The notes under the pieces: generated by a model
What the model saw: the letters and a program-made list of their open reading frames with translations, nothing else
Databases searched by the model: none
Told to the model about the DNA's origin: nothing
In this document: one piece after another, positions 1 to 64,000 of the stretch
How positions within the stretch are numbered: position 1 is the stretch's first letter
Layout of the letters: the number at the start of each line of letters is the position of its first letter
Position numbers and translations under genes: made by a program
DNA from: a phage
Sequence record: OZ335959.1
DNA: 64,000 nucleotides
Reading direction: 5' to 3' (one strand)

Positions 1-366
1 AGTGCGGTGTATTCTTTCCGCCCTAAAAACTTAAACTATTTTGTTGATATTATAGCATATGAAGGAAAATTACCTTCAACAATAAGTGAAAAATCACTTG
101 GAGGATATCCTGTTGATAAAACTATGGATGAATATGCAGTTCATTTAAATGGACGTCATTATTATTCCAACTCAAAATTTGCTTTTTTACCGACTAAAAA
201 GCCTACTCCCGAAATAAATTACATGTACAGTTGTCCATATTTCAATTTGGATAATATCTATGCTGGAACAATAACCATGTACTGGTATAGAAATGATCAT
301 ATAAGTAATGACCGCCTTGAATCAATATGTGCTCAGGCGGCCAGAATATTAGGAAGGGCTAAATAA
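1..366 (+). CDS. t: Holin T, C-terminal portion (5' end outside window)
   Basis: Frame open from base 1 to TAA at 364-366; translation ...SAVYSFRPKNLNYF...AQAARILGRAK matches the T4 holin periplasmic domain as I recall it. Confidence 0.85.
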   Translation, partial: SAVYSFRPKNLNYFVDIIAYEGKLPSTISEKSLGGYPVDKTMDEYAVHLNGRHYYSNSKFAFLPTKKPTPEINYMYSCPYFNLDNIYAGTITMYWYRNDHISNDRLESICAQAARILGRAK

Positions 367-639
367 TTATTTGTTTGTATACATCTCTAGATATCGATAT
401 ACACCCTCAAAACCCTCGTTGAATTCGTCGATGAGGGTTTTCTTATCTTCTTGAGTTAATTCAGAAACAATTTTACGGAATGAATTCTGATTTAACTTTC
501 TACCTTCATGCGTTACTCCAATCTCATTCAGAAATGCAATAAAATTAGCGCGATTCTCAACAATATCTTCTCTGGAAAATTTAATCAAAATAGACGCAAC
601 AGTAATAATTTCACGAACTGTATCAATATTTTTATTCAT
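367..639 (-). CDS. asiA: Anti-sigma70 factor AsiA
   Basis: 90-aa ORF MNKNIDTVREIITVASILIKFSRED... recognised as T4 AsiA; correct size and position. Confidence 0.92.
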   Translation of the reverse strand: MNKNIDTVREIITVASILIKFSREDIVENRANFIAFLNEIGVTHEGRKLNQNSFRKIVSELTQEDKKTLIDEFNEGFEGVYRYLEMYTNK

Positions 640-670
640 TAACTATACCACTCAATTAGTTGACTTTGCT

Positions 671-700
671 ATAATATCATCAGACGCTTGATTTGTAAAC
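671..700 (-). promoter_or_regulatory. Early (sigma70-type) promoter upstream of asiA
   Basis: Minus strand reads GTTTAC, 18-bp spacer, TATTAT, directly 5' of asiA. Confidence 0.5.
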
Positions 701-800
701 TGGTCTGTGTTATTTTCTTCAAAAATTTTTTCTACGAATTCCTTGAACGACTTACGTTCCTGAGCTACATTATGCTCGATTACTTTTTCAAGATTATGAC

Positions 801-1079
801 TCATTCGAAATAATCTTCAATTTCATAATCAAGAACATAAATCATTATAGTTTTTAATACATCATCAATACTTTTTCCTGGAGCTGGAATTACGTAAAAA
901 TATCCTGCTTTTGAGAGGTCTTTATAAGTTCCAACCAAGAAATCATTATTCTCGAGATGCAGTTCTTCAACTAATTCATTAACAATTGAGTGGTATAAAT
1001 TTGGTAGTAACTTGTATAGCTTTTCTAGAATATCAATTTTGATTGTGTATTGAACCACAGACTGAGAATCAATAATCAT
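801..1079 (-). CDS. arn: Arn-like anti-restriction protein (McrBC inhibitor)
   Basis: 92-aa ORF; size and position between asiA and motA match T4 arn. Confidence 0.7.
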   Translation of the reverse strand: MIIDSQSVVQYTIKIDILEKLYKLLPNLYHSIVNELVEELHLENNDFLVGTYKDLSKAGYFYVIPAPGKSIDDVLKTIMIYVLDYEIEDYFE

Positions 1080-1162
1080 AGACCTTCCCCTTATGTTTCT
1101 GTTTGCGATTAGATTCTTTAAACGCTTTCTTCTTATCTTTATGGACAGAAGCTTTATTAAAA

Positions 1163-1381
1163 TTATGTTTTGCGACTAAATTGTTCATAGTGCTGAATTA
1201 CCTCTCTCAAACATTTGCATGTGAATGAAAACTTTTTAGCTACACCACATTCAAATATATGTTCTCTTAAATCACGTGTGTCAGTATATCCCATCTCAAC
1301 AATAAAATGCCGTATTAGATTTTTATCTTTATCATTGAGAGAATTAAAATAATCGGATTTTGAATTAATTTCCCTGGCCAA
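1163..1381 (-). CDS. Hypothetical small early protein, 72 aa
   Basis: Track ORF in tightly packed same-strand operon; Cys-containing; no motif recognised. Confidence 0.5.
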   Translation of the reverse strand: MAREINSKSDYFNSLNDKDKNLIRHFIVEMGYTDTRDLREHIFECGVAKKFSFTCKCLREVIQHYEQFSRKT

Positions 1382-1661
1382 ATTGAATCACCTTCAGTTG
1401 ACGTTTTAGTTCTTTTATCATTTCTTCGTTCATCGCAATATAAAGATCTCGTAAAGCAGGTTTTAACATTCCATTTACTGGAGAACTAAATGGACATACA
1501 TAATCTTTTCCTACGAGCTTTTTGGTGAATTCCATATTACAGAACTGAAATGCCGGTTCATTGGCATAAATTCCCCAATTAGTTGACATCATTTTATTGG
1601 CATATTCCAGTGCCTGGATTTGATTCATAATTCCATCAATTTGAAACTTTTTAATATTCAT
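1365..1661 (-). CDS. Hypothetical protein, 98 aa
   Basis: Track ORF; start overlaps stop of upstream gene (coupled arrangement). Confidence 0.5.
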   Translation of the reverse strand: MNIKKFQIDGIMNQIQALEYANKMMSTNWGIYANEPAFQFCNMEFTKKLVGKDYVCPFSSPVNGMLKPALRDLYIAMNEEMIKELKRQLKVIQFGQGN

Positions 1662-2122
1662 TAGTAAAGGTCCTCAGAGTAAAGTTCTTTTTCACTACCA
1701 CCACGTTCAATACGTACTTGTCCGGCGTAAGTTGCAATAATCATTGCTTCTTCACGTGTCCAATAATTACTATATTGGTCAATAAATCCTTGGTCATCAT
1801 CACAAACTTGTTGAGTAACTAATTGGGGTTTAACTACATCTAAAACTTCTGCCATATCTTTAGAATAATGACGAGCACCTGGAATAACAAGAGTTCGTCC
1901 ATCTTTTAATTTAAAACGATTGGCGGCACAAACAATTCGTCGTTGATACTTTTGGTTTTCGTCCCAATATGCGGTTTGCCAACAGATTTCAGGAACTTCA
2001 TCTAAAACATTTTGTTCGGTGTATTCACCACTGTAAGAAGCTAATTTAGCAGCCAAACTTTCTGGAGTCTCACGTGACAAAGCTTTATCTAACAGAGTTA
2101 AACGTTCTTTAAAAGTTTTCAT
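1661..2122 (-). CDS. Hypothetical protein, 153 aa
   Basis: Track ORF; stop/start overlaps with both neighbours. Confidence 0.55.
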
Positions 2123-2448
2123 TTAAACCATCCTTTAATACGCTGCCACAAAGTTTTCTGTTGTGCTTTGTTAACACCAATTGAGCGAATAACTGGTTGA
2201 GATTCCTGGAATTCTTTATAATCAGCAAGGTAAATTTCATAAGCTGAATCTGTAAAGGAACTTATCGCTGCCATAAAATTATTGCGAATACCTACTGGAG
2301 CATCTTTACTTTCACGAATAATCATGTATTTACCAGTCTTAATCTTTACAATAGTTCCAAGATAAGCTCCGTGGTACCAGATGTCCCACCCCTCTTGAGT
2401 GGGTTCTGCACAACGACGAAGTTCATTAACAATTTCTAACTTGTTCAT
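2119..2448 (-). CDS. Hypothetical protein, 109 aa
   Basis: Track ORF immediately downstream of motA on same strand. Confidence 0.55.
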
Positions 2449-2458
2449 TATTTATTCC

Positions 2459-3094
2459 TCACAGTTCAGATGCTACGGTGATTACTGCTTCAATGTTTTC
2501 TGCCGAGCGTTTAATGTCAAGATACACATTACCATTTTTAGCGATTTTACATGACATTCCGATATCAGTAAATTTCTGAATATGATGTTCCATCATTTTG
2601 TATCCAAAAATTCGCATATTTCCATTGTTGTTAATTTCAAAATTACGAATTCCGTGAGTGCGTTTTTCTAAAATAGCAAGATAGTTACTGCGGTAAGTTT
2701 CAACCTTTTTAAGAACAAATCCATTTTCATCTAAAAGTTTTAACATGAAGTCTTTATCTTCTTCCATATCGGAAGTAATCTCACGAGCTTTACGAGTTGC
2801 TCGTTTTTTCAGCAGTTCAGGAGCATTTTCCTGTGCGTATAAAGTTGCTGCATTTGAAATAATATCCTGAGCTTCGCCTGTGATGATTAATCCATCACCA
2901 GATTTCTCCACCAGGCCTTTTTTAATCAATACCCCAATATTACTATTAACTACTGCGTTACCTAAATCTGGATGCACCTCACGAACTTCTGCAGCTGTAA
3001 TGAAATCTTTCTTAGCAATGGTAATTAAAATCGCAGCAGTTTTTTCATTCAGAACATCGTTAGAAGCTTTGATGATGTAAGTTACTTTAGACAT
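2459..3094 (-). CDS. motA: Middle-transcription activator MotA
   Basis: 211-aa ORF MSKVTYIIKASNDVLNEKTAAILITIAKKDF... recognised as T4 MotA; exact T4 length. Confidence 0.93.
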   Translation of the reverse strand: MSKVTYIIKASNDVLNEKTAAILITIAKKDFITAAEVREVHPDLGNAVVNSNIGVLIKKGLVEKSGDGLIITGEAQDIISNAATLYAQENAPELLKKRATRKAREITSDMEEDKDFMLKLLDENGFVLKKVETYRSNYLAILEKRTHGIRNFEINNNGNMRIFGYKMMEHHIQKFTDIGMSCKIAKNGNVYLDIKRSAENIEAVITVASEL

Positions 3095-3135
3095 TTTCTA
3101 ATCTCCGTAATTCTGTATCAGTAGTTGATAGTTGT

Positions 3136-3165
3136 ATAGTACCACAGTATGCTTTGGTTGTAAAC
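3136..3165 (-). promoter_or_regulatory. Early promoter upstream of motA
   Basis: Minus strand GTTTAC, 18 bp, TACTAT with TGTGG upstream of -10 and A/T-rich UP region. Confidence 0.55.
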
Positions 3166-3185
3166 CGTTTTGTGAAAAAATTTTT

Positions 3186-3216
3186 GAAATAAAAAAGGGA
3201 GAGCCTCGGCTCTCCC
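3186..3216 (-). terminator. Rho-independent terminator after gene 52 / small ORF
   Basis: Minus strand GGGAGAGCC-GAGG-CTCTCCC hairpin followed by TTTTTTATTT. Confidence 0.6.
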
Positions 3217-3221
3217 TAAAA

Positions 3222-3371
3222 TTACTGCATGACTGTGATAACTGTCATGATAACACGTTGAATTCCGAATGCAAGAAGACCTCCTGCTACGGCTGGAACA
3301 ACACCTAAACCCGCTAGTAAAATGCTACCAGATACTAATGCCGCGCTTGTAATACCAATGAATGGACTCAT
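3222..3371 (-). CDS. Small hydrophobic protein, 49 aa (below track length cutoff)
   Basis: ATG overlaps gene 52 TGA (ATGA); translation MSPFIGITSAALVSGSILLAGLGVVPAVAGGLLAFGIQRVIMTVITVMQ is one or two TM helices. Confidence 0.45.
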   Translation of the reverse strand: MSPFIGITSAALVSGSILLAGLGVVPAVAGGLLAFGIQRVIMTVITVMQ

Positions 3372-4696
3372 TTGATTTCCTCTAAATCTTTAGTGTATTC
3401 GGTAACTACATCAGTAGTTTTCCAATATTCGTTTTCTTCTTTCTTAGCTTTAGCTTCTTCAGCAAGTTTCTTTGCTTCGTCGGAAGTCATATGAAAAATA
3501 TTCATTCCAACTAGTTTATCAACATAAGAAGAATACATATCAATTTTAGAAAGTTCTTCGGTCAGTTCTTTGCGAGTTTTACCTTGTACAACAATTTCAC
3601 CTGAAATCACTTTCTTAATGAAATGCGCCTTGGCAAAGGCTAAACGAAATGCTGATTCAGTTTCTTTGATTTTGTTATCAATTCGTTTTTGGACATAAGT
3701 TTTACGAACTTCAACGAAGTCTTTGATTAAATCAACTACGTTATCGTAAACTTGTAGCTTTCCTTTCTCATTAATAACGGTAATATTCTGGGAACGACGC
3801 TCAATCAACCCGAAGTCTTTCATAATTTTTGCATGGCGTTCTTCTTCGTTATCACTCAAAGAGTATTCTTTGCGGAATTTAACTTTGAAGCCAAAGCCAT
3901 GCTCACCACAAGCATCATCCCACGTAATGAAGCCTTTATCTTCAAGCGGGTCTAAGATTTTACTCACATAAGTTTCACGATCATACTTATACGGAATCTC
4001 AGTGATATGCATTTGAGTTCGTGAAGTAAACTTGTACGTTCCACGAATTTCATATTGACCGTCAATTTCAACGACTTCACCACGAAATTCTGGGAATTCT
4101 ACCTTAGGTTTAGTTACTTTCTTTCCTTGAAGAGCTTGCAATACAGCTTTCTTGACAGAAGAAACACTATGAGGAAGAATGTAAGTTGCATAACCAGTTG
4201 CAATACCGGAAACACCATTAAGAAGAACAGTAGGAATAATAGGCAAATAGAAAGCAGGCGGAATGTGTTCTTTATCTTGATGTACCGGAGCATATTCAGT
4301 ATCTTTATATACATTATAGAAATTTTTACTTACACGAGCAAAAATATAACGACTTGCCGCTGCTTTTTGAACGGTACGAGAACCAAAGTTTCCTTGACCA
4401 TCTAACAAAGGAAAGTTATTATTCCAAGTGTTAGCCATCAAAGCACCTGCGTCTTGCGCAGAGTTTTCACCATGATGATATCCAAGGTCTGCTACACCGC
4501 CTGCAATAGAAGCGAGTTTGTGAAACTTATCTTTATTTCCTCGTGCCAAATCAAGAGCTCGAGCAATAACAAATCGTTGAACTGGCTTAAATCCATCAAT
4601 CATATTTGGGATAGCACGATTTTCAACCGTGTACATAGCATAAGCCAATGCTTCATTATCAATGATACTTTTTAAATCGCGATTATTCAGTTGCAT
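3368..4696 (-). CDS. 52: DNA topoisomerase II medium subunit gp52 (GyrA-like)
   Basis: 442-aa ORF MQLNNRDLKSIIDNEALAYAMYTVENRAIPNMIDGFKPVQRF... with type II topoisomerase A-subunit N-terminal motifs; T4 gp52 length. Confidence 0.93.
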   Translation of the reverse strand: MQLNNRDLKSIIDNEALAYAMYTVENRAIPNMIDGFKPVQRFVIARALDLARGNKDKFHKLASIAGGVADLGYHHGENSAQDAGALMANTWNNNFPLLDGQGNFGSRTVQKAAASRYIFARVSKNFYNVYKDTEYAPVHQDKEHIPPAFYLPIIPTVLLNGVSGIATGYATYILPHSVSSVKKAVLQALQGKKVTKPKVEFPEFRGEVVEIDGQYEIRGTYKFTSRTQMHITEIPYKYDRETYVSKILDPLEDKGFITWDDACGEHGFGFKVKFRKEYSLSDNEEERHAKIMKDFGLIERRSQNITVINEKGKLQVYDNVVDLIKDFVEVRKTYVQKRIDNKIKETESAFRLAFAKAHFIKKVISGEIVVQGKTRKELTEELSKIDMYSSYVDKLVGMNIFHMTSDEAKKLAEEAKAKKEENEYWKTTDVVTEYTKDLEEIK

Positions 4697-4700
4697 AAAT

Positions 4701-4841
4701 TTACCATACTAGTGAATGTAGTGCCATAATAACATCAGAAATGAAAAGCACGACTTGAATTAATCCGAACATTACTCCATAATATAGTGCTACCAATAAA
4801 GTAGCAAGGGCTAATGAATAGCCCAAGATTTTCTTAATCAT
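4701..4841 (-). CDS. Small membrane protein, 46 aa
   Basis: Hand-translated MIKKILGYSLALATLLVALYYGVMFGLIQVVLFISDVIMALHSLVW; start overlaps stop of upstream small ORF. Confidence 0.4.
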   Translation of the reverse strand: MIKKILGYSLALATLLVALYYGVMFGLIQVVLFISDVIMALHSLVW

Positions 4842-4992
4842 TAGTAGATAACAACACAAATGTTAAATATGCACACATACCCTGGGCTAAAGCTTGTGAA
4901 AACACACTGCTAGCATCGATACAGATAGTTAAAACACATGCTACTATCCAACAAATAAATGAAATAACTCCTAATAATTTTGCGATATTCAT
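4834..4992 (-). CDS. Small membrane protein, 52 aa (ac-like by position)
   Basis: Hand-translated MNIAKLLGVISFICWIVACVLTICIDASSVFSQALAQGMCAYLTFVLLSTND; lies between stp and 52 as T4 ac does. Confidence 0.4.
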   Translation of the reverse strand: MNIAKLLGVISFICWIVACVLTICIDASSVFSQALAQGMCAYLTFVLLSTND

Positions 4993-4999
4993 ATTTTCC

Positions 5000-5080
5000 T
5001 CACTGGCGTCCGAAGACGCCTTTGGTTTTAAGATTGTTACGATAGAACTGCATCACATGTTCGTTATGGAAATTACTCAT
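5000..5080 (-). CDS. stp: Stp peptide, 26 aa (modulator of host EcoprrI / PrrC anticodon nuclease system)
   Basis: Hand-translated [26 protein letters not shown], identical to T4 Stp as I recall it; not in the track because under 60 aa. Confidence 0.8.
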
Positions 5081-5246
5081 ACACACCACACATTTTGCAT
5101 AAACGTTCAAAACAGATAAATCCGCCACCTACACACATCACGACAGCCACATTATCATTAAGAGGTAGACCTAAAGCCATAAAGATTCCGGTCACTGTGA
5201 ATAAGGCTAAAACTAATAGGTAACCCATTACAAATAGAGCTTTCAT
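5073..5246 (-). CDS. Small membrane protein, 57 aa
   Basis: Hand-translated [57 protein letters not shown]; ATG overlaps ndd stop (TAATG). Confidence 0.4.
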
Positions 5247-5701
5247 TAGTATGCCTGTAAAACAAATTTAAAGTTATCAGCCAACATACGATTCATTTCT
5301 TCAAGTGTTTGATACTCAGAATGATGATTACGAGTAAACGCTAAAGCTAACTGACCTTTTCCAAATCCTGTCGTCAAAGGTTTCATCTTAGAAGCAGGAA
5401 GATAAAATACTGTATATGGAACATTATTATTTGCAATAGTACGCGCAAGCTGAGACCGACGCTGACGAATATGACTTAGAACTGCACTGAATCCTTGCTT
5501 AGAACGCTGATTACCTACATAAAATCGTGCAGATACACACGGACTATCAAATGGACCACCAAATTTACTCACTAAAAAGTAAAATCCAGGTGTAGATAAA
5601 ATGTCTTTATGTGGAGTTCCAAAAACCCATTCACCGCCCTTGATTGTACCAATAACAGTAGCACCTGCATTATTCAAATCAGTAACAGTCATGTATTTCA
5701 T
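5246..5701 (-). CDS. ndd: Nucleoid disruption protein Ndd
   Basis: 151-aa [28 protein letters not shown]...; T4 Ndd length and position. Confidence 0.8.
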
Positions 5702-5760
5702 ATTAATTTCCTCTAATTATTTTCTACTCCAAGGCCGCATGAATACACACGGCCGATAAA

Positions 5761-5976
5761 TTAATCGTCGCAGTCGACGCTCAATTCCCAGAACTCTTCT
5801 ACAGTATAAGTTTCAGTATCGTTTTCAATACAGAAACGTTCATTACTGTTATTTGCTAAAGTAGCATTAACTGTCATTTTCTCGCTAGTGCTCTTAAGAG
5901 GTGAAATACGAATTAACTGATCACCACTATCCAAGCAAAAAATTTCGCCAACTTTTACATCTTTAAAAATTTTCAT
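5761..5976 (-). CDS. Hypothetical protein, 71 aa
   Basis: Track ORF on coding strand of operon. Confidence 0.5.
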   Translation of the reverse strand: MKIFKDVKVGEIFCLDSGDQLIRISPLKSTSEKMTVNATLANNSNERFCIENDTETYTVEEFWELSVDCDD

Positions 5977-6091
5977 AATTCACCTCAGGGAGTATAAAAT
6001 CCAAATGCAGTTGTTGACCATCCCATCCAATACGGAAAATTTGCACCAACGTAAAACATGAGAATATAAAACCAACCACTCAGCAAATTCA

Positions 6092-6310
6092 TCATTTTAC
6101 ACCATTCCAAATTGTTTCAACCACAGATTTTAAGCCATTTTGATGAATGTCCATTCCGACAACTGCCATCAAATAAATTCCAACTACAACTGAACCTAAG
6201 GCAAAAATCAGCATGAAAATGAATAAAGCTGGAAAAATATTATCGAAAAACCATTCAATAAATGTAAAAGCACTGCGTTTACGCTTCATATTTTCCTCAC
6301 ATAAATCCAA
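6092..6310 (-). CDS. Small membrane protein, 72 aa
   Basis: Track ORF; hydrophobic stretch IFPALFIFMLIFALGSVVVGIYLMAVVGM. Confidence 0.5.
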   Translation of the reverse strand: MDLCEENMKRKRSAFTFIEWFFDNIFPALFIFMLIFALGSVVVGIYLMAVVGMDIHQNGLKSVVETIWNGVK

Positions 6311-6410
6311 AGTAAGCGTTTAATACATCAATCATTAAAACGATTGGGAATATACTCAAAACTACTAGTATTATAACTACATTCCATATAGCTTTAACAA
6401 TCTTTTTCAT
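6297..6410 (-). CDS. Small membrane protein, 37 aa (track ORF trimmed to ATG after promoter)
   Basis: Track ORF 6297-6545 contains an early promoter inside its 5' part; ATG at 6408-6410 is preceded by GGAGG; product MKKIVKAIWNVVIILVVLSIFPIVLMIDVLNAYFGFM. Confidence 0.45.
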   Translation of the reverse strand: MKKIVKAIWNVVIILVVLSIFPIVLMIDVLNAYFGFM

Positions 6411-6438
6411 TTTCTGTTCCTCCGTAGTTGATAGGGTA

Positions 6439-6468
6439 ATAATACCACAGAGGAACAGTCTTGTAAAC
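6439..6468 (-). promoter_or_regulatory. Early promoter
   Basis: Minus strand GTTTAC, 18 bp, TATTAT (TGGTATTAT). Confidence 0.5.
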
Positions 6469-6653
6469 AACTTTTTTAAAAATATTCGTAATAAATGTGA
6501 ATACCAATCACCACTGCCGAAACTTGCGCAACCCACCACGCACAAGCAATAAGCACAGAATTCAAAATTTTCATAATAACCTCATTACAAAAGTAAATGT
6601 TAAACAAATTAATGGAATACTAATTAACCAAACAAAACACCACCACAATGAAC

Positions 6654-6917
6654 TCATAGTTCAATCTCAGCGATTTTCATTTCATTACTATTAATAGCCG
6701 CTTTAAGACTATCTGAAAGAATTACATTCCAGTGGTCATTCATATGACCATTAACTAAGCGTGTAATTTCTTCGGGAGTTGAAAAATAAGGCGTATCAGA
6801 CTCCCAATGCGATAATCCCAAGCGAGTATAAATCATACCTTCATCATCGCTAGAATATTCAACTGACACAAACTCATCAGTTATTTTATGTTTAGCGTAA
6901 TAAAATTTAAATTTCAT
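6654..6917 (-). CDS. Hypothetical protein, 87 aa
   Basis: Track ORF with GGAGG SD and own early promoter. Confidence 0.55.
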   Translation of the reverse strand: MKFKFYYAKHKITDEFVSVEYSSDDEGMIYTRLGLSHWESDTPYFSTPEEITRLVNGHMNDHWNVILSDSLKAAINSNEMKIAEIEL

Positions 6918-6944
6918 TTTTACTCCTCCGTAGCTGATAGTTGT

Positions 6945-6974
6945 ATAGTACCACAGTCCTTGTGGTATGTAAAC
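6945..6974 (-). promoter_or_regulatory. Early promoter
   Basis: Minus strand GTTTAC, 18 bp, TACTAT. Confidence 0.5.
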
Positions 6975-6990
6975 CGTTTTGTGAAAATTT

Positions 6991-7548
6991 TTAAATGGAA
7001 AGATACCATCCGTTGTAGTTGCTTTTTCTTACAACCTTACGAAGGTCTTCTCTATCACCAATGAACTTCGGAGTGTACTGGATGACACCTGGATGAATTT
7101 CTTTAGTGTTGAATATAATTATACAGTCAGCGACCTGATGATTCAGAATGGGCCCTAGATTTATTCCAGAACCATATGGATACTCTCCGCTGCATCCTGT
7201 TGTTACAGAAATCCAACGTGAGTCAGTTTGATGTGTCTTAACTTCTACACGAAGCCCGCAGTATCTTGGATGCGCCAATACATCCCATGCATATGTATAC
7301 GGGTCATTAACATCTTCTTGGCCTTTGTTAACATACCCGCTTAGCCAATCTGCTACAAAAAACTCTGCGTACACCGCGATACGGCATCTTTCGATAACTT
7401 CTGCTTTATCCTGATTTGGATTTTGTTTTAAAGAGTATCTTGCTGTATCAGCAATTTTGACCTTCATTTCACTAGTCAAGTCACTGTTCGATAGGGTAAA
7501 TGTCGGAATCTGAAATAGTCTCTGTAAACCCGGATTCGTTTTCTGCAT
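6991..7548 (-). CDS. denB: Endonuclease IV DenB (cytosine-DNA specific)
   Basis: 185-aa ORF; T4 DenB length and position between ndd and rIIB. Confidence 0.7.
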   Translation of the reverse strand: MQKTNPGLQRLFQIPTFTLSNSDLTSEMKVKIADTARYSLKQNPNQDKAEVIERCRIAVYAEFFVADWLSGYVNKGQEDVNDPYTYAWDVLAHPRYCGLRVEVKTHQTDSRWISVTTGCSGEYPYGSGINLGPILNHQVADCIIIFNTKEIHPGVIQYTPKFIGDREDLRKVVRKSNYNGWYLSI

Positions 7549-7810
7549 TTAGACTTTCCTTTTTACCGCTGAGATAAGCGTTATATACTTTAAGAGTGCC
7601 GTAATAAATTCGGTCATTTTCATCTAAAGACTCATGGTCAAGTTCATCGAGTTCCTTTTTATCCATGACTATAATATCATTGCAGTAAAGAAACCCAAGT
7701 TTTTCGTGACCAAACTCAAATTTATTGCAGTACACAATATTAGCATGATGATTTCCGTGCAGTTTAATCTCTTTTATGTCGGAATCACCGATATTCATAC
7801 AATAAATCAT
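7481..7810 (-). CDS. Hypothetical acidic protein, 109 aa
   Basis: Track ORF; overlaps denB 5' end in another frame, so one of the two starts is probably further downstream. Confidence 0.45.
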   Translation of the reverse strand: MIYCMNIGDSDIKEIKLHGNHHANIVYCNKFEFGHEKLGFLYCNDIIVMDKKELDELDHESLDENDRIYYGTLKVYNAYLSGKKESLNAENESGFTETISDSDIYPIEQ

Positions 7811-7820
7811 AATTTTTCCT

Positions 7821-7843
7821 TAAAACAAAAGGGCCGAAGCCCC
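7821..7843 (-). terminator. Rho-independent terminator (UUCG tetraloop hairpin + U run)
   Basis: Minus strand GGGC-TTCG-GCCC followed by TTTTGTTTT just 3' of the 7849-8043 ORF. Confidence 0.55.
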
Positions 7844-7848
7844 TTATT

Positions 7849-8043
7849 TTATTTGAATTGTGCAATTCTTTTTTCTAAACAATCTGCGTAAGATTTCATT
7901 GAGATGAACTGTGAAAGCAGTAATTCTTGCTCAACTTCATTAATCGTTAGAAACTTTGTGCTTTCTAAAAATTTGCTCAGTGCATTAATTTTGAGCATTA
8001 ATTGATCGTATTCTTCTTTTACTCGTGCTTGATAACCTAACAT
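7849..8043 (-). CDS. Hypothetical protein, 64 aa (rIIB-distal)
   Basis: Track ORF directly downstream of rIIB. Confidence 0.5.
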   Translation of the reverse strand: MLGYQARVKEEYDQLMLKINALSKFLESTKFLTINEVEQELLLSQFISMKSYADCLEKRIAQFK

Positions 8044-8071
8044 AATTTTCCTTAGTTAAGGGCCGAAGCCC

Positions 8072-9010
8072 TTATTTAAATTGTTCAGTAACGTCTTCAA
8101 CTACTTCGTATTGGCAGGTACGCATTTTAGCATCATTGTAATCAATCGGAATTGATACTACATCGCGAGGATGTACTTTAACTTTTACAACTCGACTGGT
8201 TGAACTGCCAAAGTGACGAATATAAGATTTAGAACACACATGCAGACCACGAGAACAAGTTTGTGTATCATCGTCATTCACACGAGTGCGTGGCATTTTA
8301 ACTACTTTACCAGGACTGTTATCAAAAGTATTTGAATGGCAGTCAAAGTAATTACTGCGAACTACTTTCCAAGCATAGAAGTAACCATCTTCTGTGATTT
8401 CAATATCGTTTGCTACCAAGAAATCAAAGAGTCGAGATACCGCTTTTTGGCTCGGGTTTTCCAACAGATTTTCCAAGAACGGAAAATAAAATTCAAAGTT
8501 TTCGCCTTTTTCCATCGAATCGAGAATACGATCAACTAAACCAGATCGCAATTCAATATTTTGATAGAACAAGCTTCCACCTTCAATTCGAACATCACCG
8601 GAAATATATTTTTCAACAGCGCGACGAACATTAATTTTTTGTGCCGCTTCTTCCAATTTATCTGCAACAAGCAGATTAAGAATTTCCTGGAAGTTTGAAT
8701 GAGTATTAGGAGTTGCGTTATAAGTTACACCGTCAACAGTAATTGAAATGAATTTTTTAGATGCATTCCAAATAATGTCAGATTTAGCAACTGGAGCGAT
8801 AGCTGTATCGCTATTAACTTTAACTGTAATATCACCACTAATAGTAACTTTAGAGCGCTCAGCTTCTTCAGCATTTTTCAAAACACGACGGATTGTGTCC
8901 ACCGATACACCTTGCCAATCAGCCAATTCCTGTTGGGTGTAATTACCACTTGAATACAGTTTGACAATTTCAGATTGTTCGTTTTTGGTCAGGCATTTAA
9001 TATTGTACAT
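8072..9010 (-). CDS. rIIB: Lysis-inhibition / rapid-lysis protein rIIB
   Basis: 312-aa ORF MYNIKCLTKNEQSEIVKLYSSGNYTQQELADWQGVSVDTIRRV... (HTH-like N-terminus); T4 rIIB length, adjacent to rIIA. Confidence 0.9.
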   Translation of the reverse strand: MYNIKCLTKNEQSEIVKLYSSGNYTQQELADWQGVSVDTIRRVLKNAEEAERSKVTISGDITVKVNSDTAIAPVAKSDIIWNASKKFISITVDGVTYNATPNTHSNFQEILNLLVADKLEEAAQKINVRRAVEKYISGDVRIEGGSLFYQNIELRSGLVDRILDSMEKGENFEFYFPFLENLLENPSQKAVSRLFDFLVANDIEITEDGYFYAWKVVRSNYFDCHSNTFDNSPGKVVKMPRTRVNDDDTQTCSRGLHVCSKSYIRHFGSSTSRVVKVKVHPRDVVSIPIDYNDAKMRTCQYEVVEDVTEQFK

Positions 9011-9021
9011 AATTTTCCTTA

Positions 9022-11199
9022 TTAGGCCGCAAGGGCCTTCATAGTTTTAGCGATTTGGGAAACTTCATCATCACTTAAAGAGTTACGATAACCGATGAAG
9101 TCGGAAACGATACGGAATTTCTTGGTAAACTCAGCAACCATTTTATCACTATTTTTTGAAGCATTATTTGATAGTACATCAAAAAGATTAGTTACTGTCC
9201 AGATGTCATGACCGATGGTACCTTTTCCACCGTTGAAATATATACCCTGCAATGAACTAACCATATTACCAAGGCGAGTATATTCTTCAGAAACTTCATC
9301 TACACTGAAGTACTTCATCATAAAATCGAGTTCAGGATACTTAATAATTTTATCAATATATCGTTTAGCTGAACTTGAATAACCTACATACTTATCATAA
9401 TCTACAGCATCAAAAGCATCTACATATAAATCACGCAGAGTTTCAAAAATACATTGGCACTGACCAAGTTCTTTTACCTTTTTCTGCAAAAGCGGACGAA
9501 TAACATAAAATTCATTAATGCCAATAAGATTAGCCATACGAGTCAAAATACTCGTAGATGGATTACAAAGCGATGTAGTGCCATCCATAGAGAAAATATC
9601 AGAACGATGCATGTATGCTACGTAACCAGTAATTTCATCTGCTTCTGATGTGAGCGTAAACAGTTCCTCTTTTTCCCAGCGCCCGTCTTTAATTTCAAAC
9701 TTAAATGCAGTAGCAGCTTTAGGACGAGGAGCTTTACTTTTAACTGCCTTCGGAATATAACTTTTAACTAAAGCTTCAATTTCTGACAAATAATGAATGT
9801 TAACTTCATCACTTTCAAACATTGCCATAATATCAGGAAGTAAATCAATCTGCGATTCTACTTCCGGATTAATAAACAGAAGACGCTCATTATGATGAAT
9901 ATTTAAGGCGTTATTAAATTCACTATCATCTAATGCATGTGCTAATCCACGGACAATATTAACACGATTTTTAATATTATCAATAACGATATTGATTTTT
10001 GTTGTATTAATACCAAACAGACGATAACTTGATGCAACGGCTGAAGTTTCATGACTTTGCTTAATGCGTTTCAGTCGAGGGTCAAGATTTACTTCATACA
10101 CAACTCCTGCATTGCATAGTTTACTATCAGGTTCAAACATGCTTTGCATCTTCTTATATGACAGATTTTTAGTCGTAAATTTGACTGAATTACTAATCAT
10201 ATAATCTCGAGCAGAATATCCCATCTTCATCAATTCACGGTATGTATGACGAGGAGATGTAGATTCTTTAAATCGTTTTACATCTTCATTGAATGCCTTC
10301 TCACTAAGCTCTTTAACACGCTCAATAATATTTTTACGAGTACGATCATCTAATGAAAGAGCTTCGCGTGATGGAGCAATATCAAGTGAACCCATTGGAA
10401 ACTTAATGTAATTCACTTCATTGCGGATGCTTAACCAGTTACGGTCTCTAATAACACCATCGATAGGATAAACAATACCACCATAGATAGCATATAATCC
10501 ACCACGATCTGGCCAGTATCTTTCTGGATTTACGCCGTAATAATCATCAAAATCCGGAAAATAATCAATTTCGCGGTCAAGACCATTAATGATAGCTAAA
10601 TCTTTGAATGGTCGCATGATATAAGAAACTTCATAAGCAAAGTTTCTAAAGTCTTTTTCTTCAACTGGAACTACAATTTCAATACCAGTTTTATCATCTG
10701 GATCCATTTCTTTTACGAATGTAGGTTTAATTTGCGGACCATCGCCATCCATGTAAGCTACATAACCACGAATTTCACCTTTATGATACGAAGTAATACT
10801 AAATGTATCAGTATAACTAAACGGAGATTTAGAACCTAAACCAAATCCACCAATGAAATCGTTAGATTCAGCCTTAGATGAACTAAAGTATGAATTATAC
10901 AACCCAGGAGAATTATCATCACCCTGAATATCAAAATCGCTCATACCCGGACCAAAATCTCGACAAACAAATCGCGGATCTAATCGTCCTGGAACTTGAA
11001 TGATAAATTTTTCAGGATTTCCATTGAGAGCATGGGCATCAATCATGTTGGTAATCAATTCACGGACTACTGCGCGAATCTTGTTTGTATACAAATCAGA
11101 TGACAGAATTTTAAATACTTTAGGAGATGCTGTGATGCTAAATGCTTTTGACTTAGAACCATTACCAAGAATTGTTTCTTTTTCAGTGGTGATAATCAT
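9022..11199 (-). CDS. rIIA: rIIA protein (GHKL ATPase-like N-terminal domain)
   Basis: 725-aa [60 protein letters not shown]...; exact T4 rIIA length. Confidence 0.93.
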
Positions 11200-11209
11200 A
11201 ATTTCCTCA

Positions 11210-11413
11210 TTAATTCATATTGCGTTTAATAACTTCAGCAACTTCTAGTAGTTCATCTTTAGTTGCGGTGTCGGATTGAATTTTATCTCTAATATCCTTA
11301 AAGCGGTTTTTAAACTCTTCGGCTTCTCCCATATCGAAAAAGCGTTGAATGATTCTATATTCTCGATGAACTGCTTTATCAAAAAGTTCTAAATTTACTT
11401 TATATGATTTCAT
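11210..11413 (-). CDS. Hypothetical protein, 67 aa (rIIA.1 position)
   Basis: Track ORF between gene 39 and rIIA with its own promoter. Confidence 0.55.
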
Positions 11414-11438
11414 TTCAATATCCTCATTTGCCCAATTA

Positions 11439-11468
11439 ATTATACCACATCCTTGTGGTAAAGTAAAC
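11439..11468 (-). promoter_or_regulatory. Early promoter upstream of rIIA.1/rIIA
   Basis: Minus strand GTTTAC, 18 bp, TATAAT with TGTGG extension; -35 overlaps gene 39 stop. Confidence 0.6.
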
Positions 11469-13288
11469 TATTGGCTCATCCATTCTTTACGAAGGTCAGC
11501 ATTATCTCCCATGAGCATTTCAAAAAGCTCTTTCCAGTTCTCAGGAAGTTTAACAACATCATATACTGGGTTTTGAATCATCTCACGATATTCAGATTTT
11601 TCCAAAGAGCCAAGTCCCTTAATATAACGGATGCTATGTTTAGGTAGAGCATCTTTGGCACTCTCATATTCAGCGACTGTATAAAACCATTCTTGTTTTT
11701 TACCGACCTGAGCGATGATTACAGGAGTTTTGACGAAGCGAATTCTTCCTTGTTCAAACAGTTCTGGCCAATTGCTAAAAAATCCGAGCAGAGAAGGATA
11801 AATGCTTCCTAGACCATCATGGTCAGCATCGGTCATAATAGCAATATTATGATAATTCAAGTTTTCAGCTTTTTCACCAAGAACTAATCCAGTGATTGCG
11901 CAAATATCAAACAGTTCTTTGTTTTTAAGCATATCGGCATAAGACATACCCCAGCTATTAAGAACTTTACCACGCAATGGATAACCACCATGAAGTTCTT
12001 TATCACGAACATCAATAAGATATCCGATAGCAGAATCACCCTCAGTCAAGAAAAGAGTAGTGTCAGCGTCTTTACCGCAAAGATTCGCTTTAATATGTTT
12101 ATGAACCTTAGCTTTAGAAGCCTTTTTAGCTGCTTTAGTTTCAGCTGCTTTTTCTGCAGCCAATTTACGAGCCAAAGCAGCTTCAATAATTGGCATTAAA
12201 ATTGCTTCATTATTTAAAATAGCACGTGAAATCTTTTTAGCATCAAGCTGAATATGACTACGAATTTCACCAAATGGAGAAGTCAAACGCTCTTTAGTCT
12301 GAGAATCAAATCGCATGTTTTTCATATCACGAACAAACATAACGATAGTCAAACATTCTTTAACACGTGCTTTAGTTACATCAATTTTGAACTTGCGTTT
12401 GATTTGTGGAATAAGGTCTTCACAAATATCATCCATAACGCAGTCAATGTGATGGCCACCATTCTTAGTATGAATGTTATTAACGTATGTTAATTGACGA
12501 AAACCATCAGGTGAACGACCAACCGCAATAGAACAATTTTCTTGTTCTTGAACAATAGCATGCTCATCATATTGGCGTGCATATTTCTTAAAATTACCCT
12601 GAACCTTTTTACCATTAAAGGTAAATTGAATATCAGGATAAACTACTGCAAGTGTCTGGAGACGATCCAGTGTAATGTCAAGATAAACTTGAGACAGCTC
12701 ATTAGTTTCAAATGACATAAAATCAGGAATGAAAGTAACACGAGTTCCTTTCCATTTTCCGGGAATATCTTCCCATGATTTATTTTCCATGCCATTTGAA
12801 CAACGAACTACAATATTATTTTGACCGTCGCCAGTTTCACCGACAAACATCACAGAAAAAATGTTAGTTAAACTAGAACCAACACCGTTCATACCGCCAG
12901 TGACGCGTTCTTTATCATCGCCGAAGTTACCACCTGCTTTTGGAATAGTCCAAGCAGCAACAGGACCAGGAATTTCTTCACCAGTAGGTGTTTTAACCAT
13001 CGCTTGTGGAATACCGCGACCGTTATCTTCAACTGTTACCTGATTATTTTTAATGGTAACATTAATTTTATTTGCGAATTTAAACTTAGTACGAATACCT
13101 TCATCTACTGAGTTATCGATAATTTCATCAATAAGCTTAACAAGACCAGGTACATACTGAACACTTTCCCATTTACCAAACAGAAAGCGCTCATGCATTT
13201 CATTAGCGGAAGAGCCAATGTACATGCCGCTACGCTTTTTGATATGTTCAATATCGCTCAGAATTTTAATTTCATTCTTAATCATCAC
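11468..13288 (-). CDS. 39: DNA topoisomerase II large subunit (GyrB-like), unsplit 39+60 form
   Basis: 606-aa single ORF MMIKNEIKILSDIEHIKKRSGMYIGS... with GHKL ATPase and TOPRIM motifs; no interruption equivalent to the T4 39/60 split. Confidence 0.9.
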   Translation of the reverse strand: MMIKNEIKILSDIEHIKKRSGMYIGSSANEMHERFLFGKWESVQYVPGLVKLIDEIIDNSVDEGIRTKFKFANKINVTIKNNQVTVEDNGRGIPQAMVKTPTGEEIPGPVAAWTIPKAGGNFGDDKERVTGGMNGVGSSLTNIFSVMFVGETGDGQNNIVVRCSNGMENKSWEDIPGKWKGTRVTFIPDFMSFETNELSQVYLDITLDRLQTLAVVYPDIQFTFNGKKVQGNFKKYARQYDEHAIVQEQENCSIAVGRSPDGFRQLTYVNNIHTKNGGHHIDCVMDDICEDLIPQIKRKFKIDVTKARVKECLTIVMFVRDMKNMRFDSQTKERLTSPFGEIRSHIQLDAKKISRAILNNEAILMPIIEAALARKLAAEKAAETKAAKKASKAKVHKHIKANLCGKDADTTLFLTEGDSAIGYLIDVRDKELHGGYPLRGKVLNSWGMSYADMLKNKELFDICAITGLVLGEKAENLNYHNIAIMTDADHDGLGSIYPSLLGFFSNWPELFEQGRIRFVKTPVIIAQVGKKQEWFYTVAEYESAKDALPKHSIRYIKGLGSLEKSEYREMIQNPVYDVVKLPENWKELFEMLMGDNADLRKEWMSQ

Positions 13289-13337
13289 TTATCCTCGTTT
13301 GGTTTCGGGAATATTATACTCCGGTAATCATAAAGCT

Positions 13338-13355
13338 AAAGGCCCGAAGGCCTTT
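13338..13355 (-). promoter_or_regulatory. Intercistronic stem-loop (AGGCC-TTCG-GGCCT)
   Basis: Perfect hairpin overlapping the stop of the lipoprotein gene, upstream of a TATAAT-like element before gene 39. Confidence 0.45.
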
Positions 13356-13627
13356 TATTTAAAACGGATAGTCGAATCCTTGAAGAATAGACCAGAACAT
13401 ACGGTTCCTTCTACTTTCTGCCCGGTAGGTCCAATAGCACGAAATCCAGTATGTTGGAAATCATTTTCAGAGCAACCGAACCAGTTATATCCAGTGATTT
13501 CAATATTAGTAAAACCACTTGAAGACAAAACTTTGGTTGCATTATCAGCATCAGTACATCCTGCTAAAGACACTGCTAATACTAATGCTGCGATAGAACG
13601 ATTAATATATTTCATAATTTCACTCAA
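13355..13627 (-). CDS. Small lipoprotein, 90 aa
   Basis: Signal peptide plus lipobox: MSEIMKYINRSIAALVLAVSLAGC followed by TDAD. Confidence 0.6.
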   Translation of the reverse strand: MSEIMKYINRSIAALVLAVSLAGCTDADNATKVLSSSGFTNIEITGYNWFGCSENDFQHTGFRAIGPTGQKVEGTVCSGLFFKDSTIRFK

Positions 13628-13997
13628 ATTTAATGGCTTGAAGAAGACTAATAATTCTCAAGCGACTTCTTTCATCTTTAACCGTAAATGAAAGAGGGTC
13701 ACCAGATTTCATAGTGATAGTGCATTCAAAATCAAAATCTTCGGGAACTTCTTCGAAGAAGTCAAATTCTTCATCATATATTAGAACATTACTCTGAAAA
13801 CTGTGAAGAATTTTTCCATCATTTCCAGATGCTGTACTAATCATTGTAACGTTATTACCTTTCATATCTTCAACGATAAATTCGCTTGTAGATATTACGG
13901 CATTAATAGAACCATTCCTATAAATAGCAGAAAATAGATATTTCTTTTCTTCACCTTCACGAACACGATATTTCTTACCGATTTTAAACATAATCAC
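13620..13997 (-). CDS. Hypothetical protein, 125 aa
   Basis: Track ORF; overlapping start/stop with neighbours. Confidence 0.55.
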   Translation of the reverse strand: MIMFKIGKKYRVREGEEKKYLFSAIYRNGSINAVISTSEFIVEDMKGNNVTMISTASGNDGKILHSFQSNVLIYDEEFDFFEEVPEDFDFECTITMKSGDPLSFTVKDERSRLRIISLLQAIKFE

Positions 13998-14170
13998 CCT
14001 TTAAGTAAGTCGTAAAATCCACCATTCACATGCTTAGGAGCAGAAGGCCGACGAGTAGACAGACGATGACATTTAGGACAAACATCATTTTCTCGTTCAG
14101 AAATCTTTTTAATTTTTTCATATTCATGCCCGCAATCTTCGGATTGGCATTTATAATCATACATTGGCAT
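13994..14170 (-). CDS. Zinc-ribbon protein, 58 aa (FmdB-like CxxC...CxxC)
   Basis: Hand-translated MPMYDYKCQSEDCGHEYEKIKKISERENDVCPKCHRLSTRRPSAPKHVNGGFYDLLKG; MPxYxYxC...CPxC pattern of FmdB-type zinc ribbons. Confidence 0.55.
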   Translation of the reverse strand: MPMYDYKCQSEDCGHEYEKIKKISERENDVCPKCHRLSTRRPSAPKHVNGGFYDLLKG

Positions 14171-14172
14171 AA

Positions 14173-14592
14173 TTATTCCTTAAAGTGTGCTTTCAACATC
14201 TGATACAAGGACCATGCCTGTTCATTATTTTCAATAGTAACTTTCATGATAGGAAATTCTGTGAAATCTTCTATTTGTTCTTGCTCTTCCTGCTCTTGCT
14301 CTTCAGATGCCTGATATGGATTTTCAACTTCATCAAAGAACCCAGCTTCGTTAGTAGAGAGCCAGATAAAGTTTTCGTCAAGGATATCACCATGTGTTGC
14401 ATATCCAACTGTGCCAGTAGATGTCACAATTTTAGTAGGACGACCAAGATGGTCAACATCTAAAATTTTAAAAGGATGCATACCTAAACGACGTGCATAG
14501 ATTCCGTTATCAGTATGGTCTTTAATAAAATTTTCTTGAGCTTGTTTATTTTTAAATTGATACCATTTATTAACTTCAAATTTAATAGCCAT
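14173..14592 (-). CDS. Acidic protein, 139 aa (positional equivalent of T4 goF/comC-alpha)
   Basis: Track ORF; [10 protein letters not shown] acidic stretch; size and position similar to T4 goF. Confidence 0.5.
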
Positions 14593-14807
14593 TAATAAAT
14601 TTCCTTCCAGTAAGTTGTACCGTCTTCAGTGATTTCACGGAATACACCGTAAATTGGCTGTTTATCACCAACATTTTCATACACATAAACCGAAGTCAAG
14701 TGAGTAAACTTAACGGTATGTTCCTTTTGAACTACTACCAAATCTGGATCGAATAATACATCTTCAAATTCGTCATTAGTGCATTTCTGAACAGTTTTAC
14801 GTTTCAT
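14592..14807 (-). CDS. cef: Cef-like protein, 71 aa
   Basis: 71-aa ORF at the position and length of T4 cef. Confidence 0.55.
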
Positions 14808-14905
14808 TACAATTTCCTCATTAATTGAACATTGGAGCGATGCGTTTCAGAAGAGTGGCAGCACCTTTGGCAAATTTTCCATTTCATTCTCCAAGTTATT
14901 TTCTG

Positions 14906-14950
14906 TATCAGTAGTTGATATTGATATAGTACCATAATCAACTACTGATG
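14906..14950 (-). promoter_or_regulatory. Inverted repeat / promoter-like element upstream of cef
   Basis: catcagtagttgat ... atcaactactgatg 14-bp inverted repeat around a TACTAT -10-like core; A11 homopolymer nearby at 14967-14977. Confidence 0.4.
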
Positions 14951-14983
14951 TATATAGTTTTATGAAAAAAAAAAATTTAAACT

Positions 14984-15481
14984 TTATGCACAGCGGGCTT
15001 TGCTATAGTGTTTAATCCAACTTTCGGGAATGACTTTGTATGTTCCTAAAAATACAGCATTGTACAACTTAACACCATCTTCTACCCACTGATCAGTAAT
15101 GTATGCACACATAGCGCGAGTACGGTGTTTTTGAACAACCCCTTCCTCATCTTCAGTAAATTCGAATTCATAAGGAGCAACGAACTTAATAGCTTGACCG
15201 AGTTTCCACTTAAAGTCTACACCTACGTGCGAAGTATCAATCGTTTCAATTCCTTTAGCAGGAACAGCTTTCAAAAACGCAGACTCAAGAAATTTCGCAC
15301 GAACATAGCCAAACTGAGGTTTAGACTTTCCATCTTTAGGAATGATACGCACTTTTACTTCAGAATCTTCATCTTTAACGCCGTGTTTAAGCTGAATGCT
15401 TACAATTTCAACCAATTTTCCTGCTGCTTTAGAACGGGATTTATCAGATACACGAGCAATTTCACCAATATTAATAATCAT
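14984..15481 (-). CDS. MotB-like protein, 165 aa
   Basis: Position and size match T4 motB; shares a C-terminal motif with the next ORF. Confidence 0.55.
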   Translation of the reverse strand: MIINIGEIARVSDKSRSKAAGKLVEIVSIQLKHGVKDEDSEVKVRIIPKDGKSKPQFGYVRAKFLESAFLKAVPAKGIETIDTSHVGVDFKWKLGQAIKFVAPYEFEFTEDEEGVVQKHRTRAMCAYITDQWVEDGVKLYNAVFLGTYKVIPESWIKHYSKARCA

Positions 15482-15557
15482 AGTTATCTCTCACTTGTTA
15501 AAAAGATTTTATACTCCACGGGACCATTATACTCTGGTCCCAAGAGTTTGTAAACTA

Positions 15558-16100
15558 TTAATTCAAAATAGCTACCACCGCACTACGGGGTACTACACTA
15601 AAATCACCTGCATGAACAACGTTCAGAAGTTCAACACCATCTTCAATCCATTGGTCTGTTACCCAACCACAGACCGAAATAAATGGGGTCTTAATAGCTA
15701 CAGCACGAGTTAGAAGGTCAGTAGGATCGCATTCTTGGAAGAGGATAAGCTCTGCTTCAAAGACTATAGTTTTAATTACTTCATCATTATCTAAGCGTTG
15801 TGCTCGAATCACATAAGCTTTATTCTTATCATACCAATTACTTTTTGAAAAACTTTTAACCACAAACTCGCCTTCACCAAAAACACTAGTCAATGCTTTA
15901 TAACCCAAACTTAGTTCAGTAGTTTTAATTTCAGTTTCAACCAGTTTGTAGATTTTGCCAATTTCAATGGTCCGAGCAGTCATAAAGGTTTCCTTAATTT
16001 CCAGTGGTTTAACAGGGCATACATAAGTGCTTACAACATCAAAATCAATCAGTTTAGCTACCGGATTTGGAGTGTATTCAGGATTATAATTAAATTTCAT
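15558..16100 (-). CDS. MotB paralogue, 180 aa
   Basis: C-terminal CGWVTDQWIEDGVELLNVVHAGDFSVVP aligns with CAYITDQWVEDGVKLYNAVFLGTYKVIP of the 14984-15481 product. Confidence 0.55.
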   Translation of the reverse strand: MKFNYNPEYTPNPVAKLIDFDVVSTYVCPVKPLEIKETFMTARTIEIGKIYKLVETEIKTTELSLGYKALTSVFGEGEFVVKSFSKSNWYDKNKAYVIRAQRLDNDEVIKTIVFEAELILFQECDPTDLLTRAVAIKTPFISVCGWVTDQWIEDGVELLNVVHAGDFSVVPRSAVVAILN

Positions 16101-16615
16101 AATTGTCTCATTTCAATAAAATCTACAAGTTCAGCATGGGATTTACGGAACATTACTTGGTGTCCGCCAATGATAACTTCATCTTCAGGAACTTCATAAA
16201 TCGCAATGTACATTCCACGATCTTTTAAGTCTTCACGCTCTTCTCGGGTGAACCATCTCATCATATCATATTCACTAGCGAAAGCAAAATGGTATAATGC
16301 AATAAACCGCGATGGAATATACTTTTCAGACGGTGAATAATTTTTATCCCATTTAGTTTTAATAGCATTATTAGCATTTTCAACTAATAACTTATCATCG
16401 TGTGGAATAGGAATACTTTCATGGCTTTCATAATTATCGCTATGATGATGAAATGACGATGAATTAATACCACAAAATTTTAGCCAAGTTCGAGTTTTCA
16501 TAGAATCAAATCCACGATAAGGAGTTGATTGCACGCATAACTCTTGCCTAATTTTCACTATACCACTATCATCATTTAATGCGCTAAACGATGATTCAAC
16601 ACGATAAATTTTCAT
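16097..16615 (-). CDS. Hypothetical protein (about 172 aa after trimming to ATG downstream of promoter)
   Basis: Track ORF 16097-16654 includes the promoter; MKIYRVESS... start preceded by GAGGA. Confidence 0.5.
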   Translation of the reverse strand: MKIYRVESSFSALNDDSGIVKIRQELCVQSTPYRGFDSMKTRTWLKFCGINSSSFHHHSDNYESHESIPIPHDDKLLVENANNAIKTKWDKNYSPSEKYIPSRFIALYHFAFASEYDMMRWFTREEREDLKDRGMYIAIYEVPEDEVIIGGHQVMFRKSHAELVDFIEMRQL

Positions 16616-16642
16616 TTTATTATCCTCAGTAGCTATGGTGTT

Positions 16643-16672
16643 ATAATACCACAACTAACCGAGGAAGTAAAC
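16643..16672 (-). promoter_or_regulatory. Early promoter
   Basis: Minus strand GTTTAC, 18 bp, TATTAT (TGTGGTATTAT). Confidence 0.55.
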
Positions 16673-16678
16673 AACTTT

Positions 16679-17362
16679 TTATCGTTTTGTTGGAAGAGAT
16701 AGAGGATCGCACTCTTCCTCTGACGGAGCATCTTCAAGACCCATAGCATACCGCAAAGCATACTTCATCATCAGGATGTCTTTCGCACAGTCATGAATAG
16801 AATCATGCGCAACGAACCCGTCTAAAGTTCCCTTTGGAAGAGGACATGTGGTCATATCACGAACAAGCAGAAGTGCTTCAATTCTGGTGCGAATATCGCG
16901 TTGATTCCAGAATTTACAAGGTTCTAACTTAAACGTATCAAGCTCATTCTCGGAAACGCCATTAAGACGTTGAATATCACGAATGAGATCAACTAAAATA
17001 GGAAAATCAAACGACATTCCACGGCACCAGCCTTGAGATTTCCAAGGATCGATATTATGCGCATTGATGTAATCATTAAATTTTGCAATACCATCGATAG
17101 TGCTTACATCTTCATCTGATGGCGCAATATTTTTTCGAGCTTCAGGAGATTGATTTTTCCACCATTCGATAGTGCTTTTAGTAAAAAGACGATGTCCTTT
17201 TTGGCTTTTTAAATCAAACTTGATTTTAATGCCGCGTGAAACTAATTCATCAAACGTTTCAACTACTTCTGGATTAGGGTCAAAGGCAATAACAGCCAAA
17301 TCAATAACAGCTGCCTTTTCACCGCTTCCCATTGTTTCAAAATCTATAATAAAATCAAACAT
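16679..17362 (-). CDS. dexA: Exonuclease A DexA (DEDD 3'-5' exonuclease)
   Basis: 227-aa ORF MFDFIIDFETMGSGEKAAVIDLAVIAF... with Exo I D-x-E motif; T4 DexA length. Confidence 0.85.
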   Translation of the reverse strand: MFDFIIDFETMGSGEKAAVIDLAVIAFDPNPEVVETFDELVSRGIKIKFDLKSQKGHRLFTKSTIEWWKNQSPEARKNIAPSDEDVSTIDGIAKFNDYINAHNIDPWKSQGWCRGMSFDFPILVDLIRDIQRLNGVSENELDTFKLEPCKFWNQRDIRTRIEALLLVRDMTTCPLPKGTLDGFVAHDSIHDCAKDILMMKYALRYAMGLEDAPSEEECDPLSLPTKR

Positions 17363-17637
17363 TAAATTTTCCTCGCTAAATCGCGAATTTGACCTACAGT
17401 ATAATCTTGGATATAAACTTTATTGATGGGCTCATCAATAAATTTTGTCATAGATTCAATATCTTTTTGTATCTCTTCAAGACTGTATACTATCTTTAAA
17501 GCTTTTTCGCGAATAGTAACATTATCAGGTCCTGGATTTTCTTGAATGACAGCTTTAACATTTGCCATAAGAGATTTAAACTGATGCAAACTTAATTCAA
17601 TCATTAATAACCGCCTTATAAAGATGGCTAATTTCAC
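17362..17637 (-). CDS. Hypothetical protein, 91 aa
   Basis: Track ORF; stop/start overlap with dexA. Confidence 0.5.
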   Translation of the reverse strand: MKLAIFIRRLLMIELSLHQFKSLMANVKAVIQENPGPDNVTIREKALKIVYSLEEIQKDIESMTKFIDEPINKVYIQDYTVGQIRDLARKI

Positions 17638-17857
17638 CTAAAATATAATCACTGATTGTAACAGTTTTCACTTCACCACAAAAGAATTCTAACGCGATCA
17701 AATCTCGTTCAATTTCTTCCAATTGAAGCATTAACTTGCCTGATTTAATTTTTACATTTGTACGATTTTTACTATAAGCTATTTCATAAATTTCGCTCAC
17801 TTTATCTTGAAGCAGATAAAACTGATCTTTAGTTATTTCCACGAATAGCTTCCTCAA
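17597..17857 (-). CDS. Hypothetical protein, 86 aa
   Basis: Track ORF. Confidence 0.5.
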   Translation of the reverse strand: MRKLFVEITKDQFYLLQDKVSEIYEIAYSKNRTNVKIKSGKLMLQLEEIERDLIALEFFCGEVKTVTISDYILGEISHLYKAVIND

Positions 17858-18089
17858 ATTTAATCAGCAGCTTACAGACACTTTCATCTAGCGTAATTAC
17901 AGTGTCTATATTACTGTGATATGATTGTTTTTCAATTCGTTTAATTGCTAGTATAGTATCACTTATAAGATTAAGCTTATAAAGGAGCTCAGCTCCTGTT
18001 ACCATAACACTGAGGTTATCTTGCTTATCAGTATGCTTCTTTATACCATCTATTAGACGATTTAAATATTTTGAATTGATGTTAATCAT
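17829..18089 (-). CDS. Hypothetical protein, 86 aa
   Basis: Track ORF. Confidence 0.5.
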   Translation of the reverse strand: MININSKYLNRLIDGIKKHTDKQDNLSVMVTGAELLYKLNLISDTILAIKRIEKQSYHSNIDTVITLDESVCKLLIKFEEAIRGNN

Positions 18090-18095
18090 ATATCC

Positions 18096-19415
18096 TCACA
18101 CATAAAACACATCATAACGACCACGAGTGACACCAACATAAAGAAGCTGCTGAGCCAATTCAGCATCTGCATAATGAATACAAGGCGTATAGATGAAAGC
18201 ACGGTCTACAGACATGCCCTGAGCTTTATGGAATGTTGATGCAGGAAGTGCTTTCACTTTACTAAACTGTGATTTAGCATCCCAAAAATCACTCCACGGA
18301 GCTTTTCCACCTTTATTCCAATTTTTATACGTTTCTGCCGTTTTACCTAAAAATAAGTTAAACTTATACAGCTCTTCATCAGATGAAATTATTTTAATCT
18401 TTTCACGATAATATTCATCATCGCCGTAAGTTTCTACTGTTAAATCCCAATGACGAATTAGATATTCTCCAGAAACACCACGAGCTTTAACAAATGTTGA
18501 TGTATACTCTGCTTCTATAATACGAACTAATTGTCCGTTATTAAAAATAATTTCTGACACAGGCTTTCCATCAATTTTATATGTTTTAATTAATGGTTCC
18601 TGCATTACAATAATTTCACCAACGATAAAATCTTTATCAGTTTCAAAAATCTTTTTGCGAATAATGCTATTTAACTTGTCGACAGATTTATTCGTAAATG
18701 CCATTACGCGATTTTCAAACAAATCATCTAATGATTTTACGATTGAAAAATAATTTACCATAAAATCGCGTAAAGCGGTATCACCAGTAAATCCACGTAC
18801 TCCATGCCCGTCAACAACTTTATCATAAATCCACTTACCGTTGCGAACATCAGTAGCTACATCAATAATAGGAGCATTACTGCGTTTAACTTCAGTGAGT
18901 TCACACTGATAAAAATCTTTATGCGTAAAGAATGGACTGATATAAGCAGTGTTTTCTCCTGGGTCAACAGGTCTAATTTGCTTATTATCGCCTATTCCAA
19001 TTATAGTACACCACGGCGGGATAGTTGAAAGCAGAATTTTAAATAGCTTTCTATCATACATTGACACTTCGTCGCAGATTAATACTCTGCATTTAGCTAA
19101 ATCCGGTACTTCTTTTTGTTCAAAAAGAACGTTTTCTTCATATGTTACCGGGTTAATTTTGAGAATACTGTGAATAGTACTCGCTTCTTTCCCTGACAGT
19201 TTAGAAAGAATCTTTTTAGCTGCATGAGTAGGAGCTGCTAAAATAATGCCAGTTTCGCCCGTAGATATTAAGGCTTCAATGATGAACTTAGTAAGAGTAG
19301 TCTTACCAGTACCAGCAGGTCCATTAATAGTTACATGATGTTTCTTTTCTTTAATAGCCCTCATAACGATGTTAAAGGCATTTTTCTGGCCTTCGGTCAA
19401 ATCATCAAATGTCAT
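18096..19415 (-). CDS. dda: Dda DNA helicase (SF1B)
   Basis: 439-aa ORF MTFDDLTEGQKNAFNIVMRAIKEKKHHVTINGPAGTGKTT... with Walker A and SF1 motifs; T4 Dda length. Confidence 0.93.
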   Translation of the reverse strand: MTFDDLTEGQKNAFNIVMRAIKEKKHHVTINGPAGTGKTTLTKFIIEALISTGETGIILAAPTHAAKKILSKLSGKEASTIHSILKINPVTYEENVLFEQKEVPDLAKCRVLICDEVSMYDRKLFKILLSTIPPWCTIIGIGDNKQIRPVDPGENTAYISPFFTHKDFYQCELTEVKRSNAPIIDVATDVRNGKWIYDKVVDGHGVRGFTGDTALRDFMVNYFSIVKSLDDLFENRVMAFTNKSVDKLNSIIRKKIFETDKDFIVGEIIVMQEPLIKTYKIDGKPVSEIIFNNGQLVRIIEAEYTSTFVKARGVSGEYLIRHWDLTVETYGDDEYYREKIKIISSDEELYKFNLFLGKTAETYKNWNKGGKAPWSDFWDAKSQFSKVKALPASTFHKAQGMSVDRAFIYTPCIHYADAELAQQLLYVGVTRGRYDVFYV

Positions 19416-19723
19416 CGTAAATTCCCTGCAATTGGTATACTAACAATACGCCCAGTATCTAAAATTCGCCGATATAATCTTTGTGTGTCTACATCAGGCT
19501 TAACATGTTTAACTTCTATTTTATTAAACCAAAACTTGCGTGGAGTTTCAACTAATCTCGGAATTCCCATACCTAAAGCTAGTCGATACTGATCTTTAAG
19601 AGTTGTAAATACTTTATCAGCAATCTCCCTTTCAAAAAATACAGCAGGGCGATGTTCATCGAGCGGAACTGGCACTGCAAATCCATCTTTATCTCTATAC
19701 ACTATCGCATATACATAAAACAT
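19412..19723 (-). CDS. Hypothetical protein, 103 aa
   Basis: Track ORF; ATG overlaps dda. Confidence 0.5.
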   Translation of the reverse strand: MFYVYAIVYRDKDGFAVPVPLDEHRPAVFFEREIADKVFTTLKDQYRLALGMGIPRLVETPRKFWFNKIEVKHVKPDVDTQRLYRRILDTGRIVSIPIAGNLR

Positions 19724-19724
19724 A

Positions 19725-20471
19725 TTATCCTCGGATAAGTTTAAAAATTGAACAATTTAGCGGGTATCCTCTTTTTAGTTTAAGTTTATCAATAAAAGAC
19801 AAGTTTTGATACCGCTCTACACCTTGAATAATTTTATCACACATATCATATTGCATTTCTGCTTCTGACAGCTTTTTCACAGTTTTCCAATCAGAGCCTT
19901 TAAGAAGAACGTTCAATTTAACAACTTCAGTGCCTTCTGCTATACGAGAACCATCAATACGAGCTTTGAGTGCTACAATCGTTAGCTTAATGTCAGAGGT
20001 TTGTTTTGATTTAGAAAGCTGAGAAATGTGTTCAATTCGGTTTTCACGTTTTTTCTGTATAGCTTTAATTTGATTATAAGTCTTTTTGATTTTAGCCCAT
20101 TTCTTTTCATCTAAATTTAGTTTATGAACTTTTTTCGCAGATGAACGACCAATTCGCAAAGCAAATAAATCACGCTTTTCAATCAACTCTTCTAAAGTAT
20201 AATCAGAACGAAATGTATTGTACTTTTTCTTTACTGCAATAACATTCCCTTTAATGTATCCAACGTTATTATCAAAACGTTCTAATGATAATTTCTCTCC
20301 TTCAATACGATTATCAAAAGGTTCTCCCGAGTAAGCGCAAACTTTCTGATCTAAAATGTTCTTAATGTAATTGAAGTCTAAGTTAAAATCTTTAGAACGT
20401 CTTTTAGCAGATGCCTGAGTATGCTCTAGACGACGTGTAATTTTACGAATTTGATTTTTAGACAGTTTCAT
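19725..20471 (-). CDS. srd: Srd-like protein (sigma-factor-related decoy), 248 aa
   Basis: Size and position between dda and modA match T4 srd; basic N-terminus. Confidence 0.55.
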   Translation of the reverse strand: MKLSKNQIRKITRRLEHTQASAKRRSKDFNLDFNYIKNILDQKVCAYSGEPFDNRIEGEKLSLERFDNNVGYIKGNVIAVKKKYNTFRSDYTLEELIEKRDLFALRIGRSSAKKVHKLNLDEKKWAKIKKTYNQIKAIQKKRENRIEHISQLSKSKQTSDIKLTIVALKARIDGSRIAEGTEVVKLNVLLKGSDWKTVKKLSEAEMQYDMCDKIIQGVERYQNLSFIDKLKLKRGYPLNCSIFKLIRG

Positions 20472-20501
20472 ATTTTTCTCACGGACGGGTTAACTACTTA
20501 T

Positions 20502-20531
20502 ACTATAACATTTTTACTTCAGCTTGTAAAC
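20502..20531 (-). promoter_or_regulatory. Early promoter upstream of srd
   Basis: Minus strand GTTTAC, 18 bp, TATAGT. Confidence 0.5.
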
Positions 20532-20587
20532 AACTTTATGAAAAATGCTTTAAAACTTTCATGGTATAATGAATCTAAGTCCTTCCA

Positions 20588-21190
20588 TTATAGATTAAAT
20601 CCTTCAAAATCAAGAGTATAAATAGTGTATGTTGAATACTTTTTATACTCGTATCTATCCGCAATTCTAAATACACTTCCAGCTGGTATCATTACTTCTT
20701 GTTCATCTGAAACTAATTCCATATTACGATAACGATGGCTATCCGGAAATTTAAAACTTGGACTATATTCTTTACAGCGTAGAGCTTTTATAGCATACTC
20801 CTGGAAATTAAACACCATAGGAGCTTTGAATTCAAAAATAACTTGTGTGTTGTATTCTAATCCAGAAGCAAAATGTAGAGCTATATTTTTATCATATGAA
20901 GCTGATGCTACTTTATCAAATGTAATAATATCAATTCCTTGATTTAACACCTGCTTAGTCTCAACTGGAACACCTCTCCAAAGAGGTTTATCGTTTGGAA
21001 CCAAACGAGATTTGATTATTTCATTTAACCAAGAATGATCGTCTGGCTTATTAGTAATACAATGAATTAAAAGTTCAATTTCGGATAAATTAAATCCTTC
21101 AGAAAGTAATTCTTCACGAATAGAAGCACGCACCGATGCATCCATTGATTTGATTTTAAAATCTTTTAATTGCATTGCTGAATATTTCAT
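20588..21190 (-). CDS. modA: ADP-ribosyltransferase ModA
   Basis: 200-aa ORF; paralogue of the adjacent 207-aa ORF; T4 ModA length and position. Confidence 0.8.
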   Translation of the reverse strand: MKYSAMQLKDFKIKSMDASVRASIREELLSEGFNLSEIELLIHCITNKPDDHSWLNEIIKSRLVPNDKPLWRGVPVETKQVLNQGIDIITFDKVASASYDKNIALHFASGLEYNTQVIFEFKAPMVFNFQEYAIKALRCKEYSPSFKFPDSHRYRNMELVSDEQEVMIPAGSVFRIADRYEYKKYSTYTIYTLDFEGFNL

Positions 21191-21810
21191 TCAACTACCT
21201 CAATATCATACACTTTAAATGTTCCAAATGAATCATGTAATTTTTCTTTTGAAATAGAAGTTATTTTATACTTTCCAATTGGAATCATCCATTCTTGTTC
21301 ACGTACAATCATCATTAAGTTATCAGTACGTTCTGAATCTAATCCATCAGTATCTTCATATGTATACTTAAACTCAGTATTAGGAGAAGAAAGTATAATA
21401 TCACTGATATGGTCAGAATAATTAAAAGCTTTATCAGTTTTTAAGCGAAATATTATTTCAGTGGAATATTCAACATAAGAAAAACCACATGCTGTGTGCA
21501 AACTAGTAGTAAATGAATCTACTCTGTTCGTTGAAAACACTTCTCCAACTTGTAAATCTTTAATGAGTTCTTTTGTCGATTTTGATATACCACGATATAG
21601 CTGATAAGGCGATTTAGTTAAATGCTTTTTAATGATTTTATTCAACTGCCGATGAAGAGCTTCATTCTTTTTGGCTTCCATACATTGCCAAAGAACTGAC
21701 TGTTCAAAGTCAGTAAATTTTTCACAGACCTTTTTATACATATCATATTGAAAATCGACACTTTCAGCTTTTATAGATAACTGTTCAACATCTGCAAGAT
21801 TAATAATCAT
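21187..21810 (-). CDS. modB: ADP-ribosyltransferase ModB
   Basis: 207-aa ORF; ATG overlaps modA; T4 ModB length. Confidence 0.8.
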   Translation of the reverse strand: MIINLADVEQLSIKAESVDFQYDMYKKVCEKFTDFEQSVLWQCMEAKKNEALHRQLNKIIKKHLTKSPYQLYRGISKSTKELIKDLQVGEVFSTNRVDSFTTSLHTACGFSYVEYSTEIIFRLKTDKAFNYSDHISDIILSSPNTEFKYTYEDTDGLDSERTDNLMMIVREQEWMIPIGKYKITSISKEKLHDSFGTFKVYDIEVVE

Positions 21811-21836
21811 GATAGCCTCCGTATACTTCAGAAGCT

Positions 21837-21866
21837 ATCATATCATTGTTAGGAAGGAAAGTAAAC
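21837..21866 (-). promoter_or_regulatory. Early promoter upstream of modB
   Basis: Minus strand GTTTAC, 18 bp, TATGAT. Confidence 0.45.
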
Positions 21867-21878
21867 AACTTTTTTGAA

Positions 21879-22061
21879 TTATTTTGCCCAGGGAGCCCAG
21901 GGCGGAGGGTCAAGATGGTATGAAGCTAGTTCTTCTAGAAGAGCATCTGAGGCTTCAATTCCATAATTCTGTAATACTATACGGTACTCTTTCTTATAAT
22001 CACTAGAATCATTCTGGATATTCGTAGAATGATTATCTTCTAACATCTCAAATAAATCCAT
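21879..22061 (-). CDS. Hypothetical acidic protein, 60 aa
   Basis: Track ORF. Confidence 0.45.
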   Translation of the reverse strand: MDLFEMLEDNHSTNIQNDSSDYKKEYRIVLQNYGIEASDALLEELASYHLDPPPWAPWAK

Positions 22062-22069
22062 ATTAATTC

Positions 22070-22540
22070 CTAGCGATAAAAACCAAAATGACGATTAGCT
22101 TCAATAATCTTTCTTTCTTCTTCGGACATTCTCCAGCGTAGTCCAACATCAAAATGAGCCCAGACCATCTTAACAAATGCATTTATATCTTTAATATCTT
22201 CAATAATGAATGTTTTACTTTTATAAGGTTGACTAGCTAATTTAACTTTATCGTCTTCAAACAGGTCAAAAAGACCATATTCATGAGCTCTTTTATAGCC
22301 TTTAATAGTTAAAGCTTCAGAAGAAGAAAACGGTGAATCGGTATTCTGTAAAATATCTTCAGTATGCTTTATAATTAGAATAACATTTTCTGGATATTTT
22401 CTTTCTTTTATATCTTTAATTAAAAAATCCGGATTTTCTGCTAAAGGAATAATTAATGAGCAATTTTTATTAAGTGTATTTACTGATTTACCTTCTTTAG
22501 ACATAAATTCTATTGAATATCGTTTTGCTACTTCAATCAT
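22070..22540 (-). CDS. Hypothetical protein, 156 aa
   Basis: Track ORF. Confidence 0.55.
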
Positions 22541-22693
22541 GTGATTTCCTTTTGCCTACTAATGGACCGTCAGGAATTTTGTTTTCCTGGATATATTTCT
22601 CATTTTCTTCCATCATTTTACTGCCAATTTTAAGAAGCAAATCCATTGCTTCATTTGCTTTAGCTTTAGCCTCTTCTAACGTCATATCTCTGT

Positions 22694-22897
22694 TCACGAT
22701 TTATCCCCATAGATGTCTCTCATCAATTTAAGCGCTGAGCGTTCTAATTTCTTTTCTTTCTCGGCACTAATCATTGATTTCATCCATTCTTCTGATTCAT
22801 TCTGCATTTCTTTATTTGCTTGTTCAACCCAACCATCATCAATATACATTGAGTTTGGTCTATTGAACCATTCAAGCATTTTCTTCAGAACTTTCAT
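22694..22897 (-). CDS. Hypothetical protein, 67 aa
   Basis: Track ORF. Confidence 0.45.
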
Positions 22898-23369
22898 TTG
22901 TTTTACCTAAAATAACAGTAGGAGCATCATCAAATTCATGAATTTTTAGCAAATTTGGATGTAAACTATTCCATACAGAAGAAATAAAGTATGATAAAGC
23001 ATCTTCACTTGCAATTATAAATTTATTTCCTTTATCTATTTTCCAACTATATACTGAATCATACGAATAAAAAGATAAAGGTTTATCATTATATTGTTCT
23101 GCGCTAACATTAATGTATTCTGATTTAGTAAATGCTTCAATTGCTCTAAATGGAATATTTGGTACAGTTTCAATAATACCAATCTTTTTAAGTTTTATTT
23201 CAGCATCTTCTGGAACTGGCATTGAAACGAAATTTTCTACGAGATACATTGGGTCACAATAACCCTTATCAATCATTACTGCTACGGTAATTGGAACGTC
23301 TTTAGCAAACGACAAACTATTACTGCTAATATACATTTCAAACAAAATCGCTTCCATAATTTTCCTCAA
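22872..23369 (-). CDS. Hypothetical protein, 165 aa (mrh region)
   Basis: Track ORF; position equivalent to T4 mrh, identity not verified. Confidence 0.5.
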
Positions 23370-23704
23370 TCACAAGATGTAGATGAACAACTAGAATCAC
23401 AAGAACTTCCACATGAATCGCCCGTCCATACATGAACAGGAACATTAGTGTCATATGAATCAGAACTAGACTGTGTATTCTGCGTATTAGATGATGTAGG
23501 TATTGACCAGCGCCAAGGATTTTTATAATATTCCTGGGCTTCTTCATAAGTCATAGTAACTGCTTCTACTGTTCCATCTCCCATATAAACATATTCAACT
23601 ACAGTTAAAGGAAGGTAGTCATTTGAAATAGGAACTACACCTTCTCCGGGAGTTGTAGAGAAAAAATCCGTAAAGAAACTTTTAAACCAATTAAAGATAA
23701 ACAT
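23366..23704 (-). CDS. Hypothetical protein with Cys/Ser-rich C-terminal tail, 112 aa
   Basis: Hydrophobic N-terminus [15 protein letters not shown] and C-terminal [18 protein letters not shown]. Confidence 0.5.
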
Positions 23705-23916
23705 TACAAAAAGCCTCTTTGAAATTCGACTCTTTGAAATCCACCCCAGTCAGTGTATCGCATTTCAGCATTGAACTCGACTGAACCATCTGCATGCATC
23801 ATGAATGAATGCGTGACGATATCACAATCCCAGCTTTTCATACCCCATTTATCAGAGATAGCTTTATCAAGAACCTTCTGGAGGTCTTCATTTGGTTTAA
23901 TCCAACGATTTAACAT
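23704..23916 (-). CDS. Hypothetical protein, 70 aa
   Basis: Track ORF. Confidence 0.5.
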   Translation of the reverse strand: MLNRWIKPNEDLQKVLDKAISDKWGMKSWDCDIVTHSFMMHADGSVEFNAEMRYTDWGGFQRVEFQRGFL

Positions 23917-23977
23917 AGTGCTCTCCTCTATAAGATAATTCTATTATACCATACTTGTTTTGGAAAGTAAACCGGTA

Positions 23978-24007
23978 AAATGAAAAAAGGACTCCCGAAG
24001 GAGTCCT
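23978..24007 (-). terminator. Rho-independent terminator downstream of soc
   Basis: Minus strand AGGACTCC-TTCG-GGAGTCCT followed by TTTTTTCATTTT. Confidence 0.6.
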
Positions 24008-24014
24008 TGAATTA

Positions 24015-24260
24015 TTAACCACCAGTTACTTTCCACAAATCTTCGTTTGCAGTAATCCATGCATCACGTTGATTTTCTTCGTATACAGTAGTATATGCTG
24101 CTTTTTCTGAAGGGAATGTCTGGTAATGAGCGCCAGAAATTTTGTGAACGTCAGAATAAAGAGGGAAAGCTACAGAAATTTCCTTTCCTTCAATTTTCTT
24201 ATTTCCATCTAATTTCTGCTCAAATGTTTTAATATTAACATAACCGCGAGTACTAGCCAT
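24015..24260 (-). CDS. soc: Small outer capsid protein Soc
   Basis: 81-aa ORF MASTRGYVNIKTFEQKLDGNKKIEGKEISVAFPLYSDVHKISGAHYQTF... recognised as T4 Soc. Confidence 0.92.
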   Translation of the reverse strand: MASTRGYVNIKTFEQKLDGNKKIEGKEISVAFPLYSDVHKISGAHYQTFPSEKAAYTTVYEENQRDAWITANEDLWKVTGG

Positions 24261-24290
24261 GTAATTCTCCTTTTATTTAAATTACATGAC

Positions 24291-24298
24291 TATTTATA
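24291..24298 (-). promoter_or_regulatory. Late promoter (TATAAATA) for soc
   Basis: Exact TATAAATA on minus strand about 30 nt upstream of the soc ATG, with GGAG SD between. Confidence 0.6.
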
Positions 24299-24332
24299 AT
24301 AAATTCTCACAGCTTTTAAGCCGTCGTTTATA

Positions 24333-24851
24333 TTAATAACCTCGGTCTTGACGAGCGAAGTTTTCAGCATTTTTCAGATAATAAAGTTTAAAGATTTCTT
24401 CAGCCGTAAGACCGAGACCTTGGAACATGTTCAGAACGAAATGAAGAATATCAATCATTTCGAATTTAATTTCCAACTGGTCTTGTGGAGATAAGTCAGT
24501 AATCAGAGTTTCACGACGTTCACCGTGTTGCGACTTCCAAGGCTTCCATACAGCAGATGCATCTTTTTCGCCATTGCTCATACCACCAAGAGAAGTCAGA
24601 AGTTCGCGGAATTCATCATCAATATAATCTTTCTGATTACGCAGCCAATCAACAACTTCACCTGCAGTAGCCAAATCATCAGGATGACGGTTATATTCAG
24701 GTTTATCTTTAGCTAAACGAACTTGCAGAGATTTCTGCATATCAAGCATAACCTGCAGCGGGTCTTTTTCATCACCGAGAATATCCCAGTATTCATTTTG
24801 AGCTTTATCAGCGCCTTCAATTAGTTGACTACATTCGTTAAAGTATGCCAT
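24333..24851 (-). CDS. 56: dCTP pyrophosphatase gp56 (MazG-like)
   Basis: Track ORF trimmed to MAYFNECSQLIEGADKAQNEYWDILGDEKDPLQVMLDM... (about 172 aa), matching T4 gp56 as I recall it. Confidence 0.85.
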   Translation of the reverse strand: MAYFNECSQLIEGADKAQNEYWDILGDEKDPLQVMLDMQKSLQVRLAKDKPEYNRHPDDLATAGEVVDWLRNQKDYIDDEFRELLTSLGGMSNGEKDASAVWKPWKSQHGERRETLITDLSPQDQLEIKFEMIDILHFVLNMFQGLGLTAEEIFKLYYLKNAENFARQDRGY

Positions 24852-24922
24852 TATTTTTCCTTTCAATTCATGGGTTAGTAGATTAATTATACAATAAATA
24901 TATAAAGCAATAAGGAGGACAT

Positions 24923-25123
24923 ATGGTACAAAAATTAATGGCACTTGTTAATGCCATAAAAGGTAATAAAAAACGTATAGCTTTTACTATTTCTGCTATG
25001 GTAGGAATTTTACTCTGGAATTTTGTTTTATCACCAATTGCTATTGCTCATGGTGTTAATATTCCGGTAATTACTCTTGATACATTCGTAGATTTAGCAT
25101 TTGCTTTGGTTGGGTTAATTTAA
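24923..25123 (+). CDS. Small predicted membrane protein, 66 aa (plus strand)
   Basis: ATG preceded by AAGGAGG at 4-nt spacing; hydrophobic segments; convergent with gene 61, stops overlap. Confidence 0.5.
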   Translation: MVQKLMALVNAIKGNKKRIAFTISAMVGILLWNFVLSPIAIAHGVNIPVITLDTFVDLAFALVGLI

Positions 25124-26148
25124 ATCTTAGCATATTTAGATAGCCGCATTTTAGCCATCAACCCTTGAGCAATATTATTTTTCATATATTCCATAATTTG
25201 TTCAGGGGTTGCACCTTCCTTTCTAATCATATCATTAACATCTTTTGATTTCCAGGGAGATTTGTCCCAAAACATAACCCTTTCTCCTGCATCAACTAAT
25301 TTAGTCATTCGTTTAATAGTGTCAGGGTGACGAGGTTCATTATCTAAAACCCATACACGTCTATCTTTAAATGGAACAATTTCTAGGTCTAATTGACCAC
25401 CCGTAATAGCTATACCATTTTCAATAAAAAGTGAATCTATAGGTCCTTCTAGAACATATACATCACCATCTTTGACTCGTTCAACTCCATAGATTTTTGT
25501 TGCCTCAGGATAAGCTTTGATGGTGATATATTTTTGGGGAGCATCTTTCTTTAATGCACGTCCTTGAAAAGACTCAGCTTTTCCGTTAGCATTATAAATT
25601 GGAATAACAAGACGAGGCTCGGGCATTTCCTTTTTATATGTTCCTGGCGCTATACTATTAACTAATTTAGGCCATTCGGTTGTAAACCAAAGATATTTCC
25701 ATTTATTCTTTGGAATACAACGAGCTTTTACATATTTTATAATTGGATGGTCTTCCGCCAGTTTATCTAATCTAATGCATGACGGAAGAGATTTAATTAT
25801 TTTCTTCTCAGGTTGTTTAGGAAGTTCTTTAGGTTTTTCTACTGGACGACTTTTACCTTTTTCTTTTCTTATTTCAAAGATATACTCACGATATAAATCA
25901 GGTTCAAACTCCTTTAAATATATTCCAATTGGTGCATGATAGTTACAGTTATAACAATGAATATTTCCTTCATTATTATCGCCATAATACCATCCACGGG
26001 CTTTATTTTGATCGGTTTTTGAATCTCCACAAACAGGACATCTAAACCGTAATTTAAAAGTTGAACTATTATTTACTTGTGCGAATTTAGGTAAATGAGC
26101 TAATGCACGGTATGCAAACTCATTATCAATCCAAGGTATTGATGACAT
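25120..26148 (-). CDS. 61: DNA primase gp61
   Basis: 342-aa ORF with N-terminal zinc ribbon CPVCGDS...CYNC and TOPRIM-like EGPIDSLF; T4 gp61 length. Confidence 0.9.
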   Translation of the reverse strand: MSSIPWIDNEFAYRALAHLPKFAQVNNSSTFKLRFRCPVCGDSKTDQNKARGWYYGDNNEGNIHCYNCNYHAPIGIYLKEFEPDLYREYIFEIRKEKGKSRPVEKPKELPKQPEKKIIKSLPSCIRLDKLAEDHPIIKYVKARCIPKNKWKYLWFTTEWPKLVNSIAPGTYKKEMPEPRLVIPIYNANGKAESFQGRALKKDAPQKYITIKAYPEATKIYGVERVKDGDVYVLEGPIDSLFIENGIAITGGQLDLEIVPFKDRRVWVLDNEPRHPDTIKRMTKLVDAGERVMFWDKSPWKSKDVNDMIRKEGATPEQIMEYMKNNIAQGLMAKMRLSKYAKI

Positions 26149-26150
26149 TT

Positions 26151-26315
26151 TTACTCTTCTTTTTCTTTAGATTCCTCTTTTTTCTTTTTAGGAATCTGTT
26201 CAGGACCTTTATTTACTACAGCGCCTGACGTTGTTCCAGTGGAGATATTTTCAGGATTACCACCTGAATCTCCAGCTACCATATCTTCTTTGATAAATTC
26301 TTTATATGTTTTCAT
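26151..26315 (-). CDS. Small basic/acidic protein, 54 aa (61.1 position)
   Basis: Hand-translated MKTYKEFIKEDMVAGDSGGNPENISTGTTSGAVVNKGPEQIPKKKKEESKEKEE; stop abuts gene 61 start. Confidence 0.5.
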   Translation of the reverse strand: MKTYKEFIKEDMVAGDSGGNPENISTGTTSGAVVNKGPEQIPKKKKEESKEKEE

Positions 26316-26316
26316 A

Positions 26317-26943
26317 TTAACCTCTATTCATAAAAGCATTAAAAATTTGGTCATCAATAGAAACATTTACTTTAGACTGTTTTTCTGATGGTAATTCATA
26401 TCCACATATTACAATTTTGTGATCAATATCAAAATACACAGAAGCAATATGATTAATGATGTTTTCAGTAAAGTCTAAATCAACATCAATATCTTTTTGA
26501 CCACAGCCCAAAGGATAAATAATGCGAGTAATTCGATTATCTTTAACAAAGATTCCACCGATATACTCTGTGCTGCGTTTAAAGTCTACACGCCGACGAA
26601 ATGAAAAATATTCAGGCTCTTTATGAGCTCGGCTCATAGGACACAACGAGTAACTAGAATAAGAGATGTCAAATCCTACGCCTTCAATATGAGCCAAAGT
26701 ATTACGATTAAACCAATTATAATCGTACGCCAAATCCATTAGATTATAATATGTAAAAGGCACCGGATTAACATCATTAGTCACAAGCACGTAATTAGCA
26801 ATTGCTATAATTTCATTGTTTTTAACGAATACAAACCGTGATTGATGGGAATGACCTGGACCCGCGTTTTCACGATTAATGATATAACACTGGGCACCTT
26901 TATATTTGTATGTATCTTTGCACTTGTGCATTTGATAGAGCAT
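26317..26943 (-). CDS. Hypothetical protein, 208 aa (61.2 position; possible anti-defence factor)
   Basis: Track ORF at the position and length of T4 61.2. Confidence 0.6.
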   Translation of the reverse strand: MLYQMHKCKDTYKYKGAQCYIINRENAGPGHSHQSRFVFVKNNEIIAIANYVLVTNDVNPVPFTYYNLMDLAYDYNWFNRNTLAHIEGVGFDISYSSYSLCPMSRAHKEPEYFSFRRRVDFKRSTEYIGGIFVKDNRITRIIYPLGCGQKDIDVDLDFTENIINHIASVYFDIDHKIVICGYELPSEKQSKVNVSIDDQIFNAFMNRG

Positions 26944-27236
26944 TATTCACCTACCACTTCAGCGATGATATTTTTATTATTAAAGTTTTTATCGCAATAC
27001 AGAACATAATTATACTGCATTACACCACCAGACTTAAGCTGTTTTTGTACTTCAGCTTTCATTTCAGGACGGTCACGCTCAACAATATTCATAATATCTG
27101 CTTCAATTTGAGTTTCAACTTCAGTCTGATCTGCAGTCATAGACCATTCACACAAATCTTTGTCATAACCCGCCATAGCAGGCTGAGCAGCACAAGAAGA
27201 TAAAGCAAAAATTGTAGCAAAGATAAATTTTTTCAT
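26943..27236 (-). CDS. sp: Spackle periplasmic protein Sp (superinfection exclusion; lysozyme inhibitor)
   Basis: 97-aa ORF with signal peptide MKKFIFATIFALSSCAAQPAMAGY; T4 Sp length and position. Confidence 0.75.
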   Translation of the reverse strand: MKKFIFATIFALSSCAAQPAMAGYDKDLCEWSMTADQTEVETQIEADIMNIVERDRPEMKAEVQKQLKSGGVMQYNYVLYCDKNFNNKNIIAEVVGE

Positions 27237-27294
27237 GATAATCTCCTCAGTAGTTTATGTTTATAGTATCTCAATTTCTAATAAAAGTAAACAG

Positions 27295-27594
27295 CTATTT
27301 TAAAACTTCTGCATAATCACATGTTACAAACTGTTTCTCTAACTTGACGATTTTACGAAAGTATCTTTTGCATTGACGAATCTGTCGCTTCGTAGGGCGC
27401 ACAGCAAACTTAATAAATTCCACTCGACCAAATGGAGGGCTTTCTTCTGCCGGAATATCTAATACTAATTCCCACGTATCTGCAATAAGTGCTTTGAATT
27501 GAGTATTTTTCCTGACATTATACGAAGTAGGTTTAAATAAAACAATATGCATATTATCCTCGGCAATCCACTTCACATACTTTCTTGTCATCAA
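27295..27594 (-). CDS. Hypothetical basic protein, 99 aa (61.4 position)
   Basis: Track ORF between sp and dmd. Confidence 0.55.
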   Translation of the reverse strand: MMTRKYVKWIAEDNMHIVLFKPTSYNVRKNTQFKALIADTWELVLDIPAEESPPFGRVEFIKFAVRPTKRQIRQCKRYFRKIVKLEKQFVTCDYAEVLK

Positions 27595-27736
27595 TGAAAG
27601 CTTTAACTAGCGCTTTATTAACTTCAGCATATTGAGTAGTAGCCCATTGAACGTCATCTTTCATCATTGTGATTTCTTTAGCAAACATGCTTTCGTTCTT
27701 AAACCACCCCATAAAAACTACCTTTACCAATTCCAT
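27554..27736 (-). CDS. dmd: Dmd antitoxin (inhibitor of host RnlA/LsoA RNase toxins)
   Basis: 60-aa ORF MELVKVVFMGWFKNESMFAKEITMMKDDVQWATTQYAEVNKALVKAFIDDKKVCEVDCRG recognised as T4 Dmd. Confidence 0.85.
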   Translation of the reverse strand: MELVKVVFMGWFKNESMFAKEITMMKDDVQWATTQYAEVNKALVKAFIDDKKVCEVDCRG

Positions 27737-27765
27737 AACAATCTCCTCATTTAACCAACAAGACT

Positions 27766-27795
27766 ACTATACCATAGTCTTGTCAGCTTGTAAAC
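27766..27795 (-). promoter_or_regulatory. Early promoter upstream of dmd
   Basis: Minus strand GTTTAC, 18 bp, TATAGT (TGGTATAGT); -35 overlaps gene 41 stop. Confidence 0.55.
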
Positions 27796-29222
27796 TAAAA
27801 TTTTAATTCATTTGCCAAAGCATCTAACTGAGCCCGAGCGGATTCGTTTCTTTGATAGCGATTCTGTTCAGCCTGAATCTGCTGTGAACCTGCTACTTCG
27901 TTCACTTCGGTTGGAGTAGAATCTTGTTCAATTTCTACCCATTTCTGATTTCCTTTTTGAACACCCATCAAAAACTTATTCCATTTATTCTTATCACCAT
28001 ATCGTGATTTGATTTGCTTAATGAGTTGTTGTTCAGCAGCTGCTAACTCCTCGGTTTCAATGACCGCAAGCATAAAATCAGCTGTTGCTGGAAGACCGGC
28101 AGATTCTGCAATATCGCTCATGTTAACATCAGAAGAATCCCAAGCTTGCTTACCAACCTGTGCTGCGGTCCAAAGAACAGTTTCAGTTTCAACAGCCAGA
28201 GCACGCAATTCTTCTGCGATGGCTTTAACAGTTGTGTAACTATTTTCTGAATAAACTCTGATGCGGCAAGATTTACAAATACCTAGATAGTCAACAATAA
28301 TGATTGTTGGAACAAAATTCTTCTTGAGCTTCAATTCATTCAAGAGAGACCTGAATGTATTAGCGTCTGCTCCACCAGTAGGATACTGTTTAACGATTAA
28401 ACGACCGAGAGTAGATTTCTCACGCCATTTTTCCATTTTTCCTTTATATTCAGCGTAAGAAATATGCCCATCATCAATGTCATCAAGAGAAACATCAAGC
28501 ATATTAGCATCAATACGCTTAGCACAGACTTCTTCTGCCATTTCCATGGAAATGTAAAGAACATTATGTCCGAGCTGCAAATAATCTGCTGCCAATGAAC
28601 ACAATCCTAATGACTTACCGACGTTAACACCAGCCATTAAAACGTTCAGTGTTCCAGTTTCAGCTCCGCCTTTAGTAATTTTATTTAGAATTTTGAGTTT
28701 AAATGGAACCTTACGAGCTTTATTCATATAAGATAGCCAACGTGCTTCGTAGTCATCCATCCAATCATGACCAACGTAACTATCAAATGAAATTGATAAT
28801 GCTTGACGCATGATGTCAGGAATAGCACCTACATCTGGCATTTTCTTATTTCGTTTTTCCGGAGGAAGCTCAGCATTAGTTTGAATTTCAATTATTTTAG
28901 ACGTAGCATTAAACATCGCCCTTTGCTGAACATATTTTTCTGTTTCTTTTACTAACCAGCTGTGGTCTTCTGGAGAATCGGCTAGTTTCGAAATAAGTGT
29001 TTTTACACCAGAATATTCTGTTTCAGTAAATGAACTATTTTCTAATGCAACATTTAACGCATTAATAGATGGAACGCTATGGTACTCATTAACATGAGAT
29101 TTAATTAATTTGAATGTATTTTTAGCTGGACCACTTTCAAAATATTCTGAATCCATATATGGCCAAACTTTTGAAAAATAAGCTTGATCAAATATGAGAT
29201 GAGAAAGAATAATTTCTACCAC
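27795..29222 (-). CDS. 41: Replicative DNA helicase gp41 (DnaB-like)
   Basis: 475-aa ORF with Walker A GVNVGKS and DnaB-family architecture; T4 gp41 length. Confidence 0.92.
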   Translation of the reverse strand: MVEIILSHLIFDQAYFSKVWPYMDSEYFESGPAKNTFKLIKSHVNEYHSVPSINALNVALENSSFTETEYSGVKTLISKLADSPEDHSWLVKETEKYVQQRAMFNATSKIIEIQTNAELPPEKRNKKMPDVGAIPDIMRQALSISFDSYVGHDWMDDYEARWLSYMNKARKVPFKLKILNKITKGGAETGTLNVLMAGVNVGKSLGLCSLAADYLQLGHNVLYISMEMAEEVCAKRIDANMLDVSLDDIDDGHISYAEYKGKMEKWREKSTLGRLIVKQYPTGGADANTFRSLLNELKLKKNFVPTIIIVDYLGICKSCRIRVYSENSYTTVKAIAEELRALAVETETVLWTAAQVGKQAWDSSDVNMSDIAESAGLPATADFMLAVIETEELAAAEQQLIKQIKSRYGDKNKWNKFLMGVQKGNQKWVEIEQDSTPTEVNEVAGSQQIQAEQNRYQRNESARAQLDALANELKF

Positions 29223-29231
29223 ACTTACTCC

Positions 29232-29594
29232 TTAAAAGAATTTAAATTTTTTCTTTGACCTTTTATTAAATGCATCTTGTAGTTGCATTGTAATACATTT
29301 TTCTACATGAGGAGCTAACTCAGCTTTTCTTTCTTGGTCAAGAACAGCAAAGTCCATTACGACTTTTCCATCAACCCAATCTAATTTTGTCACATACACA
29401 ATGTGTGTAGAACCGTCTTCTAGTTTAATGACAATCTCCTGGATAACATTTTCCATGGCAGATTTAATTATCTTAAGAGATTCATTAAAAAGACGTTCTT
29501 TTCTTTCTTCTTCCCCCTCCGAAGAGGGGGATTCATCGATAATTTCTAGATCTAAATCTAAATCATCTTTATTCATTAAATTCTTCCATATCAC
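29232..29594 (-). CDS. 40: Acidic protein, 120 aa (gene 40 position)
   Basis: Track ORF between uvsX and 41, as T4 gene 40. Confidence 0.55.
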   Translation of the reverse strand: MIWKNLMNKDDLDLDLEIIDESPSSEGEEERKERLFNESLKIIKSAMENVIQEIVIKLEDGSTHIVYVTKLDWVDGKVVMDFAVLDQERKAELAPHVEKCITMQLQDAFNKRSKKKFKFF

Positions 29595-30750
29595 TTAACT
29601 GATCTAGGTCAGTTTCTAAATCAGCTGCTGATTTACTTTTACTTTCTGGAGATTTAAATTTTTCAACCTTTGAGTTAATCAATTCATCAACTTCAGCTTC
29701 AACAATTTCATTACTATCAATAGCACCTAACTGATAAGCGCGTTTAATAGCATCTCGGAATGGCTGATGCTTAAATAAAGGACCCCAGAATGTAGTGCAA
29801 TTGGTATCTTTTGCACGCCAAGATTTTTCTTCGCGAATCATCTCGCCGGTTTCTTCGTCAAGAAATTCACGAGCATACCAGCCATTTTTAGGTTTTACCA
29901 CAAATCCTAATTCAAGAGCCATATCTAACAATCCAGAATAAGGATCGATGCCACCGTCAAATTTAACATCAATAAAGAATTTACTTTTTTCTTTAACGGT
30001 ACGAGATTTTTCTACATTTAGAACAAATTGATACCCCTGAAGATCAGAACCATCTTTAATCTGGCGCTTACCGATAATGAATACAGTATCAGCCGAATAC
30101 ATTACGCCTGTACCACCTGTCATCACGGTTTTACTAAACATTTCAATTGTTTCAATTGTATGGTTAACCGCAACACACGGAATGTTTTTAATACTAAAAT
30201 AAGGAGTAACAATACGAAATAATGACTTCAGCGATTTAGCACGAGTCATATCTGCCACAGATTTTTCATTCAAGGCATCTTCCGTTTCTTTCTTAGAAGC
30301 CATATTACCGATTGAGTCGATGAATACAATAACTTTTTCACCACGCTCAATAGCTTCAAGCTGATTCACCATATCAATTTTCAGTTGTTCAACTGACTGG
30401 ATTGGGGTATGAATTACTCGTTCCGGGTCAACTCCCATGGATCGCAAATAAGCGGGAGTAATACCAAATTCGCTATCATAGAATAGACATACCGCGTCAG
30501 GATATTTGTTCAAATACGCCGCAACCATAGTCAAAGACATATTTGATTTAAAGTGTTTAGAAGGACCTGCAAAAATGGTTAAACCAGACTGCATACCACC
30601 GTCAATCGCACCTGAAATAGCGATATTAAGCATTGGGATTTTTGTACGGATTACATCCTTTTCATTAAAGAATTTAGATGTAGTCAGTTCAGCAGTCATT
30701 TTAGAAGTGGAAGCTTTAATCAAACGGGATTTTAAATCTGCAATAGACAT
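29569..30750 (-). CDS. uvsX: UvsX recombinase (RecA/Rad51 family)
   Basis: 393-aa ORF MSIADLKSRLIKASTSKMTAELTTSKFFNEKDVIRTKIPMLNIAISGA... with Walker A GPSKHFKS. Confidence 0.93.
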   Translation of the reverse strand: MSIADLKSRLIKASTSKMTAELTTSKFFNEKDVIRTKIPMLNIAISGAIDGGMQSGLTIFAGPSKHFKSNMSLTMVAAYLNKYPDAVCLFYDSEFGITPAYLRSMGVDPERVIHTPIQSVEQLKIDMVNQLEAIERGEKVIVFIDSIGNMASKKETEDALNEKSVADMTRAKSLKSLFRIVTPYFSIKNIPCVAVNHTIETIEMFSKTVMTGGTGVMYSADTVFIIGKRQIKDGSDLQGYQFVLNVEKSRTVKEKSKFFIDVKFDGGIDPYSGLLDMALELGFVVKPKNGWYAREFLDEETGEMIREEKSWRAKDTNCTTFWGPLFKHQPFRDAIKRAYQLGAIDSNEIVEAEVDELINSKVEKFKSPESKSKSAADLETDLDQLSDMEEFNE

Positions 30751-30827
30751 TCATTTTTTCCATAGGCATCATTATATTTTCCTCACTGGTTAAAGATAGA
30801 GTAATTATAACACAATAAATTTAGGCA

Positions 30828-31676
30828 TTAATCAACTGCTATTGGATGAATAGCATTAAACTTATGAAACGCTTCTGATTTTTCTTTGCGCGAAACACAC
30901 ATGCGAAGAACCTTTAATGGCTCGTCTTCTTCACCCAACGATTTTCTCTTTTCAATATTTGATGTTTTCCAACGAGCTTGCTCTGGAAACTCTCTATTGA
31001 TTTGCTCAAGAGCTCTATTATGTTTTGAATTACTACGAATTGAACTACATCCGCCAGGAGCTTGCGCTTTTCCAGATACAACCAGATATTTGAACAAGGC
31101 CAAATGCGGATAACCTTGATTAATTAAATTGAGAAATGCATACATATCTTCGCATAAATCAATTTTTCCATACCCAATTTGTTCTGTTGTAAGTTTTCCA
31201 AGGTCATACCAAGTATTCGTGAATCCATATGAATTTTCACGATAATTACCCCAAGATGAAGTAATTTTAAAAATTGGTAAACGAGCATGACCATGATAAT
31301 ACCCGCAATCCATGGCATCTTCAACGTATTGAATCAATTCATAGAACTGTTCACGGGTTAATTGATTAATTTTATCTACGCAGCGACGATCATCTTTCTT
31401 TCGCATTGAACTCATACGAATAGTAGTATCATCATCAATCATCCAAATTCGTTGACCTGCATACATTTCAGTAATTGCTTTGCGAGTGCCAGCAATTCCA
31501 TTAACATCATCGGGAATAGTTATAATTTTGGCTCTAGACCCGTAAGCGTCATAATAAGCTTTTTCTTCGTGTTCACGTACTACAATATGAGGTTCATAAT
31601 CAGTCGGAAACATATCAAGGGCAGAAACTGCCCCTACGCGTTGATAGCTTGGAATTACGAATTGAATCATTTCCAC
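30828..31676 (-). CDS. Glycosyltransferase, GT-A-like with DxD motif (candidate beta-glucosyl-HMC alpha-glucosyltransferase)
   Basis: 282-aa ORF with RIWMIDDDTT; occupies the uvsX-42 interval where T4 has beta-gt, but is not T4 beta-gt. Confidence 0.6.
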   Translation of the reverse strand: MEMIQFVIPSYQRVGAVSALDMFPTDYEPHIVVREHEEKAYYDAYGSRAKIITIPDDVNGIAGTRKAITEMYAGQRIWMIDDDTTIRMSSMRKKDDRRCVDKINQLTREQFYELIQYVEDAMDCGYYHGHARLPIFKITSSWGNYRENSYGFTNTWYDLGKLTTEQIGYGKIDLCEDMYAFLNLINQGYPHLALFKYLVVSGKAQAPGGCSSIRSNSKHNRALEQINREFPEQARWKTSNIEKRKSLGEEDEPLKVLRMCVSRKEKSEAFHKFNAIHPIAVD

Positions 31677-32407
31677 TCACCATTATAATCTTTTTTCGCA
31701 ATATGAGTTTCGCCAGTTTTCCACCAATGGTCAACCAAATAAAAATGACGGGAATACACATGAAGGCTTCCGACATTCCATATAATGGAACCTGCTTTAT
31801 ACTGACGAGTTGAATCACCTGCATTCAAATCAGATACTAATTTATCTAGTACGTATTTTTGCCATGCATAATCATTACGGAATCCGAAGACTACGTCATT
31901 TGAACGCATGCTTACTACTGCATTGACTTTCTTATCACGAATCAGGTACTGTACTGTATTCGTACACATGAAATCTGACATACCGTCTTTATTGTAGTCA
32001 AACTGCATGGATGGACGAGTATAAATCATGATACCACGTCGAGAATCAGGATTTTGACCAAGCTCAGCTAAACACATATCATACTGGGCATAGTTATCTT
32101 CTGACCAGATGGCCCAACCATAATTCGAGTTAATTTCGCCTTTAGAAGATGCTACCTGTTGCCAAATCTTCGGTGTTTCACCCGGAATATCTTTAACAAA
32201 CAAACTTTTAGATTTATACCATTCAAGTTCACGCTGAATGTATTCATCATTAAGAGCGCCAAAAATAAAAGGTTCATCTGCTACAAATGATGCGCCAATA
32301 ATTTCAATAGTTTTAACACCAGTTTTATCAATTACGAAATCTTTTTCCTTTAACGCAATTCCCAAATGAAGACGAGTTTCTTCAACTGTCAAAGAGTCAT
32401 TAATCAT
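31667..32407 (-). CDS. 42: dCMP hydroxymethylase gp42
   Basis: 246-aa ORF MINDSLTVEETRLHLGIALKEKDFVIDKTGVKTIEIIGASF...; thymidylate-synthase-like fold; T4 gp42 length. Confidence 0.92.
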   Translation of the reverse strand: MINDSLTVEETRLHLGIALKEKDFVIDKTGVKTIEIIGASFVADEPFIFGALNDEYIQRELEWYKSKSLFVKDIPGETPKIWQQVASSKGEINSNYGWAIWSEDNYAQYDMCLAELGQNPDSRRGIMIYTRPSMQFDYNKDGMSDFMCTNTVQYLIRDKKVNAVVSMRSNDVVFGFRNDYAWQKYVLDKLVSDLNAGDSTRQYKAGSIIWNVGSLHVYSRHFYLVDHWWKTGETHIAKKDYNGEWK

Positions 32408-32414
32408 TTAAACC

Positions 32415-32564
32415 TCAATTGATGCATTCATATTTAACTTGTAACAGTAATAAACCCCAACCTATAATAAGTGTCGGAATCATACAAGGAACCGTTACGC
32501 TATAGTATATACTTATTATAATCATCAAGATTAAAAGCAATACTGCTAAAATTTTGCTTTTCAT
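32415..32564 (-). CDS. Small membrane protein, 49 aa
   Basis: Hand-translated MKSKILAVLLLILMIIISIYYSVTVPCMIPTLIIGWGLLLLQVKYECIN; ATG overlaps imm TGA. Confidence 0.4.
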   Translation of the reverse strand: MKSKILAVLLLILMIIISIYYSVTVPCMIPTLIIGWGLLLLQVKYECIN

Positions 32565-32812
32565 TCCTTCTCTCTGATGATAATTACTTGATTTTGCTGT
32601 GCAGATTTTTTAGTTTCACCAGCAATTGACCAAATAAAGGTAATAAACCAACCAATAATTGACCAGTTAAACAGTAAAGATGTGAAAAAGATTCCTACTG
32701 TCGATTTTGACCCGCGCATCAAGGCGATGAACCACGGAAGCATGTATATAATAATAGCCAACACGCCTGAAACTAAAACCATAAAAATTGAACCTGCTAC
32801 TAAAGTTTCCAT
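32561..32812 (-). CDS. imm: Imm superinfection immunity membrane protein
   Basis: 83-aa ORF METLVAGSIFMVLVSGVLAIIIYMLPWFIALMRGSKSTVGIFFTSLLFNWSIIGWFITF... recognised as T4 Imm. Confidence 0.9.
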   Translation of the reverse strand: METLVAGSIFMVLVSGVLAIIIYMLPWFIALMRGSKSTVGIFFTSLLFNWSIIGWFITFIWSIAGETKKSAQQNQVIIIREKE

Positions 32813-32819
32813 GTTTTCC

Positions 32820-33200
32820 TCACTTAGTCAAATTTTTTACACATGAATTATAAGAATTCACTACATACTCCATCGGAGCATTTTTACCAGTACGCCATTG
32901 GTAATTATTAGCCCAATTAGCCCAAAGTTCAGCACAGTAGTTTTCAATTTTTTCTTCGCGTGTAATTACATCTGAATTACGATACGCTTGAGCAGATTCA
33001 TCTGGACGAATAGCTTCGTCAAAATTCGCCTGCATTTGTTCTACTGTCTGTTTTGGAGCCTCTTTATAACACTTAACATTAGGATTATAAAATTTGCTTG
33101 AACAATTTACAATTTTTCCTACATCAGATTGATTTACTACCGGTCCTTGAGCTACACAACCAGTAAGACCCAACGCAATAACCAAAATAGCGATTTTCAT
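32820..33200 (-). CDS. Lipoprotein, 126 aa
   Basis: Signal peptide plus lipobox MKIAILVIALGLTGC; Cys-containing mature part. Confidence 0.6.
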   Translation of the reverse strand: MKIAILVIALGLTGCVAQGPVVNQSDVGKIVNCSSKFYNPNVKCYKEAPKQTVEQMQANFDEAIRPDESAQAYRNSDVITREEKIENYCAELWANWANNYQWRTGKNAPMEYVVNSYNSCVKNLTK

Positions 33201-33210
33201 AATAATTTCC

Positions 33211-33468
33211 TCAAATACAAGTAGTAATTACTCCAGTAGTGCTTACACAGGTATTACCTAATTGAACACCAAGCGTTCCATTAGTATTCATATGAAGATT
33301 ATCATCAATTTTTGTTGATACTTTACCATTCATGTGAATAACAGTATTAGATTCAATCACATTCTGAGTGTCATTTTCAATATCAATAAATGGAACAGCT
33401 GCTAATGCAACTAGAACAACTGCTAATGCAACTAAACACGCTGCTAAACAACCATAAACAATTTTCAT
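33211..33468 (-). CDS. Small membrane-anchored protein, about 85 aa (trimmed)
   Basis: Track ORF 33211-33579 includes the promoter; ATG at 33466-33468; product starts MKIVYGCLAACLVALAVVLVALAAVPF. Confidence 0.5.
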   Translation of the reverse strand: MKIVYGCLAACLVALAVVLVALAAVPFIDIENDTQNVIESNTVIHMNGKVSTKIDDNLHMNTNGTLGVQLGNTCVSTTGVITTCI

Positions 33469-33502
33469 TTTATTCTCCAAATCCGTATCAGTTGATAGTT
33501 GT

Positions 33503-33532
33503 ATAGTACCATGGAAGAACAGAGATGTAAAC
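33503..33532 (-). promoter_or_regulatory. Early promoter
   Basis: Minus strand GTTTAC, 18 bp, TACTAT; member of the repeat module family. Confidence 0.55.
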
Positions 33533-33613
33533 GGTTTTGTGAAAAAATTTTTTAATGAATTTACAGGACCTAGAATCATCTGTTTTTCATAAGTATAGAT
33601 TTATATTACTTGT

Positions 33614-33637
33614 ATGAAAAAGGGACCCGGAGGTCCC
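33614..33637 (-). terminator. Rho-independent terminator downstream of gene 43
   Basis: Minus strand GGGACC-TCCG-GGTCCC followed by TTTTTCA. Confidence 0.6.
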
Positions 33638-33650
33638 TAGATTTATTCTA

Positions 33651-36347
33651 TCAGCCAAACAGGAAGTCTAACGAAGCTTTTTCCTCATAGTCCATACCTG
33701 CTGATTCACACATACCCGCAAGCGGTTTAACAAACGATTTTTGGAACAAAGTTGAGTAGTCAATCCAAGACAGTACGTCAGAACGAATTTCTTTTGGAAG
33801 TTCTGTGCCTGATGGCCAAGCAATGCACTTATCACCAAATGGATTTCCTTCACGTAATGGAAGAACCATTACCTTATTTCCATCCAAAATTGGAGCTACG
33901 CCTAAACCGTTAACAGCTCGACGATAAGTTAGTACACCACGAATATGGAATGGACATTTAAATCCTGGCCAACCTTTATCATCATATTTCGCTATATCGT
34001 TCGCAGTTTTTACTTCAGCAATAACTTTATAGTCAAGTTGACGATATTCTTTCTCAAAGTTCTTGTAGTATTCTTGGACAGACTCTTCGCCTTCCTGAAG
34101 AATACGACGAATACTTTCTTCGAGAGCTTCTTGTACTGCTTTTGGTGTTGAGCTCTGCTGAGTTTCCATACCCATGATTTTTAGATGCGGTTCGGCAAAT
34201 CGCTTATCTTCCATATCATAAACGTTCAGAGCATAACGTTTTTTCGCTTTCCAAAATCCACCAACACCCTTTGAACCAAGCGGAGGGCAAGAAATAGCTT
34301 CACGGTCCATATGCATCAGATGCTCGCGGTTATTCATATAATCACATAACTCACGATATGCAACATCAATCATAGGTTCCATCTTTTTCTTACCAAACTG
34401 ATTCATGAATTCAACTAAATCATTTTGTTCTTTAAAGCGATCAAGACCTACTTTTTCAATAACTTTATCTACACAAACATATACCGAATCAGTATCACCT
34501 GCTGCGATGAAATCTTCACCATTAGTTCCACACACTTTATTTAGATATTCATTAATTTTGCGAGCAATCCACTGAATACCAACTTGACCGAAAATTGTGA
34601 TAGCAGTAGCATTTCGCAAATCATAGTAACGGAAATGAATATTACCAAGAGCACCATAAAGACTGTTAATAAGAATTTTACGGTTCAGCTGATTTGTGTT
34701 AGCAAGCGTAGCTGCTTTTTCACATTCTTCGATCAGACTATTAAGAACAGATTCGGTGTAATTCGATAATTCGTTTAAGAAATCATCACTGAACTTAACA
34801 TATCGTTCAACTTCCGGTTTATTTGAACAAGACCCTGCACCTTTCATAATAATCTTTTTAATAGCTTCGGCATTCATTTCTTCAGCGAACATTTTCTTTT
34901 TCCAATCTTTACGCTGGAAAAATACTTTAGCGATTTCCTTTGGAATGATACCTTCTTGATGCTTATCATACATCCATCCATTCGGAGAGCAAGAATATTC
35001 ATCACTTGGCTTAGGAGCTGTTCCTGCGATATATTCATGAATTGGATGAACTTTAAACTGCCCACGAATAGTCTCAGGACTAATGTTAACCTGACGAATA
35101 ATGCTAGGATATAGAGACGTCAAGTCAAAACTCATAATGTATCGACGAGCAATCGGTTTAGGTTCAAACACAAATGCACCTGGAAAACTCTGTTTAACGT
35201 GCGAACCTTGTTGAGGAATAACCTTATGTTCACCTTTCAGTGAGTTAAAAATAATAGCGTCCCAAGTTTTAATAGGACTCATTACACCAGAAAAAGGCAT
35301 TTTAGCGTAATAAGACATACTTAAAACTAGATCGATAAACCCACGAATTTTATCAATTGCTTGAACTGATTCTACGTCAATGATGTTATAACTAATGTAT
35401 CGTTGATGATTAGTCTCACGAAGTTTATTAATAGGACCATCGTACGGCAATTTACCTTTTTTGGTTTCATGTTGAGCAACTGATTCCAAAGAGAACGATG
35501 GCAAATTAGTAAATGCGAATTTCTTGTACAAATCTAAATAATCAAGAATAGATACGCCATCAATAGAATAAATTTCTTTACTACCGTACATATTTTGAAT
35601 TAGTTTAGATTTTACTCGACCGATTGGAGAGAAACGTTTCATACTACGTTCACCGAGAACCATTTTAACACGATTCATGATATACGGAACGTCAAATCCC
35701 TCAATATTCCAACCAGTAAAAATAGCAGGTCGTTTCTGTTCCCAGAGATTAATATATTCCATGAGCATATCACGCTCATTATCAAATGGCATATAAATTA
35801 CTCGGTCAAGAATTTCTTGAGGAACTTCATCACCACCTTCACAGTCAAGCTTAGCAGCTAACTTTGCATCCCATTTTGATACTGAGCCGTACATTGAATT
35901 CAATAAATCAAAGACGTAAAAACGATCGTCAATTGAATCATAATGAGTGATAGCATCAATTTCATATTCTGCTTTCATTGGGTCAGGAAATTTATCACCA
36001 GTAACCTCAATGTCACAGTTAGCTACACGAACAAATTTTCGGTCATAAACAATTTCTGAACCATATGTATCACTGATATAAGCGAGTTTAAAATCGTTCA
36101 TACCAAGAGCTTCGAGACCGATGTCTTCCATTCGTTTCATCCAGTCTCGTGCATCTTTCATTGATGGAAATTTTTGAGGAGCACAATTTTTACCATAAAT
36201 GTCTTTGTATTTTGACTCTTCCTTACAATGCCTAAACATAGTCGGAAGATATTCTACTTCACGGGTACGTTCCTTTCCATTTTCATCAATATAACGCTCA
36301 ACAATATTATTTCCGACTGTTTCGATAGAGATATAAAATTCTTTCAT
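33651..36347 (-). CDS. 43: DNA polymerase gp43 (family B, with 3'-5' exonuclease)
   Basis: 898-aa ORF MKEFYISIETVGNNIVERYIDENGKERTREVEYLPTMF... with exo and pol motifs (DxxSLYPS, YGDTDS); T4 gp43 length. Confidence 0.95.
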   Translation of the reverse strand: MKEFYISIETVGNNIVERYIDENGKERTREVEYLPTMFRHCKEESKYKDIYGKNCAPQKFPSMKDARDWMKRMEDIGLEALGMNDFKLAYISDTYGSEIVYDRKFVRVANCDIEVTGDKFPDPMKAEYEIDAITHYDSIDDRFYVFDLLNSMYGSVSKWDAKLAAKLDCEGGDEVPQEILDRVIYMPFDNERDMLMEYINLWEQKRPAIFTGWNIEGFDVPYIMNRVKMVLGERSMKRFSPIGRVKSKLIQNMYGSKEIYSIDGVSILDYLDLYKKFAFTNLPSFSLESVAQHETKKGKLPYDGPINKLRETNHQRYISYNIIDVESVQAIDKIRGFIDLVLSMSYYAKMPFSGVMSPIKTWDAIIFNSLKGEHKVIPQQGSHVKQSFPGAFVFEPKPIARRYIMSFDLTSLYPSIIRQVNISPETIRGQFKVHPIHEYIAGTAPKPSDEYSCSPNGWMYDKHQEGIIPKEIAKVFFQRKDWKKKMFAEEMNAEAIKKIIMKGAGSCSNKPEVERYVKFSDDFLNELSNYTESVLNSLIEECEKAATLANTNQLNRKILINSLYGALGNIHFRYYDLRNATAITIFGQVGIQWIARKINEYLNKVCGTNGEDFIAAGDTDSVYVCVDKVIEKVGLDRFKEQNDLVEFMNQFGKKKMEPMIDVAYRELCDYMNNREHLMHMDREAISCPPLGSKGVGGFWKAKKRYALNVYDMEDKRFAEPHLKIMGMETQQSSTPKAVQEALEESIRRILQEGEESVQEYYKNFEKEYRQLDYKVIAEVKTANDIAKYDDKGWPGFKCPFHIRGVLTYRRAVNGLGVAPILDGNKVMVLPLREGNPFGDKCIAWPSGTELPKEIRSDVLSWIDYSTLFQKSFVKPLAGMCESAGMDYEEKASLDFLFG

Positions 36348-36425
36348 AGATATTCCTTAGTTTATAGCCCGAGTTATTAGGCTCTTGATATATTATACTC
36401 CAAATAAGGGGCCGAAGCCCCTTGC

Positions 36426-36794
36426 TTAATTACCAATCGTATATTTTGGAACGAGTTTCCATTCATGTTTTTGTTTAAAAGAAATAACTCGGAAGTTATT
36501 AGTTAAATCTTTCATAAAAGTTCTTTGACCAGGAACGATTTCAATCAGTCCCCAATCTTCTAACAGCCACGCAATCGAATCACGACGAACTTCATCTTCT
36601 TCTGTCATTTCAACCTGACGGCCATCCATACGAAGCATTTCTTTAAAATGAACGATATAGTATAGTCCTTTTTTCTGAAGAATGTGGCAGGACTGATACA
36701 GAACTTTATCTTTATTATTAGCAATTCCCATACGAGTCAAGGTTTCTTTTACTTTCAGAAAATCTTCAGGTTTTTTAAGAGTAATTTCAATCAT
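36426..36794 (-). CDS. regA: Translational repressor RegA
   Basis: 122-aa ORF MIEITLKKPEDFLKVKETLTRMGIANNKDKVLYQSCHILQKKGLYYIVHFKEM...; T4 RegA length and position. Confidence 0.9.
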   Translation of the reverse strand: MIEITLKKPEDFLKVKETLTRMGIANNKDKVLYQSCHILQKKGLYYIVHFKEMLRMDGRQVEMTEEDEVRRDSIAWLLEDWGLIEIVPGQRTFMKDLTNNFRVISFKQKHEWKLVPKYTIGN

Positions 36795-36795
36795 T

Positions 36796-37359
36796 TTACC
36801 ATTCCAATGCTAGTTTTTTAAGTTGTTTCTGTTCTTTTACGTTCTTAGTCACTTCTTTCAAAAAATCATCCGTGACTAAACCTTTTAGTTCTTTTAATAC
36901 TAAAGGAAGTTTTCCATTTTTAGTAAGAATTGATTTATAGTTAATTGCATCATTTGTATTAACTTGATACCGCTTAGCAAGTAACTTAATAATCAATACT
37001 TCAGTAGAATCTTCGACCAGTTTTGCCCATTTACCATATCTTTTACCACGAGGAACAGCAGCCATCAGATAATTAAAATGGGCTTCATCGCTTAAACCTG
37101 ATCCAATTAAATTCATAGCATATACAGCTGGCATGCATTCAGGAAATTGTGATAATGCATTCTCAACCATGTATTTTGAATAATCTTTTTGAGCAATAGA
37201 GCATTTAGTTTTATTATTAATAGCTCCAATTATTTCAAAAAATTCATTTTCAGCTTTTTCCTTAAAAGAATCAGCAGCAGATTGGACAGCTGTCCAATCT
37301 TTTGAATACCAAGCAACTTGATGCTCGTTTAATTGAATATCATCTTCAAATAAGCTCAT
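36796..37359 (-). CDS. 62: Clamp loader small subunit gp62
   Basis: 187-aa ORF between regA and 44; T4 gp62 length. Confidence 0.85.
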
Positions 37360-37360
37360 A

Positions 37361-38320
37361 TCACTTCCACTGCATTTCGCATGCTAATTGAATGAAAAGA
37401 TATGCTAAATGTAATTCCGTATTAGCCGCAATTCCATGATACTGGTTATTTTCACCAACAATTTCATACATACGAATAATACTTTGCGGAGTTACGCGTG
37501 TATAGATTTCTTCGGCAAGTTTACCTACGAACCACGAATAATCAGCTGCATATTTTGGTGCTAAAGCTCTGAGCTGTTTAACATCTTTATTTTTGAGAGA
37601 CTCAAGAACATCATCAATAGCACCACGATCGTTAGTAACCAGTGATAAAATACCAGCATCCAAAACACCTTTAGATGAATAACTATCGAGCTCGCCGATA
37701 GTTTTACGAAAATCAGGAAAATTCTTTTTAACCAAAGCTGCTACAACTTTCATATCAGCTATAGCAATTCCTTCATGCTTACAGATTTCAGTCAATCGAC
37801 GAATCATCTGCTTCATCATTTCAATTTTATCTTCATCGGTCGGCTGACCGAACGTAATAACTCGGCAGCGTGACTGAAGCGGTTTAATAATACCATCAAT
37901 ATTGTTAGCAGTAATAATAATACTACAGTTTGAACTATAAGCTTCCATAAAGGAACGAAGATGTCGCTGAGACTCTGCTAACCCTGAGCGGTCAAATTCA
38001 TCAATAACGATTACTTTTTGACGACCATCAAATGAAGCTGCACTAGCAAAATTAGTCAAAGGACCACGAACGAAATCAATTTTACAATCTGATCCATTCA
38101 CAAACATCATATCAGCATTTACATCATGACACAATGCTTTTGCTACAGTTGTTTTACCTGTTCCTGGAGAAGGAGAATGAAGAATAATATGTGGAATTTT
38201 ACCTTTACTTGTAATAGATTTAAAGGTTTCTTTATCAAAGGCGGGAAGAATACATTCATCGATAGTAGATGGACGATATTTCTGTTCAAGAATGTGTTCT
38301 TTTTCATTTACAGTAATCAT
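37361..38320 (-). CDS. 44: Clamp loader ATPase gp44 (AAA+)
   Basis: Track ORF trimmed to [25 protein letters not shown]... (319 aa) with SD GAGGAAA; Walker [11 protein letters not shown] and SRC motif. Confidence 0.92.
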
Positions 38321-38352
38321 AATTTCCTCATTCAAGTTTTAGTGTAAATTAT

Positions 38353-38370
38353 AAAGGGCCGAAGCCCTTT
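38353..38370 (-). promoter_or_regulatory. Intercistronic stem-loop between 45 and 44 (GGGC-TTCG-GCCC)
   Basis: Perfect hairpin in the 45-44 spacer; no U run follows, so likely an RNA stability or coupling element rather than a full terminator. Confidence 0.5.
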
Positions 38371-38371
38371 A

Positions 38372-39058
38372 TTAAAAATCGTGGGTAGAATCAGCTTCAA
38401 GAGCTACTACATAATTCGCATGTTCACCTTCAAATTTAGCAGCGCCTTGTTTACCTTTTGCCCAGAGCAGAAGTTTATAATTTCCTGGTTGCATTTTCAT
38501 ATTTGCCATATTGATAATGAAATTAAATGTATTTTCACCATCATAATCACCAAGAGTCAAAGAATATTTAACACGGGTCAAAGCAGAATCTTCTACTTTA
38601 TTAAAACCGTTAATTACGATTTTACCTTCTTTTACTGTGATAGCAATTGTATCAATCTGCAGACCACGAGATACACGCAACAGCTGTTGAAGGTCTTCAG
38701 CTTTAATTTCGGTAACAACAGATGCTACCGGGAATGGAATCGGTTTATTAGGAGCAACTACTGTACTTGGATCGGCTGCTGGCCAAAAAATTGTTGAACG
38801 AGCATCAGCAATTTTAATATTTCCATCTTCTGACTGGGAAATTTCTGCATCGTCATTAACTAAGGACAGAATACCGAGAAAACCGTTCAAATCGTAAATT
38901 GCTACATCAAAATCAATAGTGTCAGAAATATTTGCTTCCGCATAAGTTGTACCATTAACTGCGCGAGTCATAATAAATTGACCAGATTTAAGCATAATAC
39001 CAGAGTTAATAGTAGCGAAATTTTTAAGCAGAGCAGTAGTATCTTTAGACAGTTTCAT
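38372..39058 (-). CDS. 45: Sliding clamp gp45
   Basis: 228-aa ORF MKLSKDTTALLKNFATINSGIMLKSGQFIMTRAVNGTTYAEANISD...; T4 gp45 length. Confidence 0.93.
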   Translation of the reverse strand: MKLSKDTTALLKNFATINSGIMLKSGQFIMTRAVNGTTYAEANISDTIDFDVAIYDLNGFLGILSLVNDDAEISQSEDGNIKIADARSTIFWPAADPSTVVAPNKPIPFPVASVVTEIKAEDLQQLLRVSRGLQIDTIAITVKEGKIVINGFNKVEDSALTRVKYSLTLGDYDGENTFNFIINMANMKMQPGNYKLLLWAKGKQGAAKFEGEHANYVVALEADSTHDF

Positions 39059-39077
39059 GTAATTTCCTTCAATTCAA

Positions 39078-39102
39078 ATGAGATTTAATTTTATAACTAA
39101 TT
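39078..39102 (-). promoter_or_regulatory. Middle promoter (MotA box TTGCTTTA, 12 bp, TAAAAT) for gene 45
   Basis: MotA-box consensus and sigma70 -10 at the canonical spacing, directly upstream of the gene 45 ATG. Confidence 0.5.
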
Positions 39103-39113
39103 TAATAAAGCAA

Positions 39114-39503
39114 TTAACGATTAAAATCAGAAGCAATTGTTTCCGCAACAATTTGAGCAGCAACAATTAGACGTTCATCTGCATTACCACAATAATCGTC
39201 TTCAAGGCGTTCACCACATGAAGTCATAATAAATTTAGCACCAGCATTTAAAGATTCTGTCGTATGTTTGCGCATTAGTTCAATCCATTTATCACTCACT
39301 TCACGATCGATAGCTTCATAATACGCATGACGAGCAGGTGCAGATTTAATTTTATTCTGAATAACTTCCATCGCGTTATCAGAAAGAGACAAAACCCATG
39401 CTCGACGAATTTTATTTTGGTTTTGTGGATTTGATTCAGAACGCACGTGTTTTGGCTGAATATCTTTTACATCAACAGTATAATTCACAGTAATTTTAGT
39501 CAT
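39114..39503 (-). CDS. rpbA: RNA polymerase-binding protein RpbA
   Basis: 129-aa ORF at T4 rpbA position and length. Confidence 0.75.
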
Positions 39504-39512
39504 AATACACCT

Positions 39513-39701
39513 TTAGTCATAATAATCAGTAACAGTCCAAGCTTCATTTCTGTTGGACATTATTTTCGTATATTCTGCTTTAAATGCATTCTTAAGCATA
39601 GATTCAGTAACTATATGCTCTTCATTAGAAAAATTATTTCTCAGAATATATCGTTTTATTTCAGGAATAGTTAATAGATGCTGTCCAGTTGAATATTCCA
39701 T
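39513..39701 (-). CDS. Hypothetical protein, 62 aa (45.2 position)
   Basis: Track ORF. Confidence 0.5.
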   Translation of the reverse strand: MEYSTGQHLLTIPEIKRYILRNNFSNEEHIVTESMLKNAFKAEYTKIMSNRNEAWTVTDYYD

Positions 39702-39756
39702 GTTTTTCCTCCATAGAGATTATACTCTAATAAATTAAAGCATAATCTCTTATAAA

Positions 39757-41439
39757 TTAAACCATTACAGTAAATCGACCAACTTTCTTCATTTGAAGAT
39801 GCTGACCATATTCTTGCGGGTCATGGTCTTTATGCGAAATTATAAAAACATTAGTATTTTTCATTGAATTTATAATATTAGCTACACCTTTAATACCTTC
39901 GGCATCAAATGACCCATCAAACACTTCATCAAGAATTAATGTACTAATACTAACACCAGATACGATAGAAGCAATATCACGCCAAGTAAATAAAAGAGCA
40001 ATATCGATTCGTGCTTTTTCACCTTCACTAAATGAAGCATAACTAAAATCTTCACGACCACGGGATTTAATTGTCTCATTAAATTCTTCATCTAATGTAA
40101 ACACATAATCCGCTTCCATTATTTTAAGATAATGGTTAATCTGCTTATTAAATAATGGAATGTACTTTTTAATAATAGCACCTTTAATACCAGAATCTTT
40201 GAGCATATCAGTCAAAATTCCTCTGTGGTATTTTTCCATTACTAAATTAGTTTTTGTCTTAACAATTTTATCAAGTTCTTCTTGAAGCAGTGCTATTTCA
40301 TCAGCATGGTCAATAAACTCGGATGATGCTTTTTCTATAGCTGCTTTAACTTTTTTAGCTTTATCTACCGTCGTGATTAGAGATTGCTTTTTATTGCGAA
40401 TATCATTTGCCAACGTCTGTTGGGTTTTAATATTATCTCGGTATTCATCAACAAGAACTTTTAAATTATCACGATGTGTTGAAAGCTGTTCAAACGAATG
40501 TGTGCATTCAGAAACTTTATCTTTAATTTTAGAAACAACTTTATCACCTGAACTTAATTGTGACAAACAAGTTGGACATAATCCACCTTCGTGATACATA
40601 TTAATGACTTTATTATACGAGTCAATTTTTGATTTAATTAAAAATGCTTCTTGACCGATTTTATTAAATGCATCAGTCGGGTCTTCATCCAAAACAATAT
40701 TAACTAATCTTTCATTAGCTTCTTCTATTTCCGATTTTAGCGTTCTAGCTTCTTTTGCCAAATCATCATACATATTCTGCAGACGAGTAAGGTTATCACC
40801 AGTTAATTTTTTCTGGCGTTCAACGTTATCATTATATATTTTAATTTGCTGGATAATACTATCTTTTTTAACATCAAGCACTTGGTTTTGTGAATTTAAT
40901 TCACGTATTAGTGCTTTATTAAGCTTATCCATTTCAGCTAGTGTTCCTACCTCGAGCAGGTCTTCGACGAGTTTTCTTCTTGCAGGAGTGGATAGGCCCA
41001 TAAAAGGGGTATATCCAGCCGTGCCGAGTACGACGATCTGTTTGAAACTGGCGTATGACATTCCGATAAGCTGTTCAAATTCTGCTTGGAAATCTTTACT
41101 GCTGGCAGATTCATTAAGACGTGTACCGTTAACGGTGATTTCGAAAACATTCGGTTTTTGTCCTCTTTTGATATAGTACTTTTTCTCATCATATTCCATC
41201 CACAGTTCAACTAAAAGTTCTTTCTTATTTGTGCTGTTTATTAATTGACCTTTCTTTACATCACGAAATGGCTTGCCAAAAAGCCCAAATGTGATGGCTT
41301 CTAACATAGTAGACTTACCACCGCCATTTCGTCCAGTAATAAGAGTTTTTTGAACCTTATCTAGTTGAATGTCAATAGGATTTCCACCTACTGACATTAT
41401 ATTTTGATACCTAACTCGGTTTAGTTTAAAATTCTTCAC
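39757..41439 (-). CDS. 46: Recombination nuclease subunit gp46 (Rad50/SbcC-like ATPase)
   Basis: 560-aa ORF with Walker A GRNGGGKST, coiled-coil middle, CPTC zinc hook and C-terminal Walker B; T4 gp46 length. Confidence 0.92.
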   Translation of the reverse strand: MKNFKLNRVRYQNIMSVGGNPIDIQLDKVQKTLITGRNGGGKSTMLEAITFGLFGKPFRDVKKGQLINSTNKKELLVELWMEYDEKKYYIKRGQKPNVFEITVNGTRLNESASSKDFQAEFEQLIGMSYASFKQIVVLGTAGYTPFMGLSTPARRKLVEDLLEVGTLAEMDKLNKALIRELNSQNQVLDVKKDSIIQQIKIYNDNVERQKKLTGDNLTRLQNMYDDLAKEARTLKSEIEEANERLVNIVLDEDPTDAFNKIGQEAFLIKSKIDSYNKVINMYHEGGLCPTCLSQLSSGDKVVSKIKDKVSECTHSFEQLSTHRDNLKVLVDEYRDNIKTQQTLANDIRNKKQSLITTVDKAKKVKAAIEKASSEFIDHADEIALLQEELDKIVKTKTNLVMEKYHRGILTDMLKDSGIKGAIIKKYIPLFNKQINHYLKIMEADYVFTLDEEFNETIKSRGREDFSYASFSEGEKARIDIALLFTWRDIASIVSGVSISTLILDEVFDGSFDAEGIKGVANIINSMKNTNVFIISHKDHDPQEYGQHLQMKKVGRFTVMV

Positions 41440-41699
41440 AAAAGATTCCTTTTAATGTATCTTTTAGACCATTCTATCATATCATCATAATCTAAAAAGT
41501 ATTCATCAAATTCAGCCATGCAAACAACACCTTGTGCTGCTTTTGATGTGATATAAATTATTCCAACATATCTAGAATCTTCTTCGGTGTAATCAATATT
41601 TGCTATAAATTCATCGTTAATGTCAAATGTCGAAAACTTCACAGTATGCATCCTTAATACAAGATACAGCCATATCTTGTAATGATTTAGGTGTGTCAT
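41436..41699 (-). CDS. Hypothetical protein, 87 aa (46.1 position)
   Basis: Track ORF; 5' end overlaps next ORF, true start may be internal. Confidence 0.45.
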   Translation of the reverse strand: MTHLNHYKIWLYLVLRMHTVKFSTFDINDEFIANIDYTEEDSRYVGIIYITSKAAQGVVCMAEFDEYFLDYDDMIEWSKRYIKRNLL

Positions 41700-41886
41700 T
41701 ATCTAAAATGTTGAAGTTAAAAGATACAGCCCAGTCAGTGCAGACCGTAACCTTTTTAATACAATTATCTTCAACCTCTAGCGGTTCAAACCAATATTCA
41801 ATAATTTCTTTATGCCCAATATCATCTTTTACTTCGCATTCAAAATGCTGACTCATCATAACATTTTTAAATTCATCAAAAGTCAT
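41623..41886 (-). CDS. Hypothetical protein, 87 aa (46.2 position)
   Basis: Track ORF. Confidence 0.45.
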   Translation of the reverse strand: MTFDEFKNVMMSQHFECEVKDDIGHKEIIEYWFEPLEVEDNCIKKVTVCTDWAVSFNFNILDNDTPKSLQDMAVSCIKDAYCEVFDI

Positions 41887-42902
41887 TGTGTTGCCTCTAC
41901 ATATAACTGATTTGCATATTGAATAAGTGCTTCGCGGTCAGAATCAGTGATGTCTGGAATTGCATTAATGTATTCTTCCATCAACGTCTGAAGAGATTGA
42001 ACTTCAACTTCTTCACTATCATCTGACTCGGCAGAGTTATCAATCTTTGACACAACTCGTAATGAATGCACAACTTTTTCTAGTTCAGATTCGAACTTCG
42101 TTAGATTTTTGTCTACTTCAGTTACTATAACACGCACTGATAGATTTGTAAAATCTTTATAGTCAATTTTTCCCTTAAATGGATATTGAATTCGACGATG
42201 CCAGGTAGTGTTGTTTGGAATAAATTCCATTCGTTCTGTTTCTGTATCAAACATCCAGAACCCACGAGGGTCATTCTCGTCACCCGCAGTTAGTGTCCAT
42301 GGTGTCCCAATATATCTGACGTTAGCAGCCTCAGAGATAGTATGGAAGTGACCAGACCACACCTCTTTATAAGTCTTAAGGAAATCAGGTTCAAGACCGT
42401 GAGATTTCATTCCTTTATAAAAATAAAATCCATTCAGTTCCCAGTGACCAACACAAAAAGAAGCAGATGAAGTTTTAATATGTTCAAGAATTTCACCAGT
42501 ATTTTCTTCACACATCCAAGGAATTAAATCAATCAAACATCCGTCAAAATCTACTGTAGTAGGCTTATCATATACTTTAACATTAGGATATTTAGCCAAA
42601 AGCTCAGTAGAAGCATTTGGAGTTAAAGTATTTTTAAAGTGCATATCATGGTTTCCTACGACAGTATGTAGGGTAATACCAGCATCATCAAGCATTTGAA
42701 CTATTTCACGAGCGAACTCCATAGTTTTATGCGTAATTGCTTTTCGCACATCAAAAATATCGCCGTATTGAATCCATGTAGTAATTCCGTTTTTCTTAGA
42801 ATATTCTATTGCTTGTTTAATTCCATCCAACTGAATGGATTGAACCCATTCATCGTCGGCTTTAACACCTAAATGCCAATCACCTAAATTTAAAATTTTC
42901 AT
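41883..42902 (-). CDS. 47: Recombination nuclease subunit gp47 (Mre11/SbcD-like phosphoesterase)
   Basis: 339-aa ORF with calcineurin-like phosphoesterase motifs (DWHLG, GNHD, GHWE, GHFH); T4 gp47 length. Confidence 0.92.
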   Translation of the reverse strand: MKILNLGDWHLGVKADDEWVQSIQLDGIKQAIEYSKKNGITTWIQYGDIFDVRKAITHKTMEFAREIVQMLDDAGITLHTVVGNHDMHFKNTLTPNASTELLAKYPNVKVYDKPTTVDFDGCLIDLIPWMCEENTGEILEHIKTSSASFCVGHWELNGFYFYKGMKSHGLEPDFLKTYKEVWSGHFHTISEAANVRYIGTPWTLTAGDENDPRGFWMFDTETERMEFIPNNTTWHRRIQYPFKGKIDYKDFTNLSVRVIVTEVDKNLTKFESELEKVVHSLRVVSKIDNSAESDDSEEVEVQSLQTLMEEYINAIPDITDSDREALIQYANQLYVEATQ

Positions 42903-43062
42903 ATATCAAGAACCGTCATTGAAATGCAAAATAAAATTATTGAAATAAATCCATCTGGAGTGCTAAAGAACCCAATCCAACATGCTCTAGTGAATAGATA
43001 AAACGCGAGAAAAAGTACCACATATCCAAGAAATATCATTATATCAAACTCCGTATAAAGCT

Positions 43063-43080
43063 AAAGGGCCGAAGCCCTTT
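43063..43080 (-). promoter_or_regulatory. Stem-loop at 3' end of alpha-gt (GGGC-TTCG-GCCC)
   Basis: Perfect tetraloop hairpin overlapping the alpha-gt stop. Confidence 0.45.
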
Positions 43081-44281
43081 ATTTTGTAATAATGTCAAAC
43101 TGTTCTTTAAAGCAGAAGCTTGAATCTTGATGCTGATACAAAAATTCATAAGCTTTTTCGCGTTCACGGTCATAAAGAGCTCGGTCAGATGACAGTTCTT
43201 TAATACGCTCAAATGTTGATTCCATGTCATTTTCATCAAACCAAACGATACCGCTATCATGAGAAATTAACGGAGTATTATCAACACGGAATTTTAAATT
43301 TTCGCCAGTAGATTTCCAAAATACTGGAATTGTTCCACATGCACCAAGCTCGAGATGAGTATATTCTAAAGAACGTTGTAGATATTTTTTGTCCAACTTA
43401 CTCAGCTGATAACCAAATCCGGATTTACTCATGCGTTCAAGCATTTCGCTATTTACATAACGGTCAAGAATTTGCGTTGGCAAATTAGGAGCAATTTTAA
43501 TTTGATCTACTTGATGAAGACGATAATACTCGTATGGAATTCCTTTTTCTTTAATAGGAATGAACGCTGGAGAACGTTCCAGACCTTCCATAATAGTACT
43601 TAATCCCGCAGGTTTAAGATGTTTTTCGTGAAAATCAAACATCTGATAAAAACCTTTCCATGTAGTCGTACGACCGATCCAACGGTTGACATTCATATTA
43701 ATTTCAGAAACATCTTTCCAGTATGTTGATCGAACCTTCGCAATATCCATAGGAGGCTGAAAGTTGTATACAGTCGGTGCTTCTTCAATATCATCAAACA
43801 GAGAAACGGTTTCTGGATACCATTCTTTCATTAAAACTTTATTAAAATCACCATTATCAGAATGACTAAAAATAACATCAGCTCGACGAACAGTTTCTTC
43901 TAATCCCAAATTTCGACGTAAAGAAAGAGAAGAATGGTCATGTTGATAAACTACAACACGAACCGAAGGTTTAATGTTATCAATAATTTTTTTATAGTTA
44001 TTAATAGTGTCTTCTTCGACTGAAGTAGCAGGAACTGAATTGATAATTAGAATATCACAATCATTTACCAGCTTAAGTGTTTTATCGTATTCTTTTGCCA
44101 ATAAAACCGGAATTGAAAATGATTTATAATCATGCGCGCAATTACGGGTAAATGATTTATCTTTAGCATAAACCAAAGTTACTTCATGACCATTTTTAAT
44201 AAACCAATCACGTTGCTCAAGAGAAAATTTAGTTACGCCACAACCTTCAAGACCTCGAGCCATAAAAATGCATACTTTCAT
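43079..44281 (-). CDS. agt: DNA alpha-glucosyltransferase
   Basis: 400-aa ORF MKVCIFMARGLEGCGVTKFSLEQRDWFIKNGHEVTLVYAKDKSF...; T4 alpha-gt length and position after gene 47. Confidence 0.88.
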   Translation of the reverse strand: MKVCIFMARGLEGCGVTKFSLEQRDWFIKNGHEVTLVYAKDKSFTRNCAHDYKSFSIPVLLAKEYDKTLKLVNDCDILIINSVPATSVEEDTINNYKKIIDNIKPSVRVVVYQHDHSSLSLRRNLGLEETVRRADVIFSHSDNGDFNKVLMKEWYPETVSLFDDIEEAPTVYNFQPPMDIAKVRSTYWKDVSEINMNVNRWIGRTTTWKGFYQMFDFHEKHLKPAGLSTIMEGLERSPAFIPIKEKGIPYEYYRLHQVDQIKIAPNLPTQILDRYVNSEMLERMSKSGFGYQLSKLDKKYLQRSLEYTHLELGACGTIPVFWKSTGENLKFRVDNTPLISHDSGIVWFDENDMESTFERIKELSSDRALYDREREKAYEFLYQHQDSSFCFKEQFDIITK

Positions 44282-44305
44282 TTAATATCCTCATTGTTTT
44301 GGTTT

Positions 44306-44329
44306 ATTTTACCAAAAATTTATAAAGCA
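44306..44329 (-). promoter_or_regulatory. Middle promoter (MotA box TTGCTTTA, 11 bp, TAAAAT) for alpha-gt
   Basis: MotA-box consensus and -10 at the canonical spacing upstream of alpha-gt. Confidence 0.5.
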
Positions 44330-44524
44330 ATATAGGAGCCGAAGCTCCTATCCGCATAATACACCATACAGAGGCTCATTAGAGCTTCTAAATTTTATAC
44401 GCTTATGTGTTATAGTTCCTTCTGCTTTAGCTTTATCATGAGACTCTTTAAAGCGTCTCATCATTTCTACTTTAGAGGAACGAATTTTATTATAATCTAT
44501 TTCACAAGTCTGGGCGTTCATCTT

Positions 44525-44731
44525 TCACAGCTGCCACCATTTTTTGACTTGATAAGAATCAACCCACACTTTCATATTAGGGTCTGCTCTTACAATAGGA
44601 GGATTAACTTCTTTAATTGAACTATCATGGTATTCTTTTTCAGAAATTTTCACACAAAGATGACCATTCAAAGATTCAGTAAATCCTGCATTAATTTTAA
44701 GACGCTTGAATTTTACGTGTGTAAGCATCAA
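44525..44731 (-). CDS. Hypothetical protein, 68 aa
   Basis: Track ORF. Confidence 0.45.
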   Translation of the reverse strand: MMLTHVKFKRLKINAGFTESLNGHLCVKISEKEYHDSSIKEVNPPIVRADPNMKVWVDSYQVKKWWQL

Positions 44732-45014
44732 TCATATCCTCAATCTGCGATCTAGTAGTCTTCCAAAGAATACTAATGAGTTCATCGTTATATGGCTGTT
44801 TTAGAATATCCCGACTTTTCTTGATAGCATATTCGTATTGAGCAAAATTATTGTTTTCAGCTGCAATCTGAGCGTGCTTATAAAGACGGTTCAGTTCGCG
44901 TTTGTTTTTAGACAATAACTTATTTGCTTTTCTTTCTGCTTCAAGACGGTTCTTTTCTTCAATAGAAGAAATAAGCTTTTCCACTTCATCATTAATTTCG
45001 GGTTTATCAGTCAT
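44697..45014 (-). CDS. Hypothetical coiled-coil protein, 105 aa
   Basis: Track ORF; heptad-like charged pattern. Confidence 0.5.
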   Translation of the reverse strand: MTDKPEINDEVEKLISSIEEKNRLEAERKANKLLSKNKRELNRLYKHAQIAAENNNFAQYEYAIKKSRDILKQPYNDELISILWKTTRSQIEDMIDAYTRKIQAS

Positions 45015-45015
45015 A

Positions 45016-45234
45016 TTATTTCTCTAATATAAAATAAAAATCATCATCTGTTAAATGATACCGATAGTTTAATTCTACACCATTAGATTTAAAAGCGGTA
45101 TCATACGGATTTTCTGGATCAATATCAATGTCAAGAGCTAAAACTTCCCTGAGATACATTTTAAGTAAATAGGGAATAGCTTCAACTTCAGGTATTTCTT
45201 CCAAGAATCCGGAGAGGTTAATCGTTAGCCTCAT
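45016..45234 (-). CDS. Hypothetical protein, 72 aa
   Basis: Track ORF; overlaps gp55 3' end. Confidence 0.5.
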
Positions 45235-45781
45235 ATAAAAAATCCAAACTAGGAGAATCGTCTACAACACTTTTCTTTTCAGCCCCCGGTGTTCTATAGG
45301 TTGATTCTTCGTAATGCGTCATTTTATCGTAGATGTCTTGAATAAAAGTTTCATCTACTAACGCAACCATATCGTCGTCACGACTGTCATAGACATTGTG
45401 AACGAAGTAACTGTATTTCTTTGCAACTTCCTTACGTTCTTTTTTAATACGTTGGACGAATGCATTAAAACAAGCTTGAGTTATATATGCATGTGGGTTT
45501 TTATATTTCGTTTCATCAAAATTATGAAGCCCCTTAATAGAAGCTTCTATACCATCTGCAATCATTTCTTGTTTCCAGGATTGGGTGTATCCTGAAAAGT
45601 TGAAACGTTTAGATAAGCCTTCTGCAATAAGCATAATGGCTAATCCGATAGTATCATTCTGACGAACTACTTTATTTGGGTCTTTATTATTTGCTAATTC
45701 TGTTTTCCAATCAATAATAGCTTGTAAAAGCTCTTTATTGTTTACGTAATTATATTTAGGCTTAGTTTCTGACATTTTCAC
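45218..45781 (-). CDS. 55: Late-transcription sigma factor gp55
   Basis: 187-aa [59 protein letters not shown]...; size and position of T4 gp55. Confidence 0.88.
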
Positions 45782-45853
45782 CTCTTAGCTCAATTCATAG
45801 ATCTATTATATCATAATATTTGAAGATCTATCTTAAAGCATAGAGGGTATCAG

Positions 45854-46123
45854 TTATCTAAGTAAGCAGTATGCTTGGAATACTTTCTCCATCATCTTTT
45901 TAAATTCATGAATATCTATATAATGACTAGTTAAATCAGCATGATATAAAAAGTCTAAAAACTTTTCATGTGTGCTAACATATTCACTTTCATTTAATTC
46001 AGAAACATGGCTTTCCCAATATCCAACACCAGTCTTATTTGGGAAAAATGAAATTTTCATGTATTGATCAACATAGAAAATGCCATAATTTTCAATAGTA
46101 ATAGAAATATTAATAAATTTCAT
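45854..46123 (-). CDS. Hypothetical protein, 89 aa
   Basis: Track ORF. Confidence 0.5.
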   Translation of the reverse strand: MKFINISITIENYGIFYVDQYMKISFFPNKTGVGYWESHVSELNESEYVSTHEKFLDFLYHADLTSHYIDIHEFKKMMEKVFQAYCLLR

Positions 46124-46341
46124 GCATTCATCAACTTAGCCGCTTCAAGAGCTGCATCTAGTGAATCAAACTGGTCAACGTATTCAATCAATTCGCCATA
46201 ATTAGCGTATAACCACCATTGGCTAAATTCATACTCAAGGATGAATCCATTTCCTTCAATTTGAGTTAAACCAATGCCATTTGTATTTACTTCATATCCG
46301 GCAAGACGTAAATCGTTAATAAGAGCTTCGTTCATATTCAT
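46120..46341 (-). CDS. Hypothetical acidic protein, 73 aa
   Basis: Track ORF. Confidence 0.5.
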   Translation of the reverse strand: MNMNEALINDLRLAGYEVNTNGIGLTQIEGNGFILEYEFSQWWLYANYGELIEYVDQFDSLDAALEAAKLMNA

Positions 46342-46664
46342 ACCTTAGCAATTTTCAGGTCAGCAAATTTTTTCTTGCGTTGATTTTTCATACGACGAAT
46401 AGTTTTATCGGAAATTTCATGCTTTTGATAAGCTTTAGATTCTACACCAAAAGCTTTAACATCAAATTCTGACAAGATATATTGAACCAACAATTCGCGG
46501 ACAGTATTGCGTCCAATCTTCTGATCGTTCTGTTTCATCGTCTGATGAAGCTCTTTTTCCCATTTATCCAAAATTTGAGGAGTTACAATATCGCCTTTTT
46601 CTAGCAAAGAAACTACTTTATCATATGCGTAAGAATTGATGGCGTTTTTAATTTGAATAGTCAT
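46338..46664 (-). CDS. Hypothetical protein, 108 aa
   Basis: Track ORF. Confidence 0.5.
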   Translation of the reverse strand: MTIQIKNAINSYAYDKVVSLLEKGDIVTPQILDKWEKELHQTMKQNDQKIGRNTVRELLVQYILSEFDVKAFGVESKAYQKHEISDKTIRRMKNQRKKKFADLKIAKV

Positions 46665-46696
46665 ACATTATCCTCAATTACATTAAAATTTTATTA

Positions 46697-46719
46697 TCCA
46701 AAAAGGGCCGAAGCCCTTA
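46697..46719 (-). terminator. Rho-independent terminator (GGGC-TTCG-GCCC + U run)
   Basis: Minus strand hairpin followed by TTTTTGGATAAT, immediately 3' of the 46717-46917 ORF. Confidence 0.6.
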
Positions 46720-46917
46720 GCTAAACTTTTTGGCACCCTTCCAGCCTTCGTACATCATTGCGACTGACAATGACAAAGCTCCTTCACATGCTGCATACTT
46801 ATTATTCCAGAACCAATTTAGAAAAACTTCATCCTCAATACCATTGTGTTTCATGTTCTGGAAAAATTTGGCACGTTCTTCAGCAATTCGTTGCGATAAT
46901 TTAGATTCAGGATTCAT
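46717..46917 (-). CDS. Hypothetical protein, 66 aa
   Basis: Track ORF. Confidence 0.5.
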   Translation of the reverse strand: MNPESKLSQRIAEERAKFFQNMKHNGIEDEVFLNWFWNNKYAACEGALSLSVAMMYEGWKGAKKFS

Positions 46918-47133
46918 TTAAATTTTCCAGTTACCATTTTCATCAATAAATTTAATCCAGTCATTTACTGACCACTTGGTCGTATCGCCTTTTGGAGCAA
47001 CATTTAAAGTGTATAATCCTTGTTTAAAAAGCATGCGTTTGATATTCATATTTTCCTCAGCTGTAACGATAGCACTCGTTTGATTTACGCTTAGCAACCC
47101 ATTGAGAAGTATTATAATCAAAATCATCGTCAA
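46918..47133 (-). CDS. Hypothetical protein, 71 aa
   Basis: Track ORF; hydrophobic N-terminus. Confidence 0.45.
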   Translation of the reverse strand: MTMILIIILLNGLLSVNQTSAIVTAEENMNIKRMLFKQGLYTLNVAPKGDTTKWSVNDWIKFIDENGNWKI

Positions 47134-47395
47134 TGTAAACTGATTTTTTCAACTTTCTTACTTCACCACGTAATTGGCGATTTAGCTCATCTTTAACTTC
47201 TGAATCAATGCCTTTCATTCTACGCCATTTATCAGAGCGAAAAATGTTTTCAACCATATCTTTATGACTTACACCATCAGGAGCTTTACGCTTTCCGAAA
47301 TAGTCATAATCACGAACTTTTAAGTCTTTACGACGATACGTTTTACCCATGGAGTTTAATTTCCTTAGCAACTGAACTAAATACAGCACGGTCAC
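47057..47395 (-). CDS. Hypothetical basic protein, 112 aa
   Basis: Track ORF; overlaps downstream ORF, so start is probably internal. Confidence 0.45.
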   Translation of the reverse strand: MTVLYLVQLLRKLNSMGKTYRRKDLKVRDYDYFGKRKAPDGVSHKDMVENIFRSDKWRRMKGIDSEVKDELNRQLRGEVRKLKKSVYIDDDFDYNTSQWVAKRKSNECYRYS

Positions 47396-47525
47396 AAATC
47401 ATCTGTTTATGTAACTTGAGTATAAGATAATAAACTTCAAAACCGTTTACGTAAGTAACACGAACAACATTACCATTAATAAAATAATATTGTCCCTTTT
47501 TAATTTCTTTATCAACCACAACCAT
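47343..47525 (-). CDS. Hypothetical protein, 60 aa
   Basis: Track ORF with its own early promoter. Confidence 0.5.
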   Translation of the reverse strand: MVVVDKEIKKGQYYFINGNVVRVTYVNGFEVYYLILKLHKQMICDRAVFSSVAKEIKLHG

Positions 47526-47555
47526 ATCAAATCCTCAAAGGCAATTCATATGTTA

Positions 47556-47585
47556 ATAATACCACAGTTTGAACTTCCTGTAAAC
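47556..47585 (-). promoter_or_regulatory. Early promoter
   Basis: Minus strand GTTTAC, 18 bp, TATTAT. Confidence 0.5.
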
Positions 47586-47683
47586 AACTTTGTGAAAATT
47601 ATTTTAGGGAATGATAAGAAGGGAACGATAGCTTAGAATGGTAATATACAGAATGTGAGAAAGAAAGGCCCAGAGGGCCCGTC

Positions 47684-48007
47684 TTAGTCTTCTATGATAT
47701 CTCTATCATATCCAAGTGAAATGAGAGTTTCTTTGAAGTGTTTAATGTTCTTTTGTCTAGAATCATTGATGAAAATGACTGGATAACGAATGTTAAGAGA
47801 TGTAAATCCAGCGCGTTTAGCAAGAGATACAATCAGTGGACGATCATACTCAATCTTGCCGTTATTTGTAAGAACTTTATAGAAAGTAAAAGGAGCATTG
47901 AGCTCCTTTAGAAGTTTTGTAACTGATTGACATCCAGGACAACGACCAACTTCATCTGGAATTCCATAGACTTCAATCTTATTCTTTAAGTTCGAGTTTT
48001 GTTCCAC
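47684..48007 (-). CDS. Glutaredoxin-like protein (NrdH-type, CPGC active site)
   Basis: KIEVYGIPDEVGRCPGCQ... thioredoxin-fold start; 5' end uncertain: proposed GTG at 48005-48007 with AAGGAA SD, track maximal ORF extends to 48136. Confidence 0.6.
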   Translation of the reverse strand: MEQNSNLKNKIEVYGIPDEVGRCPGCQSVTKLLKELNAPFTFYKVLTNNGKIEYDRPLIVSLAKRAGFTSLNIRYPVIFINDSRQKNIKHFKETLISLGYDRDIIED

Positions 48008-48290
48008 GAGAAATAATTCCTTGATAAGCCCAATATGGCGGGTTAACAGAATCATCGCCAGAATTTTCTTCAGGAAAATAAACCTGGATAACAAATCCAG
48101 ATTCATCAAAGGTAAAATAAACCGTAGGTAATTCACCTAACAATTCAGCACGATTATTAATTTCTTCGAGTTCTCGTTCACGTCCGGCCCAAAAACTAGG
48201 ATTTAGACTACATTCATAGAAATAATAGTCATTACCGAACATATCAAAACCATTCCAACTCTCTACCACATACCGCTCAAAACTAATCAT
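47979..48290 (-). CDS. Hypothetical protein, 103 aa
   Basis: Track ORF. Confidence 0.5.
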   Translation of the reverse strand: MISFERYVVESWNGFDMFGNDYYFYECSLNPSFWAGRERELEEINNRAELLGELPTVYFTFDESGFVIQVYFPEENSGDDSVNPPYWAYQGIISRGTKLELKE

Positions 48291-48292
48291 AA

Positions 48293-48508
48293 TTAAGCCT
48301 TTTTATCAAGAACAGCATTCAGCTTGTTAGTAATTTTATCCAGACGCTCATTGAACTCGCTAGAAGACAGTCCTTTTTCTGGAGAAATCAAACTAATCAC
48401 GAAAAATATAGCAATAAAAGGAATAAGGAAAATAGCTCCAACTGCCATAAACAGAAAGAATGTTACAGTTGTAAGAAAATCAGCTAAACCTTTGCGAAAT
48501 TTATACAT
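48293..48508 (-). CDS. Small membrane protein, 71 aa
   Basis: Two hydrophobic helices FLTTVTFFLFMAVGAIFLIPFIAIFFVISLI. Confidence 0.5.
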   Translation of the reverse strand: MYKFRKGLADFLTTVTFFLFMAVGAIFLIPFIAIFFVISLISPEKGLSSSEFNERLDKITNKLNAVLDKKA

Positions 48509-48623
48509 ATTTTACCCTTAATTGATTAACCAAGCATTGATAAGCACTAAACTATATTGCGAATAAAATTCTGGACCAAAATGAAAAATCATATCATTTA
48601 TAGTGTCCATAATATAATTCAAT

Positions 48624-49094
48624 TTAATCATGTTTCCACACCCCATCGGTATTTGACCAAAGTCGCTGATTATCTGATCCTCGCCACAGCTTTTTGGTCG
48701 GAAGATTTTTCTCATACTTCCCATCAATAATAACATCAACATATTTAAGCATTTCTAGTTGTTTAATATCTTCAAACTTATATCCTGTCCACAACCAAAT
48801 GCTTTTATTTGGATAAAGATTTTTTACTGTTTGAACCACAGAGTGAATAACATCTCGGTTATCAGGATAGAGAGGGTCTCCTCCAGTTATAGTTAATCCT
48901 TCTATATAATCATTATTCAAACATTCAATTAATTGTTCCAGTGTTTCACCAGTGAATGGAACGCCATTTCTAGCATTCCATGTTGATTTATTATAACACC
49001 CTTCGCATTTATGCAAACAACCTGTAACGAAAAGAACGACCCTGCATCCAGGGCCATTCACAAAATCGCAAGGATAAAATCTATCATAATTCAT
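48624..49094 (-). CDS. nrdG: Anaerobic ribonucleotide reductase activating enzyme NrdG (radical SAM)
   Basis: 156-aa ORF with radical-SAM cysteine cluster CLHKCEGCYN; T4 NrdG length. Confidence 0.88.
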   Translation of the reverse strand: MNYDRFYPCDFVNGPGCRVVLFVTGCLHKCEGCYNKSTWNARNGVPFTGETLEQLIECLNNDYIEGLTITGGDPLYPDNRDVIHSVVQTVKNLYPNKSIWLWTGYKFEDIKQLEMLKYVDVIIDGKYEKNLPTKKLWRGSDNQRLWSNTDGVWKHD

Positions 49095-50908
49095 TGGTGT
49101 TTAACCCTATGCATGATTTCTTTATTTTTGCCGAGATTAAATCCGCGTTCATTCGGATTTCCCAAATAACCACATGTTCTTCTTATTGTGTTCATCTTTT
49201 TAGGATCAGTTTCTCCACAAATAGAGCAAACAAATCCGTTTTCAGTAGGAGTCATTTCATGGGTACTTCCACACGTAAAACATTTATCTACTGGCATGTT
49301 AACACCAAAATAATCTAAATGTTGTGCAGCATAATCCCATACAGCCTCAAGACCTTTTAAGTTATTTTTCATATCAGGAAGTTCAACATAAGAAATGTGA
49401 CCACCTGTCGCAATGAAATGATATGGTGCTTCTCGAGAAATCTTTTCAAACGGAGTAATATTTTCTTCTACTGAAACGTGGAAACTATTAGTGTACCATC
49501 CTTTATCAGTAACATCTTTTACACTTCCATATTTTTCGGTATCAAGTTTACAGAAGCGATAGCACAGGTTTTCAGCAGGAGTAGAATACAAACTAAAAGC
49601 AAAACCGGTTCTTTCAGTCCACTGCTTAAGATGAGTATTCATTTTAGTTAAAATTTCTTGTCCAATATCACGACCGACAAGAATATTCAATTCGTGAATA
49701 CCAATGTATCCTAGGGACACTGAACTTCTACCGTTTTTAAATAACTCAATTATGTCGTCATCAGGTTTAAGACGAACCCCGAATGCACCTTCTTGGTAAA
49801 GAATAGGAGCAACAGTCGCTTTAACTCCTTTTAAGGAACTAATTCTACACATCAATGCTTCAAAACACAAATCCATTCGTTCATTGAACAATTCGGCAAA
49901 TTTCTGTTCATTGAATTGTGTTCCAATATAAGAATCTAACGCAATGCGAGGAAGATTCAGTGTTACAACGCCAAGATTATTACGTCCATCAAGAATTTCA
50001 TTACCAGTCGAATCTTTCCATACGCTTAAGAAACTACGGCAACCCATCGGAGAAACAGGAATAGATGAACCGGTGATAGCTTTATTGTTCTTAGCTGAAA
50101 TAATATCAGGATACATTCTTTTACTTGCGCACTCTAAAGCAAGCTGCTTAATATCATAGTTCGGGTCATCTTTATAAAGATTAACACCTTCTTCAACGAA
50201 CATAACAAGTTTAGGGAAAATAGGAGTTATCCCATCGCGACCAAGACCTTTAATACGATTTTTCAGAATTGCTTTCTGAATCATTCGTTCAGTCCAGTCA
50301 GTTCCCGTACCAAATGTAATTGTTACAAAAGGCGTTTGTCCATTTGAACTAAAGAGAGTATTTACTTCATATTCATAAGCTTGGAATGCATCGTATACGT
50401 CTTTTTCTGTTTTAGATTGGGCGTAATTCAACGCATCAGCGATTTGCCATTTTTCTGCATCCTCAATGTGTTTTGCATAGGTGCGTTTAACATAAGGAGA
50501 AAGTACTTTATCTACATTCGCAAAAGTCGTTCCGCCATATTGATGAGAAGCAACCTGTGCAGTAATTTGTGCCATAATTGCAGTAGCAACGCCGATTGAT
50601 TTAGGAGTTTCAATCTGCGCATTACCGAGCTTAAATCCATTCTCAAGCATTCCTTTTAAATCTACTAAACAGCAATTAGTAAATGGAAGAGCAGGCGAAT
50701 AATCAATATCATGGAAATGAATAATTCCGCTTTCATGCGCTTTCATAATAAAAGACGGGACCATATTTTTGGCAATGTGTTTAGACACAATACCAGCCAT
50801 AAGGTCCCGTTGAGTTGGAAAAACACGAGAATCTTTATTAGCATTCTCGTTTAAAAGGTCTTTATTAGTTTTATGAATCAATCCTTCAATTTCTTTTTCA
50901 ATTGTCAT
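49091..50908 (-). CDS. nrdD: Anaerobic ribonucleoside-triphosphate reductase NrdD
   Basis: 605-aa continuous ORF; C-terminal zinc site CFTCGSTHE...CSICG and glycyl-radical motif RRTCGYLG. Confidence 0.93.
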   Translation of the reverse strand: MTIEKEIEGLIHKTNKDLLNENANKDSRVFPTQRDLMAGIVSKHIAKNMVPSFIMKAHESGIIHFHDIDYSPALPFTNCCLVDLKGMLENGFKLGNAQIETPKSIGVATAIMAQITAQVASHQYGGTTFANVDKVLSPYVKRTYAKHIEDAEKWQIADALNYAQSKTEKDVYDAFQAYEYEVNTLFSSNGQTPFVTITFGTGTDWTERMIQKAILKNRIKGLGRDGITPIFPKLVMFVEEGVNLYKDDPNYDIKQLALECASKRMYPDIISAKNNKAITGSSIPVSPMGCRSFLSVWKDSTGNEILDGRNNLGVVTLNLPRIALDSYIGTQFNEQKFAELFNERMDLCFEALMCRISSLKGVKATVAPILYQEGAFGVRLKPDDDIIELFKNGRSSVSLGYIGIHELNILVGRDIGQEILTKMNTHLKQWTERTGFAFSLYSTPAENLCYRFCKLDTEKYGSVKDVTDKGWYTNSFHVSVEENITPFEKISREAPYHFIATGGHISYVELPDMKNNLKGLEAVWDYAAQHLDYFGVNMPVDKCFTCGSTHEMTPTENGFVCSICGETDPKKMNTIRRTCGYLGNPNERGFNLGKNKEIMHRVKHQ

Positions 50909-51378
50909 TTTAAACTCTTTCTAAGCTGCTTCTTAAATGAAGCTATTAATTGTGTTTTAGTGTCAGATTCATTATATTCAAATCCTCTTTGAAGCATCTC
51001 AGCCATCATTTCCTCTTTTCCTAAACGAGAAAATTCCTTTGATTTATCTCCAACGAAGTTAGGGTGAATATTATTTTGGGTGTAATCGGATTTTAAATAA
51101 GTAAGTAAATTTTCTAACCATTCAAGATAATCAACGCCTTGTCCCTTTAAGCCAGAACGATTAAATTTATGCTTCATTTGACCTTCCGCAGCATTGCAGA
51201 GATTACAGAGCAATCCACGCACCTTTCCTGCTTTTGGCCCATTTAATTCATGGTCATGGTCGAGGTGATTAGCTTGAACATCAGGATTTAGTTCTCGTTG
51301 GCAAATTAAGCATTTACCGTTTTGTGCATCATAAAATTTCTGTTTTTCTTCTTTGTATAATTTGCCAGTCAATAACAT
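50905..51378 (-). CDS. 49: Endonuclease VII (Holliday junction resolvase) gp49
   Basis: 157-aa ORF MLLTGKLYKEEKQKFYDAQNGKCLICQRELNPDVQANHLDHDHELNGPKAGKVRGLLCNLCN... recognised as T4 endo VII. Confidence 0.92.
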   Translation of the reverse strand: MLLTGKLYKEEKQKFYDAQNGKCLICQRELNPDVQANHLDHDHELNGPKAGKVRGLLCNLCNAAEGQMKHKFNRSGLKGQGVDYLEWLENLLTYLKSDYTQNNIHPNFVGDKSKEFSRLGKEEMMAEMLQRGFEYNESDTKTQLIASFKKQLRKSLK

Positions 51379-51427
51379 AATAAAACCCTTACCTTGAATA
51401 GATAAGGGTATTTATTATTTTCAAGTA

Positions 51428-51892
51428 TTAAAACGCTCGGTCAGAAAAAGAATTTTGAGTTTCAAGCCATTCAATATATTCTGCTGCAGCTTGCATCAGG
51501 TTACCTTCATAACCATCATTATTTTCTTGTGCAGCTAATTTAGCTAATGCATATGAAATGCGTTCACCTTGAAAAGCAGATTCAGGCTTCCGAACAACTT
51601 GACTAGTTCGTTCTACAACTTCTTCAATTTCACCATTTTCTGCTGATTCAGTATTCCACAAGCACCAATATGTAATTGGCTTATCATAGATGTTAATAAT
51701 CTTTCCATCAGAAAGTTCAATTTCAATAATTCCAGTATCAGGTTCTATGTCATCTTCACATTCTTTTACAAGTTCACGAACTTTAAAGACAGTACCTGCA
51801 CTAAGTTCCGGCCAGTAATTACACAGCCCTTTATCAGCACGATTAATTCTAAACCACTTATCTACTGCAATCATATCCCATCTCCATATCAA
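51428..51892 (-). CDS. Hypothetical acidic protein, 154 aa (pin position)
   Basis: Track ORF downstream of 49; equivalence to T4 Pin not verified. Confidence 0.5.
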   Translation of the reverse strand: MIWRWDMIAVDKWFRINRADKGLCNYWPELSAGTVFKVRELVKECEDDIEPDTGIIEIELSDGKIINIYDKPITYWCLWNTESAENGEIEEVVERTSQVVRKPESAFQGERISYALAKLAAQENNDGYEGNLMQAAAEYIEWLETQNSFSDRAF

Positions 51893-51997
51893 TTAAGTCG
51901 TTTATCGTTGGTTCATTATATACTGTTTCTTCATCAGTGTAAACCGGTTCTTCCGGCTCTGGCTCCACAGTTTCCCATCTAGCCGCCCACCAAGGTT

Positions 51998-52318
51998 TTA
52001 TAGCGTAATCCATTCTCGTACTGTCTGAGTTACTACACGTTCACGGGGCTCGACTAGTTCAACAGTTGGAACTGCATAATACCAGTCAGAATGGTAAGAA
52101 CCTGAGCGAGTTTCATTTACAGACACATGAACGTTATGTTTTGGACTAAAATAAATGCACTGCCGGTATTGGCATTTGCCGTCTTGTACCCAATCTTCTA
52201 TTTCGATAGGTTTAAGATAATCTGAAAAATCGAAATCATAATTTTCTGAAAATGCATCATGGTCTTCAATGATTTCACTCAGAACTGCATCAACATCTAA
52301 TTTATTTTCAATATTCAT
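51998..52318 (-). CDS. Hypothetical acidic protein, 106 aa
   Basis: Track ORF. Confidence 0.5.
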   Translation of the reverse strand: MNIENKLDVDAVLSEIIEDHDAFSENYDFDFSDYLKPIEIEDWVQDGKCQYRQCIYFSPKHNVHVSVNETRSGSYHSDWYYAVPTVELVEPRERVVTQTVREWITL

Positions 52319-52328
52319 TTTTCACCAA

Positions 52329-52538
52329 TTAATTTCGCAATTTATTAAGTTCTTCATAATCAATCCAGGATTCTAGTCCTGATGGCAAATCAGATTCAAT
52401 TTCCCAAAGAAGCTCTTCAATTTTCTGAAGACGATCTAATTCTTCGGCTGGAACAGTAACCATTGACGGAGTTCTTGATACACTAATATCGTAAATCATA
52501 TTTACCCCAGTTTGACCATACAATCGCCATATTTCCAT
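52329..52538 (-). CDS. Hypothetical protein, 69 aa
   Basis: Track ORF. Confidence 0.45.
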   Translation of the reverse strand: MEIWRLYGQTGVNMIYDISVSRTPSMVTVPAEELDRLQKIEELLWEIESDLPSGLESWIDYEELNKLRN

Positions 52539-52717
52539 TTAGAAATAGACTTTTCACCATTAGAATAATAAACTTCGAGTTTAGCACGATTATTTTTAAT
52601 TTGAATAACCTTGGCTGTCATCAAAGTTCCATACCCATAGTAAACTGCAACCTCATCACCTACATATACCGCGCTTCCGCGGTAGTCATGGATATAATCA
52701 GTTCCTTCGAGCATCAT
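52502..52717 (-). CDS. Hypothetical protein, 71 aa
   Basis: Track ORF. Confidence 0.45.
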   Translation of the reverse strand: MMLEGTDYIHDYRGSAVYVGDEVAVYYGYGTLMTAKVIQIKNNRAKLEVYYSNGEKSISKWKYGDCMVKLG

Positions 52718-52977
52718 TTAAAGTATTCCCGCAATTGGTCAAATCCACCAATATGACTTCCATCAGGAGCAAATACTTGTGGCATTGTCAAACCGATTTG
52801 AGTATCACGACCTAGTTTCGTCAGAAGCTCAGCGATTTTCTCATCATCAAAAACACCTTTTTCCGGCATAATGTTGATAAATTCAAACGGCTGTTTCTTT
52901 ACAGTCAAAAGACGTTTTGCATTATCGCAATACACACATTTATGGATGTTGCTATCATAACCATATACTTTAAACAT
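52714..52977 (-). CDS. nrdC: Thioredoxin/glutaredoxin NrdC
   Basis: 87-aa ORF MFKVYGYDSNIHKCVYCDNAKRLLTVKKQPFEFINIMPEKG... with CVYC active site; recognised as T4 NrdC. Confidence 0.9.
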   Translation of the reverse strand: MFKVYGYDSNIHKCVYCDNAKRLLTVKKQPFEFINIMPEKGVFDDEKIAELLTKLGRDTQIGLTMPQVFAPDGSHIGGFDQLREYFK

Positions 52978-52978
52978 A

Positions 52979-53236
52979 TTATTCCTTAATTCCTAGTACT
53001 TGTTTAAAAGTCTCGTCGTAATCAAGACTTTGGCCCGTTTGTTCTTTATGTTTGTATATAATATCACTTACTTCTGATAGCATATTTTTATATGAACGAG
53101 TTAAAGCAGATTTAAGCACGCTATATCTATCAGGAAATTTACCATGTTCATTATAATAAGCTATTGCTAATTCACGGACTGCCTTTTCAGCAGTCTCCAT
53201 ATATTCTTTACGCTTTGTCATTTTCTTCTCGGTCAA
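52979..53236 (-). CDS. Hypothetical protein, 85 aa
   Basis: Track ORF. Confidence 0.5.
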
Positions 53237-53525
53237 ATCGGTGTTTGCAATGACGGCATTTATAACGAAGATTACTAGTCTGCCAATGGACTAATTGAAC
53301 CTGTTCAGTACCGCATTCAGGACAATTAGGAACGCTTTTAGAAGCCCTTTCGCGACGTTCAACCATAGCCATAATGGCATCCCAAGCTGGAGGTTTAAAA
53401 TCTAAATCGTCACAACCATGAATCTTTCCACGCATTTCCAGATCGTCTTCTTCACCAGCCATAATAATTTTAATTAGACTGGAATTACTTGAAGCTGCAA
53501 TATCTTCTAATAGACGCTTTTTCAT
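53208..53525 (-). CDS. Zinc-ribbon protein, 105 aa
   Basis: CPECG...CRHC four-cysteine pattern in C-terminal half. Confidence 0.5.
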
Positions 53526-54451
53526 TTCAATACCTCAATAGCATTACGTAAACCATTTGCTTTTGCATTAAGAGCTTTTAACAATTTGGTGTGTTCGGCA
53601 ATCTGGGCTTCAACTTCAATTAAACGAGCATTGAGATATTCACGTTCTTCGCTCAGGTTATCAACCTTTTCTACTTTAGGTTCTTTTACAACTATCTTAT
53701 ATGTATTAGGGTTCTTCAGTTTAATTAGAATGCGTGAACTGTATAACATTGAACCATTATCTTCGGTTTCGTCATACATTTCTACTACGTCCATGATTTT
53801 TAACATCATGCGGAGTTTATAAGACAACGAACGAATAGTTTTGTTGTGCTTATTAATTTCTCTAGAGTTCATGGTGCCAAGATTACGTGAGTAATAATAA
53901 GGAACCTGAATATTAATTAATACTGATGAACCACCTGGCTTATGTGTTACTTCATCAGCAATAACCCAGTCCTTAACATGAACTGTATTTGTACGGTCAT
54001 CGCCTGTGGTAAATAGTTTACGAGCATGCTTAAAAAGCATATTCACTTGGTCATTGAATTGACAAGCGAATTTATCAGCAAATTTAGTTTCAGGAATGGT
54101 AGATAACCAATCAGCCAAATGGGTCTTTTTAACATCGTTAACAATAGTAAATTCAACCAAATCGGTTATAGATGTTGCAGATTTAATGAAGCTCGGCTTC
54201 ATAAAGTTTTTAATGTTATCGCGAGCTACAGTAGAAGATAACATACGAGAACGTTTAAACCATTCAAGCAAATTGCCCAATGAATGAGAATAGGCGTTCT
54301 GAGTATCTTTACAGATATGATTTTCCTGGCCAGCATATTGAAGGAAATCACGAAGAATATTATTGATTACTGCTCTGTGTCCGATCTGATAATTACGGTG
54401 TTTAGTAATAAGACTGTCAAAATAATCAATATAATGTTTACGAGTTTTCAT
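53522..54451 (-). CDS. Hypothetical protein with C-terminal coiled coil, 309 aa
   Basis: Track ORF; last ~45 aa [42 protein letters not shown] heptad-like. Confidence 0.6.
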   Translation of the reverse strand: MKTRKHYIDYFDSLITKHRNYQIGHRAVINNILRDFLQYAGQENHICKDTQNAYSHSLGNLLEWFKRSRMLSSTVARDNIKNFMKPSFIKSATSITDLVEFTIVNDVKKTHLADWLSTIPETKFADKFACQFNDQVNMLFKHARKLFTTGDDRTNTVHVKDWVIADEVTHKPGGSSVLINIQVPYYYSRNLGTMNSREINKHNKTIRSLSYKLRMMLKIMDVVEMYDETEDNGSMLYSSRILIKLKNPNTYKIVVKEPKVEKVDNLSEEREYLNARLIEVEAQIAEHTKLLKALNAKANGLRNAIEVLK

Positions 54452-54503
54452 GTTCTTCTCACTTGATTAATGATTTATACTCCGAGCCATCCTTGGCTTT
54501 AAA

Positions 54504-55505
54504 TTACTTAATTAACTGTAAAGCTTGTTCAAGACGATCCAGACGATTAACAGATTCTTCCCAAATCCTTTTAGCCTGCTCATATTCTTTCTGCGCTTTA
54601 TTAGAAATTTCTAGAGCTTCTTTATAAGCTTTTTCTAGTGCAATAACTTCTGGACGAATTTCTACCGGTTCAGGTGAATCATCAAGACATTCCATTAGTT
54701 CCTCAAGGGTAGTTTCTTCTTTAGGAGTATTCGCAATTTCATCACATTTTTGTTGGTAAATTTCTTTATCAGTCGGCGAGTACGCACATTTCACTTCACG
54801 AAGACTAACTACAATTTTGTATCCTTCCCAACCGCATATATTCTTAAAAGGATAAGTATGAATATTTTCTACTGTTTCCATACAAAGTAGTGCAGTCTCT
54901 AATTGACGAGTTATATCGCTAGCAATTGAGAAAAATTTATTGATGTTCTTTTGATTAGCTTCTGGTGTAAAAAATTCATAATTCACAAAAATAGCTGCTT
55001 TATTTTTATCAAGTTCATATTCTTTTATGATAATCATATCAGAAGCCCAAGGATGAATTTGACGATAATCGCCATAGCATAATTTAGAAGCGGATTTTAT
55101 AATTTGCTTCTTGAAAAGTCTGAAATTACTAACCCAACGACGAGTAAAAATATTCTCAGGGTCTTCTTTATTATTAAGATGATAAGAATTAACATCACCG
55201 AACCAATTATATCCTACTACATTTTTAGTTCGTTTAATTTCTTTCCCAAATTTACCAAGAATATCTTGATTAACTAAATATGAAAGAAGACGAGACCTTT
55301 TAAAGGTTTCCTTAATATCATCTTTATATTCGCGACTAGAAATTTTATGAACTTCATGAATAAATTTGCTCGAAGAAACAATGCTTACATCAATATTATT
55401 GAGCCATTGATTGATAATGGAAATAACGCTATTCTGACTAGACATAGGTTTAACTTTATCATCAATAACGCTATTGAATGATTTGATATATTCGTTACGA
55501 GTCAT
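54504..55505 (-). CDS. Hypothetical protein with C-terminal coiled coil (about 333 aa after trimming)
   Basis: Track ORF 54504-55556 includes the promoter; ATG at 55503-55505 with GAGGAG SD; C-terminus ALEKAYKEALEISNKAQKEYEQAKRIWEESVNRLDRLEQALQLIK. Confidence 0.6.
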   Translation of the reverse strand: MTRNEYIKSFNSVIDDKVKPMSSQNSVISIINQWLNNIDVSIVSSSKFIHEVHKISSREYKDDIKETFKRSRLLSYLVNQDILGKFGKEIKRTKNVVGYNWFGDVNSYHLNNKEDPENIFTRRWVSNFRLFKKQIIKSASKLCYGDYRQIHPWASDMIIIKEYELDKNKAAIFVNYEFFTPEANQKNINKFFSIASDITRQLETALLCMETVENIHTYPFKNICGWEGYKIVVSLREVKCAYSPTDKEIYQQKCDEIANTPKEETTLEELMECLDDSPEPVEIRPEVIALEKAYKEALEISNKAQKEYEQAKRIWEESVNRLDRLEQALQLIK

Positions 55506-55533
55506 ATTAATCTCCTCAGTAGAAAGTAAGAAC

Positions 55534-55563
55534 ATTATACCACATCCTTGTGGCAAAGTAAAC
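55534..55563 (-). promoter_or_regulatory. Early promoter
   Basis: Minus strand GTTTAC, 18 bp, TATAAT (TGTGGTATAAT). Confidence 0.55.
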
Positions 55564-56591
55564 TAGTTTAGTGCATTTAGTGCATTGTTCAGTTTAGAAC
55601 GTTGCTTTGTCAGATTTTGAACCCTTGACTGAGCTTGTTCTAACACCTTTTCAGCTTCTAGCACTTCATTGGTCGCTTTAACGAGTTCATCATCTACTGC
55701 CTTAAGAGACTTCTCAATCGCGTCAGCGTGCCATTTTTCTACAGGTTTAAAATTTGAATTTTCAGTAGGAAGAAAACTCACTTTATTAAGTTTACATGCA
55801 TCTATATTGCTTGAGCTATACATCCAAAATTTAGGATCGTTTGATGAGTAATTGGATAAATTTAAATTTAAGTTATCTTGCACTTCTTGCTTTTTCTCTT
55901 GCGTGACTTCGTCCTTTCTCAAAAAATCGTATTTAAATGAAACGATCATATCAAGTTCATACGTTGTTGTATGTTCCCAATTTCGCTCAAAACGAGGTAA
56001 AATCTTAGACTGAACAGCGGCAACAACATCCATATACTTAAATGCTTCTGTCAACTGTGATTTAAGGCATTCGCAAATTGAAAGAGAATTTTTTGTATTA
56101 GGTTTAAAGCTAATTCGCGCAGTTCTGTTATTTTCTTTTAATGGTCTTACTTCCATCTGAAGAGTATAACCATCAAATTTCAGGTTCTTTAAGTTAATGT
56201 CAGAACCTTTTAATCGACTAGCAGTCGACAAAATTTGCTTTAATTGTCTACGGAACAGAGCAATAAATCTCCATTCAATACGATAATGATTTGGATTGAA
56301 AAATCCAGATGATAAATCGACCTTACTTTGACCAACACCTTGAACAAATAGAGGATTTTTATAATCAATAGTTTTACAGAAATTGGTGAGTTGCTCACGA
56401 GCCGTCATTTGTGTAATATACCCTGCTTTACTAAAATTACTTACCCATTCACTGCTATTTAGATATTTAAAGTGATGAATAGCACGATTAACTTTATCAG
56501 GATCTAAATTATTTTCACACAAAAATGTCATAACATTACGAGTATCGCTGGCAGTACGAACCATATCTTCAATTTGAGAACGAGTTTTCAT
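55563..56591 (-). CDS. Hypothetical protein with C-terminal coiled coil, 342 aa
   Basis: Track ORF; C-terminus DDELVKATNEVLEAEKVLEQAQSRVQNLTKQRSKLNNALNALN. Confidence 0.6.
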   Translation of the reverse strand: MKTRSQIEDMVRTASDTRNVMTFLCENNLDPDKVNRAIHHFKYLNSSEWVSNFSKAGYITQMTAREQLTNFCKTIDYKNPLFVQGVGQSKVDLSSGFFNPNHYRIEWRFIALFRRQLKQILSTASRLKGSDINLKNLKFDGYTLQMEVRPLKENNRTARISFKPNTKNSLSICECLKSQLTEAFKYMDVVAAVQSKILPRFERNWEHTTTYELDMIVSFKYDFLRKDEVTQEKKQEVQDNLNLNLSNYSSNDPKFWMYSSSNIDACKLNKVSFLPTENSNFKPVEKWHADAIEKSLKAVDDELVKATNEVLEAEKVLEQAQSRVQNLTKQRSKLNNALNALN

Positions 56592-56599
56592 GGTATTCC

Positions 56600-57505
56600 T
56601 TAAGATTTAAGTAAATCGACAATTTTAATTAACTTTTCACGCTCAGATTTAGCTTTACTACTCAATCCAGATAGTCTGAAAATTTCATCATCATATTGTT
56701 GAATAGAAATATTCAGCTCTTCAATTTGCTTATTAAAATAATCAATTTGTTCAGAATGTTTTTCATTACTACGAACTGGTACAGGTTTCGTAGGCAATGT
56801 AGTTGAACTGGATTCATCCGGGCGATAAATTAAAATACAACTTGAACCAATAGGGCATTTTGCACCAGATGAATATTCTAATGTTCCGGCTTCTTTTAAA
56901 ACTTCAAAAGCTAAACAGAGATGATGACCCATATTGACATAATCTGTAGAGTGAGCTCTGATATAATAATCAACGCCACGAGTACTAAATTTAAAGCATT
57001 TAAGGTCTTCTGTATTATTGGTCTTAAAAATCATTTGTTTATCTAGACCTTTAGCTAATCGAGCGCCTAATGCTAATAATCGTCTTTGATTTTCCCACAA
57101 ATCCGCAATCATTTGATCGAATGATAATTTTGGCATCAGTCGGCCATAAAGGTCATATCCTTTATTATAATTACGAAGGATTTCACTTGCATTAATACGA
57201 GACAATGCTCCAATTTTATTAAGGGCTTTCATAATGCGATTAGATAAACTCATTCCAGATCCGTTCGTTCGCTGCAAATGTTTTTCTAATCCAAATCCAA
57301 TATCAACTTTAAATTTATCTAAAATTTCGGCATGAACATCTCTGTCAATAACATTCAAATCCAAAGTTGGGTTAAATCTATGAAAAAATTTATCTGGCTC
57401 TCCACGGCGAAATACAGTCCATTCATTCATCATTTTTTTATTAACTAAAGATTTAATTACTGCATTGACATTATTAATTACTACTGACATATTTTCCTCA
57501 CTCAA
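56600..57505 (-). CDS. Hypothetical protein with C-terminal coiled coil, 301 aa
   Basis: Track ORF; C-terminus IDYFNKQIEELNISIQQYDDEIFRLSGLSSKAKSEREKLIKIVDLLKS. Confidence 0.6.
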   Translation of the reverse strand: MSEENMSVVINNVNAVIKSLVNKKMMNEWTVFRRGEPDKFFHRFNPTLDLNVIDRDVHAEILDKFKVDIGFGLEKHLQRTNGSGMSLSNRIMKALNKIGALSRINASEILRNYNKGYDLYGRLMPKLSFDQMIADLWENQRRLLALGARLAKGLDKQMIFKTNNTEDLKCFKFSTRGVDYYIRAHSTDYVNMGHHLCLAFEVLKEAGTLEYSSGAKCPIGSSCILIYRPDESSSTTLPTKPVPVRSNEKHSEQIDYFNKQIEELNISIQQYDDEIFRLSGLSSKAKSEREKLIKIVDLLKS

Positions 57506-57899
57506 TTTTACTAATTACACGAAATAAGATTGAACAGACTATATAAGTACCACATATAGACTGAACTAATGCCATTCCAAAGAACCAAACAATATTATCA
57601 AACCATGTCTGTTTTACGTCGAAAGGACGTAAACTTACAGTAATATTATCGCCTTTTTCTATTGAAGAATACATCTCTGGGGAAATATATTCACTAAATC
57701 TATAGCCGTCTTTAAGTTCATATACGGCAATAAACGATAAACTAGACCCTTTTCCTTGTGTTCCTGTAATGGTATTAACTACAGTAACATCGTAATCTTT
57801 ATAATGCATATAATCATTAATTGCGTAATAACCATATGCAACTACTACACATAAACAACATATCAATAAATTCAATCTTCTAATTATCAACCGTTTCAT
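57498..57899 (-). CDS. Membrane-anchored protein, 133 aa
   Basis: N-terminal TM helix LNLLICCLCVVVAYGYYAI and C-terminal hydrophobic segment. Confidence 0.55.
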   Translation of the reverse strand: MKRLIIRRLNLLICCLCVVVAYGYYAINDYMHYKDYDVTVVNTITGTQGKGSSLSFIAVYELKDGYRFSEYISPEMYSSIEKGDNITVSLRPFDVKQTWFDNIVWFFGMALVQSICGTYIVCSILFRVISKIE

Positions 57900-57954
57900 A
57901 ATAATCTCAATTAAAAGGGCTTAGAACCATTATACCATCCTTGGCATAAAGCGG

Positions 57955-58482
57955 TTATGCGAGTACCGTCTTTAACCGTTCTTCAAACTTCCGAAGAGTA
58001 TTTTGGCGTTCAGCTCTTTGCTTTTTGTAAGTTTCAATACGCTCTGAAATGAGAGAGTATCGTTCATTTACTGATTCTTTCATAAAATCAGGAATTTCAC
58101 GAGAAGCTTTAATCTCGTCAAATTTATCAATAACAGCTTGCTCTTCAGCAATTAAGTTATCATACATTAAAATATCTTTCTTGATGAACTCAATATCTTC
58201 TTGAGTTACACGAGATAATTTAGATGCTTTATCCTTTTTGTACTGTTCGTTAGTATCACGAGACCAGTGTAATGTACGATTTTTATTCGTATTTTTGTAA
58301 ATTTCTACAATACCGATCTCATCAATAATAACGATCCAATTCCAACGGGATTTGTAAATTTGTCCTCCATCAACAGTGATTTCACCTCCGATTGAGATGT
58401 CATTAAAGAACTTGCTTTGCGCTTCAGATTTAAATTTACCATCGTTATAATTTACCAAGTTGAAAATATCTTTAGCGTTCAT
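57955..58482 (-). CDS. Hypothetical protein with C-terminal helical tail, 175 aa
   Basis: Track ORF with own promoter and GGAGG SD; charged helical C-terminus. Confidence 0.55.
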   Translation of the reverse strand: MNAKDIFNLVNYNDGKFKSEAQSKFFNDISIGGEITVDGGQIYKSRWNWIVIIDEIGIVEIYKNTNKNRTLHWSRDTNEQYKKDKASKLSRVTQEDIEFIKKDILMYDNLIAEEQAVIDKFDEIKASREIPDFMKESVNERYSLISERIETYKKQRAERQNTLRKFEERLKTVLA

Positions 58483-58510
58483 TTTCTGTTCCTCCGTAGT
58501 TGATAGTTGT

Positions 58511-58540
58511 ATAGTACCACAGAGGAACAGTCTTGTAAAC
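58511..58540 (-). promoter_or_regulatory. Early promoter
   Basis: Minus strand GTTTAC, 18 bp, TACTAT; repeat module family. Confidence 0.55.
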
Positions 58541-58542
58541 CA

Positions 58543-58857
58543 CTAAAAGAAACTTCTTTCACAATTTTTTCCACTGAACCAGGCGCTCACTGCTTTCTTA
58601 GTCTCAGGAGCAGTGTTATCCATAAACCATTCAAAGGCAGCCTTTTTATGATTCTGGAGAGCTTCTCGGGCTTTAATCTGCTCACGGTCTATTAACACTA
58701 ACATGTGAGCCTTTCTTGTCACCATGGGCTTCTTATGATTTTTTGAATACTCCCAGTCATTTGTCCATCGCATTGTTGTTGCGAACTGAAATACTGCTTC
58801 TTTAATTTTAGTTTCGTAAATTTCACGAGCCTTTGAGTATAACATCACTACCTCCAT
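58543..58857 (-). CDS. Hypothetical protein, 104 aa
   Basis: Track ORF. Confidence 0.5.
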   Translation of the reverse strand: MEVVMLYSKAREIYETKIKEAVFQFATTMRWTNDWEYSKNHKKPMVTRKAHMLVLIDREQIKAREALQNHKKAAFEWFMDNTAPETKKAVSAWFSGKNCERSFF

Positions 58858-58946
58858 TTACCAGTTTAATTCTAGTCATCTTTTTAATGGCAGTCCATAT
58901 AATCTATTTCTGAACTGCCTTTTTGTCATAGAAGTCCTCTTATGAA

Positions 58947-59915
58947 TTATTTCAGAAGAGTAACCTCAGCAATTTCTTCCCAACCGTTTTTGTCGGTCAT
59001 AATAAAGTCAGCAAGATAAAGAGCAGTACGCAGTGAAACATTGCGTAAACGGTTAACATTAACTTTCATCCATGATAATGCTTTATAAGTTTCTTCATCA
59101 GAAAGACCGCGCTTTTGCATCATGTCAGTTGAAAGAATAACATCTTCAACCCTGACCATAATTTCTTCATTAGTGTGAACACCCAAATCTAAATAAACTG
59201 AGCGGGACACTAATGCTTGTAAATGTGGAGCAAGTTTAGTACCACGGTCTAATTCGCGGTCAATATCAACGTTTGTGATAAAAACAATCGTTCCTTTAAA
59301 TTCAAACTCACGCTCAATGCCTTTTTCTTCTAAGTAAGAAGACGCAGTGCTCCAGCAGACTTTACGGGTCTCTCCAGTGTCCAGAGCGGCTTTTAGAAGA
59401 TTAAGAATGTCCATATCAGAGAAAACATCCACATCATCAATCAAAAGGACAGAATTCTCTTCACGATTATTCCAAAGCTGCTCATAAAGACCAATACCAG
59501 AGATTTTACCATTAATGCTTTTATATTCAATGTATCCAATATCATTTGCTTTATTTAAAGCTTTATCTAAAGAATACGTTTTACCAATACCTGCTGCGCC
59601 AGAGATAATTAATGAACGAATATTTCCGTTAATAATACCATTCGTCATCATTCCCATAACATTAAATCTTTTATTAATGCGGGTTTTCATATCTTCATAC
59701 GATTCTTTAACTTCTTCAACTTTTACACCATCATATGAAATATCTGATTTGTAAACCCAAACACCGCGACGTTTACCGTCAATTTCAACAAAAACTTTAC
59801 CATCTCCTTGTGCATCTACCGGAGCATTATCTGGGAACCATTCGCCTAAGAGCTCAAAAGTTCCAGAGATTTCTTTACCGAAGTAGATACCCTTATTGAT
59901 AGTTACAGTTTTCAT
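58947..59915 (-). CDS. P-loop (AAA+-like) ATPase, about 322 aa
   Basis: Walker A GAAGIGKTYS and Walker B VLLIDDVD; trimmed to ATG at 59913-59915 with GGAG SD. Confidence 0.7.
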   Translation of the reverse strand: MKTVTINKGIYFGKEISGTFELLGEWFPDNAPVDAQGDGKVFVEIDGKRRGVWVYKSDISYDGVKVEEVKESYEDMKTRINKRFNVMGMMTNGIINGNIRSLIISGAAGIGKTYSLDKALNKANDIGYIEYKSINGKISGIGLYEQLWNNREENSVLLIDDVDVFSDMDILNLLKAALDTGETRKVCWSTASSYLEEKGIEREFEFKGTIVFITNVDIDRELDRGTKLAPHLQALVSRSVYLDLGVHTNEEIMVRVEDVILSTDMMQKRGLSDEETYKALSWMKVNVNRLRNVSLRTALYLADFIMTDKNGWEEIAEVTLLK

Positions 59916-59948
59916 TTTATTCTCCAAATCGTATCAGTTGATAGTTGT

Positions 59949-59978
59949 ATAGTACCATAAAGCTTTATGCCTGTAAAC
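59949..59978 (-). promoter_or_regulatory. Early promoter upstream of ATPase gene
   Basis: Minus strand GTTTAC, 18 bp, TACTAT. Confidence 0.55.
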
Positions 59979-59998
59979 CGTTTTGTGAAAAAATTTTG

Positions 59999-60026
59999 AA
60001 ATAAAAAAGGGAGCCCGAAGGCTCCC
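59999..60026 (-). terminator. Rho-independent terminator downstream of nucleotidyltransferase gene
   Basis: Minus strand GGGAGCC-TTCG-GGCTCCC followed by TTTTTTATTT. Confidence 0.65.
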
Positions 60027-60028
60027 TA

Positions 60029-61042
60029 TCATTTATAATAACTTCGGTGGTTTTCAAGATAAACCCTCTCAAGGAAGTCATCCCAAAAACCCATGTCTAC
60101 TTTTTGCTGCATACCGTTCTTAGAAGCTTCAATGGATGCTGCTTCTACCTGATCGACCACATCTTCCAAAAACTCTTGAACAGTTTTAAATGGATGTTTA
60201 CCCAACTTCACGTCGAGAATAAATGGAGCATCTTGGAGTGGATAGACTAAGTCACCAGTTTTGTAAATTTCCAATAGTTGGAGTCCACCACGACAAGCAT
60301 GACTCAATGCTTTCCAGTCAATACCTTCATTCGCTTCAGCCTTACGAGCACGTTCACCGTATTCAGCATCTAATTTGTTCAGTGACTGCTTAAGCTCAAT
60401 AAGAGAAAGTGTTGTCTGATATTTACGACCCAACACAGTGTAGAACGTTTGTGGGCCTGTTTTCTCATGATTATGGAATACCCATTCACAAAATTCGTTC
60501 TCTGGAAGACGATGCTTAATATCTTCAACTTTAGTTCGACGTTGCTTAATAGAGCCGTCTTCTTGGTAATCAACCCATTGCTCAGGGATTTGATTAACTA
60601 CTTTCAATACATCACGTAATGCGGCCAAACGAGAACCCTTGACGCCGTATTTAGAAGCTTGCTTGCGAACATATCCTAAATAGGATTTCATGTTAGTCGT
60701 ATAAAAACGAGAACGATTGTCTTGAATAAACTTCCATACATCAGGCAAATCTGATTTAACCACTAGCTCAGGTGGAGTATGGAGCATATCCAATGCTACA
60801 GTTTCACCATCTGCTGCTAATTTAAAGAAATATTTAAGACTGTATAGTTCATGGTCAATATCATCTTTAGTGTTTTTAGATGATGTGTTGTTAGTGTTTT
60901 TACTCATATGCTCTTTAACATTTCCGATAAGAATATCACGAGCAGGAGGAACAAAGATTTCTTTAAAATCTACATCAGATTCTGGAGTAGAAGTTCCATA
61001 AAGATGACTACCAAAATAGCTTTTCATTACTGTTTTCATCAT
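60029..61042 (-). CDS. Polymerase-beta-superfamily nucleotidyltransferase-domain protein, 337 aa
   Basis: N-terminal FGSHLYGTSTPESDVDF fits the hG[GS]x9-13Dh[DE]h NTase signature; C-terminal helical region. Confidence 0.65.
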   Translation of the reverse strand: MMKTVMKSYFGSHLYGTSTPESDVDFKEIFVPPARDILIGNVKEHMSKNTNNTSSKNTKDDIDHELYSLKYFFKLAADGETVALDMLHTPPELVVKSDLPDVWKFIQDNRSRFYTTNMKSYLGYVRKQASKYGVKGSRLAALRDVLKVVNQIPEQWVDYQEDGSIKQRRTKVEDIKHRLPENEFCEWVFHNHEKTGPQTFYTVLGRKYQTTLSLIELKQSLNKLDAEYGERARKAEANEGIDWKALSHACRGGLQLLEIYKTGDLVYPLQDAPFILDVKLGKHPFKTVQEFLEDVVDQVEAASIEASKNGMQQKVDMGFWDDFLERVYLENHRSYYK

Positions 61043-61524
61043 TCAGCCTTATATTCAATAACAGGACATACTTTAGCTTTACGCGCTTTTAAAAATTCGA
61101 CGATAATAGATTTCTTGGGTTGAATAGGCTCAAGTCCATTTTTGATTCGTTCTTCGTTTTGTACAATAAGCTCAATTTCTTTATTGAGCTTTCGGTCGTT
61201 ATATTTGTCTAACAACCAGGAAGGACCAATTACTGCCCCAACAGCAATAAGAACCATGACCGATAATGCTAAAATACCTATACCAATTGAAGCCGGAACT
61301 AATGTCCATAGACTACTAAAGACAAAGAATTTAATTAAAATTTCTTGGCCAATGATTGCAGCACCTGTTAAAGTTGCAAATCCAACAATTGAAACCGCTA
61401 ATACCGGGAGAAACGTTTTCCAAAAATAAGCACATAACGTTTTTGGACGATTCCATGTGCTATTAAATGCCGAGTAAATTTTAAAGTGCCAAGAGTTTTC
61501 ATTAATAACCATAGTTATAATCAT
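61039..61524 (-). CDS. Integral membrane protein, 161 aa
   Basis: Three to four predicted TM helices (LPVLAVSIVGFATLTGAAIIG, ILALSVMVLIAVGAVIGP). Confidence 0.55.
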   Translation of the reverse strand: MIITMVINENSWHFKIYSAFNSTWNRPKTLCAYFWKTFLPVLAVSIVGFATLTGAAIIGQEILIKFFVFSSLWTLVPASIGIGILALSVMVLIAVGAVIGPSWLLDKYNDRKLNKEIELIVQNEERIKNGLEPIQPKKSIIVEFLKARKAKVCPVIEYKAE

Positions 61525-62042
61525 CCTTTCATTGAAGGTGTAACAGTTGTTAAATACTTAATCATAGCTTCAGCTTCTGATTTTGATAATGAAATTTCTC
61601 CATTGTTTTGACGAATAGAAATAAAATCCGGATGACGGTCACTACCAGCTTTTAAAACACACATATAAGTATCAGTTTCATCTTCAATATTTGAAATGAT
61701 TGAAGCAGTTCCACATGAATGTGGTTTTTGATAAATCAATACAGCTTTTCTTCCACCGTTTGACTGTTCATAAACTTTTAACACATCAAACAAATCACTT
61801 CTTTTATCAATAGCTAAAATGTTATTTTCATCTTCAATGTTAAATCCTTCGGATACTTCATAAAGTGTCACCCATAAATCGCCAATATCAATGACAGCAT
61901 TCACCTTTCCATGATTTTCAAGAGCATTACAAATTTTCTTAATTTCATCATAACTCATTTTAATAATATCATCTCCTTGAATAAAGAAGATGTCATTTTT
62001 AAATTCAACACGAATTAAACCACTTTCACTTGAAATAAACAT
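61521..62042 (-). CDS. Hypothetical protein, 173 aa (paralogue of next gene)
   Basis: C-terminus SLSKSEAEAMIKYLTTVTPSM aligns with TFTKDEAIALKTYLDSVIPTM of the 62049-62612 product. Confidence 0.55.
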   Translation of the reverse strand: MFISSESGLIRVEFKNDIFFIQGDDIIKMSYDEIKKICNALENHGKVNAVIDIGDLWVTLYEVSEGFNIEDENNILAIDKRSDLFDVLKVYEQSNGGRKAVLIYQKPHSCGTASIISNIEDETDTYMCVLKAGSDRHPDFISIRQNNGEISLSKSEAEAMIKYLTTVTPSMKG

Positions 62043-62048
62043 ATTTCC

Positions 62049-62612
62049 TCACTTTGAAATCATAGTTGGAATGACAGAATCAAGATAAGTCTTTAGCGCA
62101 ATAGCTTCGTCTTTGGTAAATGTGACAATATGCGATCGAAAATCATCAATTTGACGAATAGTTAAGACATCTCCATCTTCATAACATTTTGATACGTTTA
62201 AAACAGTTTCATCATTCTGATCACACTGATCGCAAACGTTAGTAATAATAGCATTGCAATTTTTGAGCCATTTTAAACTATGTTTTCTTTCATTAGAATA
62301 ATAAAAATATTTAATCTTATCTATAAAACTATCCCAATGGATAACTGATAAACACGTTGACTCACTTTTAATATTAAATCCTGGGCATGAAGAATAAAAA
62401 TGAATTTTGTGCTCATCATTGATGCTTACTATTTTATCAGTATAAGGATATTCAATTTGGGTTAAATGAATGATTTCACTAGGCGTAAAATATAGCATAT
62501 CGTCTTCTTGCGTCAAACGATACATGTTATTTACTTTTTCTATAGCCAATTCACCAAAAAGCGGACTAACTTCTAATACTAATCGTTTCATATTAATTCT
62601 CTTTACTGACAT
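62049..62612 (-). CDS. Hypothetical protein, 187 aa (paralogue of previous gene)
   Basis: Shared C-terminal motif; tandem arrangement. Confidence 0.55.
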   Translation of the reverse strand: MSVKRINMKRLVLEVSPLFGELAIEKVNNMYRLTQEDDMLYFTPSEIIHLTQIEYPYTDKIVSINDEHKIHFYSSCPGFNIKSESTCLSVIHWDSFIDKIKYFYYSNERKHSLKWLKNCNAIITNVCDQCDQNDETVLNVSKCYEDGDVLTIRQIDDFRSHIVTFTKDEAIALKTYLDSVIPTMISK

Positions 62613-62871
62613 AAATTTGTTCTAAAATTTTAGAGTATTCCTTTGTATCAGATTTACGCACAATCGATACACTATAAGGCATACTATCAGTGTCTTTTAT
62701 AAAGCGTTCCAAATGACACTCTAACAAAATTTCTGGATTATAAATCGTGTACATCAAATTACCTGTTGCTCCACGATATTGGCAGATTTCTACTGATTGA
62801 GCATCATTCCACAATTTTGTTAAGACTAAATCACCTACTTCTAATTTCGGAAAGCTCACATTATTCACCAA
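62593..62871 (-). CDS. Hypothetical protein, 92 aa
   Basis: Track ORF. Confidence 0.5.
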   Translation of the reverse strand: MVNNVSFPKLEVGDLVLTKLWNDAQSVEICQYRGATGNLMYTIYNPEILLECHLERFIKDTDSMPYSVSIVRKSDTKEYSKILEQIYVSKEN

Positions 62872-63046
62872 TTAAAGTTTCAATATAAGAATCAAGATTT
62901 ACTTTAGCTTCTTCCATAAGAGTTTTGTATTTAATCTTGTTAGCATATCCAGAGAAAGCTGATTCATCAATAATTGTTGATGTATGAACAGCTTTACTAT
63001 ACATCTCAATTAATTCTCTTAATTTAAAAGCCTGCTCACTTGTCAT
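62861..63046 (-). CDS. Hypothetical protein, 61 aa
   Basis: Track ORF. Confidence 0.45.
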   Translation of the reverse strand: MTSEQAFKLRELIEMYSKAVHTSTIIDESAFSGYANKIKYKTLMEEAKVNLDSYIETLIGE

Positions 63047-63178
63047 TACATACTCCTTTGAATAATATCAATAATGTTGTTCACAAGATTATAAGTAAAC
63101 ATTGGGTAATTATATTGAATCATCACATACACAACAAACAAAACTTTCATTCTCTTCTCCTTGGCAGTTGACAAGATT

Positions 63179-63208
63179 ACTATATCATAACCTTGCCAAC
63201 TTGTAAAC
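63179..63208 (-). promoter_or_regulatory. Early promoter
   Basis: Minus strand GTTTAC, 18 bp, TATAGT. Confidence 0.45.
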
Positions 63209-63373
63209 CGTTAAATGGTGTTTTCAATAAAATTCTGAAGCTTTGTGTGAGCATCAACCATGATTTTCATTTCTTCCTTTGCGAAAGCTGTACCTCTTTC
63301 TCGAGCAGAATACTCATAGTCAGAAACTGCATTAGCATATTCTTCAATTAGCTTCATTAAAAACATCTGCTTT

Positions 63374-63568
63374 TCAGTTTTCATTATTCCACCTAATCAT
63401 TTCAAGATATTGAACTAACTTAGCTTTGGATTTATCCAAATCCTTTTTAGCTGCTTCTATACCATCGTATGGGTATCCTTCACAATGCTCAACTGCTAAT
63501 TGGTATGAATCTATTTCAACATCACGTGCTAATTTAATGATTTTTTCAAACTGTTCACGTGTTAGCAT
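63374..63568 (-). CDS. Hypothetical protein, 64 aa
   Basis: Track ORF. Confidence 0.45.
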   Translation of the reverse strand: MLTREQFEKIIKLARDVEIDSYQLAVEHCEGYPYDGIEAAKKDLDKSKAKLVQYLEMIRWNNEN

Positions 63569-63570
63569 AC

Positions 63571-63810
63571 TTAAACTCTCGTATTATGATCGATAATTTC
63601 ATCAAGAAACATATCTAAAGCTTCTACAGCATTATCAACTTTAGCTTCAAGTTCTTCAGCGCCTTTATTTGTAATGCCTGCCGAAAACCAGGCAAAGTCA
63701 CTAAGTTCCTCATCTGCTTTGCGAATTAAAGCTACCAATTCTTTAATTTTATCTGCTTGTTCAATGCTAATCATTATTCCACCACATATGAAAGAGAGAA
63801 TATTGCACAC
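63571..63810 (-). CDS. Hypothetical acidic protein, 79 aa
   Basis: Track ORF. Confidence 0.45.
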
Positions 63811-63962
63811 GCCATATGAGTTGCAGCTTCATCACACATATCATAACGTTTCTTAAGAAGTTCTACAAGTTCTTCACTAGTAACTTCATCCATGTCGACG
63901 AAAAAATCACCATTAATGATGACGTAGATATTTCCTTCTTGATTAAGTGCTTCAATTTTCAT
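63774..63962 (-). CDS. Hypothetical protein, 62 aa
   Basis: Track ORF. Confidence 0.4.
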
Positions 63963-64000
63963 GATGTTCTCCTCTTTATCCGATGGTTGTATAGTATCAC

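Follow-up and report, generated by a model that had tools for sequence, protein, structure and literature searches.

What do the five small open reading frames packed between the helicase gene 41 (27795-29222) and the primase gene 61 (25120-26148) of the phage recorded as OZ335959.1 encode, and does any of them go beyond what has been described for this locus in T4-like phages? The window, i.e., the whole stretch of 64,000 nucleotides that was analyzed, comes from a member of the genus Tequatrovirus with DNA identity of up to 98.8% to Shigella and Escherichia T4-like phages. The interval at 26151-27736 lies on the minus strand, and its genes follow in the order dmd, 61.4 (tifA), sp, 61.2 (adfA), and 61.1, with both the order and the spacing identical to those of T4 (Table 1). 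All five ORFs show strong matches with known families (Pfam; PHROG in the case of 61.1), and the identity of their products to the T4 counterparts is 95–98%. At least 80% of the 4.1-kb interval is present in 493 phage records. Family matches and synteny with T4 thus agree with the original prediction, which placed five small genes between helicase 41 and primase 61. The alignments that it proposed as a check on the 61.4 and 61.2 products also bore it out (83/85 and 197/208 identical residues with T4; 57% and 69% identity with RB69).

Table 1. Genes and promoters of the interval between genes 41 and 61 (positions in the window).
Feature	Coordinates	Strand	Description
dmd (61.5)	27554..27736	-	60 aa; Pfam PF17587, 9e-46; identity to T4 59/60
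tifA (61.4)	27295..27552	-	85 aa, pI 9.8; DUF7279, 1.9e-20; identity to T4 83/85
sp (61.3, Spackle)	26943..27236	-	97 aa; Pfam PF25676, 6.8e-45; identity to T4 95/97
adfA (61.2)	26317..26943	-	208 aa; Pfam PF23813, 1.3e-133; identity to T4 197/208
61.1	26151..26315	-	54 aa, uncharacterised; PHROG 1823, 7e-34; identity to T4 52/54
Early promoter upstream of dmd	27766..27795	-	Best match of the promoter scan; elements identical to T4
Second early-type promoter, tifA-sp spacer	27263..27292	-	Proposed from sequence; conserved in T4; 8/12

It is highly probable (about 0.93) that the interval corresponds, in a Tequatrovirus version, to the early-gene cluster between genes 41 and 61 of T4, the region that Srikant, Guegler and Laub called the "anti-TA island" in 2022 (PMC9391042). 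The arrangement found here, with gene 41, the dmd-tifA pair, the sp-adfA-61.1 group, and gene 61 in succession and an early promoter before dmd, is that of the island. Because the region was named in 2022, the finding of the cluster is already known; four of its five genes are covered by publications, and there is nothing new in the cluster as it was first described. The value of the result for the cluster lies in annotation and prediction, and the alleles are close to those of T4. The cluster is ordinary for T4-like phages, save for the uncharacterised 54-residue product of 61.1, which resembles a piece of a capsid protein.

As for transcription, the cluster had been credited with its own early promoter at 27766-27795. 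This promoter is upheld by its position and its conservation in T4, but two early-type promoters are present rather than one. The first promoter consists of G-TTTACA, 17 nt, and TG-n-TATAGT (10/12 consensus matches, with the TG extension); it tops the sigma-70-like scan of 25000-29400, and its leading G is the final base of the gene 41 stop codon. Its elements and all sequence upstream are identical to those of T4, and of 71 aligned bases only one, in the leader downstream of these elements, is substituted. Since the 17 promoter-like matches observed in the scanned region do not exceed the number in shuffled sequences (17.6), the support for this promoter comes from position and conservation and not from the count. 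An early T4 promoter upstream of dmd has been described previously (PMC9391042). The second promoter is located in the 58-nt tifA-sp spacer and consists of GTTTAC (27292-27287), 17 nt, and TACTAT (27268-27263). It is conserved with respect to T4, the one difference being a 2-bp deletion adjacent to the -10 element, and in the same region the stop codon of tifA differs from that of T4 (TAG versus TAA). The evidence for it is weaker than for the first one because its score, 8/12, falls under the scan threshold; "a promoter downstream of tifA" is mentioned in PMC9391042. Host RNA polymerase would transcribe the cluster from the two early promoters right after infection. The first would give a dmd-tifA bicistron, and sp-adfA-61.1 are probably driven by the second, with transcription probably running on into the primase gene 61. 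A search for a late promoter (TATAAATA) in 26100-27900 found none; the nearest minus-strand match to TATAAATA is located at 24291-24298, upstream of soc.

The identification of the first gene of the cluster as dmd was confirmed by a full-length match with the Pfam profile (residues 1-60 of 60), by a single substitution relative to T4 (T19A), and by similarity to the PDB entry 5HY3_B, "Antitoxin Dmd" (9.5e-37). As an antitoxin mimic, the Dmd protein itself inhibits two endoribonuclease toxins, RnlA and LsoA (PMC9391042, PMC3014915). The Dmd of the analyzed phage would bind these RNases directly, standing in for their unstable antitoxins, and by analogy the phage should be resistant to rnlAB and lsoAB, as T4 is.

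The suggested link between T4 61.4 and escape from toxIN proved correct, since 61.4 is tifA both by sequence and according to published data (PMC9391042, PMC10853763). The gene encodes a ToxN inhibitor discovered by evolving T4 on toxIN (PMC9391042); TifA binds RNA and inhibits ToxN, a type III toxin, by a mechanism given in PMC10853763. The product of the phage gene matches PHROG 2375 at 4.4e-38, in addition to Pfam DUF7279 (PF23945). It had been described as a basic protein of 99 aa; the basic character stands, but the real protein comprises 85 aa, beginning at the ATG at 27552, which is preceded by GAGGA. The longer product comes from the mechanical ORF list, in which translation starts at a TTG at 27594. 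This ORF (27295-27594) was rejected, as the TTG is not accompanied by a Shine-Dalgarno sequence and the ORF overlaps dmd by 41 nt. A 99-aa protein can hardly be correct also in view of the profile matches, which span residues 15-84 (PHROG 2375) and 32-82 (Pfam) of the ORF; moreover, the T4 annotation gives 85 aa, the experiments likewise used 85 aa (PMC9391042), and the RB69 homologue aligns starting at the ATG. With the ATG start, tifA follows the dmd stop codon after a 1-nt gap, as in T4, and the two genes form one operon. The region 27295-27552 is to be annotated as tifA, 85 aa.

The basic residues of the central RNA-binding cluster of TifA (K55, R56, R59) are all present; in PMC10853763, the mutant with all three replaced by alanine served as the RNA-binding control. 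The TifA proteins of T4, T2, and T6, which are more than 96% identical among themselves, rescue ToxN toxicity (PMC10853763), and from these we infer inhibition of ToxN in vivo for the analyzed phage. Its TifA would bind ToxN together with RNA, trapping the toxin in a large ribonucleoprotein, for the most part on 16S rRNA, and phage transcripts would therefore escape cutting. Relative to T4, the protein carries P10S and I83V, and F41, the weak T4-type allele, is common to both, which by analogy predicts weak, T4-like potency. A single-copy T4-type tifA beats only chromosomal toxIN and not plasmid-borne toxIN (PMC9391042); the analyzed phage should likewise overcome chromosomal but not high-copy toxIN. 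Searches of PDB sequences for TifA and AdfA found no solved relatives of either protein.

The product of sp is the periplasmic Spackle protein, as predicted. The Pfam profile is matched over the full length, only A13S and K53E distinguish the protein from that of T4, and the structures 6X6O (2.2e-61) and 7CN6 correspond to it; the mature crystallised chain of 7CN6 covers residues 23-97, after AMA. The N-terminal sequence contains a Sec signal peptide, with cleavage between MKKFIFATIFALSSCAAQPAMA and G. Spackle acts in the periplasm, where it inhibits gp5, the tail lysozyme carried by superinfecting T-even phages (PMC7677548). The protein of the analyzed phage would be exported to the periplasm and would inhibit this lysozyme when further T-even phages arrive; by analogy, its role is superinfection exclusion, with no anti-TA activity.

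The 208-aa protein had been linked to DarTG. The assignment holds, since 61.2 is adfA according to the profile PF23813, matched full length (residues 1-208 versus positions 1-211 of 211), and to PMC9391042 and PMC11257639; the phenotype fares less well, as deletion of the gene from T4 has no effect on DarTG1 (PMC11257639). AdfA, anti-DarT factor A, binds and neutralises the DarT1 ADP-ribosyltransferase (PMC9391042, PMC11257639). According to the latter paper, DarTG escape was shown for RB69 AdfA(R164H), His at this position enables DarT1 binding, the T4 allele is active in trans, and T4 without adfA stays resistant to DarTG1 even with adfN also deleted. In the analyzed phage, H165 aligns with RB69 R164; this neutralising-type His is common to it and T4, and 11 of the 208 positions are substituted relative to T4. 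AdfA would bind DarT-type DNA ADP-ribosyltransferases, and by analogy it should be able to bind DarT1 and yet be redundant with adfN. The region 26317-26943 is to be annotated as adfA. By the same analogy, the phage should plate like T4 on hosts carrying rnlAB, toxIN, or DarTG1.

The remaining gene, 61.1, is the only part of the cluster that could open something, and it is conserved across T4-like phages. It is found in approximately 1400 phage records, including Escherichia, Klebsiella, Acinetobacter, and Aeromonas phages, and in each of the four distant loci examined the primase gene is its immediate downstream neighbour; in the analyzed phage the 61.1 stop codon is 2 nt ahead of the start of gene 61. 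The protein, which differs from that of T4 by F4Y and I26T, has three parts: the decapeptide MKTYKEFIKE similar to a capsid-targeting sequence (CTS), a core with resemblance to residues 66-97 of gp23, and a Lys/Glu-rich tail. With its Gly/Ser/Thr-rich core and Lys/Glu tail, it is probably a low-complexity, disordered protein. The CTS determinants Y4, F7, I8, and E10 are all present within the N-terminal ~10 aa, and in all six translated frames of the 64-kb window no motif of the MKTYKEFIKE type is present other than that of gp61.1. Among internal head proteins, IPII and IPIII begin with MKTYQEFIAE, which is the same in 8 of 10 positions, and T4 gp61.1 and IPI share the start MKTFKEF; the residues reported as important for targeting (4 and 7) and for processing (8 and 10) in these proteins are all found in gp61.1. 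Internal head proteins are basic and have a mass of 8–21 kDa, whereas the predicted mature gp61.1 has 44 aa and is acidic as a whole (pI 5.0) in spite of a KKKK tract. In addition, the cluster is devoid of a late promoter, unlike what would be expected for CTS-bearing internal head proteins made during prohead assembly.

When aligned with gp23 residues 58-101, the core of gp61.1 keeps the same distance from the Glu cleavage site, and a Glu site of the prohead-protease type is conserved in gp61.1. According to hhalign, the similarity of the core to gp23 has a probability of 93% (P 2.9e-7). The comparison of gp61.1 with gp23 gave 23.1 bits with the body-only HMM and 45.1 bits with the family HMM, versus 10.5 bits or less in 2000 shuffles, and a tblastn search with 61.1 gave one match to gene 23 of Acinetobacter phage 133. 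The profile search of the whole library with the 61.1 family retrieved 51 cluster representatives, comprising short and long forms, and no full-length capsid proteins at E <= 1e-3; for this reason, the link to gp23 rests on the targeted comparisons and the tblastn match. The resemblance is specific to gp23, since gp24, its paralogue, exhibits no similarity with 61.1. Pfam scans of gp61.1 and its long-form homologues gave no match. Unlike gp23, gp61.1 is devoid of the capsid fold (HK97 domains) and ends with a poly-Lys tail.

The presence of CTS-like and gp23*-like sequences in one small protein is the new point. Most likely, gp61.1 is directed to the prohead core and is a substrate of gp21, the prohead protease. 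The N-terminal decapeptide would act as the CTS, and the Glu in register with gp23 Glu65 is a putative gp21 cleavage site, so that the protein would be drawn into proheads and cut after Glu10. The residues following the CTS would copy the N-terminus of mature gp23*, the proposed contact with the gp22 scaffold; the N-terminal part of gp23 sits inside the prohead and has been proposed to contact the scaffolding core (PMC9546572). The resulting Lys-tailed 44-mer could accompany the DNA and be injected, or it could alternatively modulate head assembly. It could also be an early decoy for host sensors of the N-terminal quarter of gp23, e.g., Lit with EF-Tu. The Gol peptide, which we take to be approximately gp23 residues 90-120, would lie just C-terminal of the 61.1-like segment. 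The long forms of 61.1 (CC31, Acinetobacter phages, RB69) would bear a propeptide of ~105 aa as an analogue of the gp23 delta domain. That gp61.1 is an unrecognised small component of the prohead core, with a functional CTS, a copy of the mature gp23* N-terminus, and a gp21 cleavage site, is put forward tentatively; a literature search found no reports of gp61.1 in proheads or virions or of its cleavage by gp21. A signal for head targeting, a protease site, and a stretch copying the N-terminus of the capsid protein are combined in one sequence, which makes the hypothesis directly testable.

The description of the interval as an accessory cluster is apt for its three toxin inhibitors and less so for Sp, which serves superinfection exclusion, and for 61.1, which is conserved widely beside the primase gene. 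In PMC9391042, other genes of the region were suggested as "attractive anti-toxin candidates", and 61.1 is small, expressed early, and shares its locus and transcription with three proven toxin inhibitors. It nevertheless seems improbable that the whole set of five genes, sp and 61.1 among them, is dedicated to countering toxins and that 61.1 is an undiscovered TA inhibitor. Spackle has a different, solved function in the periplasm (PMC7677548), 61.1 is present in the numerous records mentioned above, and over the stretch examined neither tifA nor adfA is annotated at the four distant primase loci. The conserved features of gp61.1 are the capsid-targeting/protease-site motif and the gp23-like core and not an antitoxin-like fold; gp61.1 is probably not an antitoxin.

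The coherence of the region can also be questioned as a whole, since RB69 carries extra genes at three places: gene 41 is followed by two additional ORFs, tifA and sp are separated by imm and imm.1, and ORF033c stands between adfA and a 61.1 that is itself split in two. Different small ORFs precede 61.1 in CC31 and Ac42, and adfA is naturally absent from T2 (PMC11257639). Such variation is consistent with a hyperplastic slot between core replication genes, where the "island" would be a by-product of permissive insertion with no functional unity. We consider this rather unlikely, given that TA-system toxins are inhibited by as many as three of the five products and that the dmd-tifA pair is kept as a unit in T2, T4, T6, and RB69 (PMC9391042). 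The hyperplastic-slot and anti-TA readings are not mutually exclusive. As to the preferred reading, the T4-type early-gene cluster, the word "island" overstates its coherence, because Sp is no anti-TA factor and 61.1 is conserved far beyond the carriers of tifA and adfA.

Functions in the analyzed phage are extrapolated here from T4 and RB69, while gene identities, starts, promoters, and alleles were read from the sequence. In comparison with T4, gene content, order, strand, and intergenic spacing are all equal, and each protein of the cluster carries 1–11 substitutions. T4 has dam downstream of gene 61, whereas the analyzed phage has no dam there. RB69 (Mosigvirus) contains dmd, tifA, sp, adfA, 61.1, and 61 in the same order, with the additional ORFs described above inserted in the interval. 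Its TifA, which is shorter by 15 residues at the C-terminus and has H41, inhibits ToxN more strongly (PMC10853763, PMC9391042). The AdfA of RB69 has R164, the non-neutralising residue (PMC11257639), and its 61.1 is of the long form, divided into two ORFs.

The phage is a T4-like member of the genus Tequatrovirus. In a database search, the 4.1-kb interval spanning genes 61 to 41 matched 655 phage records, 493 of them with coverage of at least 80%, and its closest matches were the Shigella phages ESh16 and ESh34 (98.8% identical). The original prediction had placed five small genes between the two replication genes. Four of their products match Pfam families and one a PHROGs family, and gene set, order and spacing are the same as in the T4 reference record; together with the residue identities to T4, these results confirm the five genes and exclude chance.

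Genes of the 41–61 interval in the window, and 61.1-family genes in loci of compared T4-like phages (L002, L005–L008)
Feature	Coordinates	Strand	Product	Family match	Identical to T4
Gene 41 (helicase)	27795-29222	-	475 aa		
dmd (61.5), first small ORF	27554-27736	-	60 aa	Pfam Dmd, 9e-46	59/60
tifA (61.4), second small ORF	27295-27552	-	85 aa, pI 9.8	Pfam DUF7279, 1.9e-20	83/85
sp (61.3), third small ORF	26943-27236	-	97 aa	Pfam T4_Spackle, 6.8e-45	95/97
adfA (61.2), fourth small ORF	26317-26943	-	208 aa	Pfam AdfA, 1.3e-133	197/208
61.1, fifth small ORF	26151-26315	-	54 aa	PHROGs family 1823, 7e-34	52/54
Gene 61 (primase)	25120-26148	-	342 aa		
61.1-family gene, L005	1177-1641				
61.1-family gene, L006	1183-1635				
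61.1-family gene, L008	1165-1641				
61.1-family gene, L007	1441-1626				
61.1-family gene, L002	5318-5784				

The second product had been described as a 99-aa basic protein; it is basic, but shorter. The 99-aa ORF (27295-27594, minus strand) is a mechanical extension from TTG 27594, inside dmd, which no ribosome-binding site precedes. GAGGA precedes ATG 27552, the PHROG match starts at residue 15 of the 99-aa ORF, gene 61.4 is annotated with 85 aa in T4, and the experimental papers used the 85-aa TifA (PMC9391042). The TTG start was therefore rejected in favor of ATG 27552. In the segment 27263-27297 (minus strand), the tifA stop codon is TAG in the window and TAA in T4.

Functions of all four named genes have already been published. 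The early protein Dmd binds to RnlA and blocks RNase LS, and T4 lacking it loses its middle and late mRNAs to degradation (PMC9391042, PMC3014915). The window Dmd matches 'Antitoxin Dmd' as crystallised in 5HY3 (9.5e-37). The originally noted links of 61.4 to toxIN escape and of 61.2 to DarTG also proved right, and alignment of both products with T4, suggested as a check, gave the identities in the table. During evolution of T4 on toxIN, the dmd–tifA locus was amplified repeatedly, and 61.4, which alone abolished the defence, was renamed tifA (PMC9391042). A single native copy is enough to overcome toxIN on the chromosome, but not on a plasmid (PMC9391042). TifA binds ToxN and RNA, so that ToxN is trapped in a ribonucleoprotein that forms largely on 16S rRNA, and its potency is tuned by residue 41: the F of T4 makes it weak, S or H make it stronger (PMC10853763). 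Since F41 is present in the window TifA and K55, R56 and R59 are kept, it is predicted to behave as T4 TifA.

Spackle acts in the periplasm, where it inhibits the gp5 tail lysozyme, and mediates superinfection exclusion (PMC7677548); the window protein has a signal peptide and matches 6X6O (2.2e-61). As for gene 61.2, it corresponds to adfA (PMC9391042, PMC11257639). In RB69, the single change R164H enables AdfA to bind DarT1, and T-even alleles with His at this position are of the neutralising type (PMC11257639). In the alignment, the RB69 R164 column holds His165 in both the window and T4 AdfA. The T4-type allele may naturally target another DarT (PMC11257639).

The early promoter originally assigned to the cluster (27766-27795; TTTACA, 17 nt, TATAGT, TG extension) stood up as a sequence feature. 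It is the top match of the region in the promoter scan, its elements are identical in T4, and the single substitution in the aligned sequence falls in the leader, downstream of them. The total number of promoter-like matches in the region is not above that in shuffles, so the promoter is credible by position, conservation and the literature, where an early promoter drives dmd–61.4 (PMC9391042). It is not the only candidate: a second early-type promoter (GTTTAC 27292-27287, 17 nt, TACTAT 27268-27263) lies in the tifA–sp spacer, conserved relative to T4 except for a 2-bp (TA) deletion adjoining the -10 element, upstream of sp. 'A promoter downstream of tifA' has been mentioned previously (PMC9391042). 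The second promoter therefore points to two transcription units, dmd–tifA and sp–adfA–61.1, the latter probably continuing into gene 61.

No discussion of 61.1, the sole uncharacterised member of the cluster, was found in the papers searched. Its product begins with MKTYKEFIKE, compared with MKTYQEFIAE for the capsid targeting sequence (CTS) in the T4 ipII and ipIII translations; T4 gp61.1 and T4 IPI both begin with MKTFKEF. According to mutational work, as summed up in PMC9026906, CTS residues 4 and 7 serve targeting and residues 8 and 10 serve processing by the prohead protease gp21; all four are conserved in the window gp61.1. A six-frame translation of the 64 kb revealed no CTS motif elsewhere. 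Three points speak against plain membership of the internal-protein class: predicted mature gp61.1 is acidic overall, the TATAAATA search gave no late promoter in the cluster, and the papers searched contain no report of its packaging.

The core of gp61.1 resembles the major capsid protein gp23. A profile of 17 homologues matched gp23 residues 58-97 in hhalign (93%, P 2.9e-7), and a body-only HMM, with the first ten residues removed, scored 23.1 bits (P 3e-9; maximum of 2000 gp23 shuffles, 10.5 bits). A 1.8-billion-protein library yielded 51 cluster representatives, and a family HMM built from 49 of them reached 45.1 bits (P 5e-16; shuffle maximum 8.5 bits), aligning gp23 residues 68-101. For gp24 there was no comparable match. 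In addition, tblastn of gp61.1 against Acinetobacter phage 133 matched gene 23 itself, and some homologues are automatically labelled 'major capsid domain-containing protein' or 'putative head morphogenesis protein'. Glu10 of gp61.1 aligns exactly with gp23 Glu65, after which gp21 cuts to give mature gp23* (PMC9546572). A Glu stands 1–2 residues before the core in 44/44 anchorable representatives, usually with a hydrophobic residue two positions earlier; this fits a gp21-type site, because T4 head proteins are cleaved C-terminal to Glu after a short motif. The gp23* N-terminus lies inside the immature head, where contact with the scaffolding core has been proposed (PMC9546572). These similarities suggest homology between the gp61.1 core and gp23 residues 66-101, which form the N-terminus of gp23*, and make a prohead-core-targeted, gp21-processed peptide a likelier reading of gp61.1 than an antitoxin.

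The 61.1 family comprises ~1400 phage records with Escherichia, Klebsiella, Acinetobacter, Aeromonas and other hosts, and is spread far beyond tifA or adfA. All four distant loci inspected, from CC31, Ac42, a Lazarusvirus and Aeromonas AS4, have it immediately upstream of the primase gene. Short forms have 50–70 aa; long forms of 130–165 aa, with an extra ~105-aa N-terminal domain (PHROG 2086), are common. The C-terminal tail is variable, the core is not: some Tequatrovirus proteins (T6-type homologues P0002 and P0004) have 62 aa and a differing tail, KKKKRNLKKKKSKNVINTLD, which looks like a frameshift in a poly-A/Lys tract into the gene 61 start region.

Beyond gene 61, T4 has dam, whereas the window carries in its place, between genes 56 and 61, a 66-aa hydrophobic ORF (24923-25123, plus strand) 52% identical to RB69ORF029w, an arrangement common to ~350 Tequatrovirus records. 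Gene 56 (dCTPase; 24333-24944, minus strand) is listed as 203 aa from GTG; it likely starts at the Met within MAYFNEC, which gives ~172 aa and agrees with T4 and RB69. The late-promoter motif TATAAATA occurs 3 times in the window, fewer than the ~10 expected from shuffles. Its sole minus-strand match near the region (24291-24298) is just upstream of the 81-aa ORF of the small outer capsid protein Soc (24015-24260, minus strand).

The five products are thus three toxin inhibitors, one superinfection-exclusion factor and, in 61.1, something else. Besides the correction of the tifA start, the promoter in the tifA–sp spacer and the allele assignments, the only new lead, a modest one, is the hypothesis of gp61.1 as a CTS plus a gp23 mimic. 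RB69 has the same backbone in the 41–61 interval, interrupted by additional genes at three positions: gene 41 is followed by two ORFs, imm and imm.1 separate tifA from sp, and one more ORF separates adfA from 61.1; 61.1, there a long form, is itself divided between two ORFs that overlap (ORF032c and 61.1). In T2, adfA is naturally absent (PMC11257639). The slot is thus plastic and gathers accessory genes. The region was termed a possible 'anti-TA island' in a 2022 eLife paper (PMC9391042), so the original interpretation is supported and already in the literature: the finding, correct and well read, is the known anti-TA island of T4 in a close relative.

Follow-up and report, generated by a model that had tools for sequence, protein, structure and literature searches.

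A probable ortholog of the T2/T6 glucosyltransferase ba-gt (ggt) between uvsX and gene 42 of phage OZ335959.1

What kind of enzyme does this phage encode between uvsX and gene 42, and what would it do to the phage DNA? An earlier note, made from the letters of the 64,000-nucleotide stretch analysed here (the window, 64 kb of a genome of ~167 kb), had described a 282-aa protein in this interval. It had regarded the protein as a GT-A glycosyltransferase that replaces T4 beta-gt and, together with alpha-gt, produces the modification pattern of T2 and T6. A minus-strand open reading frame at 30828..31676, listed with 282 aa from a GTG, does exist, and it has uvsX on one side and gene 42 on the other. 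The location was therefore correctly described, but the length probably was not, as the coding sequence almost certainly begins at an ATG at 31670 and specifies 280 aa. The features of the locus are:

29569..30750, minus strand: uvsX recombinase, 90% identical to T4 UvsX, Pfam RecA and T4_UVSX_C
30828..31670, minus strand: ba-gt / ggt coding sequence, 280 aa plus stop, TAGT family (PF20691), T2/T6 identity, PHROG 842
31667..31670, minus strand: ATGA overlap of the ba-gt ATG (31670..31668) with the gene 42 TGA (31669..31667), read from the sequence
31667..32407, minus strand: gene 42, dCMP hydroxymethylase, 95.5% identical to T4 gp42, Pfam thymidylate synthase PF00303

In the direction of transcription, gene 42 is immediately upstream of ba-gt and uvsX is downstream, behind a spacer of 77 nt (30751..30827); neither segA nor beta-gt is present in the uvsX/ba-gt interval. 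Translation almost certainly begins from the ATG at 31670, because this ATG overlaps the stop codon of gene 42, because ggt is annotated in the same way in T2 (843 nt, overlapping gene 42 by 4 nt) and in the T6 record AP018814, and because the resulting N-terminus, MIQFVIPSY, is kept among relatives. The GTG at 31676 was dropped on these grounds as a mechanical ORF start. The ATGA overlap implies that ba-gt would be co-transcribed and co-expressed with gene 42, and its translation is probably coupled to that of gene 42. A scan for promoters and terminators over 30500..32700 gave counts not above the shuffled expectation (12 vs 9.6 +/- 3.3; 2 vs 1.1 +/- 1.1). One of the sequences seen there is a terminator-like hairpin, TAGGGGCAGTTTCTGCCCTTG, at 31616-31636 (minus strand), with a 9-bp stem including 5 G-C pairs, which lies inside ba-gt codons 12-18 and is identical in T6; the hit count of the scan was, as stated, not above chance. 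Farther upstream, between imm.1 and gene 43, the ORF list contains a 122-aa ORF (33211-33579, minus strand) with a predicted hydrophobic segment. In T2 this slot is occupied by a shorter hypothetical gene, RB51ORF048, and in T4 and T6 nothing is annotated there.

The identity of the 280-aa protein is indicated by direct comparison. Over its full length it matches T2 ggt at 275 of 280 positions (98%), and it shares 255 of 261 residues (98%) with the annotated T6 protein. It also matches PHROG 842, 'beta-glucosyl-HMC-alpha-glucosyltransferase' (3.1e-89), and the Pfam family PF20691, 'TET-associated glycosyltransferase' (TAGT), with 39.5 bits, above the gathering cutoff of 27.5 bits; the latter alignment covers residues 5-209 (counted on the 282-aa version) and positions 2-205 of the 205 in the profile. 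The T2/T6 assignment proposed earlier is thus borne out, and the matches are not to an unrelated glycosyltransferase family. NCBIfam has no family match for either ba-gt or alpha-gt. A Pfam 'RNA_binding' hit (PF01877) on the C-terminal tail was discarded as noise (E = 0.15, 12.8 bits vs a cutoff of 26.9 bits). The protein is also, as had been claimed, unlike the 351-aa GT-B enzyme of T4: BLASTP against T4 beta-gt gave a best E of 3.4, and the Pfam search found no match to PF09198, the T4 beta-gt family.

These data, read together with synteny, fold, motif conservation, the presence of alpha-gt and the absence of beta-gt from the window, make it very probable that the ORF is an ortholog of T2/T6 ba-gt (ggt), which would add a second glucose onto alpha-glucosyl-hmC to form gentiobiosyl-hmC. 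What the enzyme makes, and how this acts on host defences, is drawn from published work on orthologs with 98-99% identity. The feature itself is already known, because both the GT-A assignment and the synteny of TAGT with T4 beta-GT have been published (PMC13216743; PMC13390438). It is a member of an orthologous group at its usual genomic place, and the result is a correct annotation, not a discovery.

The partner enzyme is found where the earlier note had put it:

43079..44281, minus strand: alpha-gt, DNA alpha-glucosyltransferase, 400 aa, 91% identical to T4 and T6, PF11440 5.2e-236

The differences of this alpha-gt from the T4 and T6 proteins cluster in residues ~241-300 (43400-43560), for example YRLHQVDQIKIAPNLPTQILDRYV vs YGNREIDKMNLAPNQPAQILDCYI, and the rest is near-identical. 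In contrast to the presence of alpha-gt, tblastn with T4 beta-gt detected no beta-gt homolog in the 64-kb window (best E = 2.4), and tblastn found no segA in the window.

The GT-A assignment had been suggested by a DxD motif in RIWMIDDDTT. The motif is present, and the fold is upheld both by a structure model and by the invariance of DDD in the family. In the model, which is of medium confidence (pLDDT < 50 in three loops, residues 87-100, 131-149 and 200-210), the protein forms a single Rossmann-like nucleotide-diphospho-sugar transferase (GT-A) fold, and D79-D80-D81 directly follow strand E74-79, as befits a DxD motif. No solved structure of a close relative was found in the PDB: a sequence search with the family profile returned one weak match only, 9jma (AvpGT, GT2; E = 0.21). 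This weak alignment pairs IPSYQR with IPTYNR and DDD with DDD, which is consistent with the structural result and with the published placement of TAGT as a GT-A group that is a sister of GT2 (PMC13216743). Three motifs deserve mention, all with predicted roles:

31428..31436, minus strand: DDD (D79-D80-D81), codons GAT GAT GAT, predicted GT-A DxD motif binding metal and UDP-sugar
31638..31652, minus strand: P7-S8-Y9-Q10-R11 (IPSYQR), counterpart of the GT2 N-terminal nucleotide-binding motif IPTYNR
31146..31151, minus strand: E174-D175 (LCED), with D175 as the candidate catalytic base of an inverting mechanism

All three aspartates of DDD are invariant in an alignment of 10 homologs of 32-99% identity. 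HMMER, run exhaustively against 1.84 billion representatives, yielded 2143 family members at E <= 1e-3, and conservation was counted in an alignment of 151 diverged members. Every residue listed below is intact in the window protein:

R11: 149/149 non-gap
R63: 141/151
D79: 149/151
D80: 151/151
D81: 144/151
E174: 120/151
D175: 151/151
G186: about 150/151 (99%)
G206: 150/151
G207: 151/151
R212: 148/151

Thus DDD, R11, R63, D175, G206-G207 and R212 are conserved in 93-100% of the 151 members.

From these observations and from the known chemistry of the orthologs, the following pathway may be proposed. The product of gene 42 would supply hydroxymethyl-dCMP, and hence hmC in the phage DNA. Alpha-gt would glucosylate about three quarters of these hmC residues, in alpha linkage. 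The 280-aa GT-A enzyme, presumably made from one transcript with gene 42 through the ATGA overlap, would then use UDP-glucose to attach a second glucose, beta-1,6-linked to the first, with gentiobiosyl-hmC as the end product. The mechanism is probably an inverting, GT2-like one with an acidic base, because the linkage in the known product is beta and D175 is invariant; inversion of UDP-alpha-glucose would generate the beta linkage. As to individual residues, D79 and D81 of DDD may hold both a divalent metal and the diphosphate of UDP, the nucleotide may be bound by IPSYQR and R63, and D175 could serve as general base, activating the acceptor glucose at its 6-OH. The chemistry itself is documented in related phages. 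First, the T2 and T6 enzyme attaches glucose in beta-1,6 linkage to alpha-glucosyl-hmC, giving gentiobiosyl-hmC (PMC13216743; PMC6024577). Second, T6 lacking ba-gt contains alpha-glucosyl-hmC only (PMC11078745). Third, ten wild Tequatrovirus phages with alpha-GT and TAGT and without beta-GT were found by HPLC/MS to contain alpha-gentiobiosyl-hmC and no beta-glucosyl-hmC (PMC13390438).

How much of the hmC would be diglucosylated is a separate question, since carriers of the gene differ widely: T2 reaches 5%, EL/BGP/Geo reach about 40%, and T6 and EH2 about 67-72%. It is conceivable that in the window phage, too, the gene is present but weak, being hypomorphic or poorly expressed, so that the DNA is mainly mono-alpha-glucosylated as in T2. 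Despite having this gene, T2 has only ~5% of its hmC gentiobiosylated (PMC11078745), and the lesions in both deposited T6 records indicate that the gene can be lost in laboratory stocks. In the T6 record MH550421 (locus L001, ~7951-7953), codon Q10 of ggt has become TAG (amber), and the annotated product, of 261 aa, begins at an internal Met. In AP018814 (locus L004, 182-1021) and its RefSeq copy NC_054907, one GAT is missing from the GATGATGAT run, which changes DDD to DD and leaves 279 aa. These lesions may be real mutations of laboratory stocks or sequencing artefacts. Apart from them, the two T6 records differ from the window by six missense changes: Y40N, D55G, E68D, K92R, I101V and R106H. 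T2 differs by five substitutions, R11H, E68D, K92R, I101V and P251S. Codon 11 of T2 ggt (locus L003, MH751506, 7286-8128) encodes His, and the corresponding Arg codon of the window is at 31638-31640.

The window copy is free of both T6 lesions and of the two T2-specific substitutions, R11H and P251S; it is full length, and all its family-conserved residues are intact. Moreover, it is nearly identical to the enzyme of EH2 (vB_Eco_EH2, OZ034684, a Durham Tequatrovirus), with 277 of 280 residues shared and only E68D, K92R and I101V, all conservative, as differences. By HPLC/MS, the DNA of EH2 contains hmC of which about one third is unmodified and about two thirds is alpha-gentiobiosyl-hmC (PMC13390438). 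A weak contribution of the gene in the window phage is therefore unlikely, and the preferred reading remains that of a working ba-gt ortholog.

The same comparison suggests a possible explanation for the low level in T2. The T2 and EH2 enzymes show two differences only, H11R and S251P, and T2 has ~5% gentiobiosyl-hmC whereas EH2 has ~two thirds; because of this, the T2 enzyme may be a hypomorph. The ggt allele with R11H and P251S is identical in all eight T2-type records (six named T2, the RefSeq copy and SV76), and R11H affects an Arg that is kept in 149 of 149 diverged TAGT members. Tentatively, then, small natural allelic differences in the enzyme might set the ratio of mono- to diglucosylated hmC, T2 being a natural hypomorph. 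This idea combines sequence comparison with published compositions, and we regard it as plausible enough to state, yet somewhat less likely to be right than wrong. If it is true, the canonical R11 and P251 of the window protein would make the window phage a heavy diglucosylator like T6 and EH2; the real modification level in this phage is in any case predicted here from its relatives.

Comparison with more distant phages puts the word 'replaces' into perspective. In CC31-like Karamvirus and Serratia PS2-like phages the gene order is 42, TAGT, beta-gt homolog, uvsX. TAGT adjoins beta-gt in loci L009-L012, L015, L017-L019 and L021-L024 (about 3001-4900), of which L010 is Enterobacter phage CC31. 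The TAGT homologs of such distant loci show 48-66% identity, and their beta-gt homologs are 49-53% identical to T4 beta-gt. In the Klebsiella Jiaodavirus-like loci L013, L014 and L016, TAGT likewise follows 42, and then come a gap of ~340 nt and uvsX, without beta-gt. Since CC31-like phages hold TAGT beside beta-gt, the claim of replacement is right as to position, the enzyme being in the same place as T4 beta-gt, but it is a positional statement only. The slot seems to have room for two genes, of which T4 and T2/T6 each hold a different one. The combination of alpha-GT and beta-GT seen in T4 is rare, being found in 6 of 753 phage genomes; a TAGT paired with either alpha-GT or beta-GT is what is commonly seen (PMC13216743), and the window follows this common pattern.

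This diversity also raises the question of whether the window enzyme might be a TAGT of another specificity, with a different sugar donor or with bare hmC or beta-glucosyl-hmC as the acceptor. The family is large and diverse, as the 2143 representatives illustrate; the CC31-like relatives are next to beta-gt, not alpha-gt; and solitary TAGTs and TAGTs paired with alpha-GT or beta-GT may differ in specificity (PMC13216743). However, it is alpha-gt and not beta-gt that accompanies the gene in the window, and the protein has just 5 changes in 280 positions relative to that of T2 and 6-7 relative to that of T6. None of the differences from T2, T6 or EH2 costs the window protein a family-conserved residue, and the enzyme of EH2, three conservative differences away, comes from a phage whose DNA has been measured with gentiobiosyl-hmC (PMC13390438). 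A different specificity is thus very improbable, and synthesis of gentiobiosyl-hmC by the T2/T6-type enzyme is by far the better interpretation.

Among closer relatives the locus is widespread. By megablast, 603 phage records match it and 473 of them cover >= 80%; they are mostly Escherichia, Shigella and Yersinia Tequatrovirus, and many are annotated 'beta-glucosyl-HMC-alpha-glucosyltransferase'. The whole gene is found at >= 90% DNA identity in at least 475 phage records, and the best matches to the whole region are Tequatrovirus genomes, ~98% identical. The order 41-40-uvsX-ggt-42-imm-43 ... 47-alpha-gt is the same in the window, T2 and T6. In 18 of 20 IMG/VR loci the gene 42 match stops exactly at the start of TAGT (named exceptions L006, L023 and L024). 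The ORF listing is purely mechanical and gives no other support to a frame, so a chance reading frame or a remnant had to be considered, but this is effectively refuted by the strong profile matches (PF20691, PHROG 842), by the foldable GT-A model and by the intact TAGT ORF of 276-283 aa in 19 of 20 IMG/VR loci, across genera, down to 48% identity and always adjoining gene 42. In locus L022 (3001-3821 of a 171,911-bp IMG/VR contig) the TAGT frame breaks after 49 codons and resumes in another frame, with tblastn segments at 3001-3069 and 3063-3821; either the copy is frameshifted or pseudogenised, or the contig is misassembled at this point.

The DNA of the window phage would therefore probably be modified as in T2 and T6, bearing alpha-glucosyl-hmC and gentiobiosyl-hmC next to some bare hmC, and not as in T4, where alpha- and beta-glucosyl-hmC occur together. 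The earlier expectation that such a modification would affect sensitivity to glucose-dependent restriction is supported by the literature on the orthologs (PMC11078745; PMC13216743; bioRxiv 10.64898/2026.02.25.707755). Gentiobiosyl DNA is resistant to Brig1 in vitro; the DNA of T6 without ba-gt is a Brig1 substrate in vitro, and the phage is more sensitive to Brig1 (PMC11078745). Gentiobiosyl DNA also withstands deglucosylation by BapA, which frees glucose from the DNA of T6 lacking g-gt, but not from wild-type T6 DNA (bioRxiv 10.64898/2026.02.25.707755). Enzymes of the GmrSD type still target gentiobiosyl DNA (PMC13216743), and the bare hmC fraction stays a target of Brig3-type glycosylases. 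In practice, the modification type helps to predict, from the literature, the outcome of encounters with host defences.

Finally, the enzyme may be compared with known systems. T4 beta-gt (GT-B, PF09198) has the same slot between gene 42 and uvsX, uses the same donor, UDP-glucose, and likewise acts on hmC-containing phage DNA. However, it is a GT-B protein of 351 aa, and the window enzyme is a GT-A protein of 280 aa without sequence similarity to it (E = 3.4). The acceptors differ as well: bare hmC for T4 beta-gt and alpha-glucosyl-hmC for enzymes of the window type. In T4 the interval between 42 and uvsX also holds segA, which is missing from that of the window. Inverting GT-A enzymes of the GT2 family (AvpGT, 9jma; TarP, 6h1j; bacterial cellulose synthase, 4p00) are related in fold, with only 7-15% sequence identity. 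Their acceptors are a lipid, teichoic acid or glycan chain, whereas that of the window enzyme would be a sugar on DNA, and its C-terminal extension of ~70 residues has no counterpart in these three enzymes. The closest parallels are T2, T6 and EH2. T2 shares with the window the length of 280 aa, the ATGA overlap, the slot between 42 and uvsX, the alpha-gt partner and the conserved motifs; T6 has the same slot, overlap and partner; and EH2, with alpha-GT and TAGT and no beta-GT, matches the enzyme complement of the window.

Follow-up and report, generated by a model that had tools for sequence, protein, structure and literature searches.

The nrdC.3–nrdC.8 locus

The DNA analyzed here was a 64,000-nt window of OZ335959.1, which belonged to a Tequatrovirus (T4-like phage) and had a GC content of ~35%. 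The counterparts of T4 genes nrdC.3, nrdC.4, nrdC.5, nrdC.6, nrdC.7, and nrdC.8 were all located on the minus strand within one interval of the window. A sequence-only reading had delimited five products in this interval with correct coordinates and sizes, and these products corresponded to T4 nrdC.3, nrdC.4, nrdC.5, nrdC.6, and nrdC.8. The genes and promoter-like sites were as follows:

53522..54451, minus strand: nrdC.3 ortholog, 309 aa; phrog_1435 over residues 2–309 (E 4e-115); family member
54504..55505, minus strand: nrdC.4 ortholog, 333 aa, ATG at 55505; phrog_1435 (E 3e-165); family member
55534..55562, minus strand: early-promoter-like site 5′ of nrdC.4; TTTACT, 17-nt spacer, and TATAAT, with TG; consensus match only
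55563..56591, minus strand: nrdC.5 ortholog, 342 aa, Pfam DUF7235; PF23882 (400 bits); AlphaFold2 (AF2) model
56600..57490, minus strand: nrdC.6 ortholog, 296 aa, ATG at 57490; phrog_2257 and PF26899; AF2 model; probable, distant superfamily member
57498..57899, minus strand: nrdC.7, 133 aa, with hydrophobic stretches; phrog_2547
57955..58482, minus strand: nrdC.8, 175 aa; phrog_2274; separate, highly conserved family
58511..58539, minus strand: early-promoter-like site 5′ of nrdC.8; TTTACA, 17-nt spacer, and TACTAT, with TG; consensus match only

For nrdC.6, the ATG start at 57490 (296 aa) was more likely than the TTG at 57505 (301 aa; 56600-57505). nrdC.7 broke up the nrdC.3–nrdC.6 array and fell outside the family; its T4 annotation was predicted membrane protein. 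Both promoter-like sites displayed an extended −10 by consensus matching, and the one at 55534..55562 was downstream of an alternative ATG at 55535, which favored the 333-aa start of nrdC.4.

Homology of nrdC.3 to nrdC.6

The sequence comparison was applied to the nrdC.3, nrdC.4, nrdC.5, and nrdC.6 families, together with nrdC.8. nrdC.3 and nrdC.4 shared 25% identity across 229 N-terminal residues in blastp, both matched phrog_1435 over their full lengths in the profile search (residues 1–333 of nrdC.4), and their homologs carried PF26897; the two families were aligned by hhalign with a probability of 98–99%. The nrdC.4 and nrdC.5 families were aligned in full-length register with a probability of 54–60% (E 1e-4 to 1e-5), and the joint alignment displayed common motifs from the N-terminal M-x-T-R through the last residue. 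nrdC.6 matched phrog_2257 over its full length (E 1.5e-151), and all its homologs carried PF26899. The enlarged nrdC.3/nrdC.4/nrdC.5 profile was in register with the nrdC.6 family at 83% (E 1e-6) in global hhalign, with secondary-structure information unused, but at only 30% in local mode; the cross-family HMM scores of nrdC.6 were marginal.

In-register full-length profile–profile similarity was thereby found across nrdC.3 to nrdC.6. The case for nrdC.3, nrdC.4, and nrdC.5 belonging to one superfamily was strong; nrdC.6 was a probable member, its link to the other paralogs by sequence alone being weak. The N-terminal regions, previously taken to have no mutual similarity, were therefore related: nrdC.3 with nrdC.4 by blastp and phrog_1435, and nrdC.5 and nrdC.6 with these two at the levels of profile and fold. 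Inter-paralog identity was 9–26% in the tails versus 16–24% in the bodies; since the tails were no more alike than the bodies, an ancient whole-gene tandem duplication, rather than swappable heads on a common tail, was indicated.

nrdC.8 was considered as a further member and ruled out: its hhalign probability against every nrdC.3–nrdC.6 family was ≤1.2%, there was no HMM cross-hit with them, and its evolutionary rate was very different. The pairwise profile alignment of the five proteins thus connected the four proteins nrdC.3–nrdC.6 over their full lengths and detected no relation of nrdC.8 to them.

C-terminal heptad tails

The C-terminal helical segments were located as follows:

53525..53635, minus strand: nrdC.3 heptad helix, residues 273–309; heptad rank 2/111; 36-aa run with a/d residues LLVIHLLALIL
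54507..54659, minus strand: nrdC.4 heptad helix, residues 283–333, ending in ...RLEQALQLIK; heptad rank 5; 33-aa run
55566..55736, minus strand: nrdC.5 helix, residues 286–342, 7.5 uninterrupted heptads; AF2; 53-aa run; rank 1
56603..56767, minus strand: nrdC.6 helices, residues 242–272 and 278–295 (296-aa numbering), with a kink at SGLSS and the end ...KLIKIVDLLKS; AF2; 32-aa run
57958-58062, minus strand: nrdC.8 heptad-like helix, weaker, approximately residues 141–175; rank 3; run test not significant

For each of the 111 non-overlapping ORFs in the window, the C-terminal 35 residues were scored for heptad a/d positions by a custom scheme rather than a standard predictor (COILS, MARCOIL, or DeepCoil). 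These five tails occupied ranks 1, 2, 3, 5, and 6, with z = 2.9–4.7 relative to composition-preserving shuffles. Moderate scores were also seen in other small ORFs of the window. The uninterrupted heptad runs of nrdC.5 and nrdC.6 were each matched in 0/1000 shuffles, and those of nrdC.3 and nrdC.4 in 29/1000 and 26/1000, respectively; nrdC.8 failed this stricter test (776/1000), two Arg residues breaking its core. Heptad periodicity beyond composition, in a Pro-free and Gly-poor segment, was accordingly strong in nrdC.5 and nrdC.6 and moderate in nrdC.3 and nrdC.4. An amphipathic heptad helix can alternatively pack against the domain that carries it or against a partner.

The tails were under purifying selection: dN/dS within them was 0–0.24, and tail column identity was equal to or higher than body column identity. 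The nrdC.4 tail was preserved in homologs at 39–52% overall identity, and the nrdC.6 tail had many invariant residues and pN = 0. In the copies examined, the proteins ended ≤2 residues after a terminal motif [KR]-L-x-x-[AIV]-[LIV]-x-x-L-K, which was also present in the distant members P0233, P0235, and P0239 and across genera. The coiled-coil-like tails of the sequence-only reading, including its two quoted tail sequences (both found in the proteins), were therefore real by heptad scores and shuffles and conserved by dN/dS and column identity.

Predicted structures and related proteins

AF2 monomer models were built for nrdC.5 and nrdC.6, with moderate pLDDT (69 and 78, respectively), and in these two proteins long C-terminal helices were predicted: one at residues 286–341 of nrdC.5 (pLDDT 81–92) and the two helices listed above in nrdC.6. 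Both models displayed an identical order of elements, namely a helical region at the N-terminus, then a beta-beta-alpha-beta-beta core, and, after a flexible linker, a long helix. nrdC.3 and nrdC.4 would have the same layout, as assigned from full-length homology. The common fold of nrdC.5 and nrdC.6 was judged from element order plus common BFVD matches, without direct superposition: Mineola A0A2Z4QAR2 was matched near full length by the nrdC.5 and nrdC.6 models (1.7e-6 and 9.9e-4, respectively), and so was fHe-Yen9-01 A0A1V0DXL6 (2.8e-4 and 1.1e-3, respectively).

In Foldseek, one or both of the nrdC.5 and nrdC.6 models were matched over the full length by uncharacterized proteins of ~300–370 aa from other Straboviridae, with identity of only 10–17%: Mineola A0A2Z4QAR2 (Klebsiella), Cronus A0A2S1GM98 (Erwinia), fHe-Yen9-01 gp111 and gp94 (Yersinia), and proteins of Acj9 and Acj61 (Acinetobacter). 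gp111 and gp94 likewise ended in heptad tails (...FIRALTALDAI and ...KLQESLRTLK, respectively), and gp94 scored weakly with both HMMs and was aligned in register to nrdC.3. With respect to the homologs of nrdC.10 and nrdC.2, the two Yersinia phage genes were differently placed, gp111 being upstream of the nrdC.10 homolog and gp94 ~5 kb downstream of it. No recognizable domain was found in the array proteins, and none of the fold matches gave a biochemical mechanism. Window nrdC.3, nrdC.4, and nrdC.6 were ordinary members of the unknown-function families PF26897/phrog_1435 and PF26899/phrog_2257.

Variation of the array

The order 6-5-4-3 between nrdC.8 and nrdC.2 was preserved in Tequatrovirus, Dhakavirus-like loci, and Mosigvirus, and the presence/absence comparison across T4-like phages, suggested with the sequence-only reading, gave one to four paralogs per phage. 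nrdC.8 was always present and always upstream of the array. Frameshift or loss of a single paralog was tolerated. The paralogs evolved faster than their neighbors (dN/dS 0.13–0.37 versus 0.02), while the nrdC.8 family was far more conserved than nrdC.3 to nrdC.6 (dN/dS 0.02).

A weaker form of modularity did exist in two places: (i) nrdC.3 occurred as alleles, window nrdC.3 being a different one from the T4 copy (61% amino acid identity), and in this allelic cassette a substituted central part lay between a conserved N-terminus and a conserved tail; and (ii) an 803-bp metagenome contig (P0237/L007) carried an unrelated 115-aa N-terminus in frame with an nrdC.5-type tail (~86% amino acid identity; common DNA 94% identical), followed by nrdC.4 downstream. 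The P0237 N-terminus had no match within the phage collection, and this single short assembly could be chimeric.

Proposed function and alternatives

Window nrdC.5 was 92% identical to T4 NrdC.5 over the full length and at the syntenic position, and it matched PF23882 (DUF7235) over residues 1–342 with 400.3 bits (gathering cut-off 30). T4 nrdC.5 overcomes the SIR2 defense protein Dsr1, and when expressed alone in trans it let the deletion phage infect dsr1+ cells again (Srikant, Guegler and Laub 2022, PMC9391042); the activity was known only for the T4 protein, and the window ortholog was assigned by sequence. The T4 neighbors of the array include gp49.2, inhibiting OLD, and nrdC.1, inhibiting Septu, and nrdC.3 to nrdC.8 are non-essential in T4. 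For T4 NrdC.5, the literature search found neither a mechanism or structure nor any analysis of its paralogs, and it found no defense-specific role reported for these genes beyond nrdC.5–Dsr1. The earlier guess at anti-defense effectors agreed with this literature. Paralogy with the known anti-Dsr1 gene made nrdC.3, nrdC.4, and nrdC.6 candidate anti-defense genes, and dispensability, copy and allele variation, fast evolution, and anti-defense neighbors together made up the usual signature of arms-race genes.

Given the observed homology, architecture, heptad periodicity, purifying selection on the tails, and copy-number and allele variation, nrdC.3 to nrdC.6 probably arose by ancient tandem duplication of one gene and have since diverged strongly, and they would make up an array of oligomeric, directly binding anti-defense proteins. 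One ancestral gene would have given rise to the four tandem copies nrdC.3, nrdC.4, nrdC.5, and nrdC.6, each keeping a 35- to 55-residue amphipathic heptad helix; the genes are probably early, are non-essential in T4, and are located in an anti-defense-rich stretch of the T4-type genome. Each paralog may bind a host immune or host-range target stoichiometrically and without enzymatic action, its specificity residing in the globular portion, which evolves fast. The tail would form a paralog-specific coiled coil, and the resulting oligomeric protein may gain avidity against oligomeric defense proteins; alternatively, the tail may dock directly on the target. nrdC.8 is a different, strongly constrained protein merely also ending in an amphipathic helix. 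For NrdC.5, a mechanistic analogy was proposed with DSAD1, described as a small phage protein neutralizing the sensor-plus-SIR2 NADase defense protein DSR2. DSAD1 reportedly acts non-enzymatically, by direct binding to the DSR2 sensor region. Its target is DSR2, whereas the defense protein that NrdC.5 overcomes is Dsr1, and the general searches brought up no relationship to DSAD1 in sequence or fold.

It was unlikely that the proteins are host-takeover or physiology modulators (e.g., of host transcription, nucleoid, or membrane) with no part in immunity, the nrdC.5–Dsr1 effect being indirect. The early expression signals (consensus matches), the want of a recognizable domain or of another reported defense role, and the retrieved HIDEN-SEQ supplement rows, which listed no significant fitness effect for nrdC.3 to nrdC.8 under the condition to which they refer, were consistent with such modulators, but non-essential genes with variable copy number and alleles, evolving faster than their neighbors and sitting among proven anti-defense genes, argued against them.

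That the tails mediate hetero-oligomerization, joining the paralogs and perhaps nrdC.8 as well in one single-function multi-subunit complex, appeared quite unlikely. The co-located and co-oriented genes, their conserved order beside an ever-present nrdC.8, and a terminal motif common to all members would suit such a complex, but phages carried anywhere from one to four paralogs and tolerated frameshift or deletion of single members, and nrdC.5 alone sufficed for rescue on dsr1+ cells. The strong inter-paralog divergence of the tails fitted self-specific pairing better than mutual pairing.

The model put forward in the sequence-only reading, in which unrelated N-terminal specificity domains were shuffled onto one common oligomerization tail in the manner of polymorphic or modular effectors, was very unlikely. 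A heptad helix ended all five proteins, including nrdC.8 with its unrelated body, and the centrally varying nrdC.3 alleles and the P0237/L007 fusion pointed the same way; however, the bodies of nrdC.3, nrdC.4, nrdC.5, and nrdC.6 were homologous throughout, modelled nrdC.5 and nrdC.6 had one topology and common fold hits, the tails were no more similar than the bodies, and the fusion came from one short contig with an unmatched N-terminus.

That the tails are a by-product of composition (K, E, N, I, and L-rich proteins of an AT-rich genome, in which other small ORFs also scored moderately) with no specific role was effectively refuted, since five of the six top heptad scores among 111 ORFs lay within one 5-kb cluster, shuffles rarely reached the observed periodicity, and the tails were conserved across genera under purifying selection (dN/dS).

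PF26897 (NrdC.3/NrdC.4), PF26899 (NrdC.6), and DUF7235 are kept separate in the databases; the evidence presented here unites them, with NrdC.6 as a probable member, in a single superfamily whose members have the same architecture.

Gene identities in the nrdC.3–nrdC.8 region

The interval shared 94–97% DNA identity with many Tequatrovirus genomes and 93.5% with a T4 record, and its ORFs, all on the minus strand, were named by comparison with the annotated T4 reference:

53522–54451, minus strand: nrdC.3, 309 aa
54504–55505, minus strand: nrdC.4, 333 aa
55563–56591, minus strand: nrdC.5, 342 aa
56600–57490, minus strand: nrdC.6, 296 aa (301 aa with a TTG start at 57505)
57498–57899, minus strand: nrdC.7, 133 aa, with hydrophobic stretches; predicted membrane protein in the T4 annotation
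57955–58482, minus strand: nrdC.8, 175 aa
52714–52977, downstream of the array: nrdC (thioredoxin)

The protein sizes and both tail sequences quoted in the sequence-only reading were correct. Extended -10 promoter-like sites were located 5′ of nrdC.4 and nrdC.8; as sequence features, they were consistent with early transcription rather than proof of it. Homologs of nrdC.1–nrdC.11 were labeled 'thioredoxin' in many GenBank and RAST annotations; a Pfam scan found no thioredoxin domain in nrdC.3–nrdC.11, T4 is annotated with nrdC alone as a thioredoxin, and the label most likely spread through the gene symbol nrdC.N.

nrdC.8 was found at ≥99% identity in 341 phage records (dN/dS 0.02), and each of the three genera examined had it, invariably immediately upstream of the paralog array (nrdC.3–nrdC.6) and with its own promoter-like site; one paper called it a nucleotide reductase, which was a mislabel (PMC13275509). 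nrdC.10 (58947–59927) and nrdC.11 (60029–61042) were likewise conserved beside the array: nrdC.10 matched P-loop AAA and STAND-like ATPase families weakly, below the cut-off, while nrdC.11 was an RlaP/pol-beta-type nucleotidyltransferase directly followed by a strong hairpin plus T-run terminator (60027–60008, minus strand).

C-terminal tails

The C-terminal tails of nrdC.3, nrdC.4, nrdC.5, nrdC.6, and nrdC.8 were scored over the last 35 residues in the best register among 111 non-overlapping ORFs of the window, with hydrophobic a/d positions and polar residues elsewhere rewarded and Pro/Gly penalized. The five tails ranked 1, 2, 3, 5, and 6, with z = 2.9–4.7 against shuffles of their own residues. 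In a stricter test, the longest stretch of hydrophobic a/d positions, a single exception being tolerated, was compared with 1000 shuffles: (i) nrdC.5 had a run of 53 residues (7.5 heptads), equaled by none of the shuffles; (ii) nrdC.6 had a run of 32 residues (0/1000), after which an SGLSS break led into a second helix; (iii) nrdC.3 and nrdC.4 had runs of 36 residues (29/1000) and 33 residues (26/1000), respectively; and (iv) nrdC.8 had no significant run in this test, because two Arg residues occupied core positions. AlphaFold2 placed C-terminal helices at residues 286–341 of nrdC.5 (pLDDT 81–92) and at residues 242–272 and 278–295 of nrdC.6. Inside each family, conservation of the tail equaled or exceeded that of the body (the remainder of the protein), and the tails were under purifying selection (dN/dS 0–0.24). 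The heptad-like helical tails were thus borne out by heptad statistics, modeled helices, conservation, and dN/dS, strongly in four proteins and more weakly in nrdC.8; the heptad ranks, the run test against shuffles, and the conservation and dN/dS of the tails refuted their origin as a chance product of composition.

Homology of the paralogs

The N-terminal regions had been taken as unrelated, and this was contradicted by BLASTP, shared phrog_1435, profile–profile comparison, and structure models. nrdC.3 and nrdC.4 shared 25% identity across 229 N-terminal residues (BLASTP), both matched phrog_1435 end to end, and their profiles were aligned at 98–99% probability (hhalign); nrdC.4 and nrdC.5 were aligned at 54–60% probability (E 1e-4 to 1e-5) over the full length and in register. 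The joint alignment of the nrdC.3, nrdC.4, and nrdC.5 families displayed common motifs all along the protein: N-terminal M-x-T-R, F-[KR]-x-S-R-x-L-S-x-x-V-x-R-D-x-L-x-x-F-G-K, an I-L-K-x-A-x-K-L-x-x-G-D-x-R helix, A-L-x-x-M-x-T-V, and the tail. These three genes certainly constituted one family. A local hhalign match between nrdC.3 128–189 and nrdC.5 264–321 (92.9%) was out of register, and it was treated as an artefact arising from an nrdC.3 alignment of four sequences; the global and MAFFT alignments were in register.

The joint profile had only 18 matches among 1.84 billion representative proteins. The seven inspected resembled T4-like phage family members or fragments, and nothing pointed to an origin in bacteria or more widely; distant members of 285–331 aa were included among the 18, with the ends ...KLKAAISVLK, ...KLLRAIQALK, and ...ALVNAIKEFK. 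The enlarged profile matched the nrdC.6 family at 83% probability (E 1e-6) globally and 30% locally (hhalign), and the global alignment paired the same motifs and ended on LLK. nrdC.6 probably belonged to the same family. For nrdC.8, hhalign and HMMs gave no signal of relation to the nrdC.3–nrdC.6 families. PDB sequence searches with profiles A1 and A2 and with nrdC.8 returned nothing significant, and Pfam beyond the DUF and NCBIfam gave sub-threshold noise only.

The AlphaFold2 models of nrdC.5 (pLDDT 69) and nrdC.6 (pLDDT 78) had a common element order: helices at the N-terminus, then beta-beta-alpha-beta-beta, a linker of low confidence, and finally a long helix at the C-terminus. In Foldseek searches of BFVD, both models matched the same T4-like phage proteins over nearly full length: (i) Mineola A0A2Z4QAR2 (1.7e-6 with the nrdC.5 model and 9.9e-4 with the nrdC.6 model) and (ii) fHe-Yen9-01 A0A1V0DXL6 (2.8e-4 and 1.1e-3, respectively). 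The nrdC.6 membership therefore gained independent support from structure, and sequence-only hhalign paired the central conserved helix, the core helix, and the tail of nrdC.6 with their counterparts. fHe-Yen9-01 gp111, at 313 aa, had the length of the target A0A1V0DXL6, while gp94 of the same phage had weak scores against both HMMs and an in-register alignment to nrdC.3; both harbored heptad tails. A 175-aa KPV15 protein weakly matched the nrdC.5 model (E 0.017), and it was not tied to nrdC.8: in tblastn with nrdC.8, the leading organism names were mostly those of Escherichia, Shigella, Yersinia, and Salmonella phages, and Klebsiella was not among them.

Identity between paralogs was 9–26% in the tail and 16–24% in the body, so tail and body had diverged together; what the tails still shared was the heptad pattern and terminal motif. 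This was the pattern expected of whole-gene duplication, unlike that of domain shuffling. Swappable heads on a common tail, as the sequence-only reading had supposed, were contradicted by the homologous bodies and by tails as diverged between paralogs as the bodies. The sole observation in favor of such shuffling came from one short metagenomic contig, L007 (ENA k141_89665, 803 bp), which carried the 173-aa ORF P0237 composed of an unknown 115-aa N-terminus in frame with an nrdC.5 tail, with nrdC.4 directly downstream. The P0237 N-terminus had no match in the window, the fetched loci, or 50,697 phage records, and P0237 represented a genuine head swap or else a chimera of the assembly.

Variation of the array across phages

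In all loci examined, the paralogs were located between nrdC.8 and nrdC.2 in the order 6-5-4-3, with differing copy numbers: four in most Tequatrovirus loci; three (6, 5-like, and 4) in JS10 (Dhakavirus) and six identically arranged IMG/VR loci; two or three in Mosigvirus (6 and 3, in some cases plus a 5-like gene between them); and one intact copy in ACG-C40 (L004, NC_019399, 8805–9216), with a deletion from about residue 72 of nrdC.5 to about residue 238 of nrdC.3. nrdC.4 was split by a frameshift in locus L012 (9054–10086), and protein P0056 was an in-frame nrdC.5::nrdC.3 deletion fusion.

Relative to window 56600–56760, nrdC.6 of the T4 reference (L001, AF158101, 10067–10894) had a 1-nt deletion (GAGCTG-ATATT), which resulted in a frameshift to 275 aa and loss of the coiled-coil tail; the tail was still intact in another reading frame. 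A 295-aa nrdC.6 with intact tail was present in four other T4-like loci (L003, L004, L009, and L010), and nrdC.6 was annotated at 891 nt in another T4 stock.

The nrdC.3 of the window shared only 61% aa identity with the T4 copy, whereas the flanking genes shared 93–99% (DNA). The DNA identity was 0.55–0.65 in the middle of the gene (53600–54300) and 0.8–0.99 at the gene ends and neighbors, with the N-terminal end and tail conserved. The center of nrdC.3 thus looks like a recombinational cassette replacement, and both allele classes were common among Tequatrovirus genomes. The dN/dS was 0.13–0.37 for the paralogs versus 0.02 for nrdC.8 and nrdC.10.

Function and proposed mechanism

When supplied alone on a plasmid, T4 nrdC.5 allowed a T4 deletion clone lacking this gene to plate again on MG1655 with the ECOR17 dsr1 gene on pBR322 (PMC9391042), Dsr1 being a SIR2 defence protein; no other functional report on nrdC.3–nrdC.6 or nrdC.8 was found in the literature searched. 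nrdC.3 to nrdC.8 were all non-essential in a T4 transposon screen, and, among the immediate neighbors, gp49.2 inhibits OLD and nrdC.1 inhibits Septu. According to a 2026 preprint, Dsr1 senses the major capsid protein through a TPR domain.

Most probably, the paralogs would be expressed early and bind host immune proteins stoichiometrically, with NrdC.5 binding Dsr1 on the model of DSAD1 and DSR2; specificity would lie in the variable globular part, and the tail would be a paralog-specific coiled coil, either making a multivalent inhibitor or taking part in docking. A host-takeover role outside immunity is possible, with the evolutionary signature arguing against it. Assembly of the paralogs into a hetero-oligomeric complex is disfavored because copy number varies, nrdC.5 suffices on its own, and the tails have diverged.

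Taken further, the binding of immune proteins might extend to NrdC.3, NrdC.4, NrdC.5, and NrdC.6 and their Straboviridae relatives as an unrecognized superfamily of oligomeric anti-sensor proteins, each paralog directed at a different immune receptor in a diversifying arsenal, which we regard as a tentative and rather doubtful proposal. NrdC.5 would then block the Dsr1 TPR sensor, the conserved C-terminal coiled coil plus terminal L-x-x-A-L-x-x-L-K would serve as a common means of oligomerization or docking, target specificity would reside in the replaceable central region, and the array would be a heritable arsenal diversified by duplication and cassette exchange.

Novelty and implications

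The genes were already known, one with a known phenotype, and the literature search found no published account of the paralog family or of the NrdC.5 mechanism. Two points were absent from the literature found by these searches: (i) that DUF7235 (PF23882; nrdC.5), PF26897 (nrdC.3 and nrdC.4), and, probably, PF26899 (nrdC.6) constituted one tandem-duplicated superfamily with conserved architecture and a C-terminal coiled-coil motif and (ii) that fold-level relatives are predicted by the models in other Straboviridae. A single superfamily with one known phenotype makes nrdC.3, nrdC.4, and nrdC.6 candidate anti-defence proteins, not a new kind of system, and the practical gain is modest.

No large lytic phage has been studied more thoroughly than T4, and even there these genes carry the label 'hypothetical' and are split over three separate families. 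If they are one family with a proven Dsr1 antagonist, each genome would offer three more testable anti-defence candidates, together with the T4-like relatives, and the tail plus terminal motif would be an obvious mutation target. The array would be a clear example of an anti-defence repertoire growing via tandem duplication and then allele replacement.
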